From a virus (Duplodnaviria; Caudoviricetes): a stretch of DNA of 64,000 nucleotides. The position numbers were made by a program, and so were the translations under genes. This document shows, piece by piece, positions 1 to 64,000 of the stretch. The notes beneath the pieces are model-generated. The model was not told where the DNA came from and ran no database searches. It saw only the letters and a list, made by a program, of their open reading frames with translations. How positions within the stretch are numbered: the stretch's first letter is position 1; every line of letters starts with the position of its first letter. Location: the IMG/VR virus record IMGVR_UViG_3300028797_000148, positions 20,653 to 84,652 of that record, one strand, 5' to 3'.

Positions 1-163
1 GTGAGTTCTGCGAAAACTTTGCAGACGATGAACATGTATATCTTGTGTTGATAAAAAGACATCTAACGATTGTTTACAAACGCGATGTTTTAGACACTTG
101 GGATTGCAGGGAGAAAGATGTTGATTTTTATTGGGAAAGAGAAAAAAGAAAAAATAGTTAGTT

Positions 164-436
164 ATGGAACTTTTACAGCAACTTCAAGAATTGGCCTTGT
201 GCCTGCTGGTTGGTTATATCATTCCAACGGCAATATGCGTTATCTTTGCTTTCGTGTATCACCACGAAAACCCGTTTAAGAAAGATAACACGAATACACG
301 TACCTATGTGTTTGCACCCGTAGCAAACATCGGTATCGCTCTTATTATCATTTTTGCGCTTATCCCAATGGAGGCGTATTGGTTCATCAGAAAGAAAATA
401 AGAAAGTTTATATCATGGAAGAAAAAGGCATTTTAG
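164..436 (+). CDS. Hypothetical membrane protein
   Basis: 90-aa ORF with two hydrophobic segments and a basic C-terminus; overlaps the next ORF. Confidence 0.5.
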   Translation: MELLQQLQELALCLLVGYIIPTAICVIFAFVYHHENPFKKDNTNTRTYVFAPVANIGIALIIIFALIPMEAYWFIRKKIRKFISWKKKAF

Positions 437-1179
437 AGCTAAAGGAATCATCGGTTATCGCCGACGATATTGAAAAGAAAATACGTACCGTCGGCGTTCG
501 CGGCCTTGATTTCGAGAAGGCAAAGGAGCTTGGCCTCTTTACCCGTATATCGAATCTGCTTTGTGCTACACATGCAAGCGTTATGGCCGCTTACCGCATA
601 TACGGCGGTGTTGATTACCTTGTAGACCAGCTGCAAGCCCGCAAGAATGAAATATCGCGGGAAATGAATATGTTCGACAAGGCTTTCGAGCGTTTCGTAA
701 AGTTTTGGACTGACTATTATGCACACGGTAATGCGGCACGCGAGGTAAACGAGGAGACGGAGATGCTTTTCCGTCGTATCATGGAATGGGCGCAGCTGCC
801 TTATGAATGGGGACTCGGCGACCCGCAGCGCACAGAGGATAATGGCCTTGATGTTGCCATCCGCATAAACACCGATGATAAGCAGTACACATTCAGAACT
901 ACAACCATCGGCGACGAGGATATTGACGAATCTAAGACAATAGAGTCTTGGTGTGTTACCAAATACGACACCAAGGAGCATCGTCAAACGACCGTCGAGG
1001 AACGTATGGATAAGGCATCGGCCATGATGGTCGCAAAACGCCTTTCGGCAGAGGATGCGGAAAACATCTATACCGCCAGCATAGTGCGCGACTACACGGA
1101 GCATAAGACGGTTGTTATGCCATACAAGGCTTATAAGGCAAACGAAACCGTAGGACGTCTAACCAAAATGCAGAAATAA
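415..1179 (+). CDS. Hypothetical protein
   Basis: Long ORF (track start 379; ATG at 415 preferred because it reduces overlap); tightly packed with the next gene. Confidence 0.65.
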   Translation: MEEKGILELKESSVIADDIEKKIRTVGVRGLDFEKAKELGLFTRISNLLCATHASVMAAYRIYGGVDYLVDQLQARKNEISREMNMFDKAFERFVKFWTDYYAHGNAAREVNEETEMLFRRIMEWAQLPYEWGLGDPQRTEDNGLDVAIRINTDDKQYTFRTTTIGDEDIDESKTIESWCVTKYDTKEHRQTTVEERMDKASAMMVAKRLSAEDAENIYTASIVRDYTEHKTVVMPYKAYKANETVGRLTKMQK

Positions 1180-1180
1180 C

Positions 1181-1414
1181 ATGGCAGCACCTATTACAAA
1201 TTGGGTTCACGAAAAAGGCGTAGTGACCGAAAAAGACCGTATTGCGCTGGAACGTGCGCAGCGTATTGAGAAAAAGCAGGAGAAAATGGGTTACAGATGG
1301 TATAAAATCAATGAACGAAACAAGATTTTTATTCCATTTGGCAAAGACGGTAAGCCAACCAAGGAAGGCTATGCGGCCATCGAGCGTTATAAAGCGTATT
1401 TGGGGATAAAATAA
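1181..1414 (+). CDS. Hypothetical protein
   Basis: 77-aa ORF starting 1 nt after the previous stop. Confidence 0.6.
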   Translation: MAAPITNWVHEKGVVTEKDRIALERAQRIEKKQEKMGYRWYKINERNKIFIPFGKDGKPTKEGYAAIERYKAYLGIK

Positions 1415-1433
1415 CGTTAAAGTATATAAAATA

Positions 1434-1465
1434 TTTGGTATATTACAAATTACTTTGTATCTTTG
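1434..1465 (+). promoter_or_regulatory. Bacteroidota sigma-A type promoter
   Basis: TTTG(1434)-N20-TATCTTTG(1458-1465) in an intergenic gap, 33 nt upstream of the ATG at 1499. Confidence 0.75.
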
Positions 1466-1498
1466 CACCGTTGTTTAATTCATTAAAAACGTTACAAT

Positions 1499-2218
1499 AT
1501 GAATATCAAGTTTGAAAAAGAGGTTTGCGCATATCTTAATCTGCCAAAACTCCCCGTGAAGGAATGGGATGGTGAAAGTGCATTTGACAAAGGTGTTGCT
1601 ATCATCAAGCTCGCGTTTAATGAAACCGCCTACGCCGTTGCCCGCTTTAATCCCGAAAAGGAGAAAGAGCCCAGCATTACCAAGGTGTTCGGCCAAGAGC
1701 CTTTCTATGGCATCGAAAAGGTGTTTGTCGTTCCCGACTACATGGAAACCAATGTAGAGGATGCAGACCTTGACGAAGAGTCAAAGAAAAAGGCTGCGGA
1801 GCTTGCTAACGAGGCCGCTGAAATCGAGAACGATGGTACTAAGGCGAATATTGATTTGCCCGACAACCCGTACTACTTCGACAATATCACGAACGACGAG
1901 GAGGCCATCGCCTTTATTGCCGCATACAATCAGAAAAACGGTATTCGCGGCCAAGTTCCCAAGAAGCACGAAACCATCCTTAACCGCCTGCTTGTTATCT
2001 ACATGGAGCAGCGCAAGGCCGCTGGCGTTGATGATGCTCCTGCTGGAGCACAAGACGACGGTAACGCTGAAACCGAAACCGAACACCAAGAGCCCGCTAA
2101 CACGGCTGCGCCCGAAGATGAAACAAAAGATGAAACCGAAGGCACGCAGGATGAGCAGGCTGGCGACACACAAGAGCCTGCCGCTGGCGGTGAAGATGAG
2201 AACGGTAACGGTGAGTAA
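1499..2218 (+). CDS. Hypothetical protein with acidic low-complexity C-terminus
   Basis: 239-aa ORF behind the promoter; D/E/A/T-rich tail. Confidence 0.7.
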   Translation: MNIKFEKEVCAYLNLPKLPVKEWDGESAFDKGVAIIKLAFNETAYAVARFNPEKEKEPSITKVFGQEPFYGIEKVFVVPDYMETNVEDADLDEESKKKAAELANEAAEIENDGTKANIDLPDNPYYFDNITNDEEAIAFIAAYNQKNGIRGQVPKKHETILNRLLVIYMEQRKAAGVDDAPAGAQDDGNAETETEHQEPANTAAPEDETKDETEGTQDEQAGDTQEPAAGGEDENGNGE

Positions 2219-2240
2219 GGGCTGGTAACGGGTAAGTTCT

Positions 2241-2387
2241 ATGGATTACGAATACCACAAACTTAAATCCCAGCTTGCTATACTAAAGGACGTGGCCGAG
2301 GATTACCCGACCGCGTCCTTACCTAACGCAATTCAACAGATAGAATCAAGAATAAAAAACATAGAAAAAAACAGAAACATTTTTTAG
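2241..2387 (+). CDS. Small hypothetical protein (not in ORF track)
   Basis: MDYEYHKLKSQLAILKDVAEDYPTASLPNAIQQIESRIKNIEKNRNIF, 48 aa, fills the gap exactly before the ATG at 2389. Confidence 0.5.
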   Translation: MDYEYHKLKSQLAILKDVAEDYPTASLPNAIQQIESRIKNIEKNRNIF

Positions 2388-2388
2388 T

Positions 2389-3066
2389 ATGGGAAACAAT
2401 TCAGTAACAAAAGGCGACCTCGAACGCCGTATGCGCAATGCGCTTGTACTTGTACCGAAAGACAAGGACTACATGGGTGTGTATTTCGATGATAAGGGAT
2501 TGCGCCTTGAGGTGACAGCGGATTTCGCCGTTATCACTACGGGATTCCATAAGCATGTGTTCACGAACTTTACGGCACAAGGCGTTTCGCGCCCGTATCT
2601 TTACACAAAGCGTTTCATTGAGATTGCACTCGCCAACGACTGCACCATTAAGGACGCAAAGGGTAACGTTACCCGTTCCTACGGCAAGCTGCTTGGAATC
2701 CTCAAGGAAAAGGAAGACAAAAAGGAATTTCAAGTCGCTTGGTATATTGACCTTTGGTTCAATAATATTTTTCATCCGCTGTACGGCATCGGCGAATCGG
2801 AGGCCGAATCGTTCCTCGTTTACGAGTCCTATCTCCACAATATCGCCCGTAATAAGGTTATCATGTCGGAAAAGATTAACGATATGACCAACCTTGACTT
2901 CATCGAAGCGGTTATGCAGGAGGTTAAGGCTTATACCGAGGGCATGGATAAGCGTACCATCTTCAAGAAGAAAACCGACGAGGAGATGATGCAGGAAAAT
3001 ATCGAGGCGGCAGCGGCGCAGCAGTCTGAAAAAGCTATGGAGGAGCAAAGCCATGACGCAAACTAA
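2389..3066 (+). CDS. Hypothetical protein
   Basis: 225-aa ORF in operon. Confidence 0.7.
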   Translation: MGNNSVTKGDLERRMRNALVLVPKDKDYMGVYFDDKGLRLEVTADFAVITTGFHKHVFTNFTAQGVSRPYLYTKRFIEIALANDCTIKDAKGNVTRSYGKLLGILKEKEDKKEFQVAWYIDLWFNNIFHPLYGIGESEAESFLVYESYLHNIARNKVIMSEKINDMTNLDFIEAVMQEVKAYTEGMDKRTIFKKKTDEEMMQENIEAAAAQQSEKAMEEQSHDAN

Positions 3067-3223
3067 CGAACAATACGAAATGCTGAGTGTGTCCGATGTG
3101 GCAAAGAAACTTGGCGTTACATCGCAGACGGTCTATAATCAGATTAAGGCTGGCATGTGGGAGACGCAGGAGTTCAAGCGCGGGCAGTACAAAGGCATAC
3201 TCGTTAAGTACCCGATAAAATAG
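3053..3223 (+). CDS. Small helix-turn-helix DNA-binding protein (HTH_17/excisionase-like; not in ORF track)
   Basis: MTQTNEQYEMLSVSDVAKKLGVTSQTVYNQIKAG..., matching the LSVxxVAxxLGVSxxTVYxxI pattern. Confidence 0.65.
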   Translation: MTQTNEQYEMLSVSDVAKKLGVTSQTVYNQIKAGMWETQEFKRGQYKGILVKYPIK

Positions 3224-3230
3224 ATGCGGT

Positions 3231-3629
3231 ATGGCTAACAAGACAAGTGATGCTGTTATACGCCATCTTAAAGAGCAATGGGAGGCTGCTTGCAATGGCT
3301 ACCTCCTTAAGCTCTTGAATATGTGGGATTGCGATTCGTACTACGGCTATTGGGTTGCTGATAACGTCGGCGGGCTTTACTGCTATGGCGACGATATTGC
3401 TATCAATATGAGCGAGATTATCCTTTGTGTCGAAAAGGGCATAAGCATGGATGATTACCACAAATATACTGATTATTGCTCAAAATGCAGCGAGTACGGT
3501 TTCAATATTGTGTCCCTTGAAGCATATCATCTTGGTTGTCCCACCGTTCCGCAGGAAACTTTCGACAAGCTGGATGAGATGAAGGCAAACTTGCAAAAGG
3601 CAATAGAGGAGGAAAAAGCAAAGTTCTAA
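3231..3629 (+). CDS. Hypothetical protein
   Basis: 132-aa ORF in operon. Confidence 0.65.
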   Translation: MANKTSDAVIRHLKEQWEAACNGYLLKLLNMWDCDSYYGYWVADNVGGLYCYGDDIAINMSEIILCVEKGISMDDYHKYTDYCSKCSEYGFNIVSLEAYHLGCPTVPQETFDKLDEMKANLQKAIEEEKAKF

Positions 3630-3633
3630 GTAA

Positions 3634-3810
3634 ATGGCTACACCAAAGAAAAAGCCCGTTGTAAAGGCGAAAAAGAAAAAACGCAAGGTAGTTATCAAGG
3701 AAACGGCCAAAGTGCGCCCAAAAGCCTCGAAAACCGCCTCAGATACCATGCCTACGCAAATACCGCGTACCAACGGAGTCGTGTTTAGGGTAAAAGCAAG
3801 GAGAAAATGA
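3634..3810 (+). CDS. Small very basic protein (not in ORF track)
   Basis: 58 aa, MATPKKKPVVKAKKKKRKVV...; fills the gap and overlaps the next start as ATGA. Confidence 0.6.
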   Translation: MATPKKKPVVKAKKKKRKVVIKETAKVRPKASKTASDTMPTQIPRTNGVVFRVKARRK

Positions 3811-4232
3811 TAAATTCATTCAGACGGTTGCTTATCCGAATAGGAAAGATACTGCCTTTTGTTCTTTGCTTTATCGTTTGCATAAGCTACACAGAATCGC
3901 TATACGGCAATATCATTGTTTACGGTGATATTTCTTTCATAGAAACGCCAATATCTTTCTTTGTGGCAGAATACTTTGAATACGATTTACTTTCTTTGGC
4001 CGTGATGCTTACAATATCCGTAGCCATCGAAACGTGCTATTGGAATAAGCTCGCAATAATCTACCTTTGCATTAATCTTTACGAAAGAAGTTATTTTGCT
4101 ACTACAGAAATAAGCGAGGAGGCCGCATTGTTGTTTGCCATATTAAATATTATCACAAGCGGCTTTCTTGCTTTCAAAGGAATTTATTTACTCATACATA
4201 ATAAGAAAGATTATGAAACTCGACAAACGTGA
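3807..4232 (+). CDS. Hypothetical multi-pass membrane protein
   Basis: 141 aa, about four hydrophobic segments. Confidence 0.6.
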   Translation: MINSFRRLLIRIGKILPFVLCFIVCISYTESLYGNIIVYGDISFIETPISFFVAEYFEYDLLSLAVMLTISVAIETCYWNKLAIIYLCINLYERSYFATTEISEEAALLFAILNIITSGFLAFKGIYLLIHNKKDYETRQT

Positions 4233-5112
4233 TGTTACCGTAGTGGATAATCCCGAATTTAGGATGCTTAACAACCGTGTGGGATTGTTCAACTCCAGCT
4301 ATCAAGACTTCAAACGCTATGGCATACCGAAAGCCCAGCTTATTTTGACGGATATTCCGTATTCATTGGGCGACAAGGCTTACGGCAGTAATCCCAGCTG
4401 GTATATTGACGGTGATAACAAGAACGGCGAAAGCGACAAGGCTGGCGAAACATTCTTTGTGACAGACGAGAATTTCAAGCCAGCGGAGTTCATGCACTTT
4501 GCCGCACAGATGCTAAAGCCCGAACAAAAAGGAAAGGTCGACGAAAACGACCGCACAAAGACAAGTGCGCCTTGCATGATTGTGTTCTGTGAGTTCATGC
4601 AGCAGTTCTATCTTATAGAGCTTGGTAAGCGTTACGGATTCAATCACTATATCAATTTGGTTTTCCGTAAAAATTATTCGGCGCAGGTCTTGAAGGCAAA
4701 CATGAAGATTGTAGGAAACTGCGAGTACGGCCTCGTCCTTTACCGTGATAAGCTGCCAAAGTTCAACAATAACGGAACAATGGTTTTCAACTGCATGGAC
4801 TGGCAGCGCGACTTGGGTATGCCGCGTATTCACGAAACGCAAAAACCGATTCCGCTTTTGCAACGATTGATAGAGCTTTTCACAGACCCCGATGATGTCG
4901 TTATAGACCCGTGCGCAGGCAGCGGCAGTACATTGATTGCAGCGGCCAACCTTGGGCGTAAGGCATACGGTCTCGAGATTTCAAAGCGTTTCTATGTGGA
5001 TGCCCGCGATGCCATGCAGAATTATATCCAGCCCGATATGTTTGCTATGCAGGAAAGCAGGTATTATCAGCGTAAAATGGCACAAGAACAAACACTTGCG
5101 CTTGATATTTAA
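4213..5112 (+). CDS. DNA methyltransferase, N4-C/N6-A, beta-class order (MTase 1)
   Basis: Motif IV TDIPY precedes HETQKP and motif I VIDPCAGSGST; ATG at 4213 preferred over the TTG at 4168. Confidence 0.9.
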   Translation: MKLDKRDVTVVDNPEFRMLNNRVGLFNSSYQDFKRYGIPKAQLILTDIPYSLGDKAYGSNPSWYIDGDNKNGESDKAGETFFVTDENFKPAEFMHFAAQMLKPEQKGKVDENDRTKTSAPCMIVFCEFMQQFYLIELGKRYGFNHYINLVFRKNYSAQVLKANMKIVGNCEYGLVLYRDKLPKFNNNGTMVFNCMDWQRDLGMPRIHETQKPIPLLQRLIELFTDPDDVVIDPCAGSGSTLIAAANLGRKAYGLEISKRFYVDARDAMQNYIQPDMFAMQESRYYQRKMAQEQTLALDI

Positions 5113-5152
5113 CCTTATCTGTGTTAAATAAGTGTTAAAGATTTTATTTTCC

Positions 5153-5183
5153 TTTGTATATCCAAAAGAAAATATTACCTTTG
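5153..5183 (+). promoter_or_regulatory. Bacteroidota promoter driving the tRNA/tmRNA cluster
   Basis: TTTG-N19-TACCTTTG. Confidence 0.75.
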
Positions 5184-5369
5184 CACACGATGATAAATTT
5201 TCTTTTAGAATAAATGCCTATAAAGAATTAATACGTAAAGCCAAGGCGTTGTGAAATGTAGTAGGCTTTTTAACCACATTAAATGTTGAACAAAGTAAAA
5301 TTCATATCATTATAATTTTTGTGAGTGCCGAAACGTTGAGATAACGGAATAGGCTCTTTTATCAAACAT

Positions 5370-5451
5370 CGCGGTATAGTGGAATTGGATATTTATAAAC
5401 CACGTCGGGCTCATATCCCGAAAATTGCGGGTTCGACTCCTGCTACCGCAA
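5370..5451 (+). tRNA. tRNA-fMet (CAU), initiator type
   Basis: Cloverleaf with C1:A72 mismatch, GGG/CCC anticodon stem, loop CTCATAT, TTCGACT T-loop; D-loop enlarged to 17 nt; CCA not encoded. Confidence 0.85.
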
Positions 5452-5457
5452 CAACTT

Positions 5458-5548
5458 GGAAGTGTAAGCCTAATAGACTAAGGCAGTAGTCTTGAAAACT
5501 ACCAGTAATCGCGCAAGCGGTGTGTGGGTTGGAGTCCCACCACTTCCT
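5458..5548 (+). tRNA. tRNA-Ser (UGA)
   Basis: GGAAGTG/CACTTCC acceptor, GTAGT-CTTGAAA-ACTAC anticodon arm, long variable arm; atypical T-loop TTGGAGT. Confidence 0.8.
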
Positions 5549-5557
5549 CTAAAAAAC

Positions 5558-5648
5558 GGAGAATTACCCAAGCTGGTGAAGGGGCGACATTGCTAACGTC
5601 GTAGGTCGGTAAAACGGCGCGTAGGTTCGAGCCCTACATTCTCCGCCA
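5558..5648 (+). tRNA. tRNA-Ser (GCU)
   Basis: GGAGAAT/ATTCTCC acceptor, loop TTGCTAA, long variable arm, G73, encoded CCA. Confidence 0.9.
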
Positions 5649-5682
5649 AAAACTTTCTTTGGCATACTGATTATAAACGGAT

Positions 5683-5756
5683 TGCTCCATAGCGCAATTG
5701 GTCAGAGCATCAGAATTTGGGTCTGAGGGTTGCACGTTCGAGTCGTGCTGGGGCAA
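5683..5756 (+). tRNA. tRNA-Gln (UUG), probable
   Basis: TGCTCCA/TGGGGCA acceptor (U1-A72); TCAGA-ATTTGGG-TCTGA places TTG at positions 34-36. Confidence 0.7.
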
Positions 5757-5761
5757 CAAAT

Positions 5762-5838
5762 GGGGTTTTAGCTCAGTTGGTTAGAGCATCTGCTTTGCAA
5801 GCAGAGGGTCGTGAGTTCGAGTCTCACATTCTCCACCA
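5762..5838 (+). tRNA. tRNA-Ala (UGC)
   Basis: TCTGC-TTTGCAA-GCAGA, G3:U70, encoded CCA; two U:U mismatches in the acceptor stem. Confidence 0.85.
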
Positions 5839-5844
5839 TGATAC

Positions 5845-6154
5845 GGGGGTATTTTGGTTTTGATTGTAGATGGATGGTAAGAAATCGTGCAAGCAATCAT
5901 GCTTTGAAATGGTAAAAACAATAAATGCTAAGGTTGTCAATATGACTCCCCGTGCTCAAGTGCTGGCAGCAGCCGCATAAGCACCTCGCTGGTGACTTGC
6001 GAAGGAACATAAAAGTTACGGCTTGTTTTCTCCGTTTTCTCAAAACGTAGTGGTGGAACGCTCGTCCATGTTATAAAAGCTGGTCAGCCCCGACGCACGT
6101 AACAAGTTTCTATGATAAATCTGCAAGACGAGGGTTCGACTCCCTCTACCTCCA
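5845..6154 (+). ncRNA. ssrA: tmRNA with tag (A)AKVVNMTPRAQVLAAAA
   Basis: GGGGGTA/TACCTCC acceptor with G3:U70, A discriminator, GAGGG-TTCGACT-CCCTC T-arm, helix-2 pairings (TGTAGAT/ATCTGCA, AGAAA/TTTCT, CGTGC/GCACG), PK1-like AGCA-ATCA-TGCT with ATCAT/ATGGT, tag ORF 5927-5980 after ATAAAT. Confidence 0.92.
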
Positions 6155-6185
6155 CTTGAATATTTTATTTTTAATCATAAGAAAG

Positions 6186-7340
6186 ATGAGTAGAATTAAA
6201 TTTAATGTTGATGAATGGCTACCCCGCTTATCGCAAGTTGTAGGCGTAGTTAATTCAAAAAATCCCCTGCCTATCCTTGGCGACATCTTAATCAAAACAG
6301 ACATGGAAGCCCAAAGGGGGCTTACGTTCACAGCCAGCGATTCGGAAACATGGCTCACCATCGAAGCACCACATCTTAGCTTTGACGATAGCTTTGAAAT
6401 CTGCATCGCTGCCGTTGACTTCTACAAGGCATTATGCAATCTGAAAGGAAAGCAGGTTTGTATGACATTGGATGCCGAGCATCACACCGTAGAATGTGAT
6501 TATGGCAATGGCCGTTTTACGATGGCCTACGAGGATGCTACGGAATATCCAAAGCCAAACATGGATGCCAGCGATTCAAAAAGCAAGGTTATCGACGCTG
6601 ATAAGCTGCTTTACGCGGTAAATAAGCCCGATTACGCCACCGCTAACGATGAGTTACGCCCCGTAATGAATGGCATACGCCTTGAGTTCTTTGCAGATGG
6701 TATGGTAGCCGTTGCAAGCGACGGTCACAAGCTCGCAAAGTTCAAGGATTTGTCTATCATTCCCGAAGGCGATAACGTGGAGGTTTGCGGTTTCACTTTG
6801 CCAAAGAAACCAGCTGGAGTGCTGCGTAATCTGCTTAATCAGTTCGGCGGCGATGTAAGCATCACCTTTAACGACAGATGTGCAACATTCGCAATTGCCG
6901 ATTGCTTTACATTGAACACCCGCCTTATCGAAGGCCGTTATCCCAATTATGAAAGCGTTATCCCAAGGGAAAATACCATCGTTGCCACTATTGACAAGGC
7001 TGCTTTCCTTGCTGCCATGAAACGTGTGCTGCCGATGAGTAACGCATCAAGCGAGCTTATCAGCTTTAAGTTTACGATGGGTAACATGGAGATTAGCGCA
7101 GAGGACTACGATTTCAGCCGTACCGCAAGCGAAAACATTTCCTGCGACTATGCCAGCCCCGACCTACAGATTGGATTTAAGGGCAGCGTGATTATGGCCG
7201 TTCTGCAAAGCATTGATGATGATTCCGTAAAGGTCTACTTAAAGGATTCCATGCGTGCAGGCGTATTCATGCCAGCTACGCAAAAGGATAACACGTCATA
7301 TCTTGCGCTTGCAATGCCGATGCTTATTCAAGACAAATAA
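6186..7340 (+). CDS. dnaN: DNA polymerase III beta sliding clamp
   Basis: Motifs NPLPILGDILI, NDELRPVMNGI, VASDGHKLA, LIEGRYPNYESVIP, LQIGFK, C-terminal AMPM; start at 6186 preferred. Confidence 0.95.
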   Translation: MSRIKFNVDEWLPRLSQVVGVVNSKNPLPILGDILIKTDMEAQRGLTFTASDSETWLTIEAPHLSFDDSFEICIAAVDFYKALCNLKGKQVCMTLDAEHHTVECDYGNGRFTMAYEDATEYPKPNMDASDSKSKVIDADKLLYAVNKPDYATANDELRPVMNGIRLEFFADGMVAVASDGHKLAKFKDLSIIPEGDNVEVCGFTLPKKPAGVLRNLLNQFGGDVSITFNDRCATFAIADCFTLNTRLIEGRYPNYESVIPRENTIVATIDKAAFLAAMKRVLPMSNASSELISFKFTMGNMEISAEDYDFSRTASENISCDYASPDLQIGFKGSVIMAVLQSIDDDSVKVYLKDSMRAGVFMPATQKDNTSYLALAMPMLIQDK

Positions 7341-7342
7341 CC

Positions 7343-7726
7343 ATGAGTGAGGCTGATTACTATCCCGCAGGCGCATACTCCGACCCAAACGCGCCATATA
7401 ACGAGCCAATTATCCCCGAACGCGACTTCGACATTGACGTCGAGTTCGTAATGAGCAAGGCTGTTACGGTAACGACAAACGACTATGCACCCGAATACGA
7501 TGATGAGGATGGGCGCGAATACACCAATACCGAAAACACGGATTGGGAGAAAGCATACGATAACAGCGGCCACCTTACGATAGCTGAAATGTTGCAGGAG
7601 CTTGAGTCTTATGTAAAGGATGATATGACGAAAACTGCGCCCAATTCGGGCAAAGGCCGTTATCTGCAACGTGTGTTGGAATCGTGCCAAGGCTGGGAGG
7701 TTAAAGAAAAAACTTTTGAATATTAG
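7343..7726 (+). CDS. Hypothetical acidic protein
   Basis: 127-aa ORF starting 2 nt after dnaN. Confidence 0.7.
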   Translation: MSEADYYPAGAYSDPNAPYNEPIIPERDFDIDVEFVMSKAVTVTTNDYAPEYDDEDGREYTNTENTDWEKAYDNSGHLTIAEMLQELESYVKDDMTKTAPNSGKGRYLQRVLESCQGWEVKEKTFEY

Positions 7727-7730
7727 AAAT

Positions 7731-7976
7731 ATGAAACCTATTAAATTCAAGGAGGCAAACACCGTGTACGGTAAAGGCCAAGAAAGCTTAGAGGAACTGC
7801 CAGCGTTAAGATTTGACGACGGTGAGGTTGTATCGTGTTGGAAACTTTCTTTTTGGGAGGCGTTGCGCCTGCTTTTCACCCGCAGGGTGTGGTTATGTGT
7901 TGCAACATTCAACAATCCGTTACAGCCGACATACATGTCTACGCAAAGCAAGGATTTGTTTGTTCCTAACAAATAA
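7731..7976 (+). CDS. Hypothetical protein
   Basis: MKPIKFKEAN...; ATG 4 nt after the upstream stop. Confidence 0.6.
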   Translation: MKPIKFKEANTVYGKGQESLEELPALRFDDGEVVSCWKLSFWEALRLLFTRRVWLCVATFNNPLQPTYMSTQSKDLFVPNK

Positions 7977-7981
7977 GCCCT

Positions 7982-8407
7982 ATGGATTACGGCGACTACA
8001 TAAACGGCCACATCGAAAGGATGGCGCAAGGTGGGTACAGCGGCCAATTGACGGTCGAAGGTATCGACCTTTCGCCAATTGAGGCTCAGTTCTTTAAAAA
8101 GGATGGCGATATTTTCTGTTTCATCAAGCGCAAACCAATCATGCAGTACAACCACGAAACGCAAAGCTACAGCACAAGGGAGCGCAAGCCTGCATTGCAG
8201 ATATACATGAAGAAACAGATTAACCCCGACGGTGTGGTGGCCTTTGCTGGCGATTTTATGTTTATGCGGTTCAAGTTCAAGATTGAGGGCGTTTGGGATA
8301 AGATATTAGGCAAGGAAAAGCACCGCCTTAATCTTTTCGTGGAACGTCTGCCGTTATCAGAACAGACACTTTTGCTAAGTATCAACGAAAAAAAGCGTAA
8401 GGCATGA
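7982..8407 (+). CDS. Hypothetical protein
   Basis: 141-aa ORF; stop overlaps the next start. Confidence 0.65.
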   Translation: MDYGDYINGHIERMAQGGYSGQLTVEGIDLSPIEAQFFKKDGDIFCFIKRKPIMQYNHETQSYSTRERKPALQIYMKKQINPDGVVAFAGDFMFMRFKFKIEGVWDKILGKEKHRLNLFVERLPLSEQTLLLSINEKKRKA

Positions 8408-8895
8408 AAACCGATGAGCAGATAAAGAACGATTGGCAGAAACTCGAGACGGAAAATATCGAGAAAGCCTGCGATTTATTGCGTCAGCATGAAAGCCGCA
8501 TCGAGGATTACATGGCCGATATTGTTGCATCGCTGTGTAACGTGGATTGTGCCGAAATGCTGACTAATTCATCTGTTGCTTATTTGGCGCAGGCGCGTTG
8601 GCTGTATTGGTATGCCATCCGTTACATGACGAATGAAACATACGATAAGATTGCCATGCGTACAACAGCCAAAAGCGGCTGCAAGTTCACACCTAACGGT
8701 ATAGGGCAAAGCATAAACAAGATGGCATTATTGGTAGCCCAAGAGCCCATTTGGGTTAAACGCTGGACTATCATCAAGCACATCATCAAACTGCGGGATT
8801 CAAGCAAGCAGGCGTATCTGCCGCAGGAAACGGTCACTATATATGTTACACCACCGAAAGGCGTAAAGGTAGAAATAAAATCCGATAAACAATAA
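8404..8895 (+). CDS. Putative DnaA domain IV-like (TrpR-type HTH) DNA-binding protein
   Basis: IVASLCNVDCAEML...AQARWLYWYAIRYMTNETYDKIA resembles the DnaA C-terminal VxxxYxxxxxxL...ARQxAMYLxxxLTxxSLxxIG pattern. Confidence 0.45.
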   Translation: MKTDEQIKNDWQKLETENIEKACDLLRQHESRIEDYMADIVASLCNVDCAEMLTNSSVAYLAQARWLYWYAIRYMTNETYDKIAMRTTAKSGCKFTPNGIGQSINKMALLVAQEPIWVKRWTIIKHIIKLRDSSKQAYLPQETVTIYVTPPKGVKVEIKSDKQ

Positions 8896-8908
8896 AAATT
8901 TTTAAGTT

Positions 8909-9319
8909 ATGATTTACGAAACAACTGCACAATTTGTCGAGGTCGATAAGAACGGCAACGATAAAGTAAGAAAACAAAAGTTCATTGTTATGGATGCTGC
9001 CAATCACGGCGATGCCGAGGAGCAGACATTTGAGGAATGTGACGGGCATACCGACCTTGATGTCGTGGCCGTTAAGCGTTCTAAAATCAAAGAGATTCTC
9101 AACAGCCGTTCCACCGATGAGGAGAAAATCTTCATTGCGCACGTCGTTGATGTTCAGATTGACGAAGAGGGCGAGGAAAAGGAGCTTGTTTACAAGATGG
9201 CCTTGTACGCATCATCATTCGATAAGGCACACAACTTTATGAACGAATGGCTGAAGCAGGGCTACAACATGCGCCTCGACGGTGTTACCCGTACCAGCTT
9301 TGTAGATACCATCGGATAG
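8909..9319 (+). CDS. DUF4494-like protein
   Basis: Two repeats of a ExGxxKxxxxKFIVxAxxxxxA pattern, recalled from Bacteroidota phage DUF4494. Confidence 0.55.
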   Translation: MIYETTAQFVEVDKNGNDKVRKQKFIVMDAANHGDAEEQTFEECDGHTDLDVVAVKRSKIKEILNSRSTDEEKIFIAHVVDVQIDEEGEEKELVYKMALYASSFDKAHNFMNEWLKQGYNMRLDGVTRTSFVDTIG

Positions 9320-9324
9320 GCCGT

Positions 9325-9738
9325 ATGAAGTATTTCAACAAGAAAGTAAGATATGGCGGTTTCACGTTCGATTCAACAAAAGAGCGTGACCGTTATATCC
9401 TGCTTTCCAACATGGAAAAGAAAGGCATTATCCGCGACCTAACGCTGCAAAAGGAGTTTGAACTATTACCCAAGCAAACGCGCATCGAGATAGAACACAA
9501 GAAAACAAAAGATGTTCTGAAAGAGGTTTTTGACGAGCATCCCGTAAAGTATCATTGTGATTTCTATTATTTCGAGGTAAAGTCACAGAAATACGTTATC
9601 GAGGAGATAAAATCCAAGATTACGGAGCAGGTTCGCGACTATCCTTTGCGTAGAAAGCTTGTAAAGTTCAAGGTTCGGCAGATGAATAGGGAGGCTGGAT
9701 ATGATAAATACGTATTCCGTGAAATCATAATGAATTAA
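9325..9738 (+). CDS. DUF1064-like PD-(D/E)xK endonuclease
   Basis: KYFNKKV..GFTFDSTKE..RY, YHCDFYY, VIEEIK. Confidence 0.75.
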   Translation: MKYFNKKVRYGGFTFDSTKERDRYILLSNMEKKGIIRDLTLQKEFELLPKQTRIEIEHKKTKDVLKEVFDEHPVKYHCDFYYFEVKSQKYVIEEIKSKITEQVRDYPLRRKLVKFKVRQMNREAGYDKYVFREIIMN

Positions 9739-9742
9739 CACT

Positions 9743-10372
9743 ATGCTATCATACTTAGATACAAAGAACGTTCTTTTTACAAGGGGTATCAGCTTTGATG
9801 CAAAGCAGTATCTTTTCGTGGCGCAGGTCGTATTGGGCGAGGATGCGGCTACGGCGTATGCTATGGTCTACGACGCATCCAACTTTGCCCGTGAAATAGG
9901 CACGGAGGATGAGCAGGAATATATTGCAAAGTTCACCAAGCCTGCGGAGGTTATGCTCCAGCAGCAAGAGTGCGTGCATCTTAAAGACTACCTTGAAGAT
10001 GCCTACCAAAGCGATATTCAAGCCAAGGCCAGCACGCTCGAAGACTATAAGTTCAGCGGCGCGGACATCCAACAGCTGCTCGCAAACCTCCTGCATAACC
10101 GTGTTGGCGACAGCGGAAGTCTTGACGATGCAAGCGTAAAGGACGTTATATCGCTTATCAAGATGATGTATGAGCAGGGCGCATTGGATTCGGGCGACAG
10201 CTTCCAAAAGCATTTCATACAGATTCACGACCCGTTTAACGCCTTGTGTACCAAATGCGGCCATGAGTTCGAGGCACATGCTGGTATTCATTGCAAATGC
10301 CCGCATTGCGGCCAAGTGTACCAATGGTCTGAGGACGAGCGGCGTTTTTATCCCGATATAGCCACATTGTAA
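9743..10372 (+). CDS. Possible terminase small subunit-like protein with C-terminal Zn ribbon
   Basis: N-terminal KQYLFV...GEDAATAYAMVY resembles the TerS HTH; CTKC and CPHC near the C-terminus. Confidence 0.4.
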   Translation: MLSYLDTKNVLFTRGISFDAKQYLFVAQVVLGEDAATAYAMVYDASNFAREIGTEDEQEYIAKFTKPAEVMLQQQECVHLKDYLEDAYQSDIQAKASTLEDYKFSGADIQQLLANLLHNRVGDSGSLDDASVKDVISLIKMMYEQGALDSGDSFQKHFIQIHDPFNALCTKCGHEFEAHAGIHCKCPHCGQVYQWSEDERRFYPDIATL

Positions 10373-10383
10373 AACAGCGAAAC

Positions 10384-10785
10384 ATGGCAAAGGTAAAATA
10401 CATTCCATGCGACATCTATAAACGTGGCATTTCAATATTCTTTGGCTCGATAAAAGAGTTTAAGGCTTGGGTTAAGAGCGAATACACGGATGGAACTGAT
10501 AAAGGCTTTGCGGAAATGGTTGAAAAACTTGATGAAAATAATGTCGGTATGGCATCTTTCAACTATAACAACCAAGACGGTCAAGGCGTTGTCCTTATTC
10601 CCAAATATCCGAGCAACCCGAAAGAATACGCTGCGTTGGCACACGAATTGTTACATGCAACATTCCATGTGCTTAACTTTTGCCATGTAGAATATTCTTA
10701 CGATGGCAATAACGAAAGCTTTACATATCTGCTGGAACACCTAACAAGGTGGGCTTTGGAAAAGGACGGTTATGAAAATGTATAA
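10384..10785 (+). CDS. HExxH zincin-like protein
   Basis: ALAHELLHA...NESFTYL. Confidence 0.55.
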   Translation: MAKVKYIPCDIYKRGISIFFGSIKEFKAWVKSEYTDGTDKGFAEMVEKLDENNVGMASFNYNNQDGQGVVLIPKYPSNPKEYAALAHELLHATFHVLNFCHVEYSYDGNNESFTYLLEHLTRWALEKDGYENV

Positions 10786-10805
10786 TAAAAAATGAAGAAA
10801 GCATT

Positions 10806-11471
10806 ATGAAAGAATTGTTACCAAGAGAAAGGGCGTTTAAGGTTGTTTGTACCAACGACCGTAATGAAGACCAAGATTTATTTGGTTTCTATCCGAGTGC
10901 CAAGTTCGCAAGCAGGGCTATCCCATTGCTTAAAGAGCAGTACCGCGACTGGATAGAGCGATGTTTCGGCGAGCTTATCGTAAAGCCTACAGACCCCGCC
11001 ATGATTACCCGTCCCGTATGCACGGATTACGAGCACTATAACCGTGCGCTTATCCCAAACGAGGAATGGCAGCGCGTGATAAAAAGCGATGCTGCCGCTG
11101 AGATTTGCAGTAACAACATGACATGCGGCTATGGCTTTTACTACAAACTTTCACAGATGATTAACAAGGAATGGACGGTCGTGGATATTGGCTGTGCCTA
11201 TAATCCGCAGAGCTATCTTTTCCAAAACCATGCCCGTTTTATAGCCGTTAATCCCGAATGGCGCGACAGCGATTTCCACTTTGAGCATTTCCAAGCACCA
11301 AAGACGGAGTTCTATTCCATGACGGGGCAGACGTTTATCAAGGAAAAGCTCGAAGAGTTAAATCTCGACATGTCCCGTACATTCGCCATCTGCAACTACG
11401 TACCCGATGAATCATGCCAACAATGGGTGCGCGAATATTTCAAGAATGTTTGGTGTTACTATCCCGCATAA
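10806..11471 (+). CDS. Hypothetical protein with a class I SAM-binding-like motif
   Basis: TVVDIGCAY resembles methyltransferase motif I. Confidence 0.45.
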   Translation: MKELLPRERAFKVVCTNDRNEDQDLFGFYPSAKFASRAIPLLKEQYRDWIERCFGELIVKPTDPAMITRPVCTDYEHYNRALIPNEEWQRVIKSDAAAEICSNNMTCGYGFYYKLSQMINKEWTVVDIGCAYNPQSYLFQNHARFIAVNPEWRDSDFHFEHFQAPKTEFYSMTGQTFIKEKLEELNLDMSRTFAICNYVPDESCQQWVREYFKNVWCYYPA

Positions 11472-11475
11472 GATT

Positions 11476-11721
11476 ATGAAAACAAAACTTAACGACAACG
11501 AGGTAAAGGAAATCGTGAAAATGCAGCAAAAGATAGATTCCTACGAGGGGTTTATCCGTGCCGCGTTCATCATGGCTAAATCGGGAAAGCATGTGAACTA
11601 TCCTATGTTCGCGCATACCGAATTTGCAGACGAGATGAATTTCATTTGGAAAACCATAAAAGAAAAGTGTGTAGGCAATGAGGGTACGCAAGATAGCAAA
11701 GCAACTAAAGCTGTTCCATAA
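11476..11721 (+). CDS. Hypothetical protein
   Basis: MKTKLNDNEV...; starts just after the previous stop. Confidence 0.5.
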   Translation: MKTKLNDNEVKEIVKMQQKIDSYEGFIRAAFIMAKSGKHVNYPMFAHTEFADEMNFIWKTIKEKCVGNEGTQDSKATKAVP

Positions 11722-11947
11722 GAACGTAACATTTGACAAGGAGGGCTATCCCGTTTGTAAATACAAGATAGCAAACCATTCCGCGAAAACGGACTACATA
11801 ATGCGAATGACAAGAAAGCATTATTTCGGCCTTGCAAAGAAACACGACCCAAACAGCATGATAGGCAAGCTATATATCCATAACGCTTGCAGCCCGTACC
11901 TTTACGAGGAGATAATGGAGTTTTGGGGAATGAACTTGTACGAATAA
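11678..11947 (+). CDS. Hypothetical protein
   Basis: 89-aa ORF, last of the + block. Confidence 0.5.
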   Translation: MRVRKIAKQLKLFHKNVTFDKEGYPVCKYKIANHSAKTDYIMRMTRKHYFGLAKKHDPNSMIGKLYIHNACSPYLYEEIMEFWGMNLYE

Positions 11948-11977
11948 AGCATAAGATTAGCCGCTAACGTGGTTTTT

Positions 11978-12006
11978 AAGCCCGCTAACGGCTTTTCTTT
12001 TTGTTT
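11978..12006 (+). terminator. Intrinsic terminator between convergent blocks
   Basis: AAGCC-CGCTAAC-GGCTT followed by TTCTTTTTGTTTT. Confidence 0.5.
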
Positions 12007-12059
12007 TGATACACTTTACCGACCTGCGATGAAAAACGCGCTTAAAACGCCTAAAAACA

Positions 12060-12446
12060 TTATCTGCACGGCTCGCCTATCTCCTCTACCGCACATTTGG
12101 TTATGTAACCCGTAAGATATGCCGCATCCTCACCATCCCAATCAACACCGTAGTACTCGATAATCGCGTCGGCTACGTGCTTTATTTCGTGGATTAGCGT
12201 AGACCAAAACTCGCTTGGTGATGTGGCCTTGCTTACAAATATGGCCGACATGCGTATATCTGCGTTCGATACGGCCATACCCGTATTGTAGTTTGATAGA
12301 ATCTTCAAAGCCCTGCCTGCGTTCCTATCCGACATGCCAAAGCTGCGCATTATAGCCCAAAGGTCGTCGTAATCGGTAATATCATATCCGCAATTCACGA
12401 TGATACCCCAGCGACCGTCGACATCTATGTATTTCGTTTCAATCAT
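12060..12446 (-). CDS. HExxH zincin-like protein
   Basis: TLIHEIKHVADAI...GEDAAYL; same pattern as 10384..10785. Confidence 0.6.
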   Translation of the reverse strand: MIETKYIDVDGRWGIIVNCGYDITDYDDLWAIMRSFGMSDRNAGRALKILSNYNTGMAVSNADIRMSAIFVSKATSPSEFWSTLIHEIKHVADAIIEYYGVDWDGEDAAYLTGYITKCAVEEIGEPCR

Positions 12447-12452
12447 AAAGCC

Positions 12453-12881
12453 CTACCATGCTGAGTGTATCATACTCTCCCAAAATATAACAACGCCCTT
12501 ACCGCCACAATCGGCAAGGAAACGGTTAAATACAAGCCCTTCATAACCGTCGGGGTCGCAGATAACATCTTCGATATAGCGAGCCATGTGCTCTTCGTCC
12601 TCGATACTGCTGCCCCAATAGTCGGCCTTAACCATGTTTGCCAAGTACAATGCGTCGTATTGCTCGTTTGTGTCAATGTTCACGCTGTACTTTTCAAGCA
12701 TAGCCTTTAACTCCCCCATCGTAAACGGTGTTATACGTTTGATAACGCCCGTTTGCTTATCTTCCCTTTTCATCTTACTAACGGCAAACTCGCAAAGCAG
12801 CTTATTGAAATGCGTGCCGTAATACGAAAGATACTGCTGCATATCTTCGGGAATCAAATAGTTCATCATTGTATTTGCCAT
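12453..12881 (-). CDS. Hypothetical protein
   Basis: 142-aa ORF in a packed operon. Confidence 0.7.
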   Translation of the reverse strand: MANTMMNYLIPEDMQQYLSYYGTHFNKLLCEFAVSKMKREDKQTGVIKRITPFTMGELKAMLEKYSVNIDTNEQYDALYLANMVKADYWGSSIEDEEHMARYIEDVICDPDGYEGLVFNRFLADCGGKGVVIFWESMIHSAW

Positions 12882-13035
12882 AATCTGTTAATTTTTTCCG
12901 ATTTCTTTTACACGTTTCAAGAATATGTTAAATTTCTTGCTAATTCTTGCTAATTCTTTCAAGACTTGCAAGAATTGGAAAGAACTTGAAAGGATTGGAT
13001 AAGGCAAATGCGCATACCCAACCCTTTTGTTCTAT

Positions 13036-13266
13036 CTACACGAAACGGCCTCGACTGTCACGACTGCGACGAAACTCCTCATCCATGTCGTTCTCGCTGT
13101 CCTCCCATCCGTGTTTGTAACCCATGCGGTAGCCTTGTTCGTATTCGTCGCCACGCATCATAGGCGAATAGCCATCGTGACGGTAGCCGCCACGCATCGA
13201 ACGGCGCATTTGCTGACGCATCTTGCCGCCGCCCTCACTTTCCTTGTCTACAAAAATATATCCCAT
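13036..13266 (-). CDS. Hypothetical R/G/M/Y/D-rich protein
   Basis: 76 aa, ends RRSRDSRGRFV. Confidence 0.65.
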   Translation of the reverse strand: MGYIFVDKESEGGGKMRQQMRRSMRGGYRHDGYSPMMRGDEYEQGYRMGYKHGWEDSENDMDEEFRRSRDSRGRFV

Positions 13267-13293
13267 AGTCGTATTTGTTTTTAATGGAAAACA

Positions 13294-13839
13294 TTAGCCT
13301 TGAGACTTTCCTCCCGAACCGTTCAGTTGGCGTAGGATGGCGAGCATTTCGGAATTTTGCGCTTTTAGTTCTGCAAGCTGTGCATCTTGAGCCTTTTGCT
13401 TTTCCTGCAAAGACTGAATGACGCGTGCGTTTTGCTTATTTTCTGCATATTGCGGATTAAGCACCTCAAGCATCTTTTCCGATTCCGAGATAACGCTTTT
13501 GTGAAACGGCACTTGCTCTATCGCTTTTTTTGATGTCTGCAACATCGCATCAACCGCTTGCAACATTGCTTCGCGGCTACCGCTAAACGTATCATTACCT
13601 CTTGCTGCGATTTCGACATTTATAGGAATCTCCGCAAATGTTTCGTCTTTGCCATTTATTGTTGCCACGATGTCAATAACCTGCTGCATCTGCATACCAG
13701 TCATAACATTTGGTGTTTGCGTTGGAAACTTGGCACGCGGCTGAGATTTTGTCTTAACCACGCCAACCTCCAAAACGGGCTTTTCGCCGCGTCTCAAAAC
13801 GTAGAAGGGATTACCACTCCCAAGACTATTGAAATCCAT
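13294..13839 (-). CDS. Hypothetical protein with C-terminal coiled coil
   Basis: 181-aa ORF. Confidence 0.7.
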   Translation of the reverse strand: MDFNSLGSGNPFYVLRRGEKPVLEVGVVKTKSQPRAKFPTQTPNVMTGMQMQQVIDIVATINGKDETFAEIPINVEIAARGNDTFSGSREAMLQAVDAMLQTSKKAIEQVPFHKSVISESEKMLEVLNPQYAENKQNARVIQSLQEKQKAQDAQLAELKAQNSEMLAILRQLNGSGGKSQG

Positions 13840-13865
13840 GTTGTTTTGTTTTTATAAGTTATTAA

Positions 13866-14201
13866 TTAAACTACGGTACGTGACATAAGAGCCAATATGC
13901 CGTTAAACCTATCGTTAAAGATAAGCATTACGTTAGTTCCAAGCACGTCCGCAACCGTTACGGCAGTTCCGTTAGGTAGTGTTAGCGGCCTTGTTACGCC
14001 GTTAAGTGTAAGCGTAATAGGCAATGACGTGGTCGCATCCGATGGGATAGCGTTCTCCATACGGATAGTCAAATATCCGATTGGCTGAATACGCCGCCAG
14101 CCGAGTGCAATATTAACCGCATCTGTACCTACGGTAACTTGTGTGTTCGCGATGTAAGGCTGACCACCAGCATTGATGGTAATGTTTGCACACCCATTCA
14201 T
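13866..14201 (-). CDS. Hypothetical beta-rich protein
   Basis: 111-aa ORF. Confidence 0.65.
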   Translation of the reverse strand: MNGCANITINAGGQPYIANTQVTVGTDAVNIALGWRRIQPIGYLTIRMENAIPSDATTSLPITLTLNGVTRPLTLPNGTAVTVADVLGTNVMLIFNDRFNGILALMSRTVV

Positions 14202-14227
14202 ACCTTTAACCTCCTATGCCTTAATCG

Positions 14228-15178
14228 TTAAAATACAAAGTTGTTGCCACCGAAACCGTTGCCGTAGAAACCACCCATGTACGGAGTAGAATTAACTACT
14301 TGTAAGTTGGGGTATTGTACGGGTACGGTGTTTGGCATCTTGTTCTTGATGTCGTCCACTTGGTTCTGAATGCCTGCGAGCTGACCAAGGATAGGTGCAA
14401 CGGCCTGCTGAACGACGCCAGTAGTGAAGTTTTGTGACTTCAACGTGGCGACCTCGGCGGTCAATGCCGTAATCTCACGGTCTTTGCGGTTGGATTCCAT
14501 TTGGTCGAGCTTGTTGTCAAGCGCAAGATAGTTGCGGTTCATCGTGTCGGTCAAAGCGTATGTCTGTTGACACATCGCCAATTGGTCGGCTGCGGCCTTT
14601 GCGTCTACCTTGTTGCCAACGCCGTTGATTGCGTTTTGCAAGGTGTTCGTTTGCTGACAAGTAGCAAGCTGTTGGTCGCAACAACACTTTTGGAAAGTGC
14701 TTATGATGTTTGCGTCGCCGCTTTGAATTGAATTGATGATTTGCGGTACGCTTACGGCTTGCTGCAATGCCAATGTCTGCAATGCGTTCTGAACCGTCTG
14801 CACGCCTTGATTGACAAGGTTGAAGTCTTGGCCAAGCATCGTTGACAAAGTTTGGATTGCCGTGCGCGATGCCTCGCCTTGGTTCGTGATTGCATTCATG
14901 ATAAGCTCACGACCCGAATCGTTCGACAACTGATTAGCCAAGAAAGCCGCGCCTGAGTTTCCTCCGCCAAAGCCTCCATTGCCAAATCCGCCACCGTTCC
15001 AGCCGAACATTGAAGCAATGATAGCAAGTCCAAATAAATCAGCAATCCCGTTCATGCCGTAGCCGCCGAAACCGCCGAATCCACCCATTCCAAAACCACC
15101 GATGGGAATTGAAAACGGAATGTTACCAAAGCCGCTATTACCGTTTCCGTTCTCGGGTAATTGATAAATTTCTGCCAT
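14228..15178 (-). CDS. Gly-rich protein with hydrophobic segment, CCC motif and coiled coil
   Basis: 316 aa; GGFG repeats, LFGLAIIASMFGW, QKCCCDQQ. Confidence 0.75.
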   Translation of the reverse strand: MAEIYQLPENGNGNSGFGNIPFSIPIGGFGMGGFGGFGGYGMNGIADLFGLAIIASMFGWNGGGFGNGGFGGGNSGAAFLANQLSNDSGRELIMNAITNQGEASRTAIQTLSTMLGQDFNLVNQGVQTVQNALQTLALQQAVSVPQIINSIQSGDANIISTFQKCCCDQQLATCQQTNTLQNAINGVGNKVDAKAAADQLAMCQQTYALTDTMNRNYLALDNKLDQMESNRKDREITALTAEVATLKSQNFTTGVVQQAVAPILGQLAGIQNQVDDIKNKMPNTVPVQYPNLQVVNSTPYMGGFYGNGFGGNNFVF

Positions 15179-15247
15179 TGTTATTTTCCTTTCTTTTCTT
15201 TGTTAAACTTGTTGTTAATTCAAACCGTGTTGTAACGTTACACGGTG

Positions 15248-15278
15248 CAAATTTACATCGTAAGAAAAGAAAGACAAA
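15248..15278 (-). promoter_or_regulatory. Bacteroidota promoter for the 15178-12060 operon
   Basis: Reverse strand TTTG-N19-TAAATTTG. Confidence 0.65.
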
Positions 15279-15309
15279 GCGGGACTTACATAAGTCCGCT
15301 TATATAATA

Positions 15310-15334
15310 TAACGCATTGATAATCAACGTGTTA
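15310..15334. repeat. 25-bp palindromic site, copy A
   Basis: TAAC-GCA-TTGA-TAA-TCAA-CGT-GTTA; related copies at 61133, 62097, 62668, 62819. Confidence 0.7.
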
Positions 15335-15366
15335 TATAAACAAAATCACCAAAACAAAAATTTTTT

Positions 15367-16644
15367 CTATGGATTATCCGATATAAAAGGCTGTGTATCA
15401 ACGGGTATCTCTATGCCAGCCAGCTCAAAATTTATCGGGTCTTTCATGTAATACACCTTTGGATAATCGTCAACACAGCCCGTCCGTTTCGTGTTACGCA
15501 AAAGATGGATGCTTTCGTAGTGGCCTTTTACGTAAATCTTTGACCATATTTCGGGTGAAATCATACCTATAAGCTTGCGACGTATGTGGTACGTATCATA
15601 TTGTCGCATAACACCAAGGTAGCTGTTTATGCTTTGCATGTTATGCACCAGCTTCTTGTGCGATGTGGAAAAGTTGTTTAGGCGGTATATGGCGTCGTAG
15701 GCGTTTCTTACGGTACGAACACCGACGTATGTGCGATATGGCTTAACAACCGCACCTATAAACGCCACACCCTTTGTATAGTGCTGGAAATAGAATTTGT
15801 CGGGATGCAGGTAAACATGCAGGTAAAGGCTCAAGAAACGCCGTATCTTTTCCATGTCCTTGAGCATTTTCTGCTTTTCCTCTTCCGTTTCGCAAACGGC
15901 CATGAAATACCCGTCGTCCACATACCGACCGTGATATTTGTACCCAAGCTTTTCTATGTGAACATCAAGCCAATGCAAAAGGAAATTGGCATTATGCTGG
16001 CTCGGCAGATTACCTATTGGCAATCCAAGACCTGCACCGTTTGTAAATAATGATTTGTTCTTTGGCAATTGCCTCCATAATTCATCGGGGCTATGCCTGC
16101 GGCAGTCCTTTTCGGGCTCATGCAGCATAACCACCTCACTAAGCCAAAGAATATCCTCCTTATCCTCGCCGAAATAGTTGTCCTTGATGAACTGCAAGAG
16201 CATCTTGTTAAGCAGCTGCACATCAATAGACATAAAGAATCCCTGCAAGTCGAATTTGGCTATCCAAACATCTTTCGTGTAACCCTCGCTACATTCGTAC
16301 ATATCCTTTTCCAATTGCGCCACACCGTACATTACGCCCTTACCCTTGCGGCAGTTGAATGTCCTATCTGTGAACAGCTTCTCGAGCAAAGGCTCTACAC
16401 GCATGGCGATATAGTGATGCACGATTCTATCGCGAAATCCCGCAGCGAACACCTCCCGCAGTTTCGGTTTCGTAACCACAAAGGCGATGCTTGTTGATGG
16501 TCGGTAAGTTCGGGCGTTTATCTCATCAGCCAATCTAAGTAAATCCCGCTGATAATCGGGGAAATACTTTATATAAGATGGCGATGATGCCTTGTGAATC
16601 TTACAAATTTGGAATGCCTCAAATAAGTATTCATCCCTTACCAT
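15367..16644 (-). CDS. DGR reverse transcriptase
   Basis: RDRIVHH, KFDLQGFFMSI, GLPIGNLPSQ, GRYVDD, FIGAVV; adjacent TR. Confidence 0.95.
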   Translation of the reverse strand: MVRDEYLFEAFQICKIHKASSPSYIKYFPDYQRDLLRLADEINARTYRPSTSIAFVVTKPKLREVFAAGFRDRIVHHYIAMRVEPLLEKLFTDRTFNCRKGKGVMYGVAQLEKDMYECSEGYTKDVWIAKFDLQGFFMSIDVQLLNKMLLQFIKDNYFGEDKEDILWLSEVVMLHEPEKDCRRHSPDELWRQLPKNKSLFTNGAGLGLPIGNLPSQHNANFLLHWLDVHIEKLGYKYHGRYVDDGYFMAVCETEEEKQKMLKDMEKIRRFLSLYLHVYLHPDKFYFQHYTKGVAFIGAVVKPYRTYVGVRTVRNAYDAIYRLNNFSTSHKKLVHNMQSINSYLGVMRQYDTYHIRRKLIGMISPEIWSKIYVKGHYESIHLLRNTKRTGCVDDYPKVYYMKDPINFELAGIEIPVDTQPFISDNP

Positions 16645-16735
16645 AGCACAAAAATATATTCCGTTATATACCGTCTATTATACCATTCCAATATTGGAGC
16701 GCAAACTTTATTTATTGTCTTGTGTATTCTATCAG

Positions 16736-16839
16736 ATGCGGACACGGGGCGAACTAAGTTCTCATTCGTCTTGTTGTTGTTGTTGAAGTTGCCATTGTTG
16801 AAATTCAGATTCCAAGCATTCGTGGCAGAGTTCTCCGTA
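16736..16839 (-). repeat. DGR template repeat (TR), 104 bp
   Basis: Matches 17584-17687 except at 15 positions, all A in TR on the coding strand; contains 13 AAY codons. Confidence 0.97.
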
Positions 16840-17086
16840 AAACACGTCCGTTTTCTTATTCTTAACTCCTTCATCAGTACCATTGCTGCCGACGACGCGA
16901 GAACAACAATCGCGGCAATGTTTCGGAAAGCGTGATGATGCCCAACAAGAGAGGCCACATTCAATCCTTGTACTGAACGCTGGGAGTGGGACGCCCATTT
17001 GAAAGAAAAACACATTGCTCCCGCCAAACTAAGGCTAAAGAGCCCCCGATGTGAATCTCTACTATATTGAAACATGTCTTTTGTCA

Positions 17087-17443
17087 TTATTTCATAGTAG
17101 CCTTGCGCCAACCAGTCGCCTCGCGGCCTATCTCATCGAGCCTACGGGCGATATTCGCGTGGGATTTTTCGTCGATAATCTTTTTATCCTGCGATAATGC
17201 AAGCAAGAAGAACAATTGCTCTTGCACAAGGATGAAATCCCTGCCAAGCACACGGACACGTTCCTCGGAATTTGGCGGGCAAAGATTAGCCTCAACGATT
17301 TTCATACTAAGCTGTAATGTCAAATCCTCGATGCGGCGGGCTATCGTTGCACGGTATTCCGCTTTAATCTTCTTTGTAACGCCAAACACGTATTTCGCGA
17401 GTTCAAACGTATCTTTGTATATCTTTGTATCTCTTGCAAGCAT
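17087..17443 (-). CDS. avd: DGR accessory variability determinant (Avd-like four-helix bundle)
   Basis: 118 aa, basic and helical (IYKDTFEL...KAEYRATIARRI...IGREATGWRK); lies between target and TR. Confidence 0.85.
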   Translation of the reverse strand: MLARDTKIYKDTFELAKYVFGVTKKIKAEYRATIARRIEDLTLQLSMKIVEANLCPPNSEERVRVLGRDFILVQEQLFFLLALSQDKKIIDEKSHANIARRLDEIGREATGWRKATMK

Positions 17444-17575
17444 ATATCGTAGGACGTTGTTGTTGACCTTATTTTGTTATAATTTGCGAAGTTGCCATTA
17501 GTGTAATCCCCCGTCCTATACCCCGATACCGTCGTTAAGACGATAAAGGGGACAAAGGACTAAAGAGATAAATGG

Positions 17576-18322
17576 TTAATAAAATGCGGACACGGGGCGA
17601 ACTAAGCCCTCATACGTCTTGTAGTAGTCGTTGAAGTAGCCAAGGGTGAAACGCAGATGCCAAGCACTCGTGGCAGAGTACTCCGTAGAAGACCATCCCC
17701 AAGACGAACCGACTGGAATTGCAGTACCGCTGATTGCCGCCATGACGAAGTTGATTTCGCGGACGTGCGCCCAAATCATTGCCATCTCGCCGAGTGAAGG
17801 CAACCACCAGCGGCCAGCACCCATATTGGCGTCGGCAGAATCGACATTGCTGGGGTGATACTCGTTGCAATACTTTGCGGCAGGCGCGTTTGCACCGAGC
17901 GTTGTCAGAATGGTGTCCGTCTTTGCGCGGCCATCGAAATCGGCAATAGCCGTGCGGCGGTCGGTGATGAAGGTAGTGCCACCCGTAACGTTAGATGTAG
18001 CCCATGCCTTTGTCGCTTGGTCTTTCGCGATGATAAGCGTGCGCCCGTTCTCGATGATACCCGCACCAACGGCGATGCTGGCGATGCTGCTTTCCAATGC
18101 ACGGTCGGCAGGCCAAAAACGTGTGTATGAATCCACGTTTGTAACCACCATAACGTTTCCGATGGTAGGCAGTACGCTTTGCAGCTTCTTTGCGAAGTTG
18201 GCGTAGGAGTCGCTACCCATAAGCTCGTTGCTGGAGTTAAGGATAGGCACGCGAGCACCCGATGCAGCAGCCGTAGTGTTGGCATTGTGCAGGGCTTTAA
18301 GAGCATTTTGAATTGTTCCCAT
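17576..18322 (-). CDS. DGR target protein with C-terminal CLec/DUF1566-like domain, probable receptor-binding tip
   Basis: WWLPSLGEM and WSSTEYS..AW motifs; VR at the C-terminus; last gene of the tail-fibre block. Confidence 0.85.
   Translation of the reverse strand: MGTIQNALKALHNANTTAAASGARVPILNSSNELMGSDSYANFAKKLQSVLPTIGNVMVVTNVDSYTRFWPADRALESSIASIAVGAGIIENGRTLIIAKDQATKAWATSNVTGGTTFITDRRTAIADFDGRAKTDTILTTLGANAPAAKYCNEYHPSNVDSADANMGAGRWWLPSLGEMAMIWAHVREINFVMAAISGTAIPVGSSWGWSSTEYSATSAWHLRFTLGYFNDYYKTYEGLVRPVSAFY
17584..17687 (-). repeat. DGR variable repeat (VR)
   Basis: TEYSATSAWHLRFTLGYFNDYYKTYEGLVRPVSA versus TR TENSATNAWNLNFNNGNFNNNNKTNENLVRPVSA. Confidence 0.97.
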
Positions 18323-18401
18323 AAAATAATACTTTTAATTGTTTTTGAATAATAAAGTGTATAAAACTACAAAAATACATTCTTCGTTTCTTTCGAGAGT
18401 T

Positions 18402-18731
18402 TTAACCCGCTATCTTTACCCATGTGGAAAGGCTGTTTGAACCGTATGTCACGATTTCGCCATTGTACGTGACATTCTCGCTATTGTATGTAACGATGTG
18501 GTTTGGCGTGCCTACGATGGATGCGGTGCTTATGAAAGTCTCCTTTGCTACCGTGATAAGCGAGTTTTGTGCATACGTAGCCGTTGGCGAAAGCGACTCT
18601 ACCGAACCAAGAATCTTGATGCGGTTGGTCTCTACGGTCGTACTTAGGTTGGAAACGAGCGTCCTTACACGCGCCCATACCCAGCCCAAGCCCGCACCGT
18701 CGAGTTTCTTGTCGTCCGTTTGTACTGCCAT
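18402..18731 (-). CDS. Small tail-fibre-associated protein
   Basis: 109 aa; first 16 aa identical to those of 18756..19439. Confidence 0.65.
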   Translation of the reverse strand: MAVQTDDKKLDGAGLGWVWARVRTLVSNLSTTVETNRIKILGSVESLSPTATYAQNSLITVAKETFISTASIVGTPNHIVTYNSENVTYNGEIVTYGSNSLSTWVKIAG

Positions 18732-18755
18732 AACACTTGTTTATACGGTAGTGTA

Positions 18756-19439
18756 TTATGTTGTTGAGCAGATGCTTTCAATCTCGGACTGCGAAAGCGT
18801 TTCCACATCATCCTTGGTTGCATAGTTGCTCAAGTCGATGAATCCTTGGTACACGTCGAACTTGTAAACGGCTGGCGTGCTGCCCTCGGCAGGTGATGAT
18901 TCGATAACATAGACGTTAGTTCCCTTTGGATAGGTTTTGGTAACGCCCTGCTCATACTCCTCGAAACGGTTGTCGATGGTGAATCCGTCGCTCATGTTCC
19001 ACATCCATCCAAGGTTAGCCGAAGATGGTGTCGGGAGGTTGGCGAAAGCAAGAGAGCCCTTTGGCTTGATGTATGCCTGCAACTTAGCGTCGATGGCGTT
19101 GTTTACATCTGTAGCGGTCTGATAGCCAGCACCGTTAGCCAAGGATGCGTTATCGGTGGGTACGGGGATATTAACACTCTTGTCAGTAACGGTAAGTGCC
19201 GTGCCATTGACCTTTACGGTCTCGATAACGTTTACCTGCGCACCCGAAGCAATTGCATCCAGCTTTGATTTCAAAGCAGATGTGAAATTCATGTCGGTAT
19301 GCACATACGATGCGTCCTTAACTACGTTATCATCGTTAGTAAGGTCGCTGGTCTTGGTTGGTACGATGGATTTGATGATACCCCAAAGTATTCCCAAACC
19401 CGCACCGTCAAGCTTTTTGTCGTCTGTTTGTACTGCCAT
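18756..19439 (-). CDS. Tail-fibre-associated protein
   Basis: 227 aa; LDGAGLGILW N-terminus, ETLSQSEIESIC C-terminus. Confidence 0.7.
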   Translation of the reverse strand: MAVQTDDKKLDGAGLGILWGIIKSIVPTKTSDLTNDDNVVKDASYVHTDMNFTSALKSKLDAIASGAQVNVIETVKVNGTALTVTDKSVNIPVPTDNASLANGAGYQTATDVNNAIDAKLQAYIKPKGSLAFANLPTPSSANLGWMWNMSDGFTIDNRFEEYEQGVTKTYPKGTNVYVIESSPAEGSTPAVYKFDVYQGFIDLSNYATKDDVETLSQSEIESICSTT

Positions 19440-19515
19440 AATCTTAAAACGTTTTAAATGATTAATAAAAGAAGAAAATTAACTCTATATAGAAAACTGA
19501 TGATTTTTCATATCC

Positions 19516-19722
19516 TTACCTGCAAATCATACGTATCTCAAATTCGGTCAATGTTTCGTTGTTCTCATCAACCTCCTGCTCCAATTCGTTGATTTGCTGG
19601 ACGTGCTGTGGTGTCATAACACCTTTTTCAACCAAGGAGGCATCGGGGTAGATGTTTTTTTCCTCTACCTTATCCAAGTCCTCTTTCACTTGGTCGCCGT
19701 ATTTGTTCAACTTGTATGCCAT
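19516..19722 (-). CDS. Small tail-fibre-associated protein
   Basis: MAYKLNKYGDQV...ETLTEFEIRMICR; ATG at 19722 preferred over 19857. Confidence 0.6.
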   Translation of the reverse strand: MAYKLNKYGDQVKEDLDKVEEKNIYPDASLVEKGVMTPQHVQQINELEQEVDENNETLTEFEIRMICR

Positions 19723-19744
19723 AAGCGATATATTTTTAAAGTTG

Positions 19745-20101
19745 TTAGATGTTCCTTGGCTTGCGCATAACCATAACGCACTCCCCGTCGATAAGCATAA
19801 TCTCACCCTCATTAACAAGCAGATATTCCCATTTGCCCTGCGATGTGGCGCAAACAAGCGAGAAAGCAGCCGTAACGCCTTTGTTGTCCTTTGGGCTTAT
19901 AGTTACACCTACGGCTGGATTTAACGCGCCTACGGCTACAGAAACGGGCTTATTTTCCAATATAGCATCCGTTTCTATTCCTTGGTTATCCCTTGGTGTT
20001 ACGGATGCAGCCATATCACCGCCTCCTTTGTGGGTGACGGTGACACGCTGACAGCCGTGTATTCCGCAGCAAGAGCCTTGTGTTACGATGTCACTACGCA
20101 T
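19745..20101 (-). CDS. Hypothetical protein
   Basis: 118-aa ORF; alternative start at 20014 preceded by AAAGGAGG. Confidence 0.5.
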   Translation of the reverse strand: MRSDIVTQGSCCGIHGCQRVTVTHKGGGDMAASVTPRDNQGIETDAILENKPVSVAVGALNPAVGVTISPKDNKGVTAAFSLVCATSQGKWEYLLVNEGEIMLIDGECVMVMRKPRNI

Positions 20102-20469
20102 AACAGCTGCTTTTGAACCTCGGTACGTAATCCATCATCGAAATCATCATCGGGTACGTATGCGATTGTGGTAATCCAATACTCGCCCGTTCCCATGAAT
20201 CCCGTATCTACCGTAAAGAGATAGTTCTCGTTTTCATCAAGAATCATATCGGACTTTGGTATTGTGACGCTTTTCTTGGTGTTCTTGATAACGACCTTGA
20301 AATCATCGTCGGCCATAGAAAAGCCCTCGGACTGAATATCCAATGTGAATTTCAGCTCCGTGCCTTGGTAGATGGTACGGCGGACATTCTCCTGCGTAGT
20401 AGCCTGCTGTTGCTGGCTGTTGTTATCGCCGCCACCGCTAACTTGTGTATTGCTATTCTCGTCTGCCAT
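20083..20469 (-). CDS. Hypothetical Ig-like virion-associated protein
   Basis: 128 aa, beta-strand rich after an N/Q-rich leader; follows a promoter. Confidence 0.6.
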   Translation of the reverse strand: MADENSNTQVSGGGDNNSQQQQATTQENVRRTIYQGTELKFTLDIQSEGFSMADDDFKVVIKNTKKSVTIPKSDMILDENENYLFTVDTGFMGTGEYWITTIAYVPDDDFDDGLRTEVQKQLLCVVTS

Positions 20470-20496
20470 AATGCTAAAATATTAAATTTCTGCGTG

Positions 20497-20527
20497 CAAA
20501 GATAAACAATGTTTTTGAATATACAAA
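20497..20527 (-). promoter_or_regulatory. Bacteroidota promoter upstream of the small fibre genes and DGR
   Basis: Reverse strand TTTG-N19-TATCTTTG. Confidence 0.7.
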
Positions 20528-20543
20528 GGACAATGCGAAAGAT

Positions 20544-21005
20544 TTATTGTCTTTTCACGATTTTGTGCGAATATTCGTTGCGGATGAAGGATTTTTTGAA
20601 CAGATACTTAACCCAAGCGAATCTTTTACGCTCGTAATTGTACGACAAATCATCTTCATGCAGATACGCCTCCTGCTCCGTGCTGATGTTGTAATATGCC
20701 AGCTTTGAATCAAAGCCGCAGAATGGAATACGGATAATCCACTCCAGCACGTAGATAAGATAGAACGATACGGGAATAACGAAGCACCACCACCATGATA
20801 TTACATCTGCCAATGATAGTGATACGGCGATAATCGCGGCAACGACCGTCACCTCAAGCTGCTGCTCAAGGTGGGTCGTTTCGTGGCGTTCATCCTTTGC
20901 GGTAAACGCGCTTGCATCACTCCTTACAAATACCCAAGGCCAAATTGTGATAGCCTTAAAACCCTTAAACGGGATTATTTTGTTATAGATAATATTTGCT
21001 TTCAT
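20544..21005 (-). CDS. Membrane-associated HExxH protein
   Basis: RHETTHLEQQ, hydrophobic stretch, EQEAY. Confidence 0.6.
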   Translation of the reverse strand: MKANIIYNKIIPFKGFKAITIWPWVFVRSDASAFTAKDERHETTHLEQQLEVTVVAAIIAVSLSLADVISWWWCFVIPVSFYLIYVLEWIIRIPFCGFDSKLAYYNISTEQEAYLHEDDLSYNYERKRFAWVKYLFKKSFIRNEYSHKIVKRQ

Positions 21006-21007
21006 AA

Positions 21008-23110
21008 TTACGATACATTTGTGATTATACCTCTTGATACCGTTACCGTCTTACCGTCTTTGTCCTTAAACGTGCCACTCCATCCGTTTGTAACATTTAG
21101 GCTGTCGACTTTTAGGCTAAGGGCTGGCCCCGACGGATAGTTATACAAAGCAAAACCTCCCTGCACAACCTCGTTTTTGGTGTTCGAGCCGACAACAAAC
21201 TGCAATTCAGAAATAAGATATGTGCTATAAATCTTACCTCCGCTTAAAGAGCGTATAGAGCCGTCGTTACTCTCAAAATCGCTTCGCATGATGGTTTTGT
21301 TTTGGTAAACAATTCCCGTTTTCATGTCTACTGCATAGTTCGGAATCCATGTGTCTGCTGACGATACGTTTATATCAACACGACCAGATGTACTTGCAGT
21401 CATCATGTCAACGCGAATACAATAAGAGCCTCCCGATGCAACGGTGTACGAGAAATCTCCTTTGCTGCCGCTTGAAAGCTGTACCTCTGCACCGCTAACG
21501 TAGCTGTTACTATTGTTATAATACAGCCTAACGCGAAGCGTAGCACCAGCATATTGGGCGAAACATGTGAACTTATACGTCTTACCAGCAACAAGCGTAA
21601 AGTTTTCTCCAACTCTTGCCGTGCTGTAACTAACGGAGAAGTTTTTGCAAAGGTAAGCGTAATTTGTTGGCAAAAGAGGGTTGAAGTCTGAATATCCTTG
21701 GTTTTCAGAGCCGTTAAGTGTTCCGTACTGAGAAATCATCCAGTCGCCATTGATTATAGCACTACCAAAATGAGCATAACTACCAAAGAACGCTTGAGCT
21801 ATGTAATATTTCATATCAGACATCATCGCAGTCCAAGGTTTTCCGTTTCCATAACTTGCATTATACGGGTCTTGGTTAGTCGACGTTACGTTCGTACCAC
21901 CGTTTCCTGCGTTATCAAGCATATAGAAAGAATTGCCTCGTTTCACGTATGGGGCTTGTGTATCGGTCATTACATAAGATGCCGACGAGTTCCAATCACC
22001 TGCAAAGTAATAGAATCTTCCAGCTTTACCGCGACTACCCGCACTTCCGTCGTGCGTGTGAGCAACACATGTACCCGTTATGCTGTTTGAGCTTACGGCA
22101 GTACACTTATATGTTGATGTGTGACTCCTTCCGCTATCGCTCGATGTGCCGCTAACCACAAACAAATCACCAATACGACATGTCGAAAAGTCGGGGTCGC
22201 CATCTCTTTTTGAGTAATTTTCAGAATGACCTATCGCTCCATAAGTGTCCCATTGCGTATCTGTATAAAGGTTATTTCGGGTAAGATACAATTTGTAACC
22301 TTTGCCCTCTGCACCGTCCTGTCCGTCCTGTCCATCCTGTCCATCTTGCCCATCTTGGCCGTTTGTGCCGTTAGTTCCGTCCGTAACGATGTTCACGGTT
22401 TCCTTATCAACTACGGTGTTGTTCACGTAAAGGAAGAATGTGACGTAGTTTGTGAAGTTCGTGCCTGCCGTTAGACCGCCGCTTGGGTAGTTGGTTACGC
22501 TACCGCCATCTGCGCTATACTTAATGGTGGCCTCAGATGGATTGCTTGAGGTTGTACCCGTAGCGACATCAAGTTTCGAGCTGCCACAAGTGATAACGTT
22601 TGGTGTGTAAGTGCCATCTTTCTTGTGGGTAATGGCGTTAGCCGATGGAACGAGGTTATAGATAGCCCCGCCTTTCATACCCACAACGGCGATTGACAAA
22701 GCTATCGTGCCGTATGTGGCGTGCTTTGTTTCCACCTCCAGCGTTTCACGTTTGCTAACGGCTACCCCGCTATTGTAGTGTATGCGAATCCATTGCTTTG
22801 TGCTGATAGTTTGGAATGTGGTCGTAAGAGCCGTGCTGCCCGTACCGCTGCCGCTTGTTTCCAAAGTAAGCGAAGCGTTTGTAGGCTTAGATGTGTAGCG
22901 AATCTGACACAAGGCGGTAACATCTTCAACGCCATAGAAAGCCGCTATCTGCGAGTATATGTTAAACGCCGCAGCGGTTTTCATGTCGCTATCGCAGGCA
23001 ACGCTATCCATCTCGTTAGACAAATCTACCGAGAAAGCGTTTGTGCCGTTAGTTCCGTCCGTAACAGTCGTCACATGAAATGTGTTTCCTATACTTCTGC
23101 GACTTGACAT
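21008..23110 (-). CDS. Tail fibre-like protein with short collagen-like (GQD)n linker
   Basis: 700 aa, S/T/G/N-rich, GTNGTNGQDGQDGQDGQDGQDGAEG. Confidence 0.7.
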   Translation of the reverse strand: MSSRRSIGNTFHVTTVTDGTNGTNAFSVDLSNEMDSVACDSDMKTAAAFNIYSQIAAFYGVEDVTALCQIRYTSKPTNASLTLETSGSGTGSTALTTTFQTISTKQWIRIHYNSGVAVSKRETLEVETKHATYGTIALSIAVVGMKGGAIYNLVPSANAITHKKDGTYTPNVITCGSSKLDVATGTTSSNPSEATIKYSADGGSVTNYPSGGLTAGTNFTNYVTFFLYVNNTVVDKETVNIVTDGTNGTNGQDGQDGQDGQDGQDGAEGKGYKLYLTRNNLYTDTQWDTYGAIGHSENYSKRDGDPDFSTCRIGDLFVVSGTSSDSGRSHTSTYKCTAVSSNSITGTCVAHTHDGSAGSRGKAGRFYYFAGDWNSSASYVMTDTQAPYVKRGNSFYMLDNAGNGGTNVTSTNQDPYNASYGNGKPWTAMMSDMKYYIAQAFFGSYAHFGSAIINGDWMISQYGTLNGSENQGYSDFNPLLPTNYAYLCKNFSVSYSTARVGENFTLVAGKTYKFTCFAQYAGATLRVRLYYNNSNSYVSGAEVQLSSGSKGDFSYTVASGGSYCIRVDMMTASTSGRVDINVSSADTWIPNYAVDMKTGIVYQNKTIMRSDFESNDGSIRSLSGGKIYSTYLISELQFVVGSNTKNEVVQGGFALYNYPSGPALSLKVDSLNVTNGWSGTFKDKDGKTVTVSRGIITNVS

Positions 23111-23160
23111 AATCTTTACATTTTTAATTTATAAAAGCAAAGTTATGCTTACACACCAAT

Positions 23161-24285
23161 CTAAGATGTGTAAGCAATAACGATACCCGTAATATTCTTT
23201 CCGTAATCATTGACGGTGGCAAAGTTGATTTTCAACGTACCCTTACCGCCCGACATTGAAAGCGGGCGCATACCGTCCGAGCCTCTATCGGGAATATCGG
23301 GTAATCCCGAAGCGGTAATCTCGTTCGCATTTCCATCAAGGAGCTTTACCTTAATGCTGTTATAGGTCGGGTGTGATGTGCCACCAAGAACGGCAGCGTC
23401 CTCGCGTAAGCCTACCCAAATGGAGAATGTTACAGATTCATCCTTTCGCAGCGATGCGGCATTTCCGTTAGCACCGTTATATTGGATATACAGAAATTCG
23501 GGGTCTTGCATATCATCAATGCCAGCGTATGCCGTATAGCGGGTTTGACCGCCCGAAGTGAACACGCATTTAACCGTTGCATGGTCTACGACGCTACCCT
23601 CGCTAACTTGGAAAGCGTTTGCGTATGTATTGCCATCAATGGTTTTGTTTTGGCCGCTTGTACCCGTAGAGGCATCGTTAAGATACCATTGTGTAGTACA
23701 CTCCACGTCGCCACCGTTGGAATCATACAGCTTTCCGTACATGGTGATAACCTGCCCTTTCTCCGTAATATCGGACACGCCGTTTACGAAGTTGATGATA
23801 CCAAGGAATCCGTTACCTTGAATCTCGGTGATACGGATTTGTGCGGCACACTCGAAAGGAACGGCACTACCACCAATGCTGCAAGAGCCCTTGAACGTAA
23901 TCATATCCACATTGACGTTATCGGAACTTGCAAGGTTGCCCATAATCTTCAATGCTGGCATGTTCAAGGTTTGACCGCCGTAGGTAACGGCCTTCGTTGT
24001 TTTCATAAACAGACCGCTTGGGCTTGTTGAAATACCCGTTTCCTCGTTGAAGGTGATAACCTGCCCCTCGTACATCCATTGGTATGTGCTTTGCGGAACG
24101 ACAAGCGATGTACCCGACAAAAGCGTAAGGTAAATCGTAGGTCTGTTAGCGTTCACAGTCCAATCGGGAACGGCAGAAGAGCCAGTCCATGCCTGCGAAA
24201 GCGATTTGTCTGATGCAAGATTGCCGTGCAGGGTTGTACCATCATCAAGTGCGGTAACAAAAAATCTATTACTAATTGAGCTCAT
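23161..24285 (-). CDS. Putative tail-tip structural protein
   Basis: 374 aa beta-rich ORF in the tail-tip block. Confidence 0.55.
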   Translation of the reverse strand: MSSISNRFFVTALDDGTTLHGNLASDKSLSQAWTGSSAVPDWTVNANRPTIYLTLLSGTSLVVPQSTYQWMYEGQVITFNEETGISTSPSGLFMKTTKAVTYGGQTLNMPALKIMGNLASSDNVNVDMITFKGSCSIGGSAVPFECAAQIRITEIQGNGFLGIINFVNGVSDITEKGQVITMYGKLYDSNGGDVECTTQWYLNDASTGTSGQNKTIDGNTYANAFQVSEGSVVDHATVKCVFTSGGQTRYTAYAGIDDMQDPEFLYIQYNGANGNAASLRKDESVTFSIWVGLREDAAVLGGTSHPTYNSIKVKLLDGNANEITASGLPDIPDRGSDGMRPLSMSGGKGTLKINFATVNDYGKNITGIVIAYTS

Positions 24286-24288
24286 AAA

Positions 24289-24795
24289 TTATTCCTCCTC
24301 TTGATTTTGTTGTTGGTTTTCCGTTTCTTCTTCGCTGGTTTCGTTATTCTCTTCTTGCTGAGTGCCGCCGCCAAGAATATCCTCCACATTACCTACCTCG
24401 TTTTCCTCGATAGTTTCCGTTTCGGTATTTTCGTCGGTGTTTTCGGGCGTTTCGTCGTTCTGCTCGGTTTGTTCATCTACGGTTTCGGTCTGCTCTTCCT
24501 GCTCTACCTCCTGCTCTTCTTGGGGCTGCTCCTGCTGATTGTTGTTGTTAGGTTCAAGCCCCTCATATCCCATTTGGTAGTTGTTTTCTGCAATAAGGGC
24601 ATCTGCCTCCGTCCCCGTAATCTTAACAACACCCTGCAAACCGTCGATATACTCGTCGGGAGTGAATCGCACGCGGCGCAAATCGTTATTGTCAAGAATC
24701 CAATTCATGTCCTTTGTGCGGTAGCGTTCAAGGATAAGGCCGCTGCGTTGCGCGATATTCTCAACGACCTTGTAAAAAGTGATGTTCATTCCCAT
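24289..24795 (-). CDS. Hypothetical protein with E/Q/N-rich acidic tail
   Basis: 168 aa; C-terminal half is low complexity. Confidence 0.65.
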   Translation of the reverse strand: MGMNITFYKVVENIAQRSGLILERYRTKDMNWILDNNDLRRVRFTPDEYIDGLQGVVKITGTEADALIAENNYQMGYEGLEPNNNNQQEQPQEEQEVEQEEQTETVDEQTEQNDETPENTDENTETETIEENEVGNVEDILGGGTQQEENNETSEEETENQQQNQEEE

Positions 24796-24822
24796 AATTC
24801 AAATCCTTTCTTTTATATTGTT

Positions 24823-25959
24823 TTAAATAAATCTGCCATACACATTCTCGCTGTTATAGGTAACAACCGCACCGTCGTATGTAATCGGCTCGTAAGCACC
24901 GATGATATACACGATAGGATAGATAAGCACATTGCCAGTCGACGATTGCATCACAGAGCTGTCTAAGGTAATTCGCTCGCCCCATCCTCTGTCTGTTTCT
25001 GCGCTTTGCGTGCTGTTTCTTGTCTTCCAATTGAAAAGCATGTGCGCCTGCTTTTTAGCCTCGCTTACAACAGCACCTTTCACGTTCACTACGGTACTGA
25101 AAGTCATTGTATTAACGTTTGAACGGTAAGCACCACCATTCTCGCTAAGTACGTTCGTTTCAATATCGGGGATGCGCCATAAGATAGAACGGTACACCTT
25201 GCTCGGATATAGTGTGTTGCCCGATTGCACGGCGCGTAACACTATATTTATCTCCTCGCCATAAAGTGCATCTACCACCAAGTTTCGCGTGCTTTGTCCG
25301 CTTACATAGAACGGCATGGTTTCAACGAGTACCTCGCTGTTTCCATCAACGGCATACCACTTGAATGTAATGTCACTTGAAACATCAACACCACCGCGAT
25401 ATGCAACGGCCTGCAAGGTAAACTGCGAGTTATCCATCGTTAGCGGGTTGAAAGGAATAGAATCCTCACAAAGCACATCAATGGTGGGGCAGTCAAACTC
25501 CGCATCCTTTGACGTAGTAAGGGTAAGAATCTGCTCCATAGCACCGATGCGTCCCGAATCACGCGGGTCGATGTATTGTGCAACACATCGAATCTGAACA
25601 GCATGGTCGTAGCCGACATTCTTTCTGACAACAAGCGTATTGCCGCTAAGATAATAATCCGCAGACGTGCTTGTAGTCATAATGTGGCTTTCAACATAAG
25701 CCGTGTTACGCCATTCATTAACGTACCAATCGGTGCTGTAGAAAGCAAGCTCATAGGAACGGTTCGCCTCAGAGTCAACACCCGTTATCGACGGAGTGAT
25801 GATAAGCGGCGTGCGCTGGCGGTTCGGTTGCCAGTCGTTTGAGTTATCATAATACCATTGCTCGGTAACGCCGTTAGGTGTCAGATTGAACACCATGTCA
25901 AGCGGTTTCAGCTCGGTAGTGATAACTGCGGGTTGTGATACATTTAATCTTCTTCCCAT
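24823..25959 (-). CDS. Putative tail-tip structural protein (Ig-like domains)
   Basis: 378 aa beta-rich; ends ITYDGAVVTYNSENVYGRFI. Confidence 0.55.
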   Translation of the reverse strand: MGRRLNVSQPAVITTELKPLDMVFNLTPNGVTEQWYYDNSNDWQPNRQRTPLIITPSITGVDSEANRSYELAFYSTDWYVNEWRNTAYVESHIMTTSTSADYYLSGNTLVVRKNVGYDHAVQIRCVAQYIDPRDSGRIGAMEQILTLTTSKDAEFDCPTIDVLCEDSIPFNPLTMDNSQFTLQAVAYRGGVDVSSDITFKWYAVDGNSEVLVETMPFYVSGQSTRNLVVDALYGEEINIVLRAVQSGNTLYPSKVYRSILWRIPDIETNVLSENGGAYRSNVNTMTFSTVVNVKGAVVSEAKKQAHMLFNWKTRNSTQSAETDRGWGERITLDSSVMQSSTGNVLIYPIVYIIGAYEPITYDGAVVTYNSENVYGRFI

Positions 25960-25962
25960 AAT

Positions 25963-28900
25963 TTATGCTACAATTTGATTATCAACAATTCTTGTAAGTT
26001 TACCATCATCAACGGTTACGTGCAATGTGAATATGGCCTTATTCTGATACGACCAATCTACGGGCATATCCTCGTTGGTAAGATGCAGGGTCTTTTCGCC
26101 CGAATGGAGCATACCCCATGTTACATCTGCCTCCGTTTGGCCGCTTTCGCTTGCACGCTCCCAAACAAAGAACTCCTCGTCGATGTCGGCTGTTATATCC
26201 ACGTTTCCATAGAACACATGCGGGGTAATAACCGTATCAACAGCACCACGACGGAATGAATACCCGTTGCTTGAAACAAACTCGATGGTGAGGTTATCGT
26301 TACCGTCAACCAAACGCCAATAGGGGCTGTTCCATGCAGGCTCATAATACACATCAACACCGCCTTGTCTTACGGGCTGGTGCTGGAGGCATTGCCAGCG
26401 ACCGCCGTTGTGCCGTACTTCGTGTATTTCGTACTGCTGCGTTTCCTCGTTGTATTCGTTATAGAAATAGATACCCGCGCCAACGGTAGGCGTTGTGGCC
26501 TGCGCACCGTCCACCCAATCACCGCAGAAAACGATAACGGGTACGGGCAATCCCTCGCGTGTTACCTTGATAAAGTTTCCAACGACAACACCTTGTGCGT
26601 AAATCCAGTCAGTATGCTCGCCAACCTCATCCAAAACCGCCCGTACATCGGGGTAGTTCTTTACAAATTCGGGAAGCTCACCGATGGTAACGCCATAGTT
26701 ACCGTTCTTTAGGATAGGCGAATCAACACCCGTATATTTTACTACACGGCCTTCTGATGTGCTTATCATAAACATGCGCTGGCGACGGATAATGCTTGCC
26801 TTTATGCTTTCGTAGTCGGGGTCTGATGGATTTGAATAATCAATACAGCCCCAGCGTGCGATGGTCATTAGCTCGCAAGGCTCAAAATTCCTTTGTGCTG
26901 GAACTTGCTGGTCGCCGTAAAGAACGACGCGAATCTGATTAACTCCGAGCTCGTCCTCCGTGCCTACGGTGGTATTGTGTGTCGCCACGACGCGCATCCA
27001 CGATGTATAGTATTTGTTCGAGCCATCCTGCTCAACAGACGAGCTTTCGTAATCGCTAACGCCTGCCTGCTTTGCAGCAAGGGTGTTGATGATACCCTTG
27101 ATAACGTTACCGTACATCTGCCCCGTGATATAACCGTCGTACTTTTCCTTGAGCGAAAGCGTGTAATACGTTACGCCCGTTTCCTCGTCGACGAATTTCT
27201 CTACGTAGTCGATTTGGTCGTTATCGCTGAATACGGTATCACCCTCCTGCGCCTGCAAACGGTTGATAAGCAATTCCACGACCTCGAGGAAAGAACGGAC
27301 GCGCAATGATTCAAGCTCGGCATTTCCCAGCTTGTCTATGCGCCATCCCTTACCACCGTATAGGCCGCTAACGAAATCGGGGCTTTGTACCGTATCATGG
27401 AAGAATACCATGCCGATAGAATCCAATCCCTGCTGGAATGTGATGCGGCCTTGGCAGACATCATCAACGATACGCGAAAGCTTTGATTTCACGTCACCAA
27501 GGATGGTGTCGCCGTAGTATTTTTCGAGGCCGTTCACTTGTGCGCGTAAACGGTTCAATCCATCTACGGTCTGCCCTATCTCGTTGACAACGATTTCTAT
27601 ATCATCGGTTAGCGTGATGTCGTACTGCGGCAAAACCTTGTCACCGTATTTCACGGTAAGCTGTTTCACGTACAGCATCTTTGTCACGCCCGCATATTGG
27701 AAGCGTACAACGGCATTGGGCTTTATCTGCGCAAGCTCGTATGTATGCGTAGCCAAGAAATACTCATCGAATTTCAGCGGATAGTCGAAATAGTGCTCGT
27801 TGTTTGCAGCAAGGTATTCGGCCATCGCGGTATCAAGCTCTCCCTCTGCCGTGCTGATATACGACAAAGGCAAAGATATGCCGATGATAGCGAACTTATC
27901 GCCCGATGCTGGCTTTTGGTACACGTTCGGCATAAGCACGCCGTATGTCGTGTTTTCTTTCTTGCACAATACCGTTATCTGACCTGCGGAGCTGTCGGGG
28001 TATTTATCGCCATCGCGGACGTGGCCATCATCCTCTTCCAAATTCGGATTATGGATAACGGGGTCAAAAGTACCGTCGGGCTTGTAGAAATTCTTTTTGT
28101 AATCCTCCCAATCCACTTGAACGGGGAACGTACAGCCGATACAAGCACCAGTCCGCATATAGATTGACATCTCCTGCGTAGCTGCGGCACTTGCGTATAT
28201 ATCAAATGAAAGCTGCGGCAAAGTTACCTTGAAATAGCTTTGCACGTAGTTTCCATCGTCGTCCATAGTATCGTCCCAATCATCGGATGGCACTACATGG
28301 CCGCGCTGCAATACGGTGTACTCGAAAGCAACGGTATCGCTGACATATTTTACGTAGATAAACGTGTTATCCTTATAGAAGGAATACTCAACGATATAGC
28401 TACCTGCCGTGTCCTTGAACGTGTACTTTTCCGTGCTTGCATGTGTAAGGATGGTATTCGGAACGGCGGTAAGGATAGCAGCCTCTTTCTCGTTCTTAGC
28501 ATCTCCAGCAAGCTCGTTTACCGTAGCAACAAAGTTATTCCATCGTATATAGTCAACACCTTTCTCGCCGCCGCTATACGCCTCCACGTTTACAAGTGAT
28601 GCGTTACCTAACTGCGGCTTAATCTTTTCAAATTCATGCGACTCATACGATGGCTCGCCAGCCTTTAGCGGATTGGGATAGCTACCGTCCGCATCAATGT
28701 AGTCGATAATCTCCGTATTGGGATTATAGCCCGATGCGTAAGGATTGACTTTCTTGTTTACCGTTTCAGTATATATGCTCGGCATAAGGTGGCTGCGGGT
28801 GAACGGGTGCTTAATCAAGCGTACCCTTTGACCGCCTACAATACCGTCGTATATAGGATATGAGTTAGCGGCATTGGCATCATTGTTGATGGTATAATCC

Positions 28901-29760
28901 CAGCTTTGATTGCCATTCCAAATAATCTGCGGATAGCCGTAGGGTATATTATCCTCGCTGCCATATCCAGCAAGACGGGTGATAATCTTATTGTTCCTTG
29001 GCGTGCGGGAATTGTTCTTTAGGCCAACACCCTGCCCGAACTTGAACACAAAAGGCACATCGGGGTCATGCCCCTCAATGGGCTTTTCGTATATCTCGTT
29101 AGATGGCAGTCCGTAGATAATCAAGAAACGCTTGCCTTGGTCGTAATACTGCTCGCCCTCCTTGATGGTATCAATGATATAAGGAACTTCCCAATTGTCG
29201 TAGCCAGTTTTCAGCGCATCGGCAATTGAAACCTTATCAAAGGAAAGAACATCGCTTAAAAGTTGGATTTTCGCCTGCTCCACGCTTGAGCTGATACCTA
29301 CTATCCATTGCGTGCCTTGCAGGTTCTTATTCAGCTTTGCCACATAATCAGCAAGGTTGCCAATCCATGTAAACGTCTTATCCTGCGACTTGAACTTTTC
29401 CTCGCTACTGCTAACGGCAGCATCCGTGAAAGGAAAGTTTGCAAGCACATACATGGGATGATAGAAAACAAAGCTGTATTTCGTCATTCCCTTATGCTGG
29501 CTGTTATCTGCAACCATTCCCTCGCGGACAACCGTTGGCGGGTTTACAAGGACATATTTCACACCGTTATACAACACGTACTCGGTCATTTCAACGGAAA
29601 GGCCGTTATTCTTGTAGTACACATCGCCCGTTATCTTGTCTACCAAAGACATGACAATGGAGTCGGAGGTGAATTTCGTCAACTCCAACTCGTTAAACGA
29701 TGTACCGTCTGCGTTGTAAATCGGTAATGTTATATTTCGCCCTAATGTATTTGTACCCAT
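25963..29760 (-). CDS. Large tail-tip/hub protein
   Basis: About 1265 aa from MGTNTLGR; ITRLAGYGSEDNIP and GWRIDKLGNAELESLRVR modules; own promoter at 29780-29811. Confidence 0.65.
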   Translation of the reverse strand: MGTNTLGRNITLPIYNADGTSFNELELTKFTSDSIVMSLVDKITGDVYYKNNGLSVEMTEYVLYNGVKYVLVNPPTVVREGMVADNSQHKGMTKYSFVFYHPMYVLANFPFTDAAVSSSEEKFKSQDKTFTWIGNLADYVAKLNKNLQGTQWIVGISSSVEQAKIQLLSDVLSFDKVSIADALKTGYDNWEVPYIIDTIKEGEQYYDQGKRFLIIYGLPSNEIYEKPIEGHDPDVPFVFKFGQGVGLKNNSRTPRNNKIITRLAGYGSEDNIPYGYPQIIWNGNQSWDYTINNDANAANSYPIYDGIVGGQRVRLIKHPFTRSHLMPSIYTETVNKKVNPYASGYNPNTEIIDYIDADGSYPNPLKAGEPSYESHEFEKIKPQLGNASLVNVEAYSGGEKGVDYIRWNNFVATVNELAGDAKNEKEAAILTAVPNTILTHASTEKYTFKDTAGSYIVEYSFYKDNTFIYVKYVSDTVAFEYTVLQRGHVVPSDDWDDTMDDDGNYVQSYFKVTLPQLSFDIYASAAATQEMSIYMRTGACIGCTFPVQVDWEDYKKNFYKPDGTFDPVIHNPNLEEDDGHVRDGDKYPDSSAGQITVLCKKENTTYGVLMPNVYQKPASGDKFAIIGISLPLSYISTAEGELDTAMAEYLAANNEHYFDYPLKFDEYFLATHTYELAQIKPNAVVRFQYAGVTKMLYVKQLTVKYGDKVLPQYDITLTDDIEIVVNEIGQTVDGLNRLRAQVNGLEKYYGDTILGDVKSKLSRIVDDVCQGRITFQQGLDSIGMVFFHDTVQSPDFVSGLYGGKGWRIDKLGNAELESLRVRSFLEVVELLINRLQAQEGDTVFSDNDQIDYVEKFVDEETGVTYYTLSLKEKYDGYITGQMYGNVIKGIINTLAAKQAGVSDYESSSVEQDGSNKYYTSWMRVVATHNTTVGTEDELGVNQIRVVLYGDQQVPAQRNFEPCELMTIARWGCIDYSNPSDPDYESIKASIIRRQRMFMISTSEGRVVKYTGVDSPILKNGNYGVTIGELPEFVKNYPDVRAVLDEVGEHTDWIYAQGVVVGNFIKVTREGLPVPVIVFCGDWVDGAQATTPTVGAGIYFYNEYNEETQQYEIHEVRHNGGRWQCLQHQPVRQGGVDVYYEPAWNSPYWRLVDGNDNLTIEFVSSNGYSFRRGAVDTVITPHVFYGNVDITADIDEEFFVWERASESGQTEADVTWGMLHSGEKTLHLTNEDMPVDWSYQNKAIFTLHVTVDDGKLTRIVDNQIVA

Positions 29761-30353
29761 CTTATAATTTTTACAAATGCAAAGATAATACCTAAAATCG
29801 TAAACCCCAAACAATACCAGCACCATTTAGGAATTTTTGTCTTTTCGACTACGGTATATTCCTTGTGCGTAAGCTGTTCTTGAAGGGAATCGCATTTAGC
29901 GACATACTGCCTCAGAGAATCCCGCGCAAGCCTAAAATGCGCAATGGAATCGAGCAGCTGCTTTTCGTATTCGCGGTTACGGGACACGGTTTCCTTTTCC
30001 TTATGCCACGTCTCCTGCTTGATAACATTGCCTTGCGCATCAACCGTCATAACGGTGGAATCCGATTTCTCAACCTTTGTTTCGGTTTCGACTTTCTCGG
30101 TTTCCTTTATTTCGGTCTTGTGTTCGGTATCTGTTGAATCCACCTTGACGCTTTGAACATCTGTCGAATCCACCTTAACCTCGGTTTTCTGATGGTCGTT
30201 CTCAACAATATGTTTCTTTGTAGCGCAAGATGAAAACAGAAGCACCAAGCAGATGATTAGACCGACATAGAATGGCGTGCCGCATCCGTTGTTAAGCATT
30301 TGGTTCTGTTCCCACATGCGGGCGTAGAACTCTCTGTCCTCGCGTGTTGCCAT
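29742..30353 (-). CDS. Unimolecular spanin-like lipoprotein
   Basis: Lipobox LLFSSC after a hydrophobic segment plus a C-terminal transmembrane helix; adjacent to the endolysin. Confidence 0.65.
   Translation of the reverse strand: MATREDREFYARMWEQNQMLNNGCGTPFYVGLIICLVLLFSSCATKKHIVENDHQKTEVKVDSTDVQSVKVDSTDTEHKTEIKETEKVETETKVEKSDSTVMTVDAQGNVIKQETWHKEKETVSRNREYEKQLLDSIAHFRLARDSLRQYVAKCDSLQEQLTHKEYTVVEKTKIPKWCWYCLGFTILGIIFAFVKIIRWVQIH
29780..29811 (-). promoter_or_regulatory. Bacteroidota promoter inside the 3' end of the spanin-like gene
   Basis: Reverse strand TTTG-N20-TATCTTTG, 20 nt upstream of the ATG at 29760. Confidence 0.55.
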
Positions 30354-30355
30354 AA

Positions 30356-30979
30356 CTAAATATCCTTATATTCGTTGGTTGCATCAAACGAAGGACATGC
30401 CTTTCCTTTCCTATCAAGGTCACGGTGGCCGACAATCTTTGCCTTTGGATAAAGCTTGCGCAAATCCTTTAGCAAGGCAATCAAAGCCGCCTTCTGCTTA
30501 TCGGTGCGCGTGTCCTTATCCTTCATTTTCTTGTCACAGCCGCCAACATAGCACACACCGATGGAATTTGCGTTGTAGCCCTCGCAATGCGCCCCCACAA
30601 GGTTTACATTACGACCGTTCCATCGTTCGCCGTTCAAGCCGATAAGGTAGTGATAACCGATGTCAGCCCATCCTTTTGCCTTGTGCATCCTGCGGACGGA
30701 CTCTACGGTTTCTACGCGGCCTTCGGGTGTTGCCGTGCAATGCACAATGATGCGGTTTATTGTACGCCGTGATACCTGCAAAGATGATTCGTTAGGCACG
30801 ATAACAGCCCATGTTTTCTCGCCAACGATACCGTCGGGAACGAGGCCGTGCGCCTTTTGAAATGCCTTGACTGCCTCCTCGGTTACTGCACCGAAGATAC
30901 CGTCCTGCACCAAGTTCAGAGCGGCCTGCAAGCGTTTTACAAGCTCGCCCCTACTGCCTTTTGATAATACTACTGCCAT
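30356..30979 (-). CDS. Endolysin: PG-binding domain plus N-acetylmuramoyl-L-alanine amidase (T7-like)
   Basis: DGIFGAVTEEAVKAFQ (PG_binding_1); IIVHCTAT, DIGYHY, GAHC, VGHRD, KACPSF. Confidence 0.92.
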   Translation of the reverse strand: MAVVLSKGSRGELVKRLQAALNLVQDGIFGAVTEEAVKAFQKAHGLVPDGIVGEKTWAVIVPNESSLQVSRRTINRIIVHCTATPEGRVETVESVRRMHKAKGWADIGYHYLIGLNGERWNGRNVNLVGAHCEGYNANSIGVCYVGGCDKKMKDKDTRTDKQKAALIALLKDLRKLYPKAKIVGHRDLDRKGKACPSFDATNEYKDI

Positions 30980-30991
30980 AATAATTACTTT

Positions 30992-31504
30992 TTATATTTC
31001 GTTACTTGGTTCAATGTCGTTTTTACGCGCTGTTTCGCGCTCTTCTATCGTTGCAAAGCTGTCGTCGTCGATGTTTTCCATGAGACTAACCTTTTTGCGG
31101 TGCATACAGCCCGCTACACCGCATAGGAAAGGGGAAAGTACGTCGATGCGCCTGCCTAAACGTGATATATCGCGCTTATAGTTTAAGTCCATCTGCGTCA
31201 TTCTTTCCTCTATCTCGATGTACTTAGCCCGCATTTCGTGGTTTTCCTTACGCAGCTCATTACGTTCATCCTTATAATGGTCGCGTTCGGCACGTACCTC
31301 CGCAAGCGTTCTGTTCACATCGGCAAGTGTAGTGTTGTAGTATTCTTGAGCCTCCTTGTTGGCCTGCGCCTCGGTTTGTTTCGCCTCGCCGTTGGCCTTT
31401 CGTCGGCTTGCACGCCAATGAAGAAACCAGCCTCCTCCCAAGACGATTGTCATTAAGGTGTTGATAAGGCTGTAAATCTCTCCTCCAAATCCATACTCTC
31501 CCAT
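30992..31504 (-). CDS. Holin-like protein (single N-terminal TM plus coiled coil)
   Basis: Directly upstream of the endolysin; LINTLMTIVLGGGWF followed by heptads. Confidence 0.5.
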   Translation of the reverse strand: MGEYGFGGEIYSLINTLMTIVLGGGWFLHWRASRRKANGEAKQTEAQANKEAQEYYNTTLADVNRTLAEVRAERDHYKDERNELRKENHEMRAKYIEIEERMTQMDLNYKRDISRLGRRIDVLSPFLCGVAGCMHRKKVSLMENIDDDSFATIEERETARKNDIEPSNEI

Positions 31505-31524
31505 AATGATAAACCTCCTTTCTT

Positions 31525-33039
31525 TTAAGACATGCCCGTTTGAGCATTGTTATCGACTATTTCATCGCTACGGTTACGGCTGATGTTGTTTGCCGTTTGC
31601 GCGTTGCTATCAATAGCCTTTGTATCAAGTGGGATAAGTGCGCCACGCTCCTTGATGATGCGGTCAATCTCATCGGGTGCAGCATCGGGAGAGTTTTCAA
31701 TCACGGTCTTCATAGAAAGCCACTTGGCCTCCATAGAAAGGTTCGTAATCTTCGTATTGTTAGTCTCCAGCGACCAAGGAACAATCTTTGCGCCAATATG
31801 CAGCTTGGAATATTTATCCACGCCGTTATTCTCCAAATCCAATCCCTCTTGATGCAGATATACCATATCGTTCACGAATTTACGCCAATCCAATGCGCTT
31901 TGCGTAGCAAGGGCATAGTCGTTAGACATAGCCAATGCTATTCCGTTACCGCCGCTGTTGGTGGTTGTAATATCCTTTGGCGTAATGAACGATGTAGAGC
32001 TGAATAGTGAAATCTTTTCCTCAAGGGTTTTAAGATACCCGTCCATAGTCTGCGGTTCGGGGAACTCCAGCACTTTTGCGTCCTGCTTTCCGTTAGTCGT
32101 ATCACTTGAAAGATTAATGATAAGGGTGCTTGAATCGCGCTTGAACGACTCGGCATCCATCTCACCCGTGAATACAAGTGCGAACGTGCCGAAACGCTTC
32201 AATGCAATATCGTTGATGTTTGCCATAAGCTCCCACATCTCGATAGTGCTTTCTGCATACTCCCAAGCCACCTTACCGCGCTTGATAAGCAAAGGACAAC
32301 GGCTGAAACCATGCTTTTCCATAGTAATCTCCCAGCCCGTATCACCTTGCATTACGCGATAGTGGTTTGTATTGTCGTATGTATCAATGATTTTTTTGTT
32401 ATCAACCATGTAAACGATAGAACGGGCGATTTCGTAGCCGTATTCATCGTAGTTAGGAATAATCTGATAACCGTCCTCGTAGCTGTATGTCGTTACGATG
32501 GTCTTGTTTTCTGATTTATCGAAACTGAAAAGCAGTCCCGTGTTACCAAGCTGCTTACATGTATTGATAGCCTGCGAAAGCCACCAGTCCATATCACGGT
32601 CAGCCCAAGCATCCTTAACCTCCTCAAACGGGTTTATACCACCGTTATTAGCATCGGTTTTGCCGAGGTTGAAGAGTAATGGATTGGCTGTCAGCGAACG
32701 GACATGTGCCGAGTGAATCAGCTTTTGGAACGATGCCGTTTGTGTCATGTCAAGCATACCCAAAGGCAGCTCGCATCCGTCAATAGAAACCTTGATATGC
32801 GGTATTGACCTATTCATAATTATATGATGCAGGTCGGGACGATACTCCGTGATATACAAATCCTGCGACACGGGCTTTAGCGTAAGATTCGTGAAACCCG
32901 TATCAATCATGGAATTAATCTGAATGTCCGAGTTCTCGTAGCCGTGTCCGTTCATCTTACCGCCGCGAGTGAAAGGCTTCATCTTTGTAAGCCTTTCGGG
33001 TTCATGCAGAAACCATTTGATGTCGTGTAATCTAATCAT
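31525..33039 (-). CDS. Portal protein, probable
   Basis: 504 aa directly after the terminase; SFITP..SGGNGIALA segment resembles SPP1-type portals. Confidence 0.6.
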   Translation of the reverse strand: MIRLHDIKWFLHEPERLTKMKPFTRGGKMNGHGYENSDIQINSMIDTGFTNLTLKPVSQDLYITEYRPDLHHIIMNRSIPHIKVSIDGCELPLGMLDMTQTASFQKLIHSAHVRSLTANPLLFNLGKTDANNGGINPFEEVKDAWADRDMDWWLSQAINTCKQLGNTGLLFSFDKSENKTIVTTYSYEDGYQIIPNYDEYGYEIARSIVYMVDNKKIIDTYDNTNHYRVMQGDTGWEITMEKHGFSRCPLLIKRGKVAWEYAESTIEMWELMANINDIALKRFGTFALVFTGEMDAESFKRDSSTLIINLSSDTTNGKQDAKVLEFPEPQTMDGYLKTLEEKISLFSSTSFITPKDITTTNSGGNGIALAMSNDYALATQSALDWRKFVNDMVYLHQEGLDLENNGVDKYSKLHIGAKIVPWSLETNNTKITNLSMEAKWLSMKTVIENSPDAAPDEIDRIIKERGALIPLDTKAIDSNAQTANNISRNRSDEIVDNNAQTGMS

Positions 33040-33040
33040 C

Positions 33041-34822
33041 TTATATTGTACTTAATATGTTTAATATTTCGCTTGCGTTCCGTATCTTTCTTACACGGTG
33101 TATTCTTGTATCAACCTCCTCTTGGCCGTTGACGTTAAGCAAGGCCAGCATATCGCTCGCCTGCGCTTTCTTGCGCATAATGCCAGCATCGTCACGTAAC
33201 ATTCGGTAGCAGTCGTATATAGTGCCGCCGCAAAGGAGAATGATGTTATCCATAAGGTCGGGCGACATTCCTTTTAGCAATGCCTTCATCTTTTCCTTTG
33301 GCAGCATCTCTAAACGGCCATTCGGCGTTTTGCTGAATTGGAACACACGGCTTTCAAATACCATGTGTTTCATTACCGTAGTGCCTCCCGACCGTTTCAT
33401 GTTCTTGTGATTATAGTGAGCATTTGCGAGTCGCGGCTCATAGTGAATAAGGCCGCTTTGAATCATCTCCATAGCGACATGGCCTGCCTCATCCTTCATC
33501 GTTTTGAATTGGGCTTTACCGCGATTGCTTGGCGAGCCTGCACCGCTAAATAATATCGCACGCGGGAAGCAATCCTTTAGGAATCCAAATCCCTGCACGT
33601 CTATAATCATCTCCTTTTCTTGCAGCTTGTGCTTGTCACGGAATTGTATAGCCATGATTACGGCCTCGCGGTTGCTGTTGCTTGTGGAATATTCAATATC
33701 CCTGCACACCCAGCCATAATGCGACCACAGCTCCCAATACTTGAATATCAAGTTATCGAATCCCGTTGTAGCCATATCCATTGTCATTCGCCGTTGCAAT
33801 ACTTCGCAGCCAGCAGGCGTTTCCAATGGTCTGAACATGCGCTCCACATCGTTTGTGGCTAACTCCACGTTTGATAAATCCTCGATGCTTTCCTCTTCGT
33901 CCGTTAATGAATAGTTCCAATTAACAGAATACGATGATGCTGCTGTAGCGGAGTTGGCTGCAAGGCCACGATAACCTTTATTCTTTGATAGCATTTTCTT
34001 GTTGTCACGAACATCAAACGTGTAAAACACCATCGAAAGGATAAAGTCCTCGTATGTCATGTCGGGGTCTTCTGCCAAACGCGCATCTATGTCGGCTTTG
34101 CCTTTTTCATAGACCTCTCGTTTTGTTCTGCCCCAAACGGCTTTTTCATAATCACCGTTAGGCATAAAGAAAAACATAACGACGCCATCCATCGACTTGT
34201 CGACCGTACCGTCGTCGTTAATCCACCCACCGCCATGTACGCCTTTTCCGCACATCTTACGCATAAAACACTCCCTTTCGGGGTTCTGCGCGAGGAATAC
34301 TTGCGCCTTTCCGCTTGTGTCGCTACGCAAACGCGGGAAGAATGTGGATATTGTTCGCCATAAGAATTTGTTGCACTCGTCGAAAATGAGCTTTTTCGCC
34401 TGCAAGCCTTTTGCGATTTTATCTATAACGATAGGGTTCTCGTTATCCAGCTGCTGAAACTTAATCTCAGAGCCGTTATAGAGTTTCATACCCATGTCTT
34501 GATTGTTACGGATAATCTCGCCTATTGGGTCGTGCGGCTGTTTCTTTGTTGTACGGTCGATAAGAGGGTACATCTTTTTAAGCGTATCATTTACCTTTCC
34601 CGCGCCCCAAAAGTCGCTGATATTACGCATAAAGCATACTATCTTAGCGTTATCGTTCGTAGCAAGGTGCATGATAGGCGCATAGTACAATGCAACGGAT
34701 TTGCCGCCGCCCGTACCCCCCGTAAAGCATACGACATCAGCATTAGAACGGATAGCAAACTTTTGGTTGCCATCCTCTAAAGGTGCTAATACAATATCGT
34801 TACGCTTACGTGCCATACGCAA
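33041..34822 (-). CDS. terL: Terminase large subunit
   Basis: Walker A FTGGTGGGKS, Walker B LIFDE, AQNP coupling motif, nuclease MTMDMA and PDLMD. Confidence 0.85.
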   Translation of the reverse strand: MRMARKRNDIVLAPLEDGNQKFAIRSNADVVCFTGGTGGGKSVALYYAPIMHLATNDNAKIVCFMRNISDFWGAGKVNDTLKKMYPLIDRTTKKQPHDPIGEIIRNNQDMGMKLYNGSEIKFQQLDNENPIVIDKIAKGLQAKKLIFDECNKFLWRTISTFFPRLRSDTSGKAQVFLAQNPERECFMRKMCGKGVHGGGWINDDGTVDKSMDGVVMFFFMPNGDYEKAVWGRTKREVYEKGKADIDARLAEDPDMTYEDFILSMVFYTFDVRDNKKMLSKNKGYRGLAANSATAASSYSVNWNYSLTDEEESIEDLSNVELATNDVERMFRPLETPAGCEVLQRRMTMDMATTGFDNLIFKYWELWSHYGWVCRDIEYSTSNSNREAVIMAIQFRDKHKLQEKEMIIDVQGFGFLKDCFPRAILFSGAGSPSNRGKAQFKTMKDEAGHVAMEMIQSGLIHYEPRLANAHYNHKNMKRSGGTTVMKHMVFESRVFQFSKTPNGRLEMLPKEKMKALLKGMSPDLMDNIILLCGGTIYDCYRMLRDDAGIMRKKAQASDMLALLNVNGQEEVDTRIHRVRKIRNASEILNILSTI

Positions 34823-34873
34823 AAGTAATTAAAAATGCAACAAGTTTATAAACCTAATAGAAATTTCTTGTTG

Positions 34874-34998
34874 CAAAGATACACATTACTTTTCTGTATA
34901 ATTGACTTGTATCAAATTAAGTTCGTGATTTTCACGCGCTTTGTCACGTTCTTGTGTTTATTTTACTTTTCGTCTTTTCACCTTATTTATTAAATTTG
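34874..34998. promoter_or_regulatory. Divergent promoter pair between packaging and head operons
   Basis: TATCTTTG on - strand (34874-34881) and TAAATTTG on + strand (34991-34998). Confidence 0.6.
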
Positions 34999-35042
34999 CA
35001 CCCAAACAAATCTAATTGTTTAATTTTTAATAGTAGAAAACT

Positions 35043-35675
35043 ATGACAAAAGAAGAGGCTTTACAGAAAGTAAATGACTATTGTAACGAGAAAAGTTACA
35101 CCGCTGCAACCCTTACCGATGGTTTTAAAGACAAGTTTGCTGAACATTTTGCAAAGCGTTATCCCGACGCTGCCGCAGATGATGAAACAGCTCTTGGCGA
35201 CATGAAGTTCGCGCTTAATTCCGCTTTTAGCGGTGCAAGCACGATTATCACGGACAAAACCAAGGAGTTTGAGACGAAAGAAAACGGCTACAAATCCCAA
35301 ATCGCCGAGTTGCAGAAGAAAATCAAAACTCCGCCCACCGTTGTTGAGCCGCAGATTCCAAAGGAGGTGCAAGACCAATTGGACGAATTGAAAGCTTTCA
35401 AGGATGCGAAGAGTAAGCAAGAAAAGCTTGGTAACATCATGCGCATTGCAAAGGAGGGCATCCGTTCAGACTTACACGCGTCATTCGACAAGTTCGCTTC
35501 CGATTACGCCGTTAAGCTGGATAAGGAAGACAAGGAGCAGGCCGAAGGGCTGGTAGCAAAGTTCAAGGACATCTTCAAGGATTCACTTGGCGACATCCGA
35601 CCTCAGAAGCCTACTACCGATGAAACGAAAGATGCAGAAATCATCGGTTCACTTCCGAAAGTAAAGATTAGCTAA
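35043..35675 (+). CDS. Capsid scaffold-like protein
   Basis: 210 aa, charged and helical, first gene of the head operon. Confidence 0.55.
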   Translation: MTKEEALQKVNDYCNEKSYTAATLTDGFKDKFAEHFAKRYPDAAADDETALGDMKFALNSAFSGASTIITDKTKEFETKENGYKSQIAELQKKIKTPPTVVEPQIPKEVQDQLDELKAFKDAKSKQEKLGNIMRIAKEGIRSDLHASFDKFASDYAVKLDKEDKEQAEGLVAKFKDIFKDSLGDIRPQKPTTDETKDAEIIGSLPKVKIS

Positions 35676-35710
35676 CATCATTTTTATAAACAACTTAAAA
35701 AGGAAACATC

Positions 35711-36454
35711 ATGGTAACAAATTTAGCGTTTTTCTTCGAGACCTCCCGTAAGGTTCGTGGCGGTAAGTTTGTTTGGGTTAAGGATGGTAACGGCGAGCAA
35801 CGCGGTAACGTACTGCTCGGTGGCACTATTCTGAATCCTAACAAGGGTTTCGGCAAGTTGTACGCAGCCCAGCTGGTTCAGTACAACATGCAAGGTGGAT
35901 GCCTTATTTTCCGTTCTTTTGCGGCCAATAACGCCACCGCCCAAGCCTCCGACACCATAATCTACTTAAAGGGCGACGGATATTCTGACGCTCCCGAGGT
36001 CGGCATGGTTATTATGAAAGCTCCCGATGCCGTTACGGTTAAGACAATGACCGTTGTGGCTGGCTCGGGTAGCGACCCCGATACCGTTACCGAGTCTTTC
36101 GCAGACTACACGGGTCAGTCGGGTAAGATTACCGCCGTTGAATACGATGAGGCCAATGCACGTTTCAAGGTAACACTTGATACCGCTATCGGTGCTCTCG
36201 AAGTCGGCGATGTGTTGGTAGAGGCACAAGGTACAGCCGCAAGTGCTTCCGCAAAGGTTCTTGTACCAAAGCCCAACACCTTTATCGAGAAGGATGAGGA
36301 ACTGCTCCCCACCGAGGGTTATGGCTTCCAAAATGCCAACTATTCTATTTCCACCGTCTACAACAAGCAGGCTTTCATTGCCCGTATGCAGCCTCTGCCT
36401 AAGTACGTGCTTGCATTGAACAAGTCCCTTATTGACGGAATCTTTTGGATTTAA
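35711..36454 (+). CDS. Head decoration/capsid-associated protein, putative
   Basis: 247 aa between scaffold and capsid genes. Confidence 0.45.
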   Translation: MVTNLAFFFETSRKVRGGKFVWVKDGNGEQRGNVLLGGTILNPNKGFGKLYAAQLVQYNMQGGCLIFRSFAANNATAQASDTIIYLKGDGYSDAPEVGMVIMKAPDAVTVKTMTVVAGSGSDPDTVTESFADYTGQSGKITAVEYDEANARFKVTLDTAIGALEVGDVLVEAQGTAASASAKVLVPKPNTFIEKDEELLPTEGYGFQNANYSISTVYNKQAFIARMQPLPKYVLALNKSLIDGIFWI

Positions 36455-36476
36455 TTAATAAGAAAGGAAACAAGAT

Positions 36477-37763
36477 ATGGCACAAGCATTAAAATACCAA
36501 TGGAATCCCGATGAGGCTATTGAAAAGCTTTATCAGAAAGGATTCATGGACGGAACTAACGTAGGTTTCCTCCAAACTCTGATTGACAACACTCTCGAAA
36601 TCGAGGCCAACGCCTTCTTTTGGCAGGAGCACTTCGCTGTCGAGGGTAACGAGTACAAGATTGACCTGCAAGACACCAAGAAGAATCCCGCTTGGACTGT
36701 TCGTCAGAAAGTCAACCGTATCGTGCCTATGGCCGATGCAATGGCTCCTCTGTCTGAGACCGCCCAACTCGACACCGAAGGCTGGGAGGAAAAGACTGGC
36801 TCTATCTACCAATACGGTAAGGGCTTGTTTGACACCTCTATGTCTAAGATGGAATTGCAGGCACGTCTGCGCGAGCTGAACATTCAAGACCAAAACCTCA
36901 TCACGGGCTTTGTTAAGGGTGTTGCAGACCTCGTTAAGACCCACAACTTCCGCGCATCTTACATGGCCGCACAGACCCTTTCCTATGGTGGTGCTTATTC
37001 TAACACCAATACCATTGCGTTCAAGGGTACTACGGGCTCTATCACCTCGACAAAGGGATTCAGCGGCGTTTCTACAATGCAGCAGTCCTATATTCCTATC
37101 GAGAACTTCAAGAAGGCTGGTACTAAGGTTTGGTCTGCCAACGACTGCGATATTCCTTCGCAGATGCAGAAGATTGAGCACGACTTCAAGGTTGCCAAGA
37201 ATCTTTCTGAGGACTTCGCTATGGAGTGGGACATCCCGTACAGCATCGTTACCTCTATCTTGATTAACAACAGCTATTTCAAGGCCGAGGTCAATCGCTG
37301 GATTCGTCTGTATGCGCCCGACAAGGTTATCGTTGTAACCAGCGGTGCAAGCGGCATCGACACCGACGTTATCACTTGGGAGCAGCTGGTGGCCTACAGC
37401 CGCAGCACCATCTCTAAGATTGCTCCTATCCGTGTCGTTAAGCAGCAAAGCAAGGTGCAGGATTTCACCACCGTTACCGACGTAAGCGGATGGAAGTCCA
37501 ATACCGTTGTTCTGCGTCCGCTCGGCATGGCAGGTGTACTCGTTCACGCAGAGACCGCCGACGTTGCGCTGATGCGTAGCGGTGAGGTGAATAGCAATAT
37601 TCAATTCTCGCTGGCTAAGATTCAGAACTTCTTGTATGTAATCAACAAGATTACGCCCAACGGTATGCTCAAGTCTTACCACACGGACGTTATCGGTCGT
37701 TACGCAACCGTTCTGAACGAGTCGCTGTATCACGTAGTAGTTGATATTGCAACCGCAGACTAA
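36477..37763 (+). CDS. Major capsid protein, probable
   Basis: 428 aa, strongly biased high-expression codon usage, position in head operon. Confidence 0.7.
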   Translation: MAQALKYQWNPDEAIEKLYQKGFMDGTNVGFLQTLIDNTLEIEANAFFWQEHFAVEGNEYKIDLQDTKKNPAWTVRQKVNRIVPMADAMAPLSETAQLDTEGWEEKTGSIYQYGKGLFDTSMSKMELQARLRELNIQDQNLITGFVKGVADLVKTHNFRASYMAAQTLSYGGAYSNTNTIAFKGTTGSITSTKGFSGVSTMQQSYIPIENFKKAGTKVWSANDCDIPSQMQKIEHDFKVAKNLSEDFAMEWDIPYSIVTSILINNSYFKAEVNRWIRLYAPDKVIVVTSGASGIDTDVITWEQLVAYSRSTISKIAPIRVVKQQSKVQDFTTVTDVSGWKSNTVVLRPLGMAGVLVHAETADVALMRSGEVNSNIQFSLAKIQNFLYVINKITPNGMLKSYHTDVIGRYATVLNESLYHVVVDIATAD

Positions 37764-37817
37764 AAAATCGCGATGGCAAACATGATTCGATAATCAAGGT
37801 AAAAAACTGCAAGAAAG

Positions 37818-38210
37818 ATGACGGTATTAGAATGGCTTACAGCATCAACGACATATACTCGTTTCGACGAGAAGAATCTTGTCAAGATAGCATTGGATAG
37901 AGGGTGTGACCCGAATGAAGATGCTTATGGCGATGGTGTTACAGAACAGCAGAAAGAGCTAATGACTGCTGACATCATATTCACGGCCATACTTTTAAGC
38001 CCTTCTAATACATCGTCTTTGCAGCAGTCGCATAACGGTTTCCAAAAGACCGTTGGCTCTGAGCAGGATTTCTACCAAGATGAAAAAATCAAGTACGCCA
38101 TCAAGATTTACAACAAATACGACGACGAGAGGGCAGAGATACTTGAAAACGCTCGCAGAAAGATTAAGTTCATACCAATTGAGGACGTAGACCAAATCAT
38201 ACCGCAGTAA
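37818..38210 (+). CDS. Head-tail connector-like protein
   Basis: 130 aa directly after the capsid gene. Confidence 0.5.
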   Translation: MTVLEWLTASTTYTRFDEKNLVKIALDRGCDPNEDAYGDGVTEQQKELMTADIIFTAILLSPSNTSSLQQSHNGFQKTVGSEQDFYQDEKIKYAIKIYNKYDDERAEILENARRKIKFIPIEDVDQIIPQ

Positions 38211-38214
38211 AACT

Positions 38215-38556
38215 ATGGTACGCGACGAGATTCTTGAATACCCCTACCAAGGCGTGATAAACCGCATTATTGTGGGACATGGCGACGATGATGATACCAC
38301 CGTAGAAATCTACAACGGTATCATGGATGAAACGATTCGCACCGATGATAACGGTCGCGCATTGCAGACCTCCAGCCATGTTATATCAATACCTTTAACC
38401 AAGGGTAGCGATAACAAATATATCATTCCTATTAAGGGCGACGAGATAACGCTGGTTCGGTTCGACCAAGAGGTATCGTTCGTGGTTGATAATGCAGAGC
38501 CTTCGCAATTGGGCGGTGTAAGTATCTATGCGACACGCAAGGAATGGAACAGATAA
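38215..38556 (+). CDS. Head closure-like protein
   Basis: 113 aa beta-rich; synteny. Confidence 0.45.
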   Translation: MVRDEILEYPYQGVINRIIVGHGDDDDTTVEIYNGIMDETIRTDDNGRALQTSSHVISIPLTKGSDNKYIIPIKGDEITLVRFDQEVSFVVDNAEPSQLGGVSIYATRKEWNR

Positions 38557-38574
38557 CATACAATACGTAACGAT

Positions 38575-39093
38575 ATGGCAAAGACACGGTTCAAGTTCAA
38601 TGGAAAGCTTTGGGGTAAGCGTTTGTTCAATAGCGTTGCCGATGAGCAGACCAAGCGGCTTATAGAGTACGCTGAAACGGAAATCGTGAATATCGTGGAG
38701 AATGTGTCTTTTGACAATGAGACTTTCAACTTATCCGACTCCTACGTATGGTGTGTTTACTTTAACGGAAAACGCAAGGGCTACGGCACTTATGGGCGCA
38801 AGCAGGCGAGGAAAAACTCCTTACTGCACGAATACAGCCCATCTATCAGCGTTCCCGTGAAAGGTCGCCAATTGGCCAATGATTTTGCAAAGGCTTACAA
38901 GCCCGACCAAGACAAAGGCTGGGAAATAGTTTTTGCCGCCACAGCACCCTACGGTGCATATATGGAGGAGGGTTACACCTTTAAGGGCAAGTTCTATAAG
39001 TTCCATATTCTTTCGCAGCGGTACGACCACATCAAGAAAGCTCTCAGTCCGCTTTGTGTAGTAACACTTGAAATTGATACGCCTAAATATTAA
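38575..39093 (+). CDS. Neck/tail completion protein (HK97 gp10-like)
   Basis: ETFNLSDS and APYGAYMEEG motifs. Confidence 0.55.
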   Translation: MAKTRFKFNGKLWGKRLFNSVADEQTKRLIEYAETEIVNIVENVSFDNETFNLSDSYVWCVYFNGKRKGYGTYGRKQARKNSLLHEYSPSISVPVKGRQLANDFAKAYKPDQDKGWEIVFAATAPYGAYMEEGYTFKGKFYKFHILSQRYDHIKKALSPLCVVTLEIDTPKY

Positions 39094-39098
39094 GCACG

Positions 39099-39545
39099 AT
39101 GATTACGGATTCGTCACGCATACCGATATATGATTTCCTTTCGGAGATTCTTGCAGGTGTCACGGATAACATCTATTCCATGACATTGCCTACGGAAACT
39201 ACGAAATCGGACATCGAGGACGGTTTTATCGTTACCAATGTCGGCAATATCAATGATGATTCCGAGTTTGAGGGCGACGCATACGGCTGGGTTCGCTGCA
39301 CGGTTACGGCCTACATATCCAAAAAGACTCGCGGGCGTTTGAATAAGACGCTTTACGATGCCTACGATAAGGGTATTACAGCGGCCATTAAAGCCCACAC
39401 GGGGCGCGTTGATGAGGGCGACTACTATATCTTAGAGGATAGCGTTCTCTCGATGGATGATAACGAGAATACGGTAAAGGGAAACCAATACCATGCTTTC
39501 ATAAAATCCTTTGTCGTCGTAATAGACCAACAAAGTAATTCGTAA
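39099..39545 (+). CDS. Tail terminator-like protein
   Basis: 148 aa directly before the tail tube gene. Confidence 0.45.
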   Translation: MITDSSRIPIYDFLSEILAGVTDNIYSMTLPTETTKSDIEDGFIVTNVGNINDDSEFEGDAYGWVRCTVTAYISKKTRGRLNKTLYDAYDKGITAAIKAHTGRVDEGDYYILEDSVLSMDDNENTVKGNQYHAFIKSFVVVIDQQSNS

Positions 39546-39574
39546 CTAATTAAAATAAAGAAAGGAAACAAATT

Positions 39575-40108
39575 ATGGCAAAAAAGACAACTTTGAAGCC
39601 GATTGGCCTTGGCTATCGCGCTGTTGGTTCTGCCGCTGATGTGGCTTATACCAAGTTCATGGGTGTTTTGAAGGGACTGGCTATCGCGCAGGACGAGCCC
39701 GAATCTACCGAGATTGAGGCCGAGTTCTACGATGCACCTTTCGACATCTTCTATCAAGGTAATCCCGTGCGTATGACCTTTGAGCTGGCAAACTACGAAT
39801 TGTCGGAGCTGCCTGCCATCTTTGGTGGTACTTATACCGCTGGTACTGCACCCGTAGGCCAAACGGCAGGTACTCCAGAGACCTACGAGGGTGCTGCTGC
39901 TGCTTACACCTCTGAGAAGGAGTGGAAGCTCGATTTCGGTCGCGGCTTTGGTTCGCTGGTTATCTACAAGGGTCTGACTGTTGGTACTATCAAGAAGGAT
40001 GCCGACGGTGCGCTGAACTACAGCGTTACCATCACCGCCTTGGTTTACACCGACGGTAGCAACAACGACCACATGTATAAGATTATCGGTGACACGCCTA
40101 CATCTTAA
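39575..40108 (+). CDS. Major tail tube protein, probable
   Basis: 177 aa, high-expression codon bias, upstream of chaperone and tape measure. Confidence 0.65.
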   Translation: MAKKTTLKPIGLGYRAVGSAADVAYTKFMGVLKGLAIAQDEPESTEIEAEFYDAPFDIFYQGNPVRMTFELANYELSELPAIFGGTYTAGTAPVGQTAGTPETYEGAAAAYTSEKEWKLDFGRGFGSLVIYKGLTVGTIKKDADGALNYSVTITALVYTDGSNNDHMYKIIGDTPTS

Positions 40109-40144
40109 TCTTGGCATGAAGGAACTAACGTTTTCGTGAACGTG

Positions 40145-40190
40145 AGGGGTGCGTTGTTGGGGTGTCCCCGATGATGCGCCCCTTTGCTTT
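40145..40190 (+). terminator. Hairpin terminator/attenuator after the tail tube gene
   Basis: GGGGTGCGT...GGGG-TGT-CCCC...ATGCGCCCC followed by TTTGCTTT. Confidence 0.55.
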
Positions 40191-40241
40191 ACGAAATGCC
40201 GTTAGAATCAAAATAAACTACGTTCACGAAAAAGTTATATT

Positions 40242-40856
40242 ATGGCAAAGGAAAACGAGAGCAAGCAGATAGCGCAGGAGCAAGAGGAGATAAAGGATTT
40301 TCCAATTGACATCCAAAAAAACATCGTTGAGATAATCAATGATACGCCATCCTTGATACGCCTTGGTGATAAGGAGTATAAGGTAAAGGGTATGCGCTAT
40401 TATTCGTTGTACCGTATCTGTAACCTTGTGTTGGATATGCGTAAGGCTGATGAAACGTTAGATACCGACCAAAAGGTTATAACGGCCTTGTGTACCGATT
40501 TGGATGCCATGTGTGAAATCATGGCCGTTGTGCTTTGCAATCACCTTTTCACTCCCGACGGTAACAATCTTACTTGGGAGGAGGTTCGCACAAAGAACGA
40601 CTACTATGTTAGCGTTATGAAGGCAAAGGTCATGCAGAGCACATACGATGCAAACCAATGGGCGGCAATTGTGCTGGGCGCAATAAAATCAATAGATTTA
40701 TCCGCTTTTTTTTTACTCAAAAAATCGGTGAGTACGCTTACGGGTTCACTTCTGATGCGGAAGAAGAAATCGGAGGAGACAGCATCACTATTTATGGAAG
40801 CACTATCATTGCAGATGCAGCAGACTTCCTCCGAGCCTTCCCACAATACCGATTAG
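40242..40856 (+). CDS. Tail assembly chaperone (G-type)
   Basis: Between tube and tape measure; contains slippery T9 run at 40706-40714. Confidence 0.65.
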   Translation: MAKENESKQIAQEQEEIKDFPIDIQKNIVEIINDTPSLIRLGDKEYKVKGMRYYSLYRICNLVLDMRKADETLDTDQKVITALCTDLDAMCEIMAVVLCNHLFTPDGNNLTWEEVRTKNDYYVSVMKAKVMQSTYDANQWAAIVLGAIKSIDLSAFFLLKKSVSTLTGSLLMRKKKSEETASLFMEALSLQMQQTSSEPSHNTD

Positions 40857-41086
40857 ACGATTACCTCTATCGGTTAAGCATAGCGCAAGTGCAGTTTATG
40901 GCTGTTGACAACACGCACACGAAATACTTACGGGGTACGGACAAAAAAGCTTGGCAGAACTTTAAGGAGGCATACGAGGCACAGAAGAAGCTCGAACGGT
41001 TCTTTAGTTCCATCGGTGCGCCTAAAGACCTCGCTGCTGGAGAGGAGATGGAAATCCCGATGCCGCAGCGAAACAAGAAAAAGTAA
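40706..41086 (+). CDS. Tail chaperone -1 frameshift extension (T-type)
   Basis: Open -1 frame from the slippery site to 41086, ending 35 nt before the tape measure. Confidence 0.6.
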   Translation, partial: FFFTQKIGEYAYGFTSDAEEEIGGDSITIYGSTIIADAADFLRAFPQYRLDDYLYRLSIAQVQFMAVDNTHTKYLRGTDKKAWQNFKEAYEAQKKLERFFSSIGAPKDLAAGEEMEIPMPQRNKKK

Positions 41087-41121
41087 GAATAGTTATAAAC
41101 TCTATATATACACTTTAAGAT

Positions 41122-44100
41122 ATGGCAGCAAATGATGATGTTCTGATTGTTGGTAAGCTTGATTCCAAGGAATTAGAAAAGTCGATAAACGATTTGATAG
41201 ATTTCGTTGGTGATAAGACTACTATAATGGCTGGTAAGTTCGACTCCGCAATGGATAAGATGAAATCGGCCATGAAGGATTTCGCTATTACGCAGAAAGT
41301 TTCCGTCGATTTGATGAAGGAGGCTTGGAAGGATATGTCCGCGTCGTTTGATGCTATGGTAGCCGCACAATCGGGTGCTACGGGTGGCGGTAAGGGTAAA
41401 GAGCCAAAGGAATATGCGCCAAATACCATCGGTGCGCTGGAGCAGGAAATTGAAAAACGCCAGCAAAACCGAAAGGAGATGGAGCTTGACAGCGACGCAT
41501 TACGCCAAGAAAACAAGCTTATCGAAGAGCGAAACAGAAAGCTGGCCGAGCAAAAGGGCTTGAACACTATGGCGGCGCAGGCAAAGAAAGCTGGCGAGGA
41601 AATCCGTGTAGCGTTCTCGCATCCCGCAAACAGCCTTGAGCAAGCGGAGGCAAAGCTCGCAAAGCTAAAGGCACTTGCTGCCAATTGGAAAGGTAAGGGC
41701 GTATTGGATGAAACACAATGGAATAAGATTCAAAACGCCATTGATAGAACTGAAAAGTCTATCGAAAAGTTCAAGATGTCCGCAATGACATTGAAGGACT
41801 TAAAGCTCCTGCCCGAAAAATCCGTCGACGATATTACTAAGAAGCTGCAAGCGTTAAAGCATATTCAGATAGACCCGAAAAACGCCACGCAAGTCAAAAA
41901 GCTTGGCGACGAATACCAGCGTCTTTCCCGTATGCAGAACGAGCTTTTAGGCCGCAGCATACAGCTCACCAAATCCAACAACTATCTCGCGCAAAGTTTC
42001 GGTTATATCCGTAACCGTATCGTTTATGCGCTTACGCTGGGTGCTGCAACATCGTTTGTTAAGCAAGTGTACGACATCCGTGCGCAATATGAACTGCTGG
42101 AGCGTTCCTTGGGCGTTCTGATAGGTTCTTTTGAACGTGGTAGCCGTATATTCCAAGAGCTGAATACAATGGCCTTGAAATCGCCGTTTACACTTATGGA
42201 GTTGGGTACTGCCGCAAAGCAATTAACGGCCTACAATTTCCAAGCAAACGAGGTTGTGAACACCACACGCCGTTTGGCCGACCTTTCCGCAGCCTTGGGC
42301 GTACCAATGGAGCGTCTTACATACAACTTAGGTCAGATTCGCGCACAGACGGTACTTACTGCCCGTGATGCCCGTGACTTCGCAAATGCTGGTTTGCCTA
42401 TCGTGAAATCGCTGGCCGACCACTTCTCCGAGCTTGAAGGCCGCGTAGTTTCTACGGGTGATGTCTACGACCGTATGAGTAAGAAGGCCGTATCGTACAA
42501 CGATGTTATGGCCGTGCTTAACAAAATGACGGACGAGGGCGGTAAGTTCTTTGATTTTCAAGCAAAGCAGGCCGAAACCCTTCGCGTGCAGTTGGCAAAC
42601 CTTACATTGGCATGGAACAATATGCTTAATGCCGTTGGTAAGGAAAACCAAGGTATGCTGACATTGCCTATCACGGCTCTTAAATCGCTTTTCCAAAATT
42701 GGAAGGAACTTAGCCATGTAATATCCGAGGTCGTTATTGCCCTTGGTCTTTACAAAGGCACGCAGCTTGTAGTAAACAAGCTTGTCGGCGAGAGTGCTAT
42801 GGTGATGCGAAAGAGCATCCTTATGGATAAGGAAAAGGCTGCATCTGAACTGCAAAGGGAGGGTACAGTCCGCCGCTTGCTGGTTAGCGAGCAAAAGCAG
42901 ATAGCGAACAAAAAGAAAGTTGTCGCAGCAGATTACCAAGCCATCCTTTCAACACGCGAGCTTTCAAAGACGCAGGCTTTGTTGCTTGCAGCCTTTAACA
43001 AGAACGACAAGGAGCTGATGAAAGCCCTTGTTAAGTTGAAGCTGCTGAAAAAATCCGAAATAGAGAATATCACCGTCGGAAAGGCTTTCTCGCTTGTTAT
43101 CAAGCAGATGGGTATTTCACTTGCAAGCCTTGGTAAGACTATCGCGATGTTCCTGCCGCAAATGGCTGCTATGGCCGCTATCGGTGCTATCGTTGAGGCC
43201 GTTTACACATTCTCCGAGATTAGCGATAAGATACGCGACATCAACAAGAGTATTGTGGATAGCGCAAAGGAAAGTGCCGATTCCATTGCACAATTCATGA
43301 AGGATTACAGCGAGACCTACAAAAAAGTCTTTGAGTATCAAGAAAAGGTGCAAAAGAACGGCGTGCCTGCCATTGCCACAAAGGACGGTATTCCCCAATA
43401 CAAGAATCTGAATGATGCCGAGGCGTTAAAGGCATGGGGCGCAATACGCGAGCAGATTGAGCTTTCAAGTGCCGCAAGCGGTGTGTTCATCGACAAGCTG
43501 ATGCAGATAGAGGACGTTAATGACCGTGTTCGCGCTGGATTCAACTATCTCCAGCAGATTCACGATATTAACGGTGCGCTTGAGTCGCTTGACGATAAGG
43601 CCGTAACCATCAATGGCGATTGGTCTAAGTGGTGGAACTTATGGTCTTTGCCCGATGGCCTTATTGATAACCTCAAGGATTATTCAGAACAGCTTGATAA
43701 GGTTATCGAGAAATGGGGTAGCCTCGCAAACGCAAAGGGAGCTGCCATTCAAAAGCAGGCGGGTGCAGAAGGCGATTTGCACGATGTTCAAGCGCAGTTC
43801 ACCACATTCTCCAACGACCTCAAGGACACTATATCGTCAATGTTCAACGCATTTTCTTCCGTTGGTATCAATACGGCGGAGGGTATGCGTGAGGCATTTG
43901 AACGTTCAAATAATCAGATTCTTGCTGATGCAAACCTTTCTTCAAAGGAACAGCTTCAGTACCGTATGGCTGCGGAGGAAGAATTTATCGCACAGCGCAA
44001 AGCCCAATTCCAAGAGGAATATGATTTTGAAATCGAGCAGGGCAATGCCGCACGCGCCGCGCGGGTAAAGCAAGAAGAGGAGGCATGGCTTGCGTCCTTT

Positions 44101-47100
44101 GGCAGCGGTAAGGCTGTTTCGCAGGCTTTCTTTGACTGGCTTAAAAACCAGCACGCAAGCGAAATCAACTCCATGTTTGGCAAAATGTCGCGCAGGGAGC
44201 TTGAGCAGATTGATTGGTCGCAACCGAAATGGCAAAAGTGGGCGCAGGATAATGCCGAGTCGTTCAGCAAGCAATATGGCATATCTTTCGATAAGCTGAA
44301 AGGGCTTGTTGCCGATGCTAACACATGGAAGATTTTCCTCAAGCTTACCATAACCACCGACGAAAAGGGTGTTTACGATACACTTAAAGATGCCGATGCC
44401 GCAGCTAATGCCGCATGGACTAAGATTCAGCGGTTAAAGCAACGCCAAGCCGAGCTTAACAAGATTCCCGCAACGTCACTCACAGACGAGCAAAACGAAG
44501 AGGCAAAGAATCTTATTACCGAGCTTACGCAGGCACAGAACGACTATAACGAGGCTGTGGCAAAAGGCGGTCACGCCAGCAAGCAGGCAAAGGCCAACGC
44601 CAAAGCACAGAAAACAGCCGAGCAGGAGGTTAATGAGGCTTTACGCCAAGAGCTTTCTATCATCCGTGAGGTTCAAAGCAACTATGATAAGCTCCGCAAA
44701 TCGGGTGTTGATGATATGCAGGCCGCACAATTGGCCGCACAAGGCTATGCGGACACATTAAGCCGCGTAAACAATATTCTTGCGAAATACGGCATAAGTA
44801 AGTTCAATGCAAAGGATTTCGCGGGAAAGGACACCCGTGCCATTCTCGAAACCCTGCAAAAACAGCGCAATGACCTTATAGCAAGCGGAAAAGTTAAGAC
44901 CGCAGGCTTGAAGGACATGGACGTCGAGATTCAAAAGCTTACCGTCGAGGCAAAGACCTACGATTACAAAAAGATTACGGATGGCCTTAATTCCGAGCTT
45001 GGCAAAATCAAGGACGAATATGAGTTTGCCATCGAGCTTGACGCTAACCCCGAATTGGGTAGCCTCTTTGCAAATGCCATCGGCTTAGACCCGCAAAAGA
45101 TAGCAGACCTGCCGCATACCATTGATGATGTTATCAGCCGTATGCAGACCAGCGTCGACAAGTGGCTTAACGAGGGCGGTATCACTACACCGTTCGACGT
45201 TCTTATGGGCGACCTTGATTCGCTTGATGGGCTTGATAAGAGCAGTACGCTTTTCAAGGCTGTGGAAAGCGCACAGAAGACAGTCCGTGAGCTTTGGAAA
45301 AAGGATGCCGACGAAACTATCAAGAATTGGAATAAGCTTCTCGAGAAATATGCCGAATACGAATACAAGGCAAACACCATTCAGAACAATGCAACAAAGG
45401 AGCGCGAGGCTTTCGTTAAGCGTTTCGGAAACAAAGACCAAAGGGTAAAGGCACTTGAACTTTCCACAAGCATTTTGGCTACCGACGACCCGACAGAAAA
45501 GGCAAAGCTTATCAAGGAGCTTAAAGACCTTTGTGAAGAGGTTGCCGCCAACGATGGCACTAAGCTTAATATCAAGGTTGCCATTGACAAGCAGGAGGTT
45601 AGCGACCTTGCAAACCTCGCCTTTGAGGAGTTCAAGAAAACACCCGAATGGATTGTCGCAACGGGTAATCTTTCGGGTATGACAGAGAAAGCCATCGGTG
45701 GCCTTATCCGTCGTATCGAGCAGTACAAGAAATCCGCAAAGGGGCTTACCGACAAGCAAATCAAGGAGATAAACAGAGCCTTAAAGCAGCTGCATACACA
45801 GCAACGCCAAGGCAATCCGTTCAAGGCTATCGGGAACGCCCTTGACGAGGCAAAGGAACGTGCAGAGGAGTTTAAGCCCGAACTTGAAAAGACGCAGGAG
45901 GCCATCAAGAAACTCGAAGATGAGGAAAAGAAAGAAGGCAAGCTTTCCGAAGAAAAAGCCAAGCAGCTTAAAACGCTGAAAGAACGCCTTGAGGAAATCA
46001 AAGCCCTTTCCAATGTTTCCGCTGGCGAGATTGTTGGCTTTATCAATGATGCCATTAGTGCCGCAAGCCAAGCCGTTTCGATGTTCGGAGAAATGGCGGA
46101 GGCTATGGGTGGCAGAGGCATGACTTCCGCCGCAAAAACCATCAAAGATGTCGTAGGAATCCTTGAAAAAGGAGGCCAAGGTGCTGCCATCGGTGCTCAG
46201 ATAGGCGGTGGTTACGGTGCTATCATCGGTGCTGCCGCTGGTGTGCTTACGGGTATTGTTACGACATTTGCAGACGCATGGAGTGGAAATGCGGCCATTA
46301 CCGAAAAGGTCGAGGAATCCAACCGTGCCGTAAAACGCCTTACCAATACGTACAAGGAACTTGAAGAGGCTGTAAATGATGCCTACGGTGCTGTAGAGCT
46401 TGGTACTAAGCGTGCCGTTATTTCCAATAAGGAATTACAGCTTGCGGAAACGAAACGCCAACTCCAACTTGAGGAATCAAGAAAGGAGAAAAACCGCGAC
46501 GAAGACCGTATCGAAGAGCTAAAAGGCCAAATCATCGACTTAGAGATTGAAATCCGCAACTCTACGAAGGAAATCGTAAACGACCTGCTTGATATTTCAA
46601 GTGTTGGTGATGCAGCCGAAAGCATGGTCGCCTCGATGATTGAGGCTTTCAAGAACGGCGAGGATTACATGTCCGCTTATTCCGACTCCTTCGAGAATAT
46701 GATTGACAACATGATTATGAAGGCAATCGTAGGAAAGGTTATCGGCGAAAAGATGGAGGAGATGTTCTCGCAGGTTGAAAAGATGGCAAAGGAACGCGCC
46801 GACAAGCAGACAATGACGTGGGATGAGCTTACGGGCGTTAATGCTGATTGGGCTAACTTGCTTGGTGCTTGGTTCAGCTGGGGATATGGCGGTTACATGA
46901 AAGATGATGATTACCTGCCTACGGGACAGCAGACTTTCGCACAGCTATTCGACTACATAAACAAGAAAATCGCTAATGCCGAAAGCGAGGAAGTTAAGAA
47001 GCAATACGAGGAATATCTCAAAAAGCTTCAAGAGCTTTACACAAAAGCCGCCATTCCTACACCCGAAGATGTCGAGGGAATCCGCAATATGCGTGATACA

Positions 47101-47466
47101 TGGCAATCCGAGGTTAAGGAAATCTTCGACGCTTACATGGATGCCTTCGGTATCGAATACGGTCAAAACAAGGCTGGCAGCACGATTTCAGCATTGCAGC
47201 AGGGCATACAAGGCGTTACGGAAACGACCGCTGGAGCTATTGAGGCATACCTTAACGGCGTTAGCCAGCAAGTGTACCTGCAAAGCGATACCTTGATGCA
47301 GATTCGCGATATGCTTGTTACATTCGACCTTGACGTGCAGGTTGCAACGATGTCGCAGATGCTCTTGCAGTTGCAGCAAAGCTATCAAGTGCAATTGGCT
47401 ATACAGAATATTCTTAACGGCTGGTCTAATCCTTCGGGTATGGCCGTTCGTGTTGAAATGGTTTAA
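41122..47466 (+). CDS. Tape measure protein
   Basis: 2114 aa, helical; SPFTLMELGTAAKQLTAY..RRLADLSAALG tape-measure domain. Confidence 0.92.
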   Translation: MAANDDVLIVGKLDSKELEKSINDLIDFVGDKTTIMAGKFDSAMDKMKSAMKDFAITQKVSVDLMKEAWKDMSASFDAMVAAQSGATGGGKGKEPKEYAPNTIGALEQEIEKRQQNRKEMELDSDALRQENKLIEERNRKLAEQKGLNTMAAQAKKAGEEIRVAFSHPANSLEQAEAKLAKLKALAANWKGKGVLDETQWNKIQNAIDRTEKSIEKFKMSAMTLKDLKLLPEKSVDDITKKLQALKHIQIDPKNATQVKKLGDEYQRLSRMQNELLGRSIQLTKSNNYLAQSFGYIRNRIVYALTLGAATSFVKQVYDIRAQYELLERSLGVLIGSFERGSRIFQELNTMALKSPFTLMELGTAAKQLTAYNFQANEVVNTTRRLADLSAALGVPMERLTYNLGQIRAQTVLTARDARDFANAGLPIVKSLADHFSELEGRVVSTGDVYDRMSKKAVSYNDVMAVLNKMTDEGGKFFDFQAKQAETLRVQLANLTLAWNNMLNAVGKENQGMLTLPITALKSLFQNWKELSHVISEVVIALGLYKGTQLVVNKLVGESAMVMRKSILMDKEKAASELQREGTVRRLLVSEQKQIANKKKVVAADYQAILSTRELSKTQALLLAAFNKNDKELMKALVKLKLLKKSEIENITVGKAFSLVIKQMGISLASLGKTIAMFLPQMAAMAAIGAIVEAVYTFSEISDKIRDINKSIVDSAKESADSIAQFMKDYSETYKKVFEYQEKVQKNGVPAIATKDGIPQYKNLNDAEALKAWGAIREQIELSSAASGVFIDKLMQIEDVNDRVRAGFNYLQQIHDINGALESLDDKAVTINGDWSKWWNLWSLPDGLIDNLKDYSEQLDKVIEKWGSLANAKGAAIQKQAGAEGDLHDVQAQFTTFSNDLKDTISSMFNAFSSVGINTAEGMREAFERSNNQILADANLSSKEQLQYRMAAEEEFIAQRKAQFQEEYDFEIEQGNAARAARVKQEEEAWLASFGSGKAVSQAFFDWLKNQHASEINSMFGKMSRRELEQIDWSQPKWQKWAQDNAESFSKQYGISFDKLKGLVADANTWKIFLKLTITTDEKGVYDTLKDADAAANAAWTKIQRLKQRQAELNKIPATSLTDEQNEEAKNLITELTQAQNDYNEAVAKGGHASKQAKANAKAQKTAEQEVNEALRQELSIIREVQSNYDKLRKSGVDDMQAAQLAAQGYADTLSRVNNILAKYGISKFNAKDFAGKDTRAILETLQKQRNDLIASGKVKTAGLKDMDVEIQKLTVEAKTYDYKKITDGLNSELGKIKDEYEFAIELDANPELGSLFANAIGLDPQKIADLPHTIDDVISRMQTSVDKWLNEGGITTPFDVLMGDLDSLDGLDKSSTLFKAVESAQKTVRELWKKDADETIKNWNKLLEKYAEYEYKANTIQNNATKEREAFVKRFGNKDQRVKALELSTSILATDDPTEKAKLIKELKDLCEEVAANDGTKLNIKVAIDKQEVSDLANLAFEEFKKTPEWIVATGNLSGMTEKAIGGLIRRIEQYKKSAKGLTDKQIKEINRALKQLHTQQRQGNPFKAIGNALDEAKERAEEFKPELEKTQEAIKKLEDEEKKEGKLSEEKAKQLKTLKERLEEIKALSNVSAGEIVGFINDAISAASQAVSMFGEMAEAMGGRGMTSAAKTIKDVVGILEKGGQGAAIGAQIGGGYGAIIGAAAGVLTGIVTTFADAWSGNAAITEKVEESNRAVKRLTNTYKELEEAVNDAYGAVELGTKRAVISNKELQLAETKRQLQLEESRKEKNRDEDRIEELKGQIIDLEIEIRNSTKEIVNDLLDISSVGDAAESMVASMIEAFKNGEDYMSAYSDSFENMIDNMIMKAIVGKVIGEKMEEMFSQVEKMAKERADKQTMTWDELTGVNADWANLLGAWFSWGYGGYMKDDDYLPTGQQTFAQLFDYINKKIANAESEEVKKQYEEYLKKLQELYTKAAIPTPEDVEGIRNMRDTWQSEVKEIFDAYMDAFGIEYGQNKAGSTISALQQGIQGVTETTAGAIEAYLNGVSQQVYLQSDTLMQIRDMLVTFDLDVQVATMSQMLLQLQQSYQVQLAIQNILNGWSNPSGMAVRVEMV

Positions 47467-47471
47467 TTTTC

Positions 47472-48077
47472 GTGATTATGGATAATGGAATGTTAGCATT
47501 TTACAAGGCCGCATTACAAGGGGAGATAACAGCCCCCTTGTGTGCGGAATACAAAACCGAGTGGCGCAAATGCGGTGATGATAAGGAAAAGCTTGTTAAG
47601 CTGGTTATGCGCCAGCAGAGCCTCCCGTATTTCATTACACATTGCTATCAAGGCAAGGGATTAAGCAAGGAGTATATCCTCAAGAACTTTCCCGATTTCA
47701 TTAACGGGAAACGCCCGATTCTTGATGCAGACCTCGTTAAAGGGTATTCTTATGCTATCTACGTTGATTTTAAGGCCATTTGCAAGCCCGACAACGATGT
47801 TACGGCCTTTATGTGGTGTAATTGCCCGCAGCTCGAAATTAAAGCCGCCAAATGCCCTAATTTCTATATTGGGGCTGGCAGCGAGATACACCTCGTTTGC
47901 GATGGGTACAATTCTCCGCACATCTACCTTTTCGATGATAGCAGGCTAATCATTGAAGATGCTGATGATACTTGCAGCATTGTGGTGTACCGATATTCGC
48001 GTAACGCCACCGTTGAGAAAGGCAAATACTGCACTACTGATAACATTAAGATTTTCGACAAAGAACTAAGATTATAA
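47472..48077 (+). CDS. Hypothetical protein after the tape measure
   Basis: 201 aa. Confidence 0.65.
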   Translation: MIMDNGMLAFYKAALQGEITAPLCAEYKTEWRKCGDDKEKLVKLVMRQQSLPYFITHCYQGKGLSKEYILKNFPDFINGKRPILDADLVKGYSYAIYVDFKAICKPDNDVTAFMWCNCPQLEIKAAKCPNFYIGAGSEIHLVCDGYNSPHIYLFDDSRLIIEDADDTCSIVVYRYSRNATVEKGKYCTTDNIKIFDKELRL

Positions 48078-48081
48078 GATT

Positions 48082-48579
48082 ATGGCAAACAATTCATCAA
48101 ACAGATATTTTGCAAAGAACACGGCCAACGGTTCGTTTTCCGACATAACGACTCTTTACGACGGTGTTGCAATACTTAAAGTCGACGGTATGCTTGGTAA
48201 GGGTAAGCCCGTGAACATATACACGGCTCAATGGGTGAACTCCCAGCAGGAGGACTTTATGATAACCACATTCGATAATCAGAACAATCCCGTTGTGATA
48301 CGTGAAAATGTGGATATTGACATTACGTTCATCGTTCGAAAGAAATATGCAACCACACAAACTGGATTTGATGTCCGTGCGGTACACGACAGCTTTGCGT
48401 CGTTCCTAACGGACAGCGATGTTTGGATTAAGTCCGCATATCTTGGGAACAAATACGTGCATTGCGTGTGCTTAAAGGAATACAAGCCGACAACGGTAAA
48501 ACTTGGACGTGGCGACAATTCCTATATCATAGGCACTATAACCCTGCACACGCTTGATGCACCAGCGATAGATTCTTAA
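48082..48579 (+). CDS. Distal tail (Dit)-like protein, putative
   Basis: 165 aa beta-rich; last gene of the tail operon. Confidence 0.45.
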   Translation: MANNSSNRYFAKNTANGSFSDITTLYDGVAILKVDGMLGKGKPVNIYTAQWVNSQQEDFMITTFDNQNNPVVIRENVDIDITFIVRKKYATTQTGFDVRAVHDSFASFLTDSDVWIKSAYLGNKYVHCVCLKEYKPTTVKLGRGDNSYIIGTITLHTLDAPAIDS

Positions 48580-48650
48580 AGTGTTGATTTCAGTTTAAGT
48601 TAATAAAAAAATTAAGATTTGTTGAAGTTGCCATTAGCGAATGGTACAAG

Positions 48651-48688
48651 AAAAGCCACCGTCCGCGAGGATAGTGGCCTTTCTTTTC
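48651..48688. terminator. Bidirectional terminator between convergent blocks
   Basis: AAAAGCCAC-CGTCCGCGAGGATA-GTGGC-CTTTCTTTT. Confidence 0.55.
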
Positions 48689-48710
48689 GACAATAAATAG
48701 ATAAGCTGGC

Positions 48711-49151
48711 TTAGAAAAACTTCTTCCACCAAGGCTTACGGAGGTCTTCGACGGTAGCCTCAAGCTCCGTGATATAATCCTTGTTGGCAGCGGCCTCGGC
48801 CTCCAGCTTATTCTTCTTTTGGATAAGCTCACGCACCTGCTCCTGCAAGCCGTTGACGACCTTGTCCTTTTCGGCGATTTTCTCATCCTTTTCCTTGATG
48901 GACTGTCCCAGCTGCTTGACCTCGGCCAAGTGGTTCTTTTGCATAACGTCCATTTCGGCAATGCGCTTTTCGTTAAGCTCATCACCCTCCTTGTCGAGCT
49001 GCTTGAGGTGGGCAATCTGCTTTTTGTAGTTCGCATTGGATGTCTTGAATCCGCTAATCTGCTTTTTCAAGGAGGCGTTTTCCTTCATCAACTCTTCGTT
49101 GTCGCCTTTGAGGGTTTGAATGGTTTGCTCCATGCTGTTCTTACTTGCCAT
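48711..49151 (-). CDS. Coiled-coil protein ending KPWWKKFF
   Basis: 146 aa of heptad repeats. Confidence 0.65.
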   Translation of the reverse strand: MASKNSMEQTIQTLKGDNEELMKENASLKKQISGFKTSNANYKKQIAHLKQLDKEGDELNEKRIAEMDVMQKNHLAEVKQLGQSIKEKDEKIAEKDKVVNGLQEQVRELIQKKNKLEAEAAANKDYITELEATVEDLRKPWWKKFF

Positions 49152-49196
49152 AATTACGTAATTTTAAAGAGTTAGAAAATATGATGTTATATAACA

Positions 49197-49604
49197 CTAA
49201 AAGTCGGGTTTCTTGTATTCGTCGATATTCGGTATCTCGCTGCCATGCAGGAGGCTTTCCTTTACAAGATTCTGCTCCATCTTTACCGTAGAACGGGGAT
49301 AGCTTGCAAGGTTCATACATTGCCCTATAACGGAATATCCCTGCACGATGGTTTCTTTATCAATGGCATAAGGGAATACCTCGCCCTTGATTTCTACCAG
49401 CATACCGTTGTTAAAGTGATTGTTGATGTACTTTACAAGTCCCTGCTTAAAGATAACCTTCCAAGAAAGGTACTTATCATCAACGACCTCGCCGCTGGAT
49501 TTCTTGTAGCCTTTCTTGAACTCCGAAACAAAAACGAAACAGCCGCCTTGGTTCGGTAGGTACTTTATGTTATCAACGAATCCTATAATTGTAATATTCG
49601 CCAT
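49197..49604 (-). CDS. Single-stranded DNA-binding-like OB-fold protein
   Basis: N-terminal ITIIGFV, LVEIKGEV, C-terminus EYKKPDF. Confidence 0.5.
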   Translation of the reverse strand: MANITIIGFVDNIKYLPNQGGCFVFVSEFKKGYKKSSGEVVDDKYLSWKVIFKQGLVKYINNHFNNGMLVEIKGEVFPYAIDKETIVQGYSVIGQCMNLASYPRSTVKMEQNLVKESLLHGSEIPNIDEYKKPDF

Positions 49605-49606
49605 AT

Positions 49607-49858
49607 CTATTCTTTTTCTTTGTATGCGATGCAGGCTATATCCGTAACCTTTATCGTCTTATATCCGCTGTTGCTGCGTTTAGACGGTTGCAGGGTACAG
49701 CATTGCACCACCTTGTTAGAGTGTTCGTTAAGTGCAAAACGCTTGCGCCAAGCGCATGTACGGCATTTCTTTTTCCAAACAACCTTGCTGACATCCAATT
49801 CGGAAAACAAGGCCATCTGTCGCACCTTTACGCTGTCTATCGTGTCGAACTTACCCAT
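49607..49858 (-). CDS. Small Cys-rich protein
   Basis: CRTC, CC and C residues; QMALF near the N-terminus. Confidence 0.55.
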   Translation of the reverse strand: MGKFDTIDSVKVRQMALFSELDVSKVVWKKKCRTCAWRKRFALNEHSNKVVQCCTLQPSKRSNSGYKTIKVTDIACIAYKEKE

Positions 49859-50342
49859 TCTTCTTTTTGTTTTCGGGGTACAAATCATGCACGTAGCACC
49901 AACGCTTAACCTCGTATGTCGGGTCTATGCTACACCAGCTTGAATACATGATGTCGCCATTCTCGTTTATGCCAACGGGCGCACCGTCAGCCCACGACCA
50001 AAGCTTACCGCTGTAACGCGCAATATAGATATGCCCGTCAACCATTTCGGCAAGGCAGTTACGGTCGGGTTTCGGCAGGTTTATTTCGGGATTGTTCCAA
50101 AGCATATCCAAAGCCTCCCTGCGCCCTATTTCATACGACTTGCGGTTCACGTAAAGCAAAGCACCTCCATTGGGATTCTCCAGCATGTGAAGCATACCAT
50201 TGATGAAATGCTGCTCCGTTTCAACCTTCCAAAGCGTCTGCAAGCCTTTCGGCAGATGGTGGAAAAGCTCGCTTTCTACGTTAAACGAGTATTCCTGCGC
50301 ATCCTCCTTGAACGCCTTGTCTAATTTCGTTATTTCTGCCAT
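49851..50342 (-). CDS. Hypothetical protein
   Basis: 163 aa. Confidence 0.6.
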   Translation of the reverse strand: MAEITKLDKAFKEDAQEYSFNVESELFHHLPKGLQTLWKVETEQHFINGMLHMLENPNGGALLYVNRKSYEIGRREALDMLWNNPEINLPKPDRNCLAEMVDGHIYIARYSGKLWSWADGAPVGINENGDIMYSSWCSIDPTYEVKRWCYVHDLYPENKKKNG

Positions 50343-50346
50343 ATCG

Positions 50347-50496
50347 CTATTTTGCTTTTTCGTAATTGCACTTTTCTATGATATAATAGCCGTTTATTAT
50401 CTTTCCAGCATTAACGTCCATTGCCCTTGCAAACTGCGCACAAGAAAATCTTTCGGGGCATGTTACGTCGCAGCATATAGACACGCTATTTTCCAT
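50347..50496 (-). CDS. Small Cys-rich hypothetical protein
   Basis: MENSVSICCDVTCPERFSC...; start at 50496 avoids overlap with 50486..50902. Confidence 0.45.
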   Translation of the reverse strand: MENSVSICCDVTCPERFSCAQFARAMDVNAGKIINGYYIIEKCNYEKAK

Positions 50497-50902
50497 CCTT
50501 TCTGTTTTCGTATTGGAAAAGCATACCAACGATGGCACGGCAGAAATCATACTGCGATGTCTGCTTTGGCAGCTTATCCCAATTATGGCACAGCCAGTCG
50601 GCCAGCTTATCCATGCCACCAAGCTTAGATAACGGCGTTTCTTGGATGTCCGATGCCTTTAGGCAAAGGAAGCAGTCATGCAGGTATTTGCCCGTTGTAT
50701 AGCTTTTGCCGTACAAGTGCTTAACAACTACCCAAACGCCCTCATCCAATCCTTTGTCTATACACATGGATTGTGGCTCATACGCTACTTTCTTTCCGTG
50801 CAAGACCTTTCGGTACAGCACATTATCAAAAGGCGGCTCGGGCTCTTGATAAACCCGATACCGTCCCTTTTCATCCTTGTAGTAAAGCTTTTGCTGCTGC
50901 AT
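50486..50902 (-). CDS. Hypothetical protein
   Basis: 138 aa. Confidence 0.6.
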   Translation of the reverse strand: MQQQKLYYKDEKGRYRVYQEPEPPFDNVLYRKVLHGKKVAYEPQSMCIDKGLDEGVWVVVKHLYGKSYTTGKYLHDCFLCLKASDIQETPLSKLGGMDKLADWLCHNWDKLPKQTSQYDFCRAIVGMLFQYENRKDGK

Positions 50903-50904
50903 GG

Positions 50905-51405
50905 TTAGTTGCCTTTGGGATTGTTACGCTTGCGCCCGTTCTTACCGTGACGGTTGCTGGGTGCTGGTACATGATTCTCCTTACGCCACTTGATAGCACT
51001 TGGCAGCGGGCAGTTGAAACGCTCGTCGCAGTCGGTGCAATCCTCGTCGGCATCATCAACCATTCCTTGCAGGCGGTCGCGGAGGTTCTCAAGGGTTTTC
51101 TTTGCGGCCATCGAAATCATCGGCATAAGGCGTAGCACGATACGTCTGCCAGCATCGCCGTGTTTCTTGATGATAGCACCAAGGGCATCCATAACGCCCT
51201 CTGCAAAGATTTTGCCATCCTTGATGTCGTCGCCGTAGTAATCATCAAGTACGGTGGCAATAGCAGCGGCAATGTCGATGCCATCATTGCAGGAATCAAA
51301 ATAGTGGACGTTGTCCTTCTCATCCTTGTAGATAACAACAACGGACTCGGTTTTGCCAACCATGTTAATTAACTCATCAATTTTCTTTTCAACTTTCTTG
51401 CTCAT
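50905..51405 (-). CDS. Hypothetical protein
   Basis: 166 aa; CTDC...CP near the C-terminus; follows a promoter. Confidence 0.65.
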   Translation of the reverse strand: MSKKVEKKIDELINMVGKTESVVVIYKDEKDNVHYFDSCNDGIDIAAAIATVLDDYYGDDIKDGKIFAEGVMDALGAIIKKHGDAGRRIVLRLMPMISMAAKKTLENLRDRLQGMVDDADEDCTDCDERFNCPLPSAIKWRKENHVPAPSNRHGKNGRKRNNPKGN

Positions 51406-51460
51406 TTTCGTAAACGTTTTAAAAGTAACTATATTAATTATTAATAAAGGAAATCTGCCG

Positions 51461-51492
51461 CAAAGGTAGTATTTATTTTGGCATATTCCAAA
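51461..51492 (-). promoter_or_regulatory. Bacteroidota promoter
   Basis: Reverse strand TTTG-N20-TACCTTTG. Confidence 0.7.
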
Positions 51493-51526
51493 GAAATTAC
51501 ATTATTTAACCAAACTTTAACGCTTT

Positions 51527-53671
51527 TTAGAATGGTGCATCACTATCAATAGGTGGTGCAAACGGCATATCGCCTACGGCATAGGGCGCATCGCTTTGCT
51601 CGGTATATACCTCCGCACGTTCGTTTTCATTAAAGGACATTGTGCCTTGAACGGGCTCGGCCTCCCAGCCATAGTGTATATTCTCATCGGGCGTATTCTT
51701 GAAACGGCGGCTTTCGAGCTCATAGTGCAAGCCTACCAGCACATCACAAACGCCATACATACGGTTTTTGGATATTTCCACCACGTTTCCAAAACACGAA
51801 TAACGCTGTATCTGCGACTGCCCGTAGAACTCCGCGCCAGCCTTTAGGAAATCTTGGTTTACACGGTGTGCGATAAACACGTTATCAACGGCGTTTGTAA
51901 GGTCGGCAGTTCCCGATATATCAGCCTTACGCAAGAAAGCCAATGATTTACGCGGGTGCGCAACAATGATAATATGAACGTTGTTTGTCTTTGCGAAATC
52001 CTTCAATTGCAGGATAAGGTTTTTCTGCTTATTGTTCTTGTCGCCCTCCAGCAGGTCTATATCCAATGCCATAAGGTTGTCAAGAATAAACACTTTCACG
52101 CCAGCCTTCAAAAGCTCCTTCATGTCGTGAAAGACCTCCTCCCATGTGTTGCCGTATTCGTTATTGAAAAGGAAGAACTTACCGTCCATCCAATCGTCGA
52201 TGCGCTTTGCTATATTGTTCGGCACGAAATACTTTCCGTCGCCGTATTGGGATAGTTTAAGATTCTCCTTTCCTGCGGCCACCATCTGAATCCATGCCTT
52301 TAGGATATGTGCTGGCAGCTCGCCGCTGAACAATGCGCTCGGTGCGCCCTGCTGCAAGAAATTGCATATAAGCGTATTCAAAAGCGAGGATTTTCCCGAT
52401 GCGTTACCGCCCGAAAGCAAAGTAACCTCACACTCGGCCAATCCAAGGAGCAGGCGGTCTATTTCATTGATGCCCGTCTTGATACGCGGGATAGATGATA
52501 AGTCCACCTTTTGAATATCACCCATGCAAAGCCATTTCTTACCCAATTCGGGCAATTCCTCCTTTATCTGATAGCGGGGCTTTTGCGGGGCATAGATGCG
52601 GGGCGCATACTGCGGCTGATAGGCAGGACGGTCGTATGCCGTTGGCTCATAGAACAAACGTACATCATGCCATGTCTTGTCCTTGCAATGGCTGTGTGTG
52701 CAGTTGAACGTGATTTTACCGTCGTTGTCAACAAACAATGCGCTATCCCATTTCTTGCGGTCGCTATGCGTATCTACCCAAGGGCAGTACTCAAGCTCAT
52801 AAAGGGTGCTTGTGCCGCTTTTCTTTTCGCGGTACTTGATGCCGTGCTCGTTAAGCCACGTAACCAAATCAAACGGGGTGTTATTGCCTTGATATTGCGG
52901 CCTGCGGTTGGGGGCTACCTTTGGCTCTTCCTTTGGCAGCAGGTCGGCTATCTTTTGGAATAGCTCATCATCATTTGGCGACAAATCGGCTGGCACTTTC
53001 ACGATTTCGGCAATTCGCCATTTTCGGTCGGGCGTATCAGAGCCTTTCTTAGCCCATGTGCCTATAAGCTTGTCGATGCGGGCAGGGTTAAAAACCTTCT
53101 CGTCAATCTCCACGTTCGCGTCAGAAAACATCTTTGATAGCGACTGCAAGAAACGCTTAACAAGCTCGTTATGCTCTTCATCGTTAGGCATGTCGCACGG
53201 GAGGTACACATGCCAGCCGTTTCCCGATTTCGTGATTATCGGCTCTTTGAATCCAGCACCGATAAGATAGCGGAATACATCAACGGCCTTTAGGTGTGCT
53301 TTCTCAAACTCATCATCGCTTGCGCTGATGCCAGCAGCACGGCTTGGGTCGAGGTCTATAAGCACCATGCGCCGACGGGTAATATCGCCATCGTTGGTCG
53401 TTGACTTCGGTTTCTTTACGAATGTGTCGTGCTGCTCACGGCTGTATAGCGCATCATTGATTTCGTTGAGCGTGAAATACGCCTGCATCGCGCCGTAATA
53501 CTGATAGTTGTTATGGTCTAACAACGGGCGCAATTGTGCAATAAGCGTATCAATATCGCGAAAGTAGCCGCTGTATGCCGCCTTACCAAGCAGGCGTATC
53601 TCAACGAGCTTTCCCTGCGGGTTGAACAGCTGCCACCATTGCCTTATTTGGCCTTCATTAATTTCGTACAT
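51527..53671 (-). CDS. Primase-helicase fusion (AEP-type primase, Zn finger, SF4/DnaB-like helicase)
   Basis: LIDLD and SGNGWHVY (AEP), CPWVDTH..CTHSHC, Walker A GGNASGKS, FILDNL, VAHPRK, KNR. Confidence 0.85.
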   Translation of the reverse strand: MYEINEGQIRQWWQLFNPQGKLVEIRLLGKAAYSGYFRDIDTLIAQLRPLLDHNNYQYYGAMQAYFTLNEINDALYSREQHDTFVKKPKSTTNDGDITRRRMVLIDLDPSRAAGISASDDEFEKAHLKAVDVFRYLIGAGFKEPIITKSGNGWHVYLPCDMPNDEEHNELVKRFLQSLSKMFSDANVEIDEKVFNPARIDKLIGTWAKKGSDTPDRKWRIAEIVKVPADLSPNDDELFQKIADLLPKEEPKVAPNRRPQYQGNNTPFDLVTWLNEHGIKYREKKSGTSTLYELEYCPWVDTHSDRKKWDSALFVDNDGKITFNCTHSHCKDKTWHDVRLFYEPTAYDRPAYQPQYAPRIYAPQKPRYQIKEELPELGKKWLCMGDIQKVDLSSIPRIKTGINEIDRLLLGLAECEVTLLSGGNASGKSSLLNTLICNFLQQGAPSALFSGELPAHILKAWIQMVAAGKENLKLSQYGDGKYFVPNNIAKRIDDWMDGKFFLFNNEYGNTWEEVFHDMKELLKAGVKVFILDNLMALDIDLLEGDKNNKQKNLILQLKDFAKTNNVHIIIVAHPRKSLAFLRKADISGTADLTNAVDNVFIAHRVNQDFLKAGAEFYGQSQIQRYSCFGNVVEISKNRMYGVCDVLVGLHYELESRRFKNTPDENIHYGWEAEPVQGTMSFNENERAEVYTEQSDAPYAVGDMPFAPPIDSDAPF

Positions 53672-53678
53672 ATATAGA

Positions 53679-54305
53679 TTACTTGTTTATCCAAACCCTA
53701 AAATTCGCATCCCACATTATATCGCCACGATTATTGTTAAGCATGATAGTTGCACCGTCGGGACGGTTCTCATCCGTATAACCATCGGAAATGAAACCAT
53801 CGAAATTGCCTATATACATGTATTTCTGATAATAATCGTTCCAATTCAATGCGCCACCGCATATCGGCCTATAAACAGAATCGCAGCTATCCTCCTTTGT
53901 CGGGTCGTAGATAATCTGATTGTTTGCAAACACTACCGTCTTGTAAACCTTATCGCGGAGGTAACGCTCGAAATCCTTGCAGTATTGAATATCCCTGCTG
54001 GAGACGTATGCCTTGATATGGGGCAGGACGCTTTCCTTTTCACGTTCGGACATTTTCTTCCAATAATCCAAAGCCTTTTTCTTTGAGCCCTTTCTGTTGT
54101 ATGCCTTCCAGCACTCCTCGAAAAGCTCCTTGTTAGGCGCAAGCGTCCTTACATAGTCCACAATCTCGGCCATAGTGTCGAAATCCAGCCCATCATCTAT
54201 AACGATGCCGTTGTCCTCGATTTCGATAATGCCGCGAGTGTCGGCCTTTAACAAGATGTCCCTAACGCGGGCTATCTGCTCGTCTGTTGTTAATCGTAAT
54301 GCCAT
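53679..54305 (-). CDS. Putative replication initiator/helicase loader
   Basis: FEECWKAYNRKGSKKKA..W...FERYL pattern of phage replisome organisers; next to the helicase. Confidence 0.4.
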   Translation of the reverse strand: MALRLTTDEQIARVRDILLKADTRGIIEIEDNGIVIDDGLDFDTMAEIVDYVRTLAPNKELFEECWKAYNRKGSKKKALDYWKKMSEREKESVLPHIKAYVSSRDIQYCKDFERYLRDKVYKTVVFANNQIIYDPTKEDSCDSVYRPICGGALNWNDYYQKYMYIGNFDGFISDGYTDENRPDGATIMLNNNRGDIMWDANFRVWINK

Positions 54306-54323
54306 AATCTTTCTTATTATGTG

Positions 54324-54830
54324 TTATACAAAAACAAAATTATAACCGTTGGTGTTTTTTCTTTCACCACGCGCAACCCTCGCCACCGTATTACGTGTTA
54401 TACCAAGTAAAGCCTCGGCCTCTTGGCAAGAGTTGTAAACCATTCCGTTATTAAGGCATTTTACTTTTTTATATTTATATGCCTTGTTTTCGCGGTTGGC
54501 AAACTGAATATCTTTGGTAGCCCAGCGTAAATTTGATAGATTATTATTTAACGTGTTTCTATCAATATGGTCTACACTAACACCGTCCTTTATGCCTTCG
54601 GGGTGAAATGTTTGCATTATTACCTGCTGCAAGCGAAAACGGTTATGTTCAATACATACAACAACATACCCTCTTTTATCGGGCTTTGTTGACGGTATAG
54701 TCCCGTTCGCACGTTTTATGTTTCCTAAGTTCGATACACTCACCATGCCTTTCAAGTCTATCCATCTGACAATTTCCAAGCACTCGTTGTAACGTGCCAT
54801 TCTTGTTACGGGCTTCCAAATTTCTTTCAT
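54324..54830 (-). CDS. NUMOD4-HNH-NUMOD1 homing endonuclease
   Basis: EIWKPV..VSNLGNI, VDHIDRNTLNNNLSNLRW, YNSCQEA..LGI. Confidence 0.88.
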   Translation of the reverse strand: MKEIWKPVTRMARYNECLEIVRWIDLKGMVSVSNLGNIKRANGTIPSTKPDKRGYVVVCIEHNRFRLQQVIMQTFHPEGIKDGVSVDHIDRNTLNNNLSNLRWATKDIQFANRENKAYKYKKVKCLNNGMVYNSCQEAEALLGITRNTVARVARGERKNTNGYNFVFV

Positions 54831-54931
54831 ATTTTACCTATCTTTTAGTTTAAGCCTATCATTTAAAAAAGTGGAAGGGGTGATAGGCTTACCCCTTATC
54901 AGATGGTGGCCAAACCACCCTATCCACTTTG

Positions 54932-54962
54932 CAAAGTTACACAATAGTTTCCATATAGCAAA
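54932..54962 (-). promoter_or_regulatory. Promoter of the HNH gene
   Basis: Reverse strand TTTG-N19-TAACTTTG. Confidence 0.65.
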
Positions 54963-54982
54963 ATATATTATGTTATTATTTG

Positions 54983-55684
54983 CTAAAACAGCGATAATTG
55001 CTGAACTACGCCGCCATCCTTTGTTTTCTGTATGCCGTTTATTATCCTATCAAAACGTTCGTTCGCTGCATTGAAATACAAAGGCGAAATCTCGCATCCT
55101 ACATAATGCAAACCAAGCTTGTATGCGGCTATCCTACTGCTACCGCTACCGAATGTTGGGTCAAACACAAGGTCGCCAGCTTTTGCATAGTTTTTGAAAA
55201 TCCACGCATACAATTCAATAGGTTTTGCTGTTGGGTGAAAACGCTTATCATCGGGCTTGCTAAGTTGGCTGAACTCCACTATCTTTGCATTTCCTTGAAA
55301 GCTCGTCCACGCATACTCGCACATGGCCATAGAGAAATTTTCGGGAATCTGCTTTTTCCATATCAAGAAACAGCGTGTGGCAGGCATACCGTCGAAATAG
55401 TTAGCACCCCAAATAATCTGATTCTTGCTCACACGGAAAAGCTCCTCGAAGAAATCATCATCGGGTGCTTTATCCCATTCATCAATGTCGATGGGATTAC
55501 CGTCCACTTGGCGATAGCGGTTGAAACGGCCTTTGTGGAATCGGCCACCCTTGATGAAAGCCTCGCTGCCGCCATGTCCGTAAGGCGGGTCGGCTACGGC
55601 TAAATCAAAATAATCATCGGGCAGCGTTTTCATATATTCCACGCAATCCATGTTGAACACATCGCTCCTAAGTTCTTTTTCCAT
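54983..55684 (-). CDS. DNA methyltransferase, beta class (MTase 2)
   Basis: ADPPY, HPTAKP, FDPTFGSGSS; ends QQLSLF. Confidence 0.92.
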   Translation of the reverse strand: MEKELRSDVFNMDCVEYMKTLPDDYFDLAVADPPYGHGGSEAFIKGGRFHKGRFNRYRQVDGNPIDIDEWDKAPDDDFFEELFRVSKNQIIWGANYFDGMPATRCFLIWKKQIPENFSMAMCEYAWTSFQGNAKIVEFSQLSKPDDKRFHPTAKPIELYAWIFKNYAKAGDLVFDPTFGSGSSRIAAYKLGLHYVGCEISPLYFNAANERFDRIINGIQKTKDGGVVQQLSLF

Positions 55685-55687
55685 ATA

Positions 55688-56383
55688 CTAAAAATCTAAT
55701 GTAAGTTGACTTTGTTCAATTCTTATTCTCTTCTTCGTCAGTTCATAATAATGCTCGTCAAGCTCAAAGCCGATAAACGAGCATTTCTGCTGTATCGCCG
55801 CGATAAGCGTCGTGCCACTGCCGCAGGTGCAGTCCATGACTGTGAATTTACCCCCCCCCATTTTCGTCGCGTCAAGAATTAGACGTCGTAACAAATTGAC
55901 GGGCTTTTCATTTGGATGCACCATCTTGTCGGTGGACACACGGGGAACGGATATAATATCTACGGGGCGTTTCCCTTGAAACTTAAAATCCTTCATCGGC
56001 GCGAACACGATGCTTTCGTATCTGCTGCCGTAGGCCGATTCAAGGTCGCCCATAGAGTGATTGCCCTTATCCCATATAAGCACGTTCTTTACGCGCATAC
56101 CGTTCGCCTGCAATTCATCTATAACGGGCTGCTGGACGTCCCACCGTGTGAACAGATAAACAGCACCCGTATCTTTCATAACCCTTGGCAGGTACTTGAT
56201 AAAATCAACAAACGGCCTTTTGTCGTTGGCAATCTTGTCAAAGTGCTTTTGTTTTCCGTTCCAAGAGGACTGATAGTCTATGCCGTAGGGCAAATCCGTG
56301 ATACACACATCAATACTCTTGTCGGGTACTTGCTGGATAAGCTCCAAGCAGTCGCCGTGATATACGTTATTGAACTCCAGCAT
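55688..56383 (-). CDS. DNA methyltransferase, beta class (MTase 3)
   Basis: TDLPY, HPNEKP, MDCTCGSGTT; ends QLTLDF; G9 tract at 55851-55859. Confidence 0.92.
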   Translation of the reverse strand: MLEFNNVYHGDCLELIQQVPDKSIDVCITDLPYGIDYQSSWNGKQKHFDKIANDKRPFVDFIKYLPRVMKDTGAVYLFTRWDVQQPVIDELQANGMRVKNVLIWDKGNHSMGDLESAYGSRYESIVFAPMKDFKFQGKRPVDIISVPRVSTDKMVHPNEKPVNLLRRLILDATKMGGGKFTVMDCTCGSGTTLIAAIQQKCSFIGFELDEHYYELTKKRIRIEQSQLTLDF

Positions 56384-56386
56384 ATA

Positions 56387-57160
56387 CTATCCCAATTTAT
56401 CGCCACAGCACCAAAGCATGTCGCCACTTTCCAAGAACTTTATGCAATGCGCATCCGACTGAGCCAGCATCGGAATATCTTCGTAGACAACATCTTCCGT
56501 CGACGTCGTTTGCTTGATGCGCTTATATGTGAACGTTACCTGCGGGCGGTCAAACAATCCGTTTCCAAGCAGCCTTGCAACGGTATTGTACGGCTCGCGC
56601 TTTGCCGTTACGCCCATAACCTCCACGTCGGGGCGGTTATAGAACGACAAGCCGTGACAGATGCCAGCAACGATAACGCCGCTTTCATCGTACACCACAA
56701 TACGCTTTATATCCTGCGGCACTAAGAAACATTGGTGCATGACCGTTTCAACGGCACAGCGGGCAGCAAAGCCCATCGGTAGCATGATACGGTTGCTATC
56801 CATGTCCGCATATTCCCTTGCACGGGCGTTAATAACGTTATTGTAGCCGTTAGCCACTTGATGATAGTGCAGATTCTTGTTTAGCACGGCCATCGCAGCC
56901 ATCATAGGCGTTTCATCGCCGTTAGGGGTAAATATGTCGCACTTAAACCCGAAATCCGCACAGCCCTGCGCCACAAGTGCCAAATCAACATCATTACGCC
57001 CGCAGGCATAGGTGACCTCCGTGTAGCCAGCATCATCAACGCGGTTTAGCAAAGAGTAAACCATACGGCCTCTTGTGCCGCATACGCCACCTTTGGCGAA
57101 CTTGTAGTCCTCCTTGATGTATATGCCATTGTGACCGTATATAGACGTCAGTTTATCCAT
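56387..57160 (-). CDS. PLP-dependent fold-type II (ACC deaminase/cysteine synthase)-like protein, degenerate
   Basis: IYIKEDY..GG..GTRGR, LVAQGCADFGFKCDIFTP, IVV...SG..VAGI. Confidence 0.55.
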   Translation of the reverse strand: MDKLTSIYGHNGIYIKEDYKFAKGGVCGTRGRMVYSLLNRVDDAGYTEVTYACGRNDVDLALVAQGCADFGFKCDIFTPNGDETPMMAAMAVLNKNLHYHQVANGYNNVINARAREYADMDSNRIMLPMGFAARCAVETVMHQCFLVPQDIKRIVVYDESGVIVAGICHGLSFYNRPDVEVMGVTAKREPYNTVARLLGNGLFDRPQVTFTYKRIKQTTSTEDVVYEDIPMLAQSDAHCIKFLESGDMLWCCGDKLG

Positions 57161-57509
57161 TTTTCTTGTCTTTGTTCCTTTTGTTCAACTTTCCTGCAAG
57201 CAAGAGCGTAGACACCTTGTCATAGATAGCCCTATTCTCCAAGTTGGTACGTATCTTTCCGAAATCATCATCATCCACGCATCTGCGGTACGACTTTCCC
57301 AATATCTTAGGCACGTCTGTACGTTTGATATTGGCATCATCGCAAAGGCGCGAAAGCATACGTACCTCCTTTTCGGTGGCCTCGCAGCTGCCATCCTTGT
57401 TAGCACGTATGGTGCTGTTAAGCCAAGGCAGCAGGCCGCGTTTGTTAGCCATATAGCGCAATCTCGAAAGATATTCACGCGCCATCGCTTGCAGGGTATC
57501 GTTACGCAT
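57153..57509 (-). CDS. Hypothetical protein
   Basis: 118 aa. Confidence 0.6.
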   Translation of the reverse strand: MRNDTLQAMAREYLSRLRYMANKRGLLPWLNSTIRANKDGSCEATEKEVRMLSRLCDDANIKRTDVPKILGKSYRRCVDDDDFGKIRTNLENRAIYDKVSTLLLAGKLNKRNKDKKNG

Positions 57510-57511
57510 AG

Positions 57512-57937
57512 TTAGAATGGTAAATCGTCAGCTGGTGTATCTCCCGTCGTTTCGGGCATAGGCGATGCGGCTGGTGCGCTTGTAGGTGCTGGTGCTGACG
57601 GGGCATTTCCCGTAGTAGTGCCAGCATTGGCCGCTGGTGCTGGAGCTGCCGCCTGCTGCTGTCCGTCCATGCGAACGGCACGCCACGCTTGACACTCCGT
57701 GAACCACTTACCTTGCCACTCGCGGCTCTCGACGTCGAATGATACGTTATAGAAACCGCCAACGTCAATCTGCATCTGCGCGAACTTATCCTCGCCCATA
57801 ACCTTGAAGGCCACCTTTTTCGGGTACTGCCCCTGCGTTTCGATAACGAACTGATTGGTTACGTATGTATTGCCATTCTTCTGTGATGTGTATGTCTGCG
57901 GATTAAGCACCGCAACGACTTTTCCTTGTAATTCCAT
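57512..57937 (-). CDS. DUF3127 family OB-fold (SSB-like) protein
   Basis: MELQGKVVAVL, QYPKKVAF, SFDVESREWQGKWFT, Ala/Pro linker, DDLPF tip. Confidence 0.8.
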   Translation of the reverse strand: MELQGKVVAVLNPQTYTSQKNGNTYVTNQFVIETQGQYPKKVAFKVMGEDKFAQMQIDVGGFYNVSFDVESREWQGKWFTECQAWRAVRMDGQQQAAAPAPAANAGTTTGNAPSAPAPTSAPAASPMPETTGDTPADDLPF

Positions 57938-57960
57938 ATTGCTTTAATATTTTAATGTTA

Positions 57961-58113
57961 TTAATCTTGTACTGCCTTGGGCTGGCGTTCATACCAGTCC
58001 ATAGCCAAAGCTGGATGGGTAACGCAAAGGCGTACCGCAATGGCTACCGCGCCTTTGATGTAAGACGCTTTCTGAGCCCTTTCCATTTGTCGGTCAAATT
58101 CCTGCTGTGTCAT
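57961..58113 (-). CDS. Small hypothetical protein
   Basis: MTQQEFDRQMERA...; start uncertain (track start 58209). Confidence 0.4.
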   Translation of the reverse strand: MTQQEFDRQMERAQKASYIKGAVAIAVRLCVTHPALAMDWYERQPKAVQD

Positions 58114-58227
58114 AGCTAAAACGGTAATCTTTTGAAACTTATAAACGGCCAACTGAAATGTTTGTTGATGTGTACCCATATACACCCGAAAAGTAGATAT
58201 GTGTACCACGATTGGCCGCTAAATCCG

Positions 58228-58413
58228 CTAAAACCGCATTTTTCGCATACTTTTATCATACTTCTCGAGCTTTTTACGCTTCTTGGCCTTATGTTGCTTG
58301 TTGTGCCGCTCAAGCTCGCAGGGCTTTACGCTGCGGGTGCAGGTGCAATGATTACCCTGCAAACGGGATTTTAGCCAATATTGGCAGCTGGTGCATCTCA
58401 TACGGCCATCCAA
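58228..58413 (-). CDS. Small Cys-rich basic protein
   Basis: CTSC...CTC...C followed by a K/R-rich tail. Confidence 0.45.
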   Translation of the reverse strand: MDGRMRCTSCQYWLKSRLQGNHCTCTRSVKPCELERHNKQHKAKKRKKLEKYDKSMRKMRF

Positions 58414-58577
58414 GCTTTGTAAACACTATCATACTCCTTCTCGTCGACGCTCCAAATGGCATTTTCAAAATAAATCAGAAACTTGCCACTCTTGGGATGC
58501 GATATTGCCACGACGCGACGCAGGTCTAACGTTGTTTTTAACCCGCAATAAACCAATTCTACCTTAAACTGCTTCAT
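58398..58577 (-). CDS. Small hypothetical protein
   Basis: MKQFKVELVY...; ATG at 58577 preferred. Confidence 0.45.
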   Translation of the reverse strand: MKQFKVELVYCGLKTTLDLRRVVAISHPKSGKFLIYFENAIWSVDEKEYDSVYKAWMAV

Positions 58578-58696
58578 AATTTTATGTTTTATATCTTGTT
58601 TTTGCCCATTTTCAAGCCCGTAGGCGCGTTTTCTCCCTTTGAGCCTATAAAGTACCCGCCGAAAGGGAAATAACGCCTTAAAACGGCTTAAAACCG

Positions 58697-58885
58697 TTAT
58701 TCCGCATTTGCGTTCGCATATTGCAGTATTTTCTCCCATGATGCTTGGTCGTAAATATGATATGGCTGGTGTGCGCCTACGGTATAAACGCGCTTGTTTC
58801 GCAGGTCGACGCTTTCTATCGCCTCTAAGTTAAAGAGATACGGCAGATTCTCCTCGCCAACCTTGATTCTTACGAACTTTGGCAT
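58697..58885 (-). CDS. Small hypothetical protein
   Basis: 62 aa. Confidence 0.5.
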   Translation of the reverse strand: MPKFVRIKVGEENLPYLFNLEAIESVDLRNKRVYTVGAHQPYHIYDQASWEKILQYANANAE

Positions 58886-58897
58886 AACAAATAACGT

Positions 58898-59464
58898 TTA
58901 ATAATTCTTACCGTGACGAATGGAACGGGTCTCGTTGTATCGCATCTTCTGCTCCACATGCCAAAGCAGGTCGAACTTGTGGAAATCAGCGAAATCAAAG
59001 CACCATGCAAGAGAAGCACCAAGAAGGCGGGAAATATCGTCTGCCGACGTATCTTCGTCAATACGGGTTATAATCTTCGTCAATCCGTAGCATTGCTCGT
59101 TGATAGAGTCGTTACCCCAAAGTTTAGCCCAATCATCGCTTGTAGATGTTTCCTCAAGGATAAGCGGCTCTATATGCCGTGTTCCCAAGAAATCGCAAAT
59201 ACGGATAACAACGTCGGCCAATTCATCCTCCAGCGTATCTTTGACATACGTTTCAAACGTGCGGATGAAATCCATAGAGCTGTATTTGCAGCCCTGCATG
59301 TCGGCACGGCGCGATTTTCTGTCGGCCTCGACCATCTCGCCGATTTCCGAAACGACGAGCATCAGAAAATGCGCATTACTGCGGTCTACCTCATGAAAGC
59401 CGTGTGTGGCTGCAATGCTGTAGGCACGCTTAATCAATTCTTGAACTTTTTCTTTTGAAATCAT
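58898..59464 (-). CDS. MazG-like nucleotide pyrophosphohydrolase
   Basis: LVVSEIGEMVEA..EDELADVVIRICD, KMRYNETRSIRHGKNY. Confidence 0.8.
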   Translation of the reverse strand: MISKEKVQELIKRAYSIAATHGFHEVDRSNAHFLMLVVSEIGEMVEADRKSRRADMQGCKYSSMDFIRTFETYVKDTLEDELADVVIRICDFLGTRHIEPLILEETSTSDDWAKLWGNDSINEQCYGLTKIITRIDEDTSADDISRLLGASLAWCFDFADFHKFDLLWHVEQKMRYNETRSIRHGKNY

Positions 59465-59469
59465 AATCT

Positions 59470-59886
59470 TTAATCTTTATTTGAAATTGAATAAAACCTT
59501 TCCACGTTCGGATGGTGCTGCTTCCAATAGACACCATGTTTCTTTTTCAACGCCTTTTTCATCTTTCGCGGTATGCGGCCAGCAACGCTCAAGCGTGCAG
59601 AAATCTTTGCGTTTGGGATAACAAGCTCGTTTCCGCGCAAATCTTGCACCTTGACATCGAAAATCGGGCTCATACCAAGAATATTTGAAATATCATCTTT
59701 CGTCACGTCGGCCTTTATATCCAAAGAAATACTCATGTCACAAGGGCGCGTGAAACGCGGAGTGGCGTAGGCGTTCTTTTCGTTGAACGTTTGAACGTCT
59801 AAGCAAAGTTCGGGAACATGTTCAGACGAGATGGCTATCTTTTCGCGTAAAAGCGACGCACCAAGGAAAAATACTGGCTTTTTCAT
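59470..59886 (-). CDS. Hypothetical protein
   Basis: 138 aa. Confidence 0.55.
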   Translation of the reverse strand: MKKPVFFLGASLLREKIAISSEHVPELCLDVQTFNEKNAYATPRFTRPCDMSISLDIKADVTKDDISNILGMSPIFDVKVQDLRGNELVIPNAKISARLSVAGRIPRKMKKALKKKHGVYWKQHHPNVERFYSISNKD

Positions 59887-59887
59887 A

Positions 59888-60532
59888 CTATATCCTCTTA
59901 TTAAACATCAAAATATCCATAGCACGAAGCTCGCCAGCGGAATATAGCGTCTCCTGCGCATAGTTGCCTAAAGCAATACGCCTGCCATGCGTTTCACAGA
60001 ACATCGCCAAAGCCTCCTTCTGCGCCTCCGTAGCCTTGGCATCGCCAGCATACATCGTCGCAACATAGGGACATAGCTTTATCCAGCCGTTATCCTCCAG
60101 CGTGAAATCATCATTCTTGCTATCGGGATAATATCTTTCGCATATAGCCTTAGACAAAAGTATGTGGTTATCGCGCCCGTTATAATCCGCATCGCCAAAG
60201 CATAATCCGTCGGGACTAATCCACCCGCACTCCACGGACGATATATCAGACGGTTGTATATATCCGTAAGGAACTACCTCCGCATCATCATCCTCAAGAT
60301 ACACCTCATTAACGCCGACAAGCTTCTTGCTGCCCTTGACAACCATCTCCGCCAAATCACGCGGGAATCCCAACAACGCCTTGCATAAGAAATCAATACC
60401 AGCATCGACATCCTTGGACTCCTTGTACTTATCACGCGCCAATTCCGTTATCTTTTCACCATGAACGACGAAATTCAACGACCTACACCTCCCCCGACTC
60501 ATCAGCATCACCTCCATCATTATCACAACCAC
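59888..60532 (-). CDS. Hypothetical protein
   Basis: 214 aa; GWISPDG...H motif. Confidence 0.6.
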   Translation of the reverse strand: MVVIMMEVMLMSRGRCRSLNFVVHGEKITELARDKYKESKDVDAGIDFLCKALLGFPRDLAEMVVKGSKKLVGVNEVYLEDDDAEVVPYGYIQPSDISSVECGWISPDGLCFGDADYNGRDNHILLSKAICERYYPDSKNDDFTLEDNGWIKLCPYVATMYAGDAKATEAQKEALAMFCETHGRRIALGNYAQETLYSAGELRAMDILMFNKRI

Positions 60533-60806
60533 GCATAAAATCTATAACGGCACTATCCATCAGCGCACCTACGCCCACCAAAGTCGTATGTATGCCACCA
60601 ACTAATGACACCATCTGCCGAAGGCGCAAATATTCGGCGTTAGCCGACGAAACTCTTTCAGAACCCTCCAATTCCACCTCCTTCGCTTTCATCGCATCAT
60701 GCAAACGCCTCAATAAACCGCCTACCATGCCACGAATACGCTCCATGTCTTGATTAGCTATACCCAGCAAAGCACCAGCCTGCAACTCTAATATATCCTT
60801 TGCCAT
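60483..60806 (-). CDS. Hypothetical protein
   Basis: MAKDILELQ...; first gene after the control region, TATATTTG box at 60859-60866. Confidence 0.55.
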   Translation of the reverse strand: MAKDILELQAGALLGIANQDMERIRGMVGGLLRRLHDAMKAKEVELEGSERVSSANAEYLRLRQMVSLVGGIHTTLVGVGALMDSAVIDFMRGCDNDGGDADESGEV

Positions 60807-61132
60807 ATACAATAACTTTCTTTTATCATATAAATAACTTAAACTATAAATTCGGGTGCAAATATACACACTTTATTTTAAATATACCCAATAATAAGGT
60901 AACTTTAACAAAAGATTAACTATTATAAAGGTTTCTTTATATATATAAGATACACTATTTATAATATAGATACCCTATATTAATAAGTATATACTATATA
61001 TAGGAATATATCTGCATACACACGCACGCGAAAAATTTTCTTTTTTCAAAAATTTCTTTTTTTTAAAAATGGATTGTGCGCACCACACCGATTTTGGGCG
61101 CAAAAATAGCCCCCACCCCCTATAAAACCCCG

Positions 61133-62843
61133 TAACTCGCTGAAAATCAAGCAGTTATATATATTATACGTTCGTTTTTAATTAATAACTTTGCACCCGC
61201 TTATATTATACGACGGTACGACTAAATAATCCGCACAAAGATACGCAAACAAAGGGCAAAAAATATAAATTTCTGGCTGCAAAGATAGTATATTTTTTAG
61301 TCTTGAAAATAGGCTGTTATAAGTTTATTTTATTATAGTGTTTACTATATATATAAAGTATATATATTTAAGGGCTACAAAGGGCAGGAAAACGGGAAAT
61401 AATATATTTATATATTCTGTGTTCATTTATGCTTTATAATGGCAAAAGAAAAGCATACAAGAAAAAGAAAAATAAAATATAAATATATATAATAAGATAA
61501 TATAATAATATATAGAATAGAAAAAGAAATAAAAGAAAAAGAAAAGATAATAAGTGTATCAAATACAATTAATAATAAAATGATGCTGGCAATTACAAAG
61601 AATAAGTGTAAATAATACACCATAGAATAAGGGCTGCAAATATAGGGTGCAAAATGTTTCACGCTTATTTAGAATTGTGTGCGGGCACAAATAGAAAAGT
61701 ATATAAAAAGTAATATTGTAACATGTACACTTAAACCGCTGGAAAACCTTATATATAAAGGGCTCTAACATTTGTTATATATTTCTGTTAATAAGTATAT
61801 ATTTTGCAGAAGTCCTTTATTTATGGGTGTTTCACGCAATTAGGGCAATATTTTATAAAAGTCTAAATAATAAGAGGCCTCTGTGCGCGTACACAAATCG
61901 CTTAAAATTTTGGGGCTGGTATAAGTACCCACAAAGAGCATGAAAACGCAACAGCGGGAAAATTGGGGTCTTTTGTCTTGAAAAAGTACATAAATAAAAT
62001 ATATTTATATATCTGCTAAAAGCCCTTTATATAAAGGTATTTGCAAGAATTTAGTATATAATATTATGTAAATATTCTTTATTGTTAATAAATATTTAAC
62101 TCCTTGATTTTCAATAAGTTACGTTTTGAACGTAACCCTCACGAAAACAGACCTTATAAAGTGTAATAAATACACTATTAAAATATCCTATCATTTTATA
62201 TATAAGTGTATATAGTACACCGAATATATAAATACCAGCGTTTTTGTATCTTTATAAAATGATATACTTTGCACATGCTACAAAGGTACAAAGATAATAT
62301 AAATATAAGATATAAGGAAATAAGGTCGGCAGGGCTACAAAGGTACGGGAAAAAGCGGGTAAAATAGGGTCTGTAATTGTGTCCGTACACAAAACGGCTT
62401 TTATTGTGCTGGGTATATAATTACTATATTTGCGGGCTTTTAACGCTGTGTCGGGCTTTAAAACATGCTTAAATCTAATTATTTGTATTTTCGCTATATA
62501 TACGCGAGTATATGTGTATATATAAATAATGTACGTACAAAGGGCAAAAGATAGCAGGGAAAACGTGCAAATAAATAATATTTACATTTATATTTTATGT
62601 ACTTTAATACCTATTTTGTTATGAATTTAACGCTTAATTACATTTATAAAAGTATATGATTTATATTTAAGTTATTGATTTATAAGCATTTACAAAGATT
62701 TCATTTTTATGAATTTAAGACTTTTTTGTTCAATATTATTACTTTCATTAAATCTATTTAACTAAATTTGAAGGGGGAAAATTCAATAATTTATGTATTT
62801 ATTATTACAAAGTGGTTGTAACTCCTTGAAAATCAATAAGTTA
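61133..62843. repeat. 25-bp palindromic sites, copies B-E
   Basis: 61133-61157, 62097-62121, 62668-62692 (degenerate), 62819-62843; consensus TAAC-N3-TTGA-N3-TCAA-N3-GTTA. Confidence 0.7.
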
Positions 62844-62871
62844 CGGGCAAAATAAATTTTTTGCATTTTTC

Positions 62872-62902
62872 TTTGGTATATACAAAATTATTCGTACCTT
62901 TG
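62872..62902 (+). promoter_or_regulatory. Bacteroidota promoter facing right
   Basis: TTTG-N19-TACCTTTG. Confidence 0.7.
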
Positions 62903-63428
62903 CAATACCAAAACGTTAGAACGGCAGGCGAAAGCCACATAGCGGGCAGGGGGCGTTTGGGGGCGAGGAAAAAGCCTCGACCTATCTTTGCAAGTTTGGG
63001 CACTATATACGCAGTAAGTTGATAGCCCGAAGACTACAAAGGGAAATAGGACGAGCACATTATCCCGAAAACTTGCATTTACTTGTTAGCGTGCAAAGTT
63101 TTGACCCTCTCACCTAATAAGGAATTAAAAAGAATAGTTAGGGGATTAAATAGTAACATTGATATTTTAAACAAAGGGCTGTTAATTGCATGATGTTTCA
63201 ACGAATTGCAAACACGCAAATAACTCACTATTTTGTATTTTGGCGCAGGGCTTTTAGCACTGGGAACAGAATCAGTTTTGCACCTAATAAATACTCGCAA
63301 ATAGGCAGATTAATTGCACCCGCAGGAAATTGACAACTAATAGGGCAAAATGAAAAACCGAATTTTTGCAGCCTTCAAATATAATTCACTTTATTTATTA
63401 ACGTATTAATTTTATAGGAGGTTTTATT

Positions 63429-64000
63429 ATGTTATTCCGTAATTTAAACACAAATGAAGAGGTTAATGTTTCAAACTTAACTCTTAAAAACGGTCGTATT
63501 TTCTTCAGCGTTCGAGGTGCGGGCTGTGGTAAAAAGTTCTTTAATCGTAACACCTGCCTCGTCCTCGACGAGCATGTGGATAACGGCACATATTTAAAGT
63601 GTGCCGAGGGCTGGGAAATGATAGCGGGCAAAAGAGGCCGCAAAGGTACACCAACACCCGAAACACCCGAACAGCCCGAAACACCAACACCAGCGGTCGA
63701 GGAGGCTGTGGATAACGTACCCGAAACACCCGTCGAGGAGGTGACCGAGGTTGCAACCGAAACACCAACACCCGAACAGCCAACAGCACAGCCCGAAACA
63801 GCAGGGCTCAATGATGCACTAACAGCCGCATTTGCACCGATTTTCGCAAATGTAGCCAAACAGATAGAGCAGAATATCCGTACAAAGGTGCAGGGCGAAA
63901 TCGACGCTTTAAAAGCGCAGGTTAAAACGCAGGTCACCCGCATGGAGGTTATTACCCCAAATGGCGAAAAGCATGAGGTCGACGGTGTTTTCTGGAGGAG
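63429..64000 (+). CDS. Partial gene (runs off the window); P/E/T-rich linker, possibly the N-terminus of a MoxR/dynein-related AAA ATPase
   Basis: Open frame MLFRNLNTNEEV...TPEQPETPTP...EVITPNGEKHEVDGVF; ATPase domain not visible in the window. Confidence 0.6.
   Translation, partial: MLFRNLNTNEEVNVSNLTLKNGRIFFSVRGAGCGKKFFNRNTCLVLDEHVDNGTYLKCAEGWEMIAGKRGRKGTPTPETPEQPETPTPAVEEAVDNVPETPVEEVTEVATETPTPEQPTAQPETAGLNDALTAAFAPIFANVAKQIEQNIRTKVQGEIDALKAQVKTQVTRMEVITPNGEKHEVDGVFWR

Follow-up and report, generated by a model that had tools for sequence, protein, structure and literature searches.

Bacterial clients of the beta sliding clamp carry a short peptide of the Dalrymple type, QL[S/D]LF or QxxLxF/QxxLxL, and include Pol II, Pol III alpha (with an internal QADMF and a C-terminal QVELEF), Pol IV, UmuC, MutS, Hda and PolC. 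Here we describe phage methyltransferases (MTases) that carry an identical or nearly identical consensus at a terminal or near-terminal location and, in the case of the MTase 2 tail, are modelled into the same cleft between domains II and III of the clamp. They differ from the established clients in being DNA methyltransferases encoded by phages and prophages, and in that their docking is predicted.

In Eukaryotes, the DNA methyltransferase DNMT1 is coupled to PCNA through a PIP box, an arrangement thought to raise the efficiency of methylation on newly replicated DNA (PMC9690074). The likeness to the phage enzymes lies in a DNA methyltransferase endowed with a short clamp-docking peptide, and it is an analogy only, predicted in our case. 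DNMT1 belongs to the C5 maintenance enzymes, is large, and binds the trimeric PCNA through a PIP box in its N-terminal region; the phage enzymes are small beta-class amino-methyltransferases with a bacterial motif at the C-terminus and a dimeric DnaN as predicted partner. The two share no homology, and the phage enzymes do not qualify as a DNMT1-PCNA system.

Several proteins of mobile elements are also known to use the host clamp, namely IS and Tn3-family transposases, TnsE of Tn7 and MuC of phage Mu (PMC4549789, PMC11417375, PMC12867686). As proposed here for the methyltransferases, the mobile element puts a clamp-binding motif on its own protein and couples the activity of this protein to replication. 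These proteins serve transposition target choice or late transcription, however, and none of them modifies DNA. Thus, clamp-binding motifs, clamp-exploiting proteins of mobile elements and the DNMT1-PCNA couple are already known, while phage and prophage DNA methyltransferases as clamp clients are apparently undescribed. In the open-access full texts, we found no report of a DNA methyltransferase, bacterial or phage, with a clamp-binding motif, which is an absence of evidence in line with the first-pass annotation of this locus, whose author knew of no such description in a phage.

Three phage methyltransferases and their C-terminal ends

The window analysed here is a stretch of 64,000 nucleotides that corresponds to bases 20653 to 84652 of an IMG/VR record of 84,652 bp, rated as 100% complete by CheckV. 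The phage is known from metagenomes only, and no match to cultured phages was obtained by megablast with positions 51500 to 58000.

Three enzymes of the PF01555 family are encoded in the window: MTase 2 (54983-55684, minus strand, 233 residues) with 55.7 bits, MTase 3 (55688-56383, minus strand, 231 residues) with 89.3 bits and MTase 1 (4168-5112, plus strand) with 76.3 bits, all above the gathering cut-off of 26.7. The ORF of MTase 1 opens with a TTG (position 4168), but translation more likely starts from its first ATG (position 4213). MTases 2 and 3 also match phrog_67, at 1.7e-41 and 6.3e-55, respectively. In the translations, a motif IV of the DPPY type (DPPY, DLPY, DIPY) lies N-terminal to a motif I of the GSG type (GSGSS, GSGTT, GSGST), which is the beta-class order; since this holds for all three, the enzymes are predicted to be catalytically intact. 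The closest solved structures are CcrM (6pbd), M.MboIIA (1g60), DpnA (5hek) and M.RsrI (1eg2), which have the fold family and the motif order in common with the phage enzymes. The homology to these structures stops at the last helix, the matches ending at query residues 209 to 227.

MTases 2 and 3 share a minus-strand gene block with a single-stranded DNA-binding protein (SSB) and a primase-helicase. According to Pfam and PHROG matches, the genes around them encode a homing-type HNH_3/NUMOD endonuclease, a PLP-fold enzyme, the DUF3127-type SSB and the primase-helicase of the PrimPol-DnaB type. None of the genes neighbouring the methyltransferases matches a restriction-enzyme family, which does not fit a type II restriction-modification pairing, and for this reason the three enzymes look orphan. 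Altogether, all three look like catalytically intact, orphan beta-class N6/N4 DNA amino-methyltransferases. A G9 tract is present inside MTase 3, at 55851-55859.

The three motifs that had been read from the sequence at first pass are all borne out by the translations. MTase 2, said to end in QQLSLF, carries at its C-terminus a QLSLF (54986-55000, minus strand) that matches the clamp-binding pentapeptide consensus exactly and is directly followed by the stop codon. MTase 3 ends, as proposed, in a motif of the hexapeptide type, QLTLDF (55691-55708, minus strand), here again with the stop codon directly after it. In MTase 1, the reported QPDMF (5029-5043, plus strand) is internal, 22 residues ahead of the protein end, and a terminal QTLALDI (5089-5109, plus strand) may represent a second, degenerate motif. 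Scanning all six frames of the window turned up QxxLF or QxxLxF at the extreme end of an ORF in MTases 2 and 3 only. In a crude set of 123 non-overlapping ORFs from the 84.6-kb genome, from which MTase 3 had been displaced by an overlapping ORF, MTase 2 was the only protein with QxxLF or QxxLxF in its last ten residues.

Distribution of the terminal motif among relatives

We compared the ends of the three enzymes with those of their relatives. For MTase 2, a terminal QxxLF or QxxLxF falls within the last ten residues in 114 of the 120 closest relatives, from 100% down to 46% identity. Their tail is mostly Q-L-[ST]-L-F, with a general pattern of Q-x-x-[LI]-F and zero to three residues past the phenylalanine, and the 12 to 15 residues ahead of it are variable; several relatives even possess two copies of the motif separated by a short spacer. 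Among the 150 best representatives of 50%-identity clusters (38-70% identity, most of them at 40-60%), 56 carry it within ten residues of the C-terminus, against an expected rate of about 1.3% for the same pattern estimated from protein bodies. The sequences counted are related, so that such counts are not independent events and binomial p-values are not to be taken literally; we rely on the contrasts.

The picture is different for MTase 3, whose tail is found in 23 of the 43 closest relatives and in none of the 77 more distant ones. The closest relatives end in QLTLF, QPTLF, QLSFDF or similar peptides, while the distant ones, some of them labelled as phage, stop a few residues past the last helix without any tail. 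Judging from these alignments, the tail of MTase 3 is clearly an add-on and, given that tail-less relatives exist, it is dispensable for the enzyme as such.

The QPDMF of MTase 1 is reminiscent of QADMF, the internal motif of Pol III alpha in E. coli. In tblastn searches, the alignment ends at query residue 292, the phenylalanine of QPDMF, which coincides with the ORF end in most of the 80 viral relatives of MTase 1; the endings aligned with QPDMF are IQVSLF(Q), IQPSLF or IQPNIF. The weakest of the three first-pass motifs is thus homologous to bona fide terminal motifs. Furthermore, the five closest relatives of MTase 1 share its C-terminal extension, with a second motif at the terminus that reads QPTLF, QLSFDM, QQELALV, QTELNLV or KELFDV.

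The endings could in principle be a chance resemblance or neutral sequence devoid of function. Short motifs do arise randomly, and this can be weighed by taking all non-overlapping ORFs of at least 100 residues in the fetched loci and defining as MTase-like those recognised by HMMs built from our own alignments. In 80 viral loci, a terminal motif was present in 68 of 83 MTase-like ORFs and in 3 of 592 others; in 80 loci from bacterial genomes, the figures were 49 of 96 and 10 of 583, all these counts being drawn from related sequences. The loose pattern is thus matched by some 0.5-1.7% of the other, unrelated ORFs, compared with 51-82% of the MTase-like ones, with odds ratios of about 60 and 890. 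The gap between the two classes is very wide. An enrichment of about 60-fold or more, the conservation over hundreds of relatives and many phyla with varying flanks, and the presence of a motif in all three methyltransferases of one phage make a chance origin extremely improbable.

The few carriers outside the MTase-like set are informative as well. Among the ten motif-bearing other ORFs of the bacterial loci, four share a terminal NQQLSLF, and the one scanned among these four matches PF00145, the C5 cytosine methyltransferases. Two of the other six encode, respectively, an enzyme with a PAPS-reductase domain and a replication protein of the VapE-like type. Additional PF01555 enzymes account for seven of the ten neighbours scanned with Pfam. 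The bins in which carriers were found belong to Bacteroidota, Bacillota, Spirochaetota, Verrucomicrobiota, Actinomycetota, Pseudomonadota and Saccharibacteria, a breadth in keeping with a motif that targets the clamp, a universally conserved protein of bacteria. As far as sequence comparison can tell, the tails are conserved in hundreds of relatives across many phyla, far beyond chance, and their flanks vary.

Finally, two further proteins of the gene block have tails of their own. The PrimPol-DnaB-type primase-helicase (51527-53671, minus strand) has a tail in which QGTMSF (51632-51649) is followed by DMPF and by a terminal DSDAPF. Four relatives with 51-69% identity keep Q-x-x-[MIV]-x-F, [DG]MPF and a terminal D-x-x-PF, with spacers that vary. 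QGTMSF looks like a candidate hexapeptide clamp-binding motif, and the terminal DSDAPF resembles the tip of an SSB. The DUF3127-type SSB of the block (57512-57937, minus strand; PF11325 with 90.4 bits, phrog_4932) itself ends in DDLPF.

The phage clamp, the host clamp and the modelled docking

The same phage was said to encode DnaN, and this proves to be a complete three-domain beta sliding clamp (6156/6186-7340, plus strand; 384 residues from the ATG) in which PF00712, PF02767 and PF02768 each exceed their thresholds. Its sequence shares 35-38% identity with the DnaN proteins of Bacteroides and Prevotella. Across 58 phage DnaN relatives, the cleft residues SDGHKL and MPM vary hardly or not at all, and 17 of 25 interface residues are identical to those of Bacteroides and Prevotella DnaN, compared with 35% identity overall.

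For the complex model, the phage DnaN was paired with MTase 2 residues 200-233, using our own alignments for both partners, and three controls were run alongside. The DnaN-MTase 2 tail model scored 0.70 and the controls 0.00-0.04, a difference that may reflect memory of solved clamp-peptide complexes. Of the solved complexes, 58 of 80 attain that mark, as do 2 of 110 mismatched pairs, a calibration that is rough only, given that our own alignments were used. The runs agreed in at least 94% of contacts, with a partner pLDDT of at least 49. In the model, MTase 2 residues 225-233 contact DnaN residues 178-183 (SDGHKL), 253, 258 and 377-384 (MPM and following residues), a set that we take to be the canonical clamp-binding cleft by reference to TDGHRL, P242/V247 and MPM of E. 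coli beta. Many clamp-peptide complexes have been solved, and what the model shows is a likeness to them rather than binding.

The structure of the tails themselves raises the question of whether they might be another kind of C-terminal signal that resembles a clamp-binding motif, such as a protease degron, a capsid packaging signal, a contact with another phage protein or a strand packing back onto the enzyme. Indeed, in the AF2 model of MTase 2 (mean pLDDT 87), the last five residues come after a small terminal beta-hairpin, and this structured segment ahead of QLSLF has a pLDDT of 87-91, falling to about 73 over the last residues. A disordered linker before the MTase 2 motif, which we had considered, finds no support in view of this fairly confident hairpin. 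In the AF2 model of MTase 3 (mean pLDDT 87 as well), the motif is a coil directly after the last helix (H210-225), and the pLDDT drops at the end. That clamp binding of the tails is predicted only also leaves some room for another signal. However, conservation falls on Q at position -5, an aliphatic residue at position -2 and F at position -1, which are exactly the positions that define a clamp-binding motif. The one to three residues found after the phenylalanine, the internal or duplicate copies and the variable distance from the fold are unlike a signal read from a free C-terminus or a fixed packing site. In addition, the same peptide occurs on unrelated folds (PF00145, PAPS reductase and VapE), and the docking controls stayed at their low values. 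We thus regard a different type of signal as unlikely.

Which clamp would then be the target? No gene of the phage matched the Pol III alpha, Pol A or Pol B families, and all its large ORFs are structural. Since the phage has no polymerase of its own, it must depend on the replicase of the host and encode a host-compatible clamp. As for a clamp loader, an AAA+ protein encoded outside the window matches a clamp-loader PHROG weakly (9e-7) and a CobS/MoxR-like family far better, and we rejected it as a candidate.

The five closest relatives (55-82 kb) also encode DnaN. No DnaN was found in five more distant viruses or proviruses, three of them 94-100% complete, whose MTase 1 homologues end in IQVSLFQ or similar peptides. 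Nor was one found in four cultured phages with methyltransferase tails: the Bacteroides phages BF486P1 (ending in QTSLFGV) and BI-TP1 (QTNLFDK), the Streptococcus prophage Javan349 (QLKLF) and the Polaribacter phage P12002S (TPTLF). Because these viruses, proviruses and cultured phages bear tails in the absence of DnaN, the conserved target appears to be a clamp of the host type. We consequently rejected the idea that the phage's own DnaN is a requirement, on which the first-pass annotation had implicitly relied. From the distribution of these genes, the phage DnaN is an optional extra and not the basis of the putative system, for which a host-type clamp is the predicted general target.

An extra DnaN in a phage without polymerase also calls to mind a quite different purpose, in which the tails would bind the clamp mainly for host takeover. 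They would compete with host polymerases, Hda and repair proteins, the phage DnaN would restore the supply of clamps, and methylation would be independent of the contact. The fit of the MTase 2 motif to the DnaN cleft in the model is compatible with such a role, and MuC offers a precedent as it engages the host clamp for a purpose other than replication (bioRxiv 10.1101/2025.01.04.631326). Nonetheless, the motif resides almost only on DNA-modifying enzymes and not on arbitrary carriers, and the catalytic motifs are intact in all three methyltransferases. Temperate viruses and proviruses also carry the tails, and a chronic poisoning of the clamp would be costly to them. Host takeover as the main purpose is, in our opinion, quite improbable.

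Proposed clamp docking and the methylation of new phage DNA

We consider it fairly probable, from the conservation of the tails and from the docking model, that the tails dock the methyltransferases on beta clamps, focusing them on fresh DNA behind the fork and speeding complete methylation. In each enzyme, the clamp-binding motif would insert where domains II and III of a beta clamp form a hydrophobic cleft, and this clamp could be the host DnaN, the phage's own host-like DnaN or both. Clamps are loaded at primer ends and stay behind as the fork moves on, and methyltransferases docked on them would be concentrated on new phage DNA, which they could then scan. Rapidly replicating genomes would then be fully methylated before restriction or packaging. 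Physical binding, an action at or behind the fork and a protection from restriction are what we infer here. The clamp-tethering scheme put forward at first pass is thus retained as far as the enzymes are concerned, in view of conserved clamp-type motifs, a QPDMF homologous to terminal motifs and a DnaN with its cleft preserved, and its link to the phage DnaN is dropped as a requirement. It should also be kept in mind that many restriction enzymes already fail to cut hemimethylated DNA, which leaves any selective benefit of clamp docking hypothetical.

On a broader scale, clamp docking might be a general strategy of mobile elements across phyla, a proposal for and against which we see the balance as even. 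N6/N4 and C5 methyltransferases of phages, prophages and plasmids, together with enzymes of the PAPS-reductase type, would be recruited to the clamp, so that epigenetic self-marking would be tied to replication. In some phages, an additional, host-compatible DnaN would serve as a landing pad for their clamp clients, which in the present phage would be the three methyltransferases and the primase-helicase.

A clamp-docked methyltransferase would be a simple means for a phage to keep dozens of rapidly replicating copies fully methylated in the face of host restriction. If true, this would constitute a prokaryotic parallel to the DNMT1-PCNA couple and would define a large new class of clamp clients. 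It would matter to the engineering of phages meant to escape restriction in laboratory hosts, and the tails would offer a signature by which DNA-modifying enzymes coupled to replication could be annotated in viral metagenomes.

A candidate slippage tract in MTase 3

The MTase 3 gene (window positions 55688-56383, minus strand) carries on its coding strand a run of nine G residues (55851-55859), just upstream of SAM motif I. Three metagenomic alleles (P0124-P0126) are 96-97% identical to MTase 3 across the first 177 residues, and these alleles, together with a relative that is 83% identical (P0128), switch to another frame exactly after TK[MI]GG, so that both motif I and the clamp tail are lost. 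One of the frame-switched alleles is present on nine contigs. The divergence of the alleles fits slippage at the G9 tract, which would make methylation by MTase 3 phase-variable. Directly upstream of MTase 3, in the same gene block, lies a gene for a 257-residue PLP-fold protein (56387-57160, minus strand; PALP-like match below the Pfam threshold), in which the clamp motif is absent.

Clamp-type tails outside the PF01555 family

In Bacteroidales genomes, the neighbourhood of MTase 2 homologues includes four proteins with a terminal NQQLSLF (L115:5843-7231, L116:6511-7953, L127:5802-6977 and L129:5805-6980) and a PAPS-reductase-domain protein that ends in QQTINFD (L124:1958-2908). The L115 protein, the one of the four that was scanned, is C5-methyltransferase-like (PF00145). 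Given the endings of this protein and of the PAPS-reductase-domain protein, the putative clamp-type tail is not confined to PF01555 enzymes.

Replication proteins and the phage clamp

The C-terminal tail of the phage primase-helicase (51527-51680, minus strand) contains three short motifs, Q-x-x-[MIV]-x-F, [DG]MPF and a terminal D-x-x-PF, all of which are kept in four relatives. The first resembles a clamp motif. The last is similar to DDLPF, the sequence in which the phage SSB ends (57512-57530, minus strand), which suggests that SSB-tip binding sites may be competed for or shared.

Between MTase 1 and DnaN, ARAGORN predicts four tRNA genes (Ser-tga, Ser-gct, Gln-ttg and Ala-tgc) at 5458-6155, together with a tmRNA encoded by the phage, whose tag of 17 residues ends in LAAAA. 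A reverse transcriptase gene (15367-16644, minus strand; PF00078, 40.1 bits) sits among the tail genes.

Across the whole 84,652-bp record, the replication and recombination genes include those for DnaN, the primase-helicase, SSB and RecT/RecE-like proteins, whereas polymerases of the Pol III alpha, Pol A and Pol B families are lacking, as is a clear clamp loader. Since the phage has neither such a polymerase of its own nor a clear loader, its gene content implies that DnaN (6186-7340, plus strand) would have to function with the host replicase, despite being only 35-38% identical to Bacteroidales DnaN. The genome of Prevotella sp. CAG:1058 contains three separate DnaN-like genes, whose products are 37%, 33% and 32% identical to the clamp of this phage, and its additional copies may be prophage-borne clamps.
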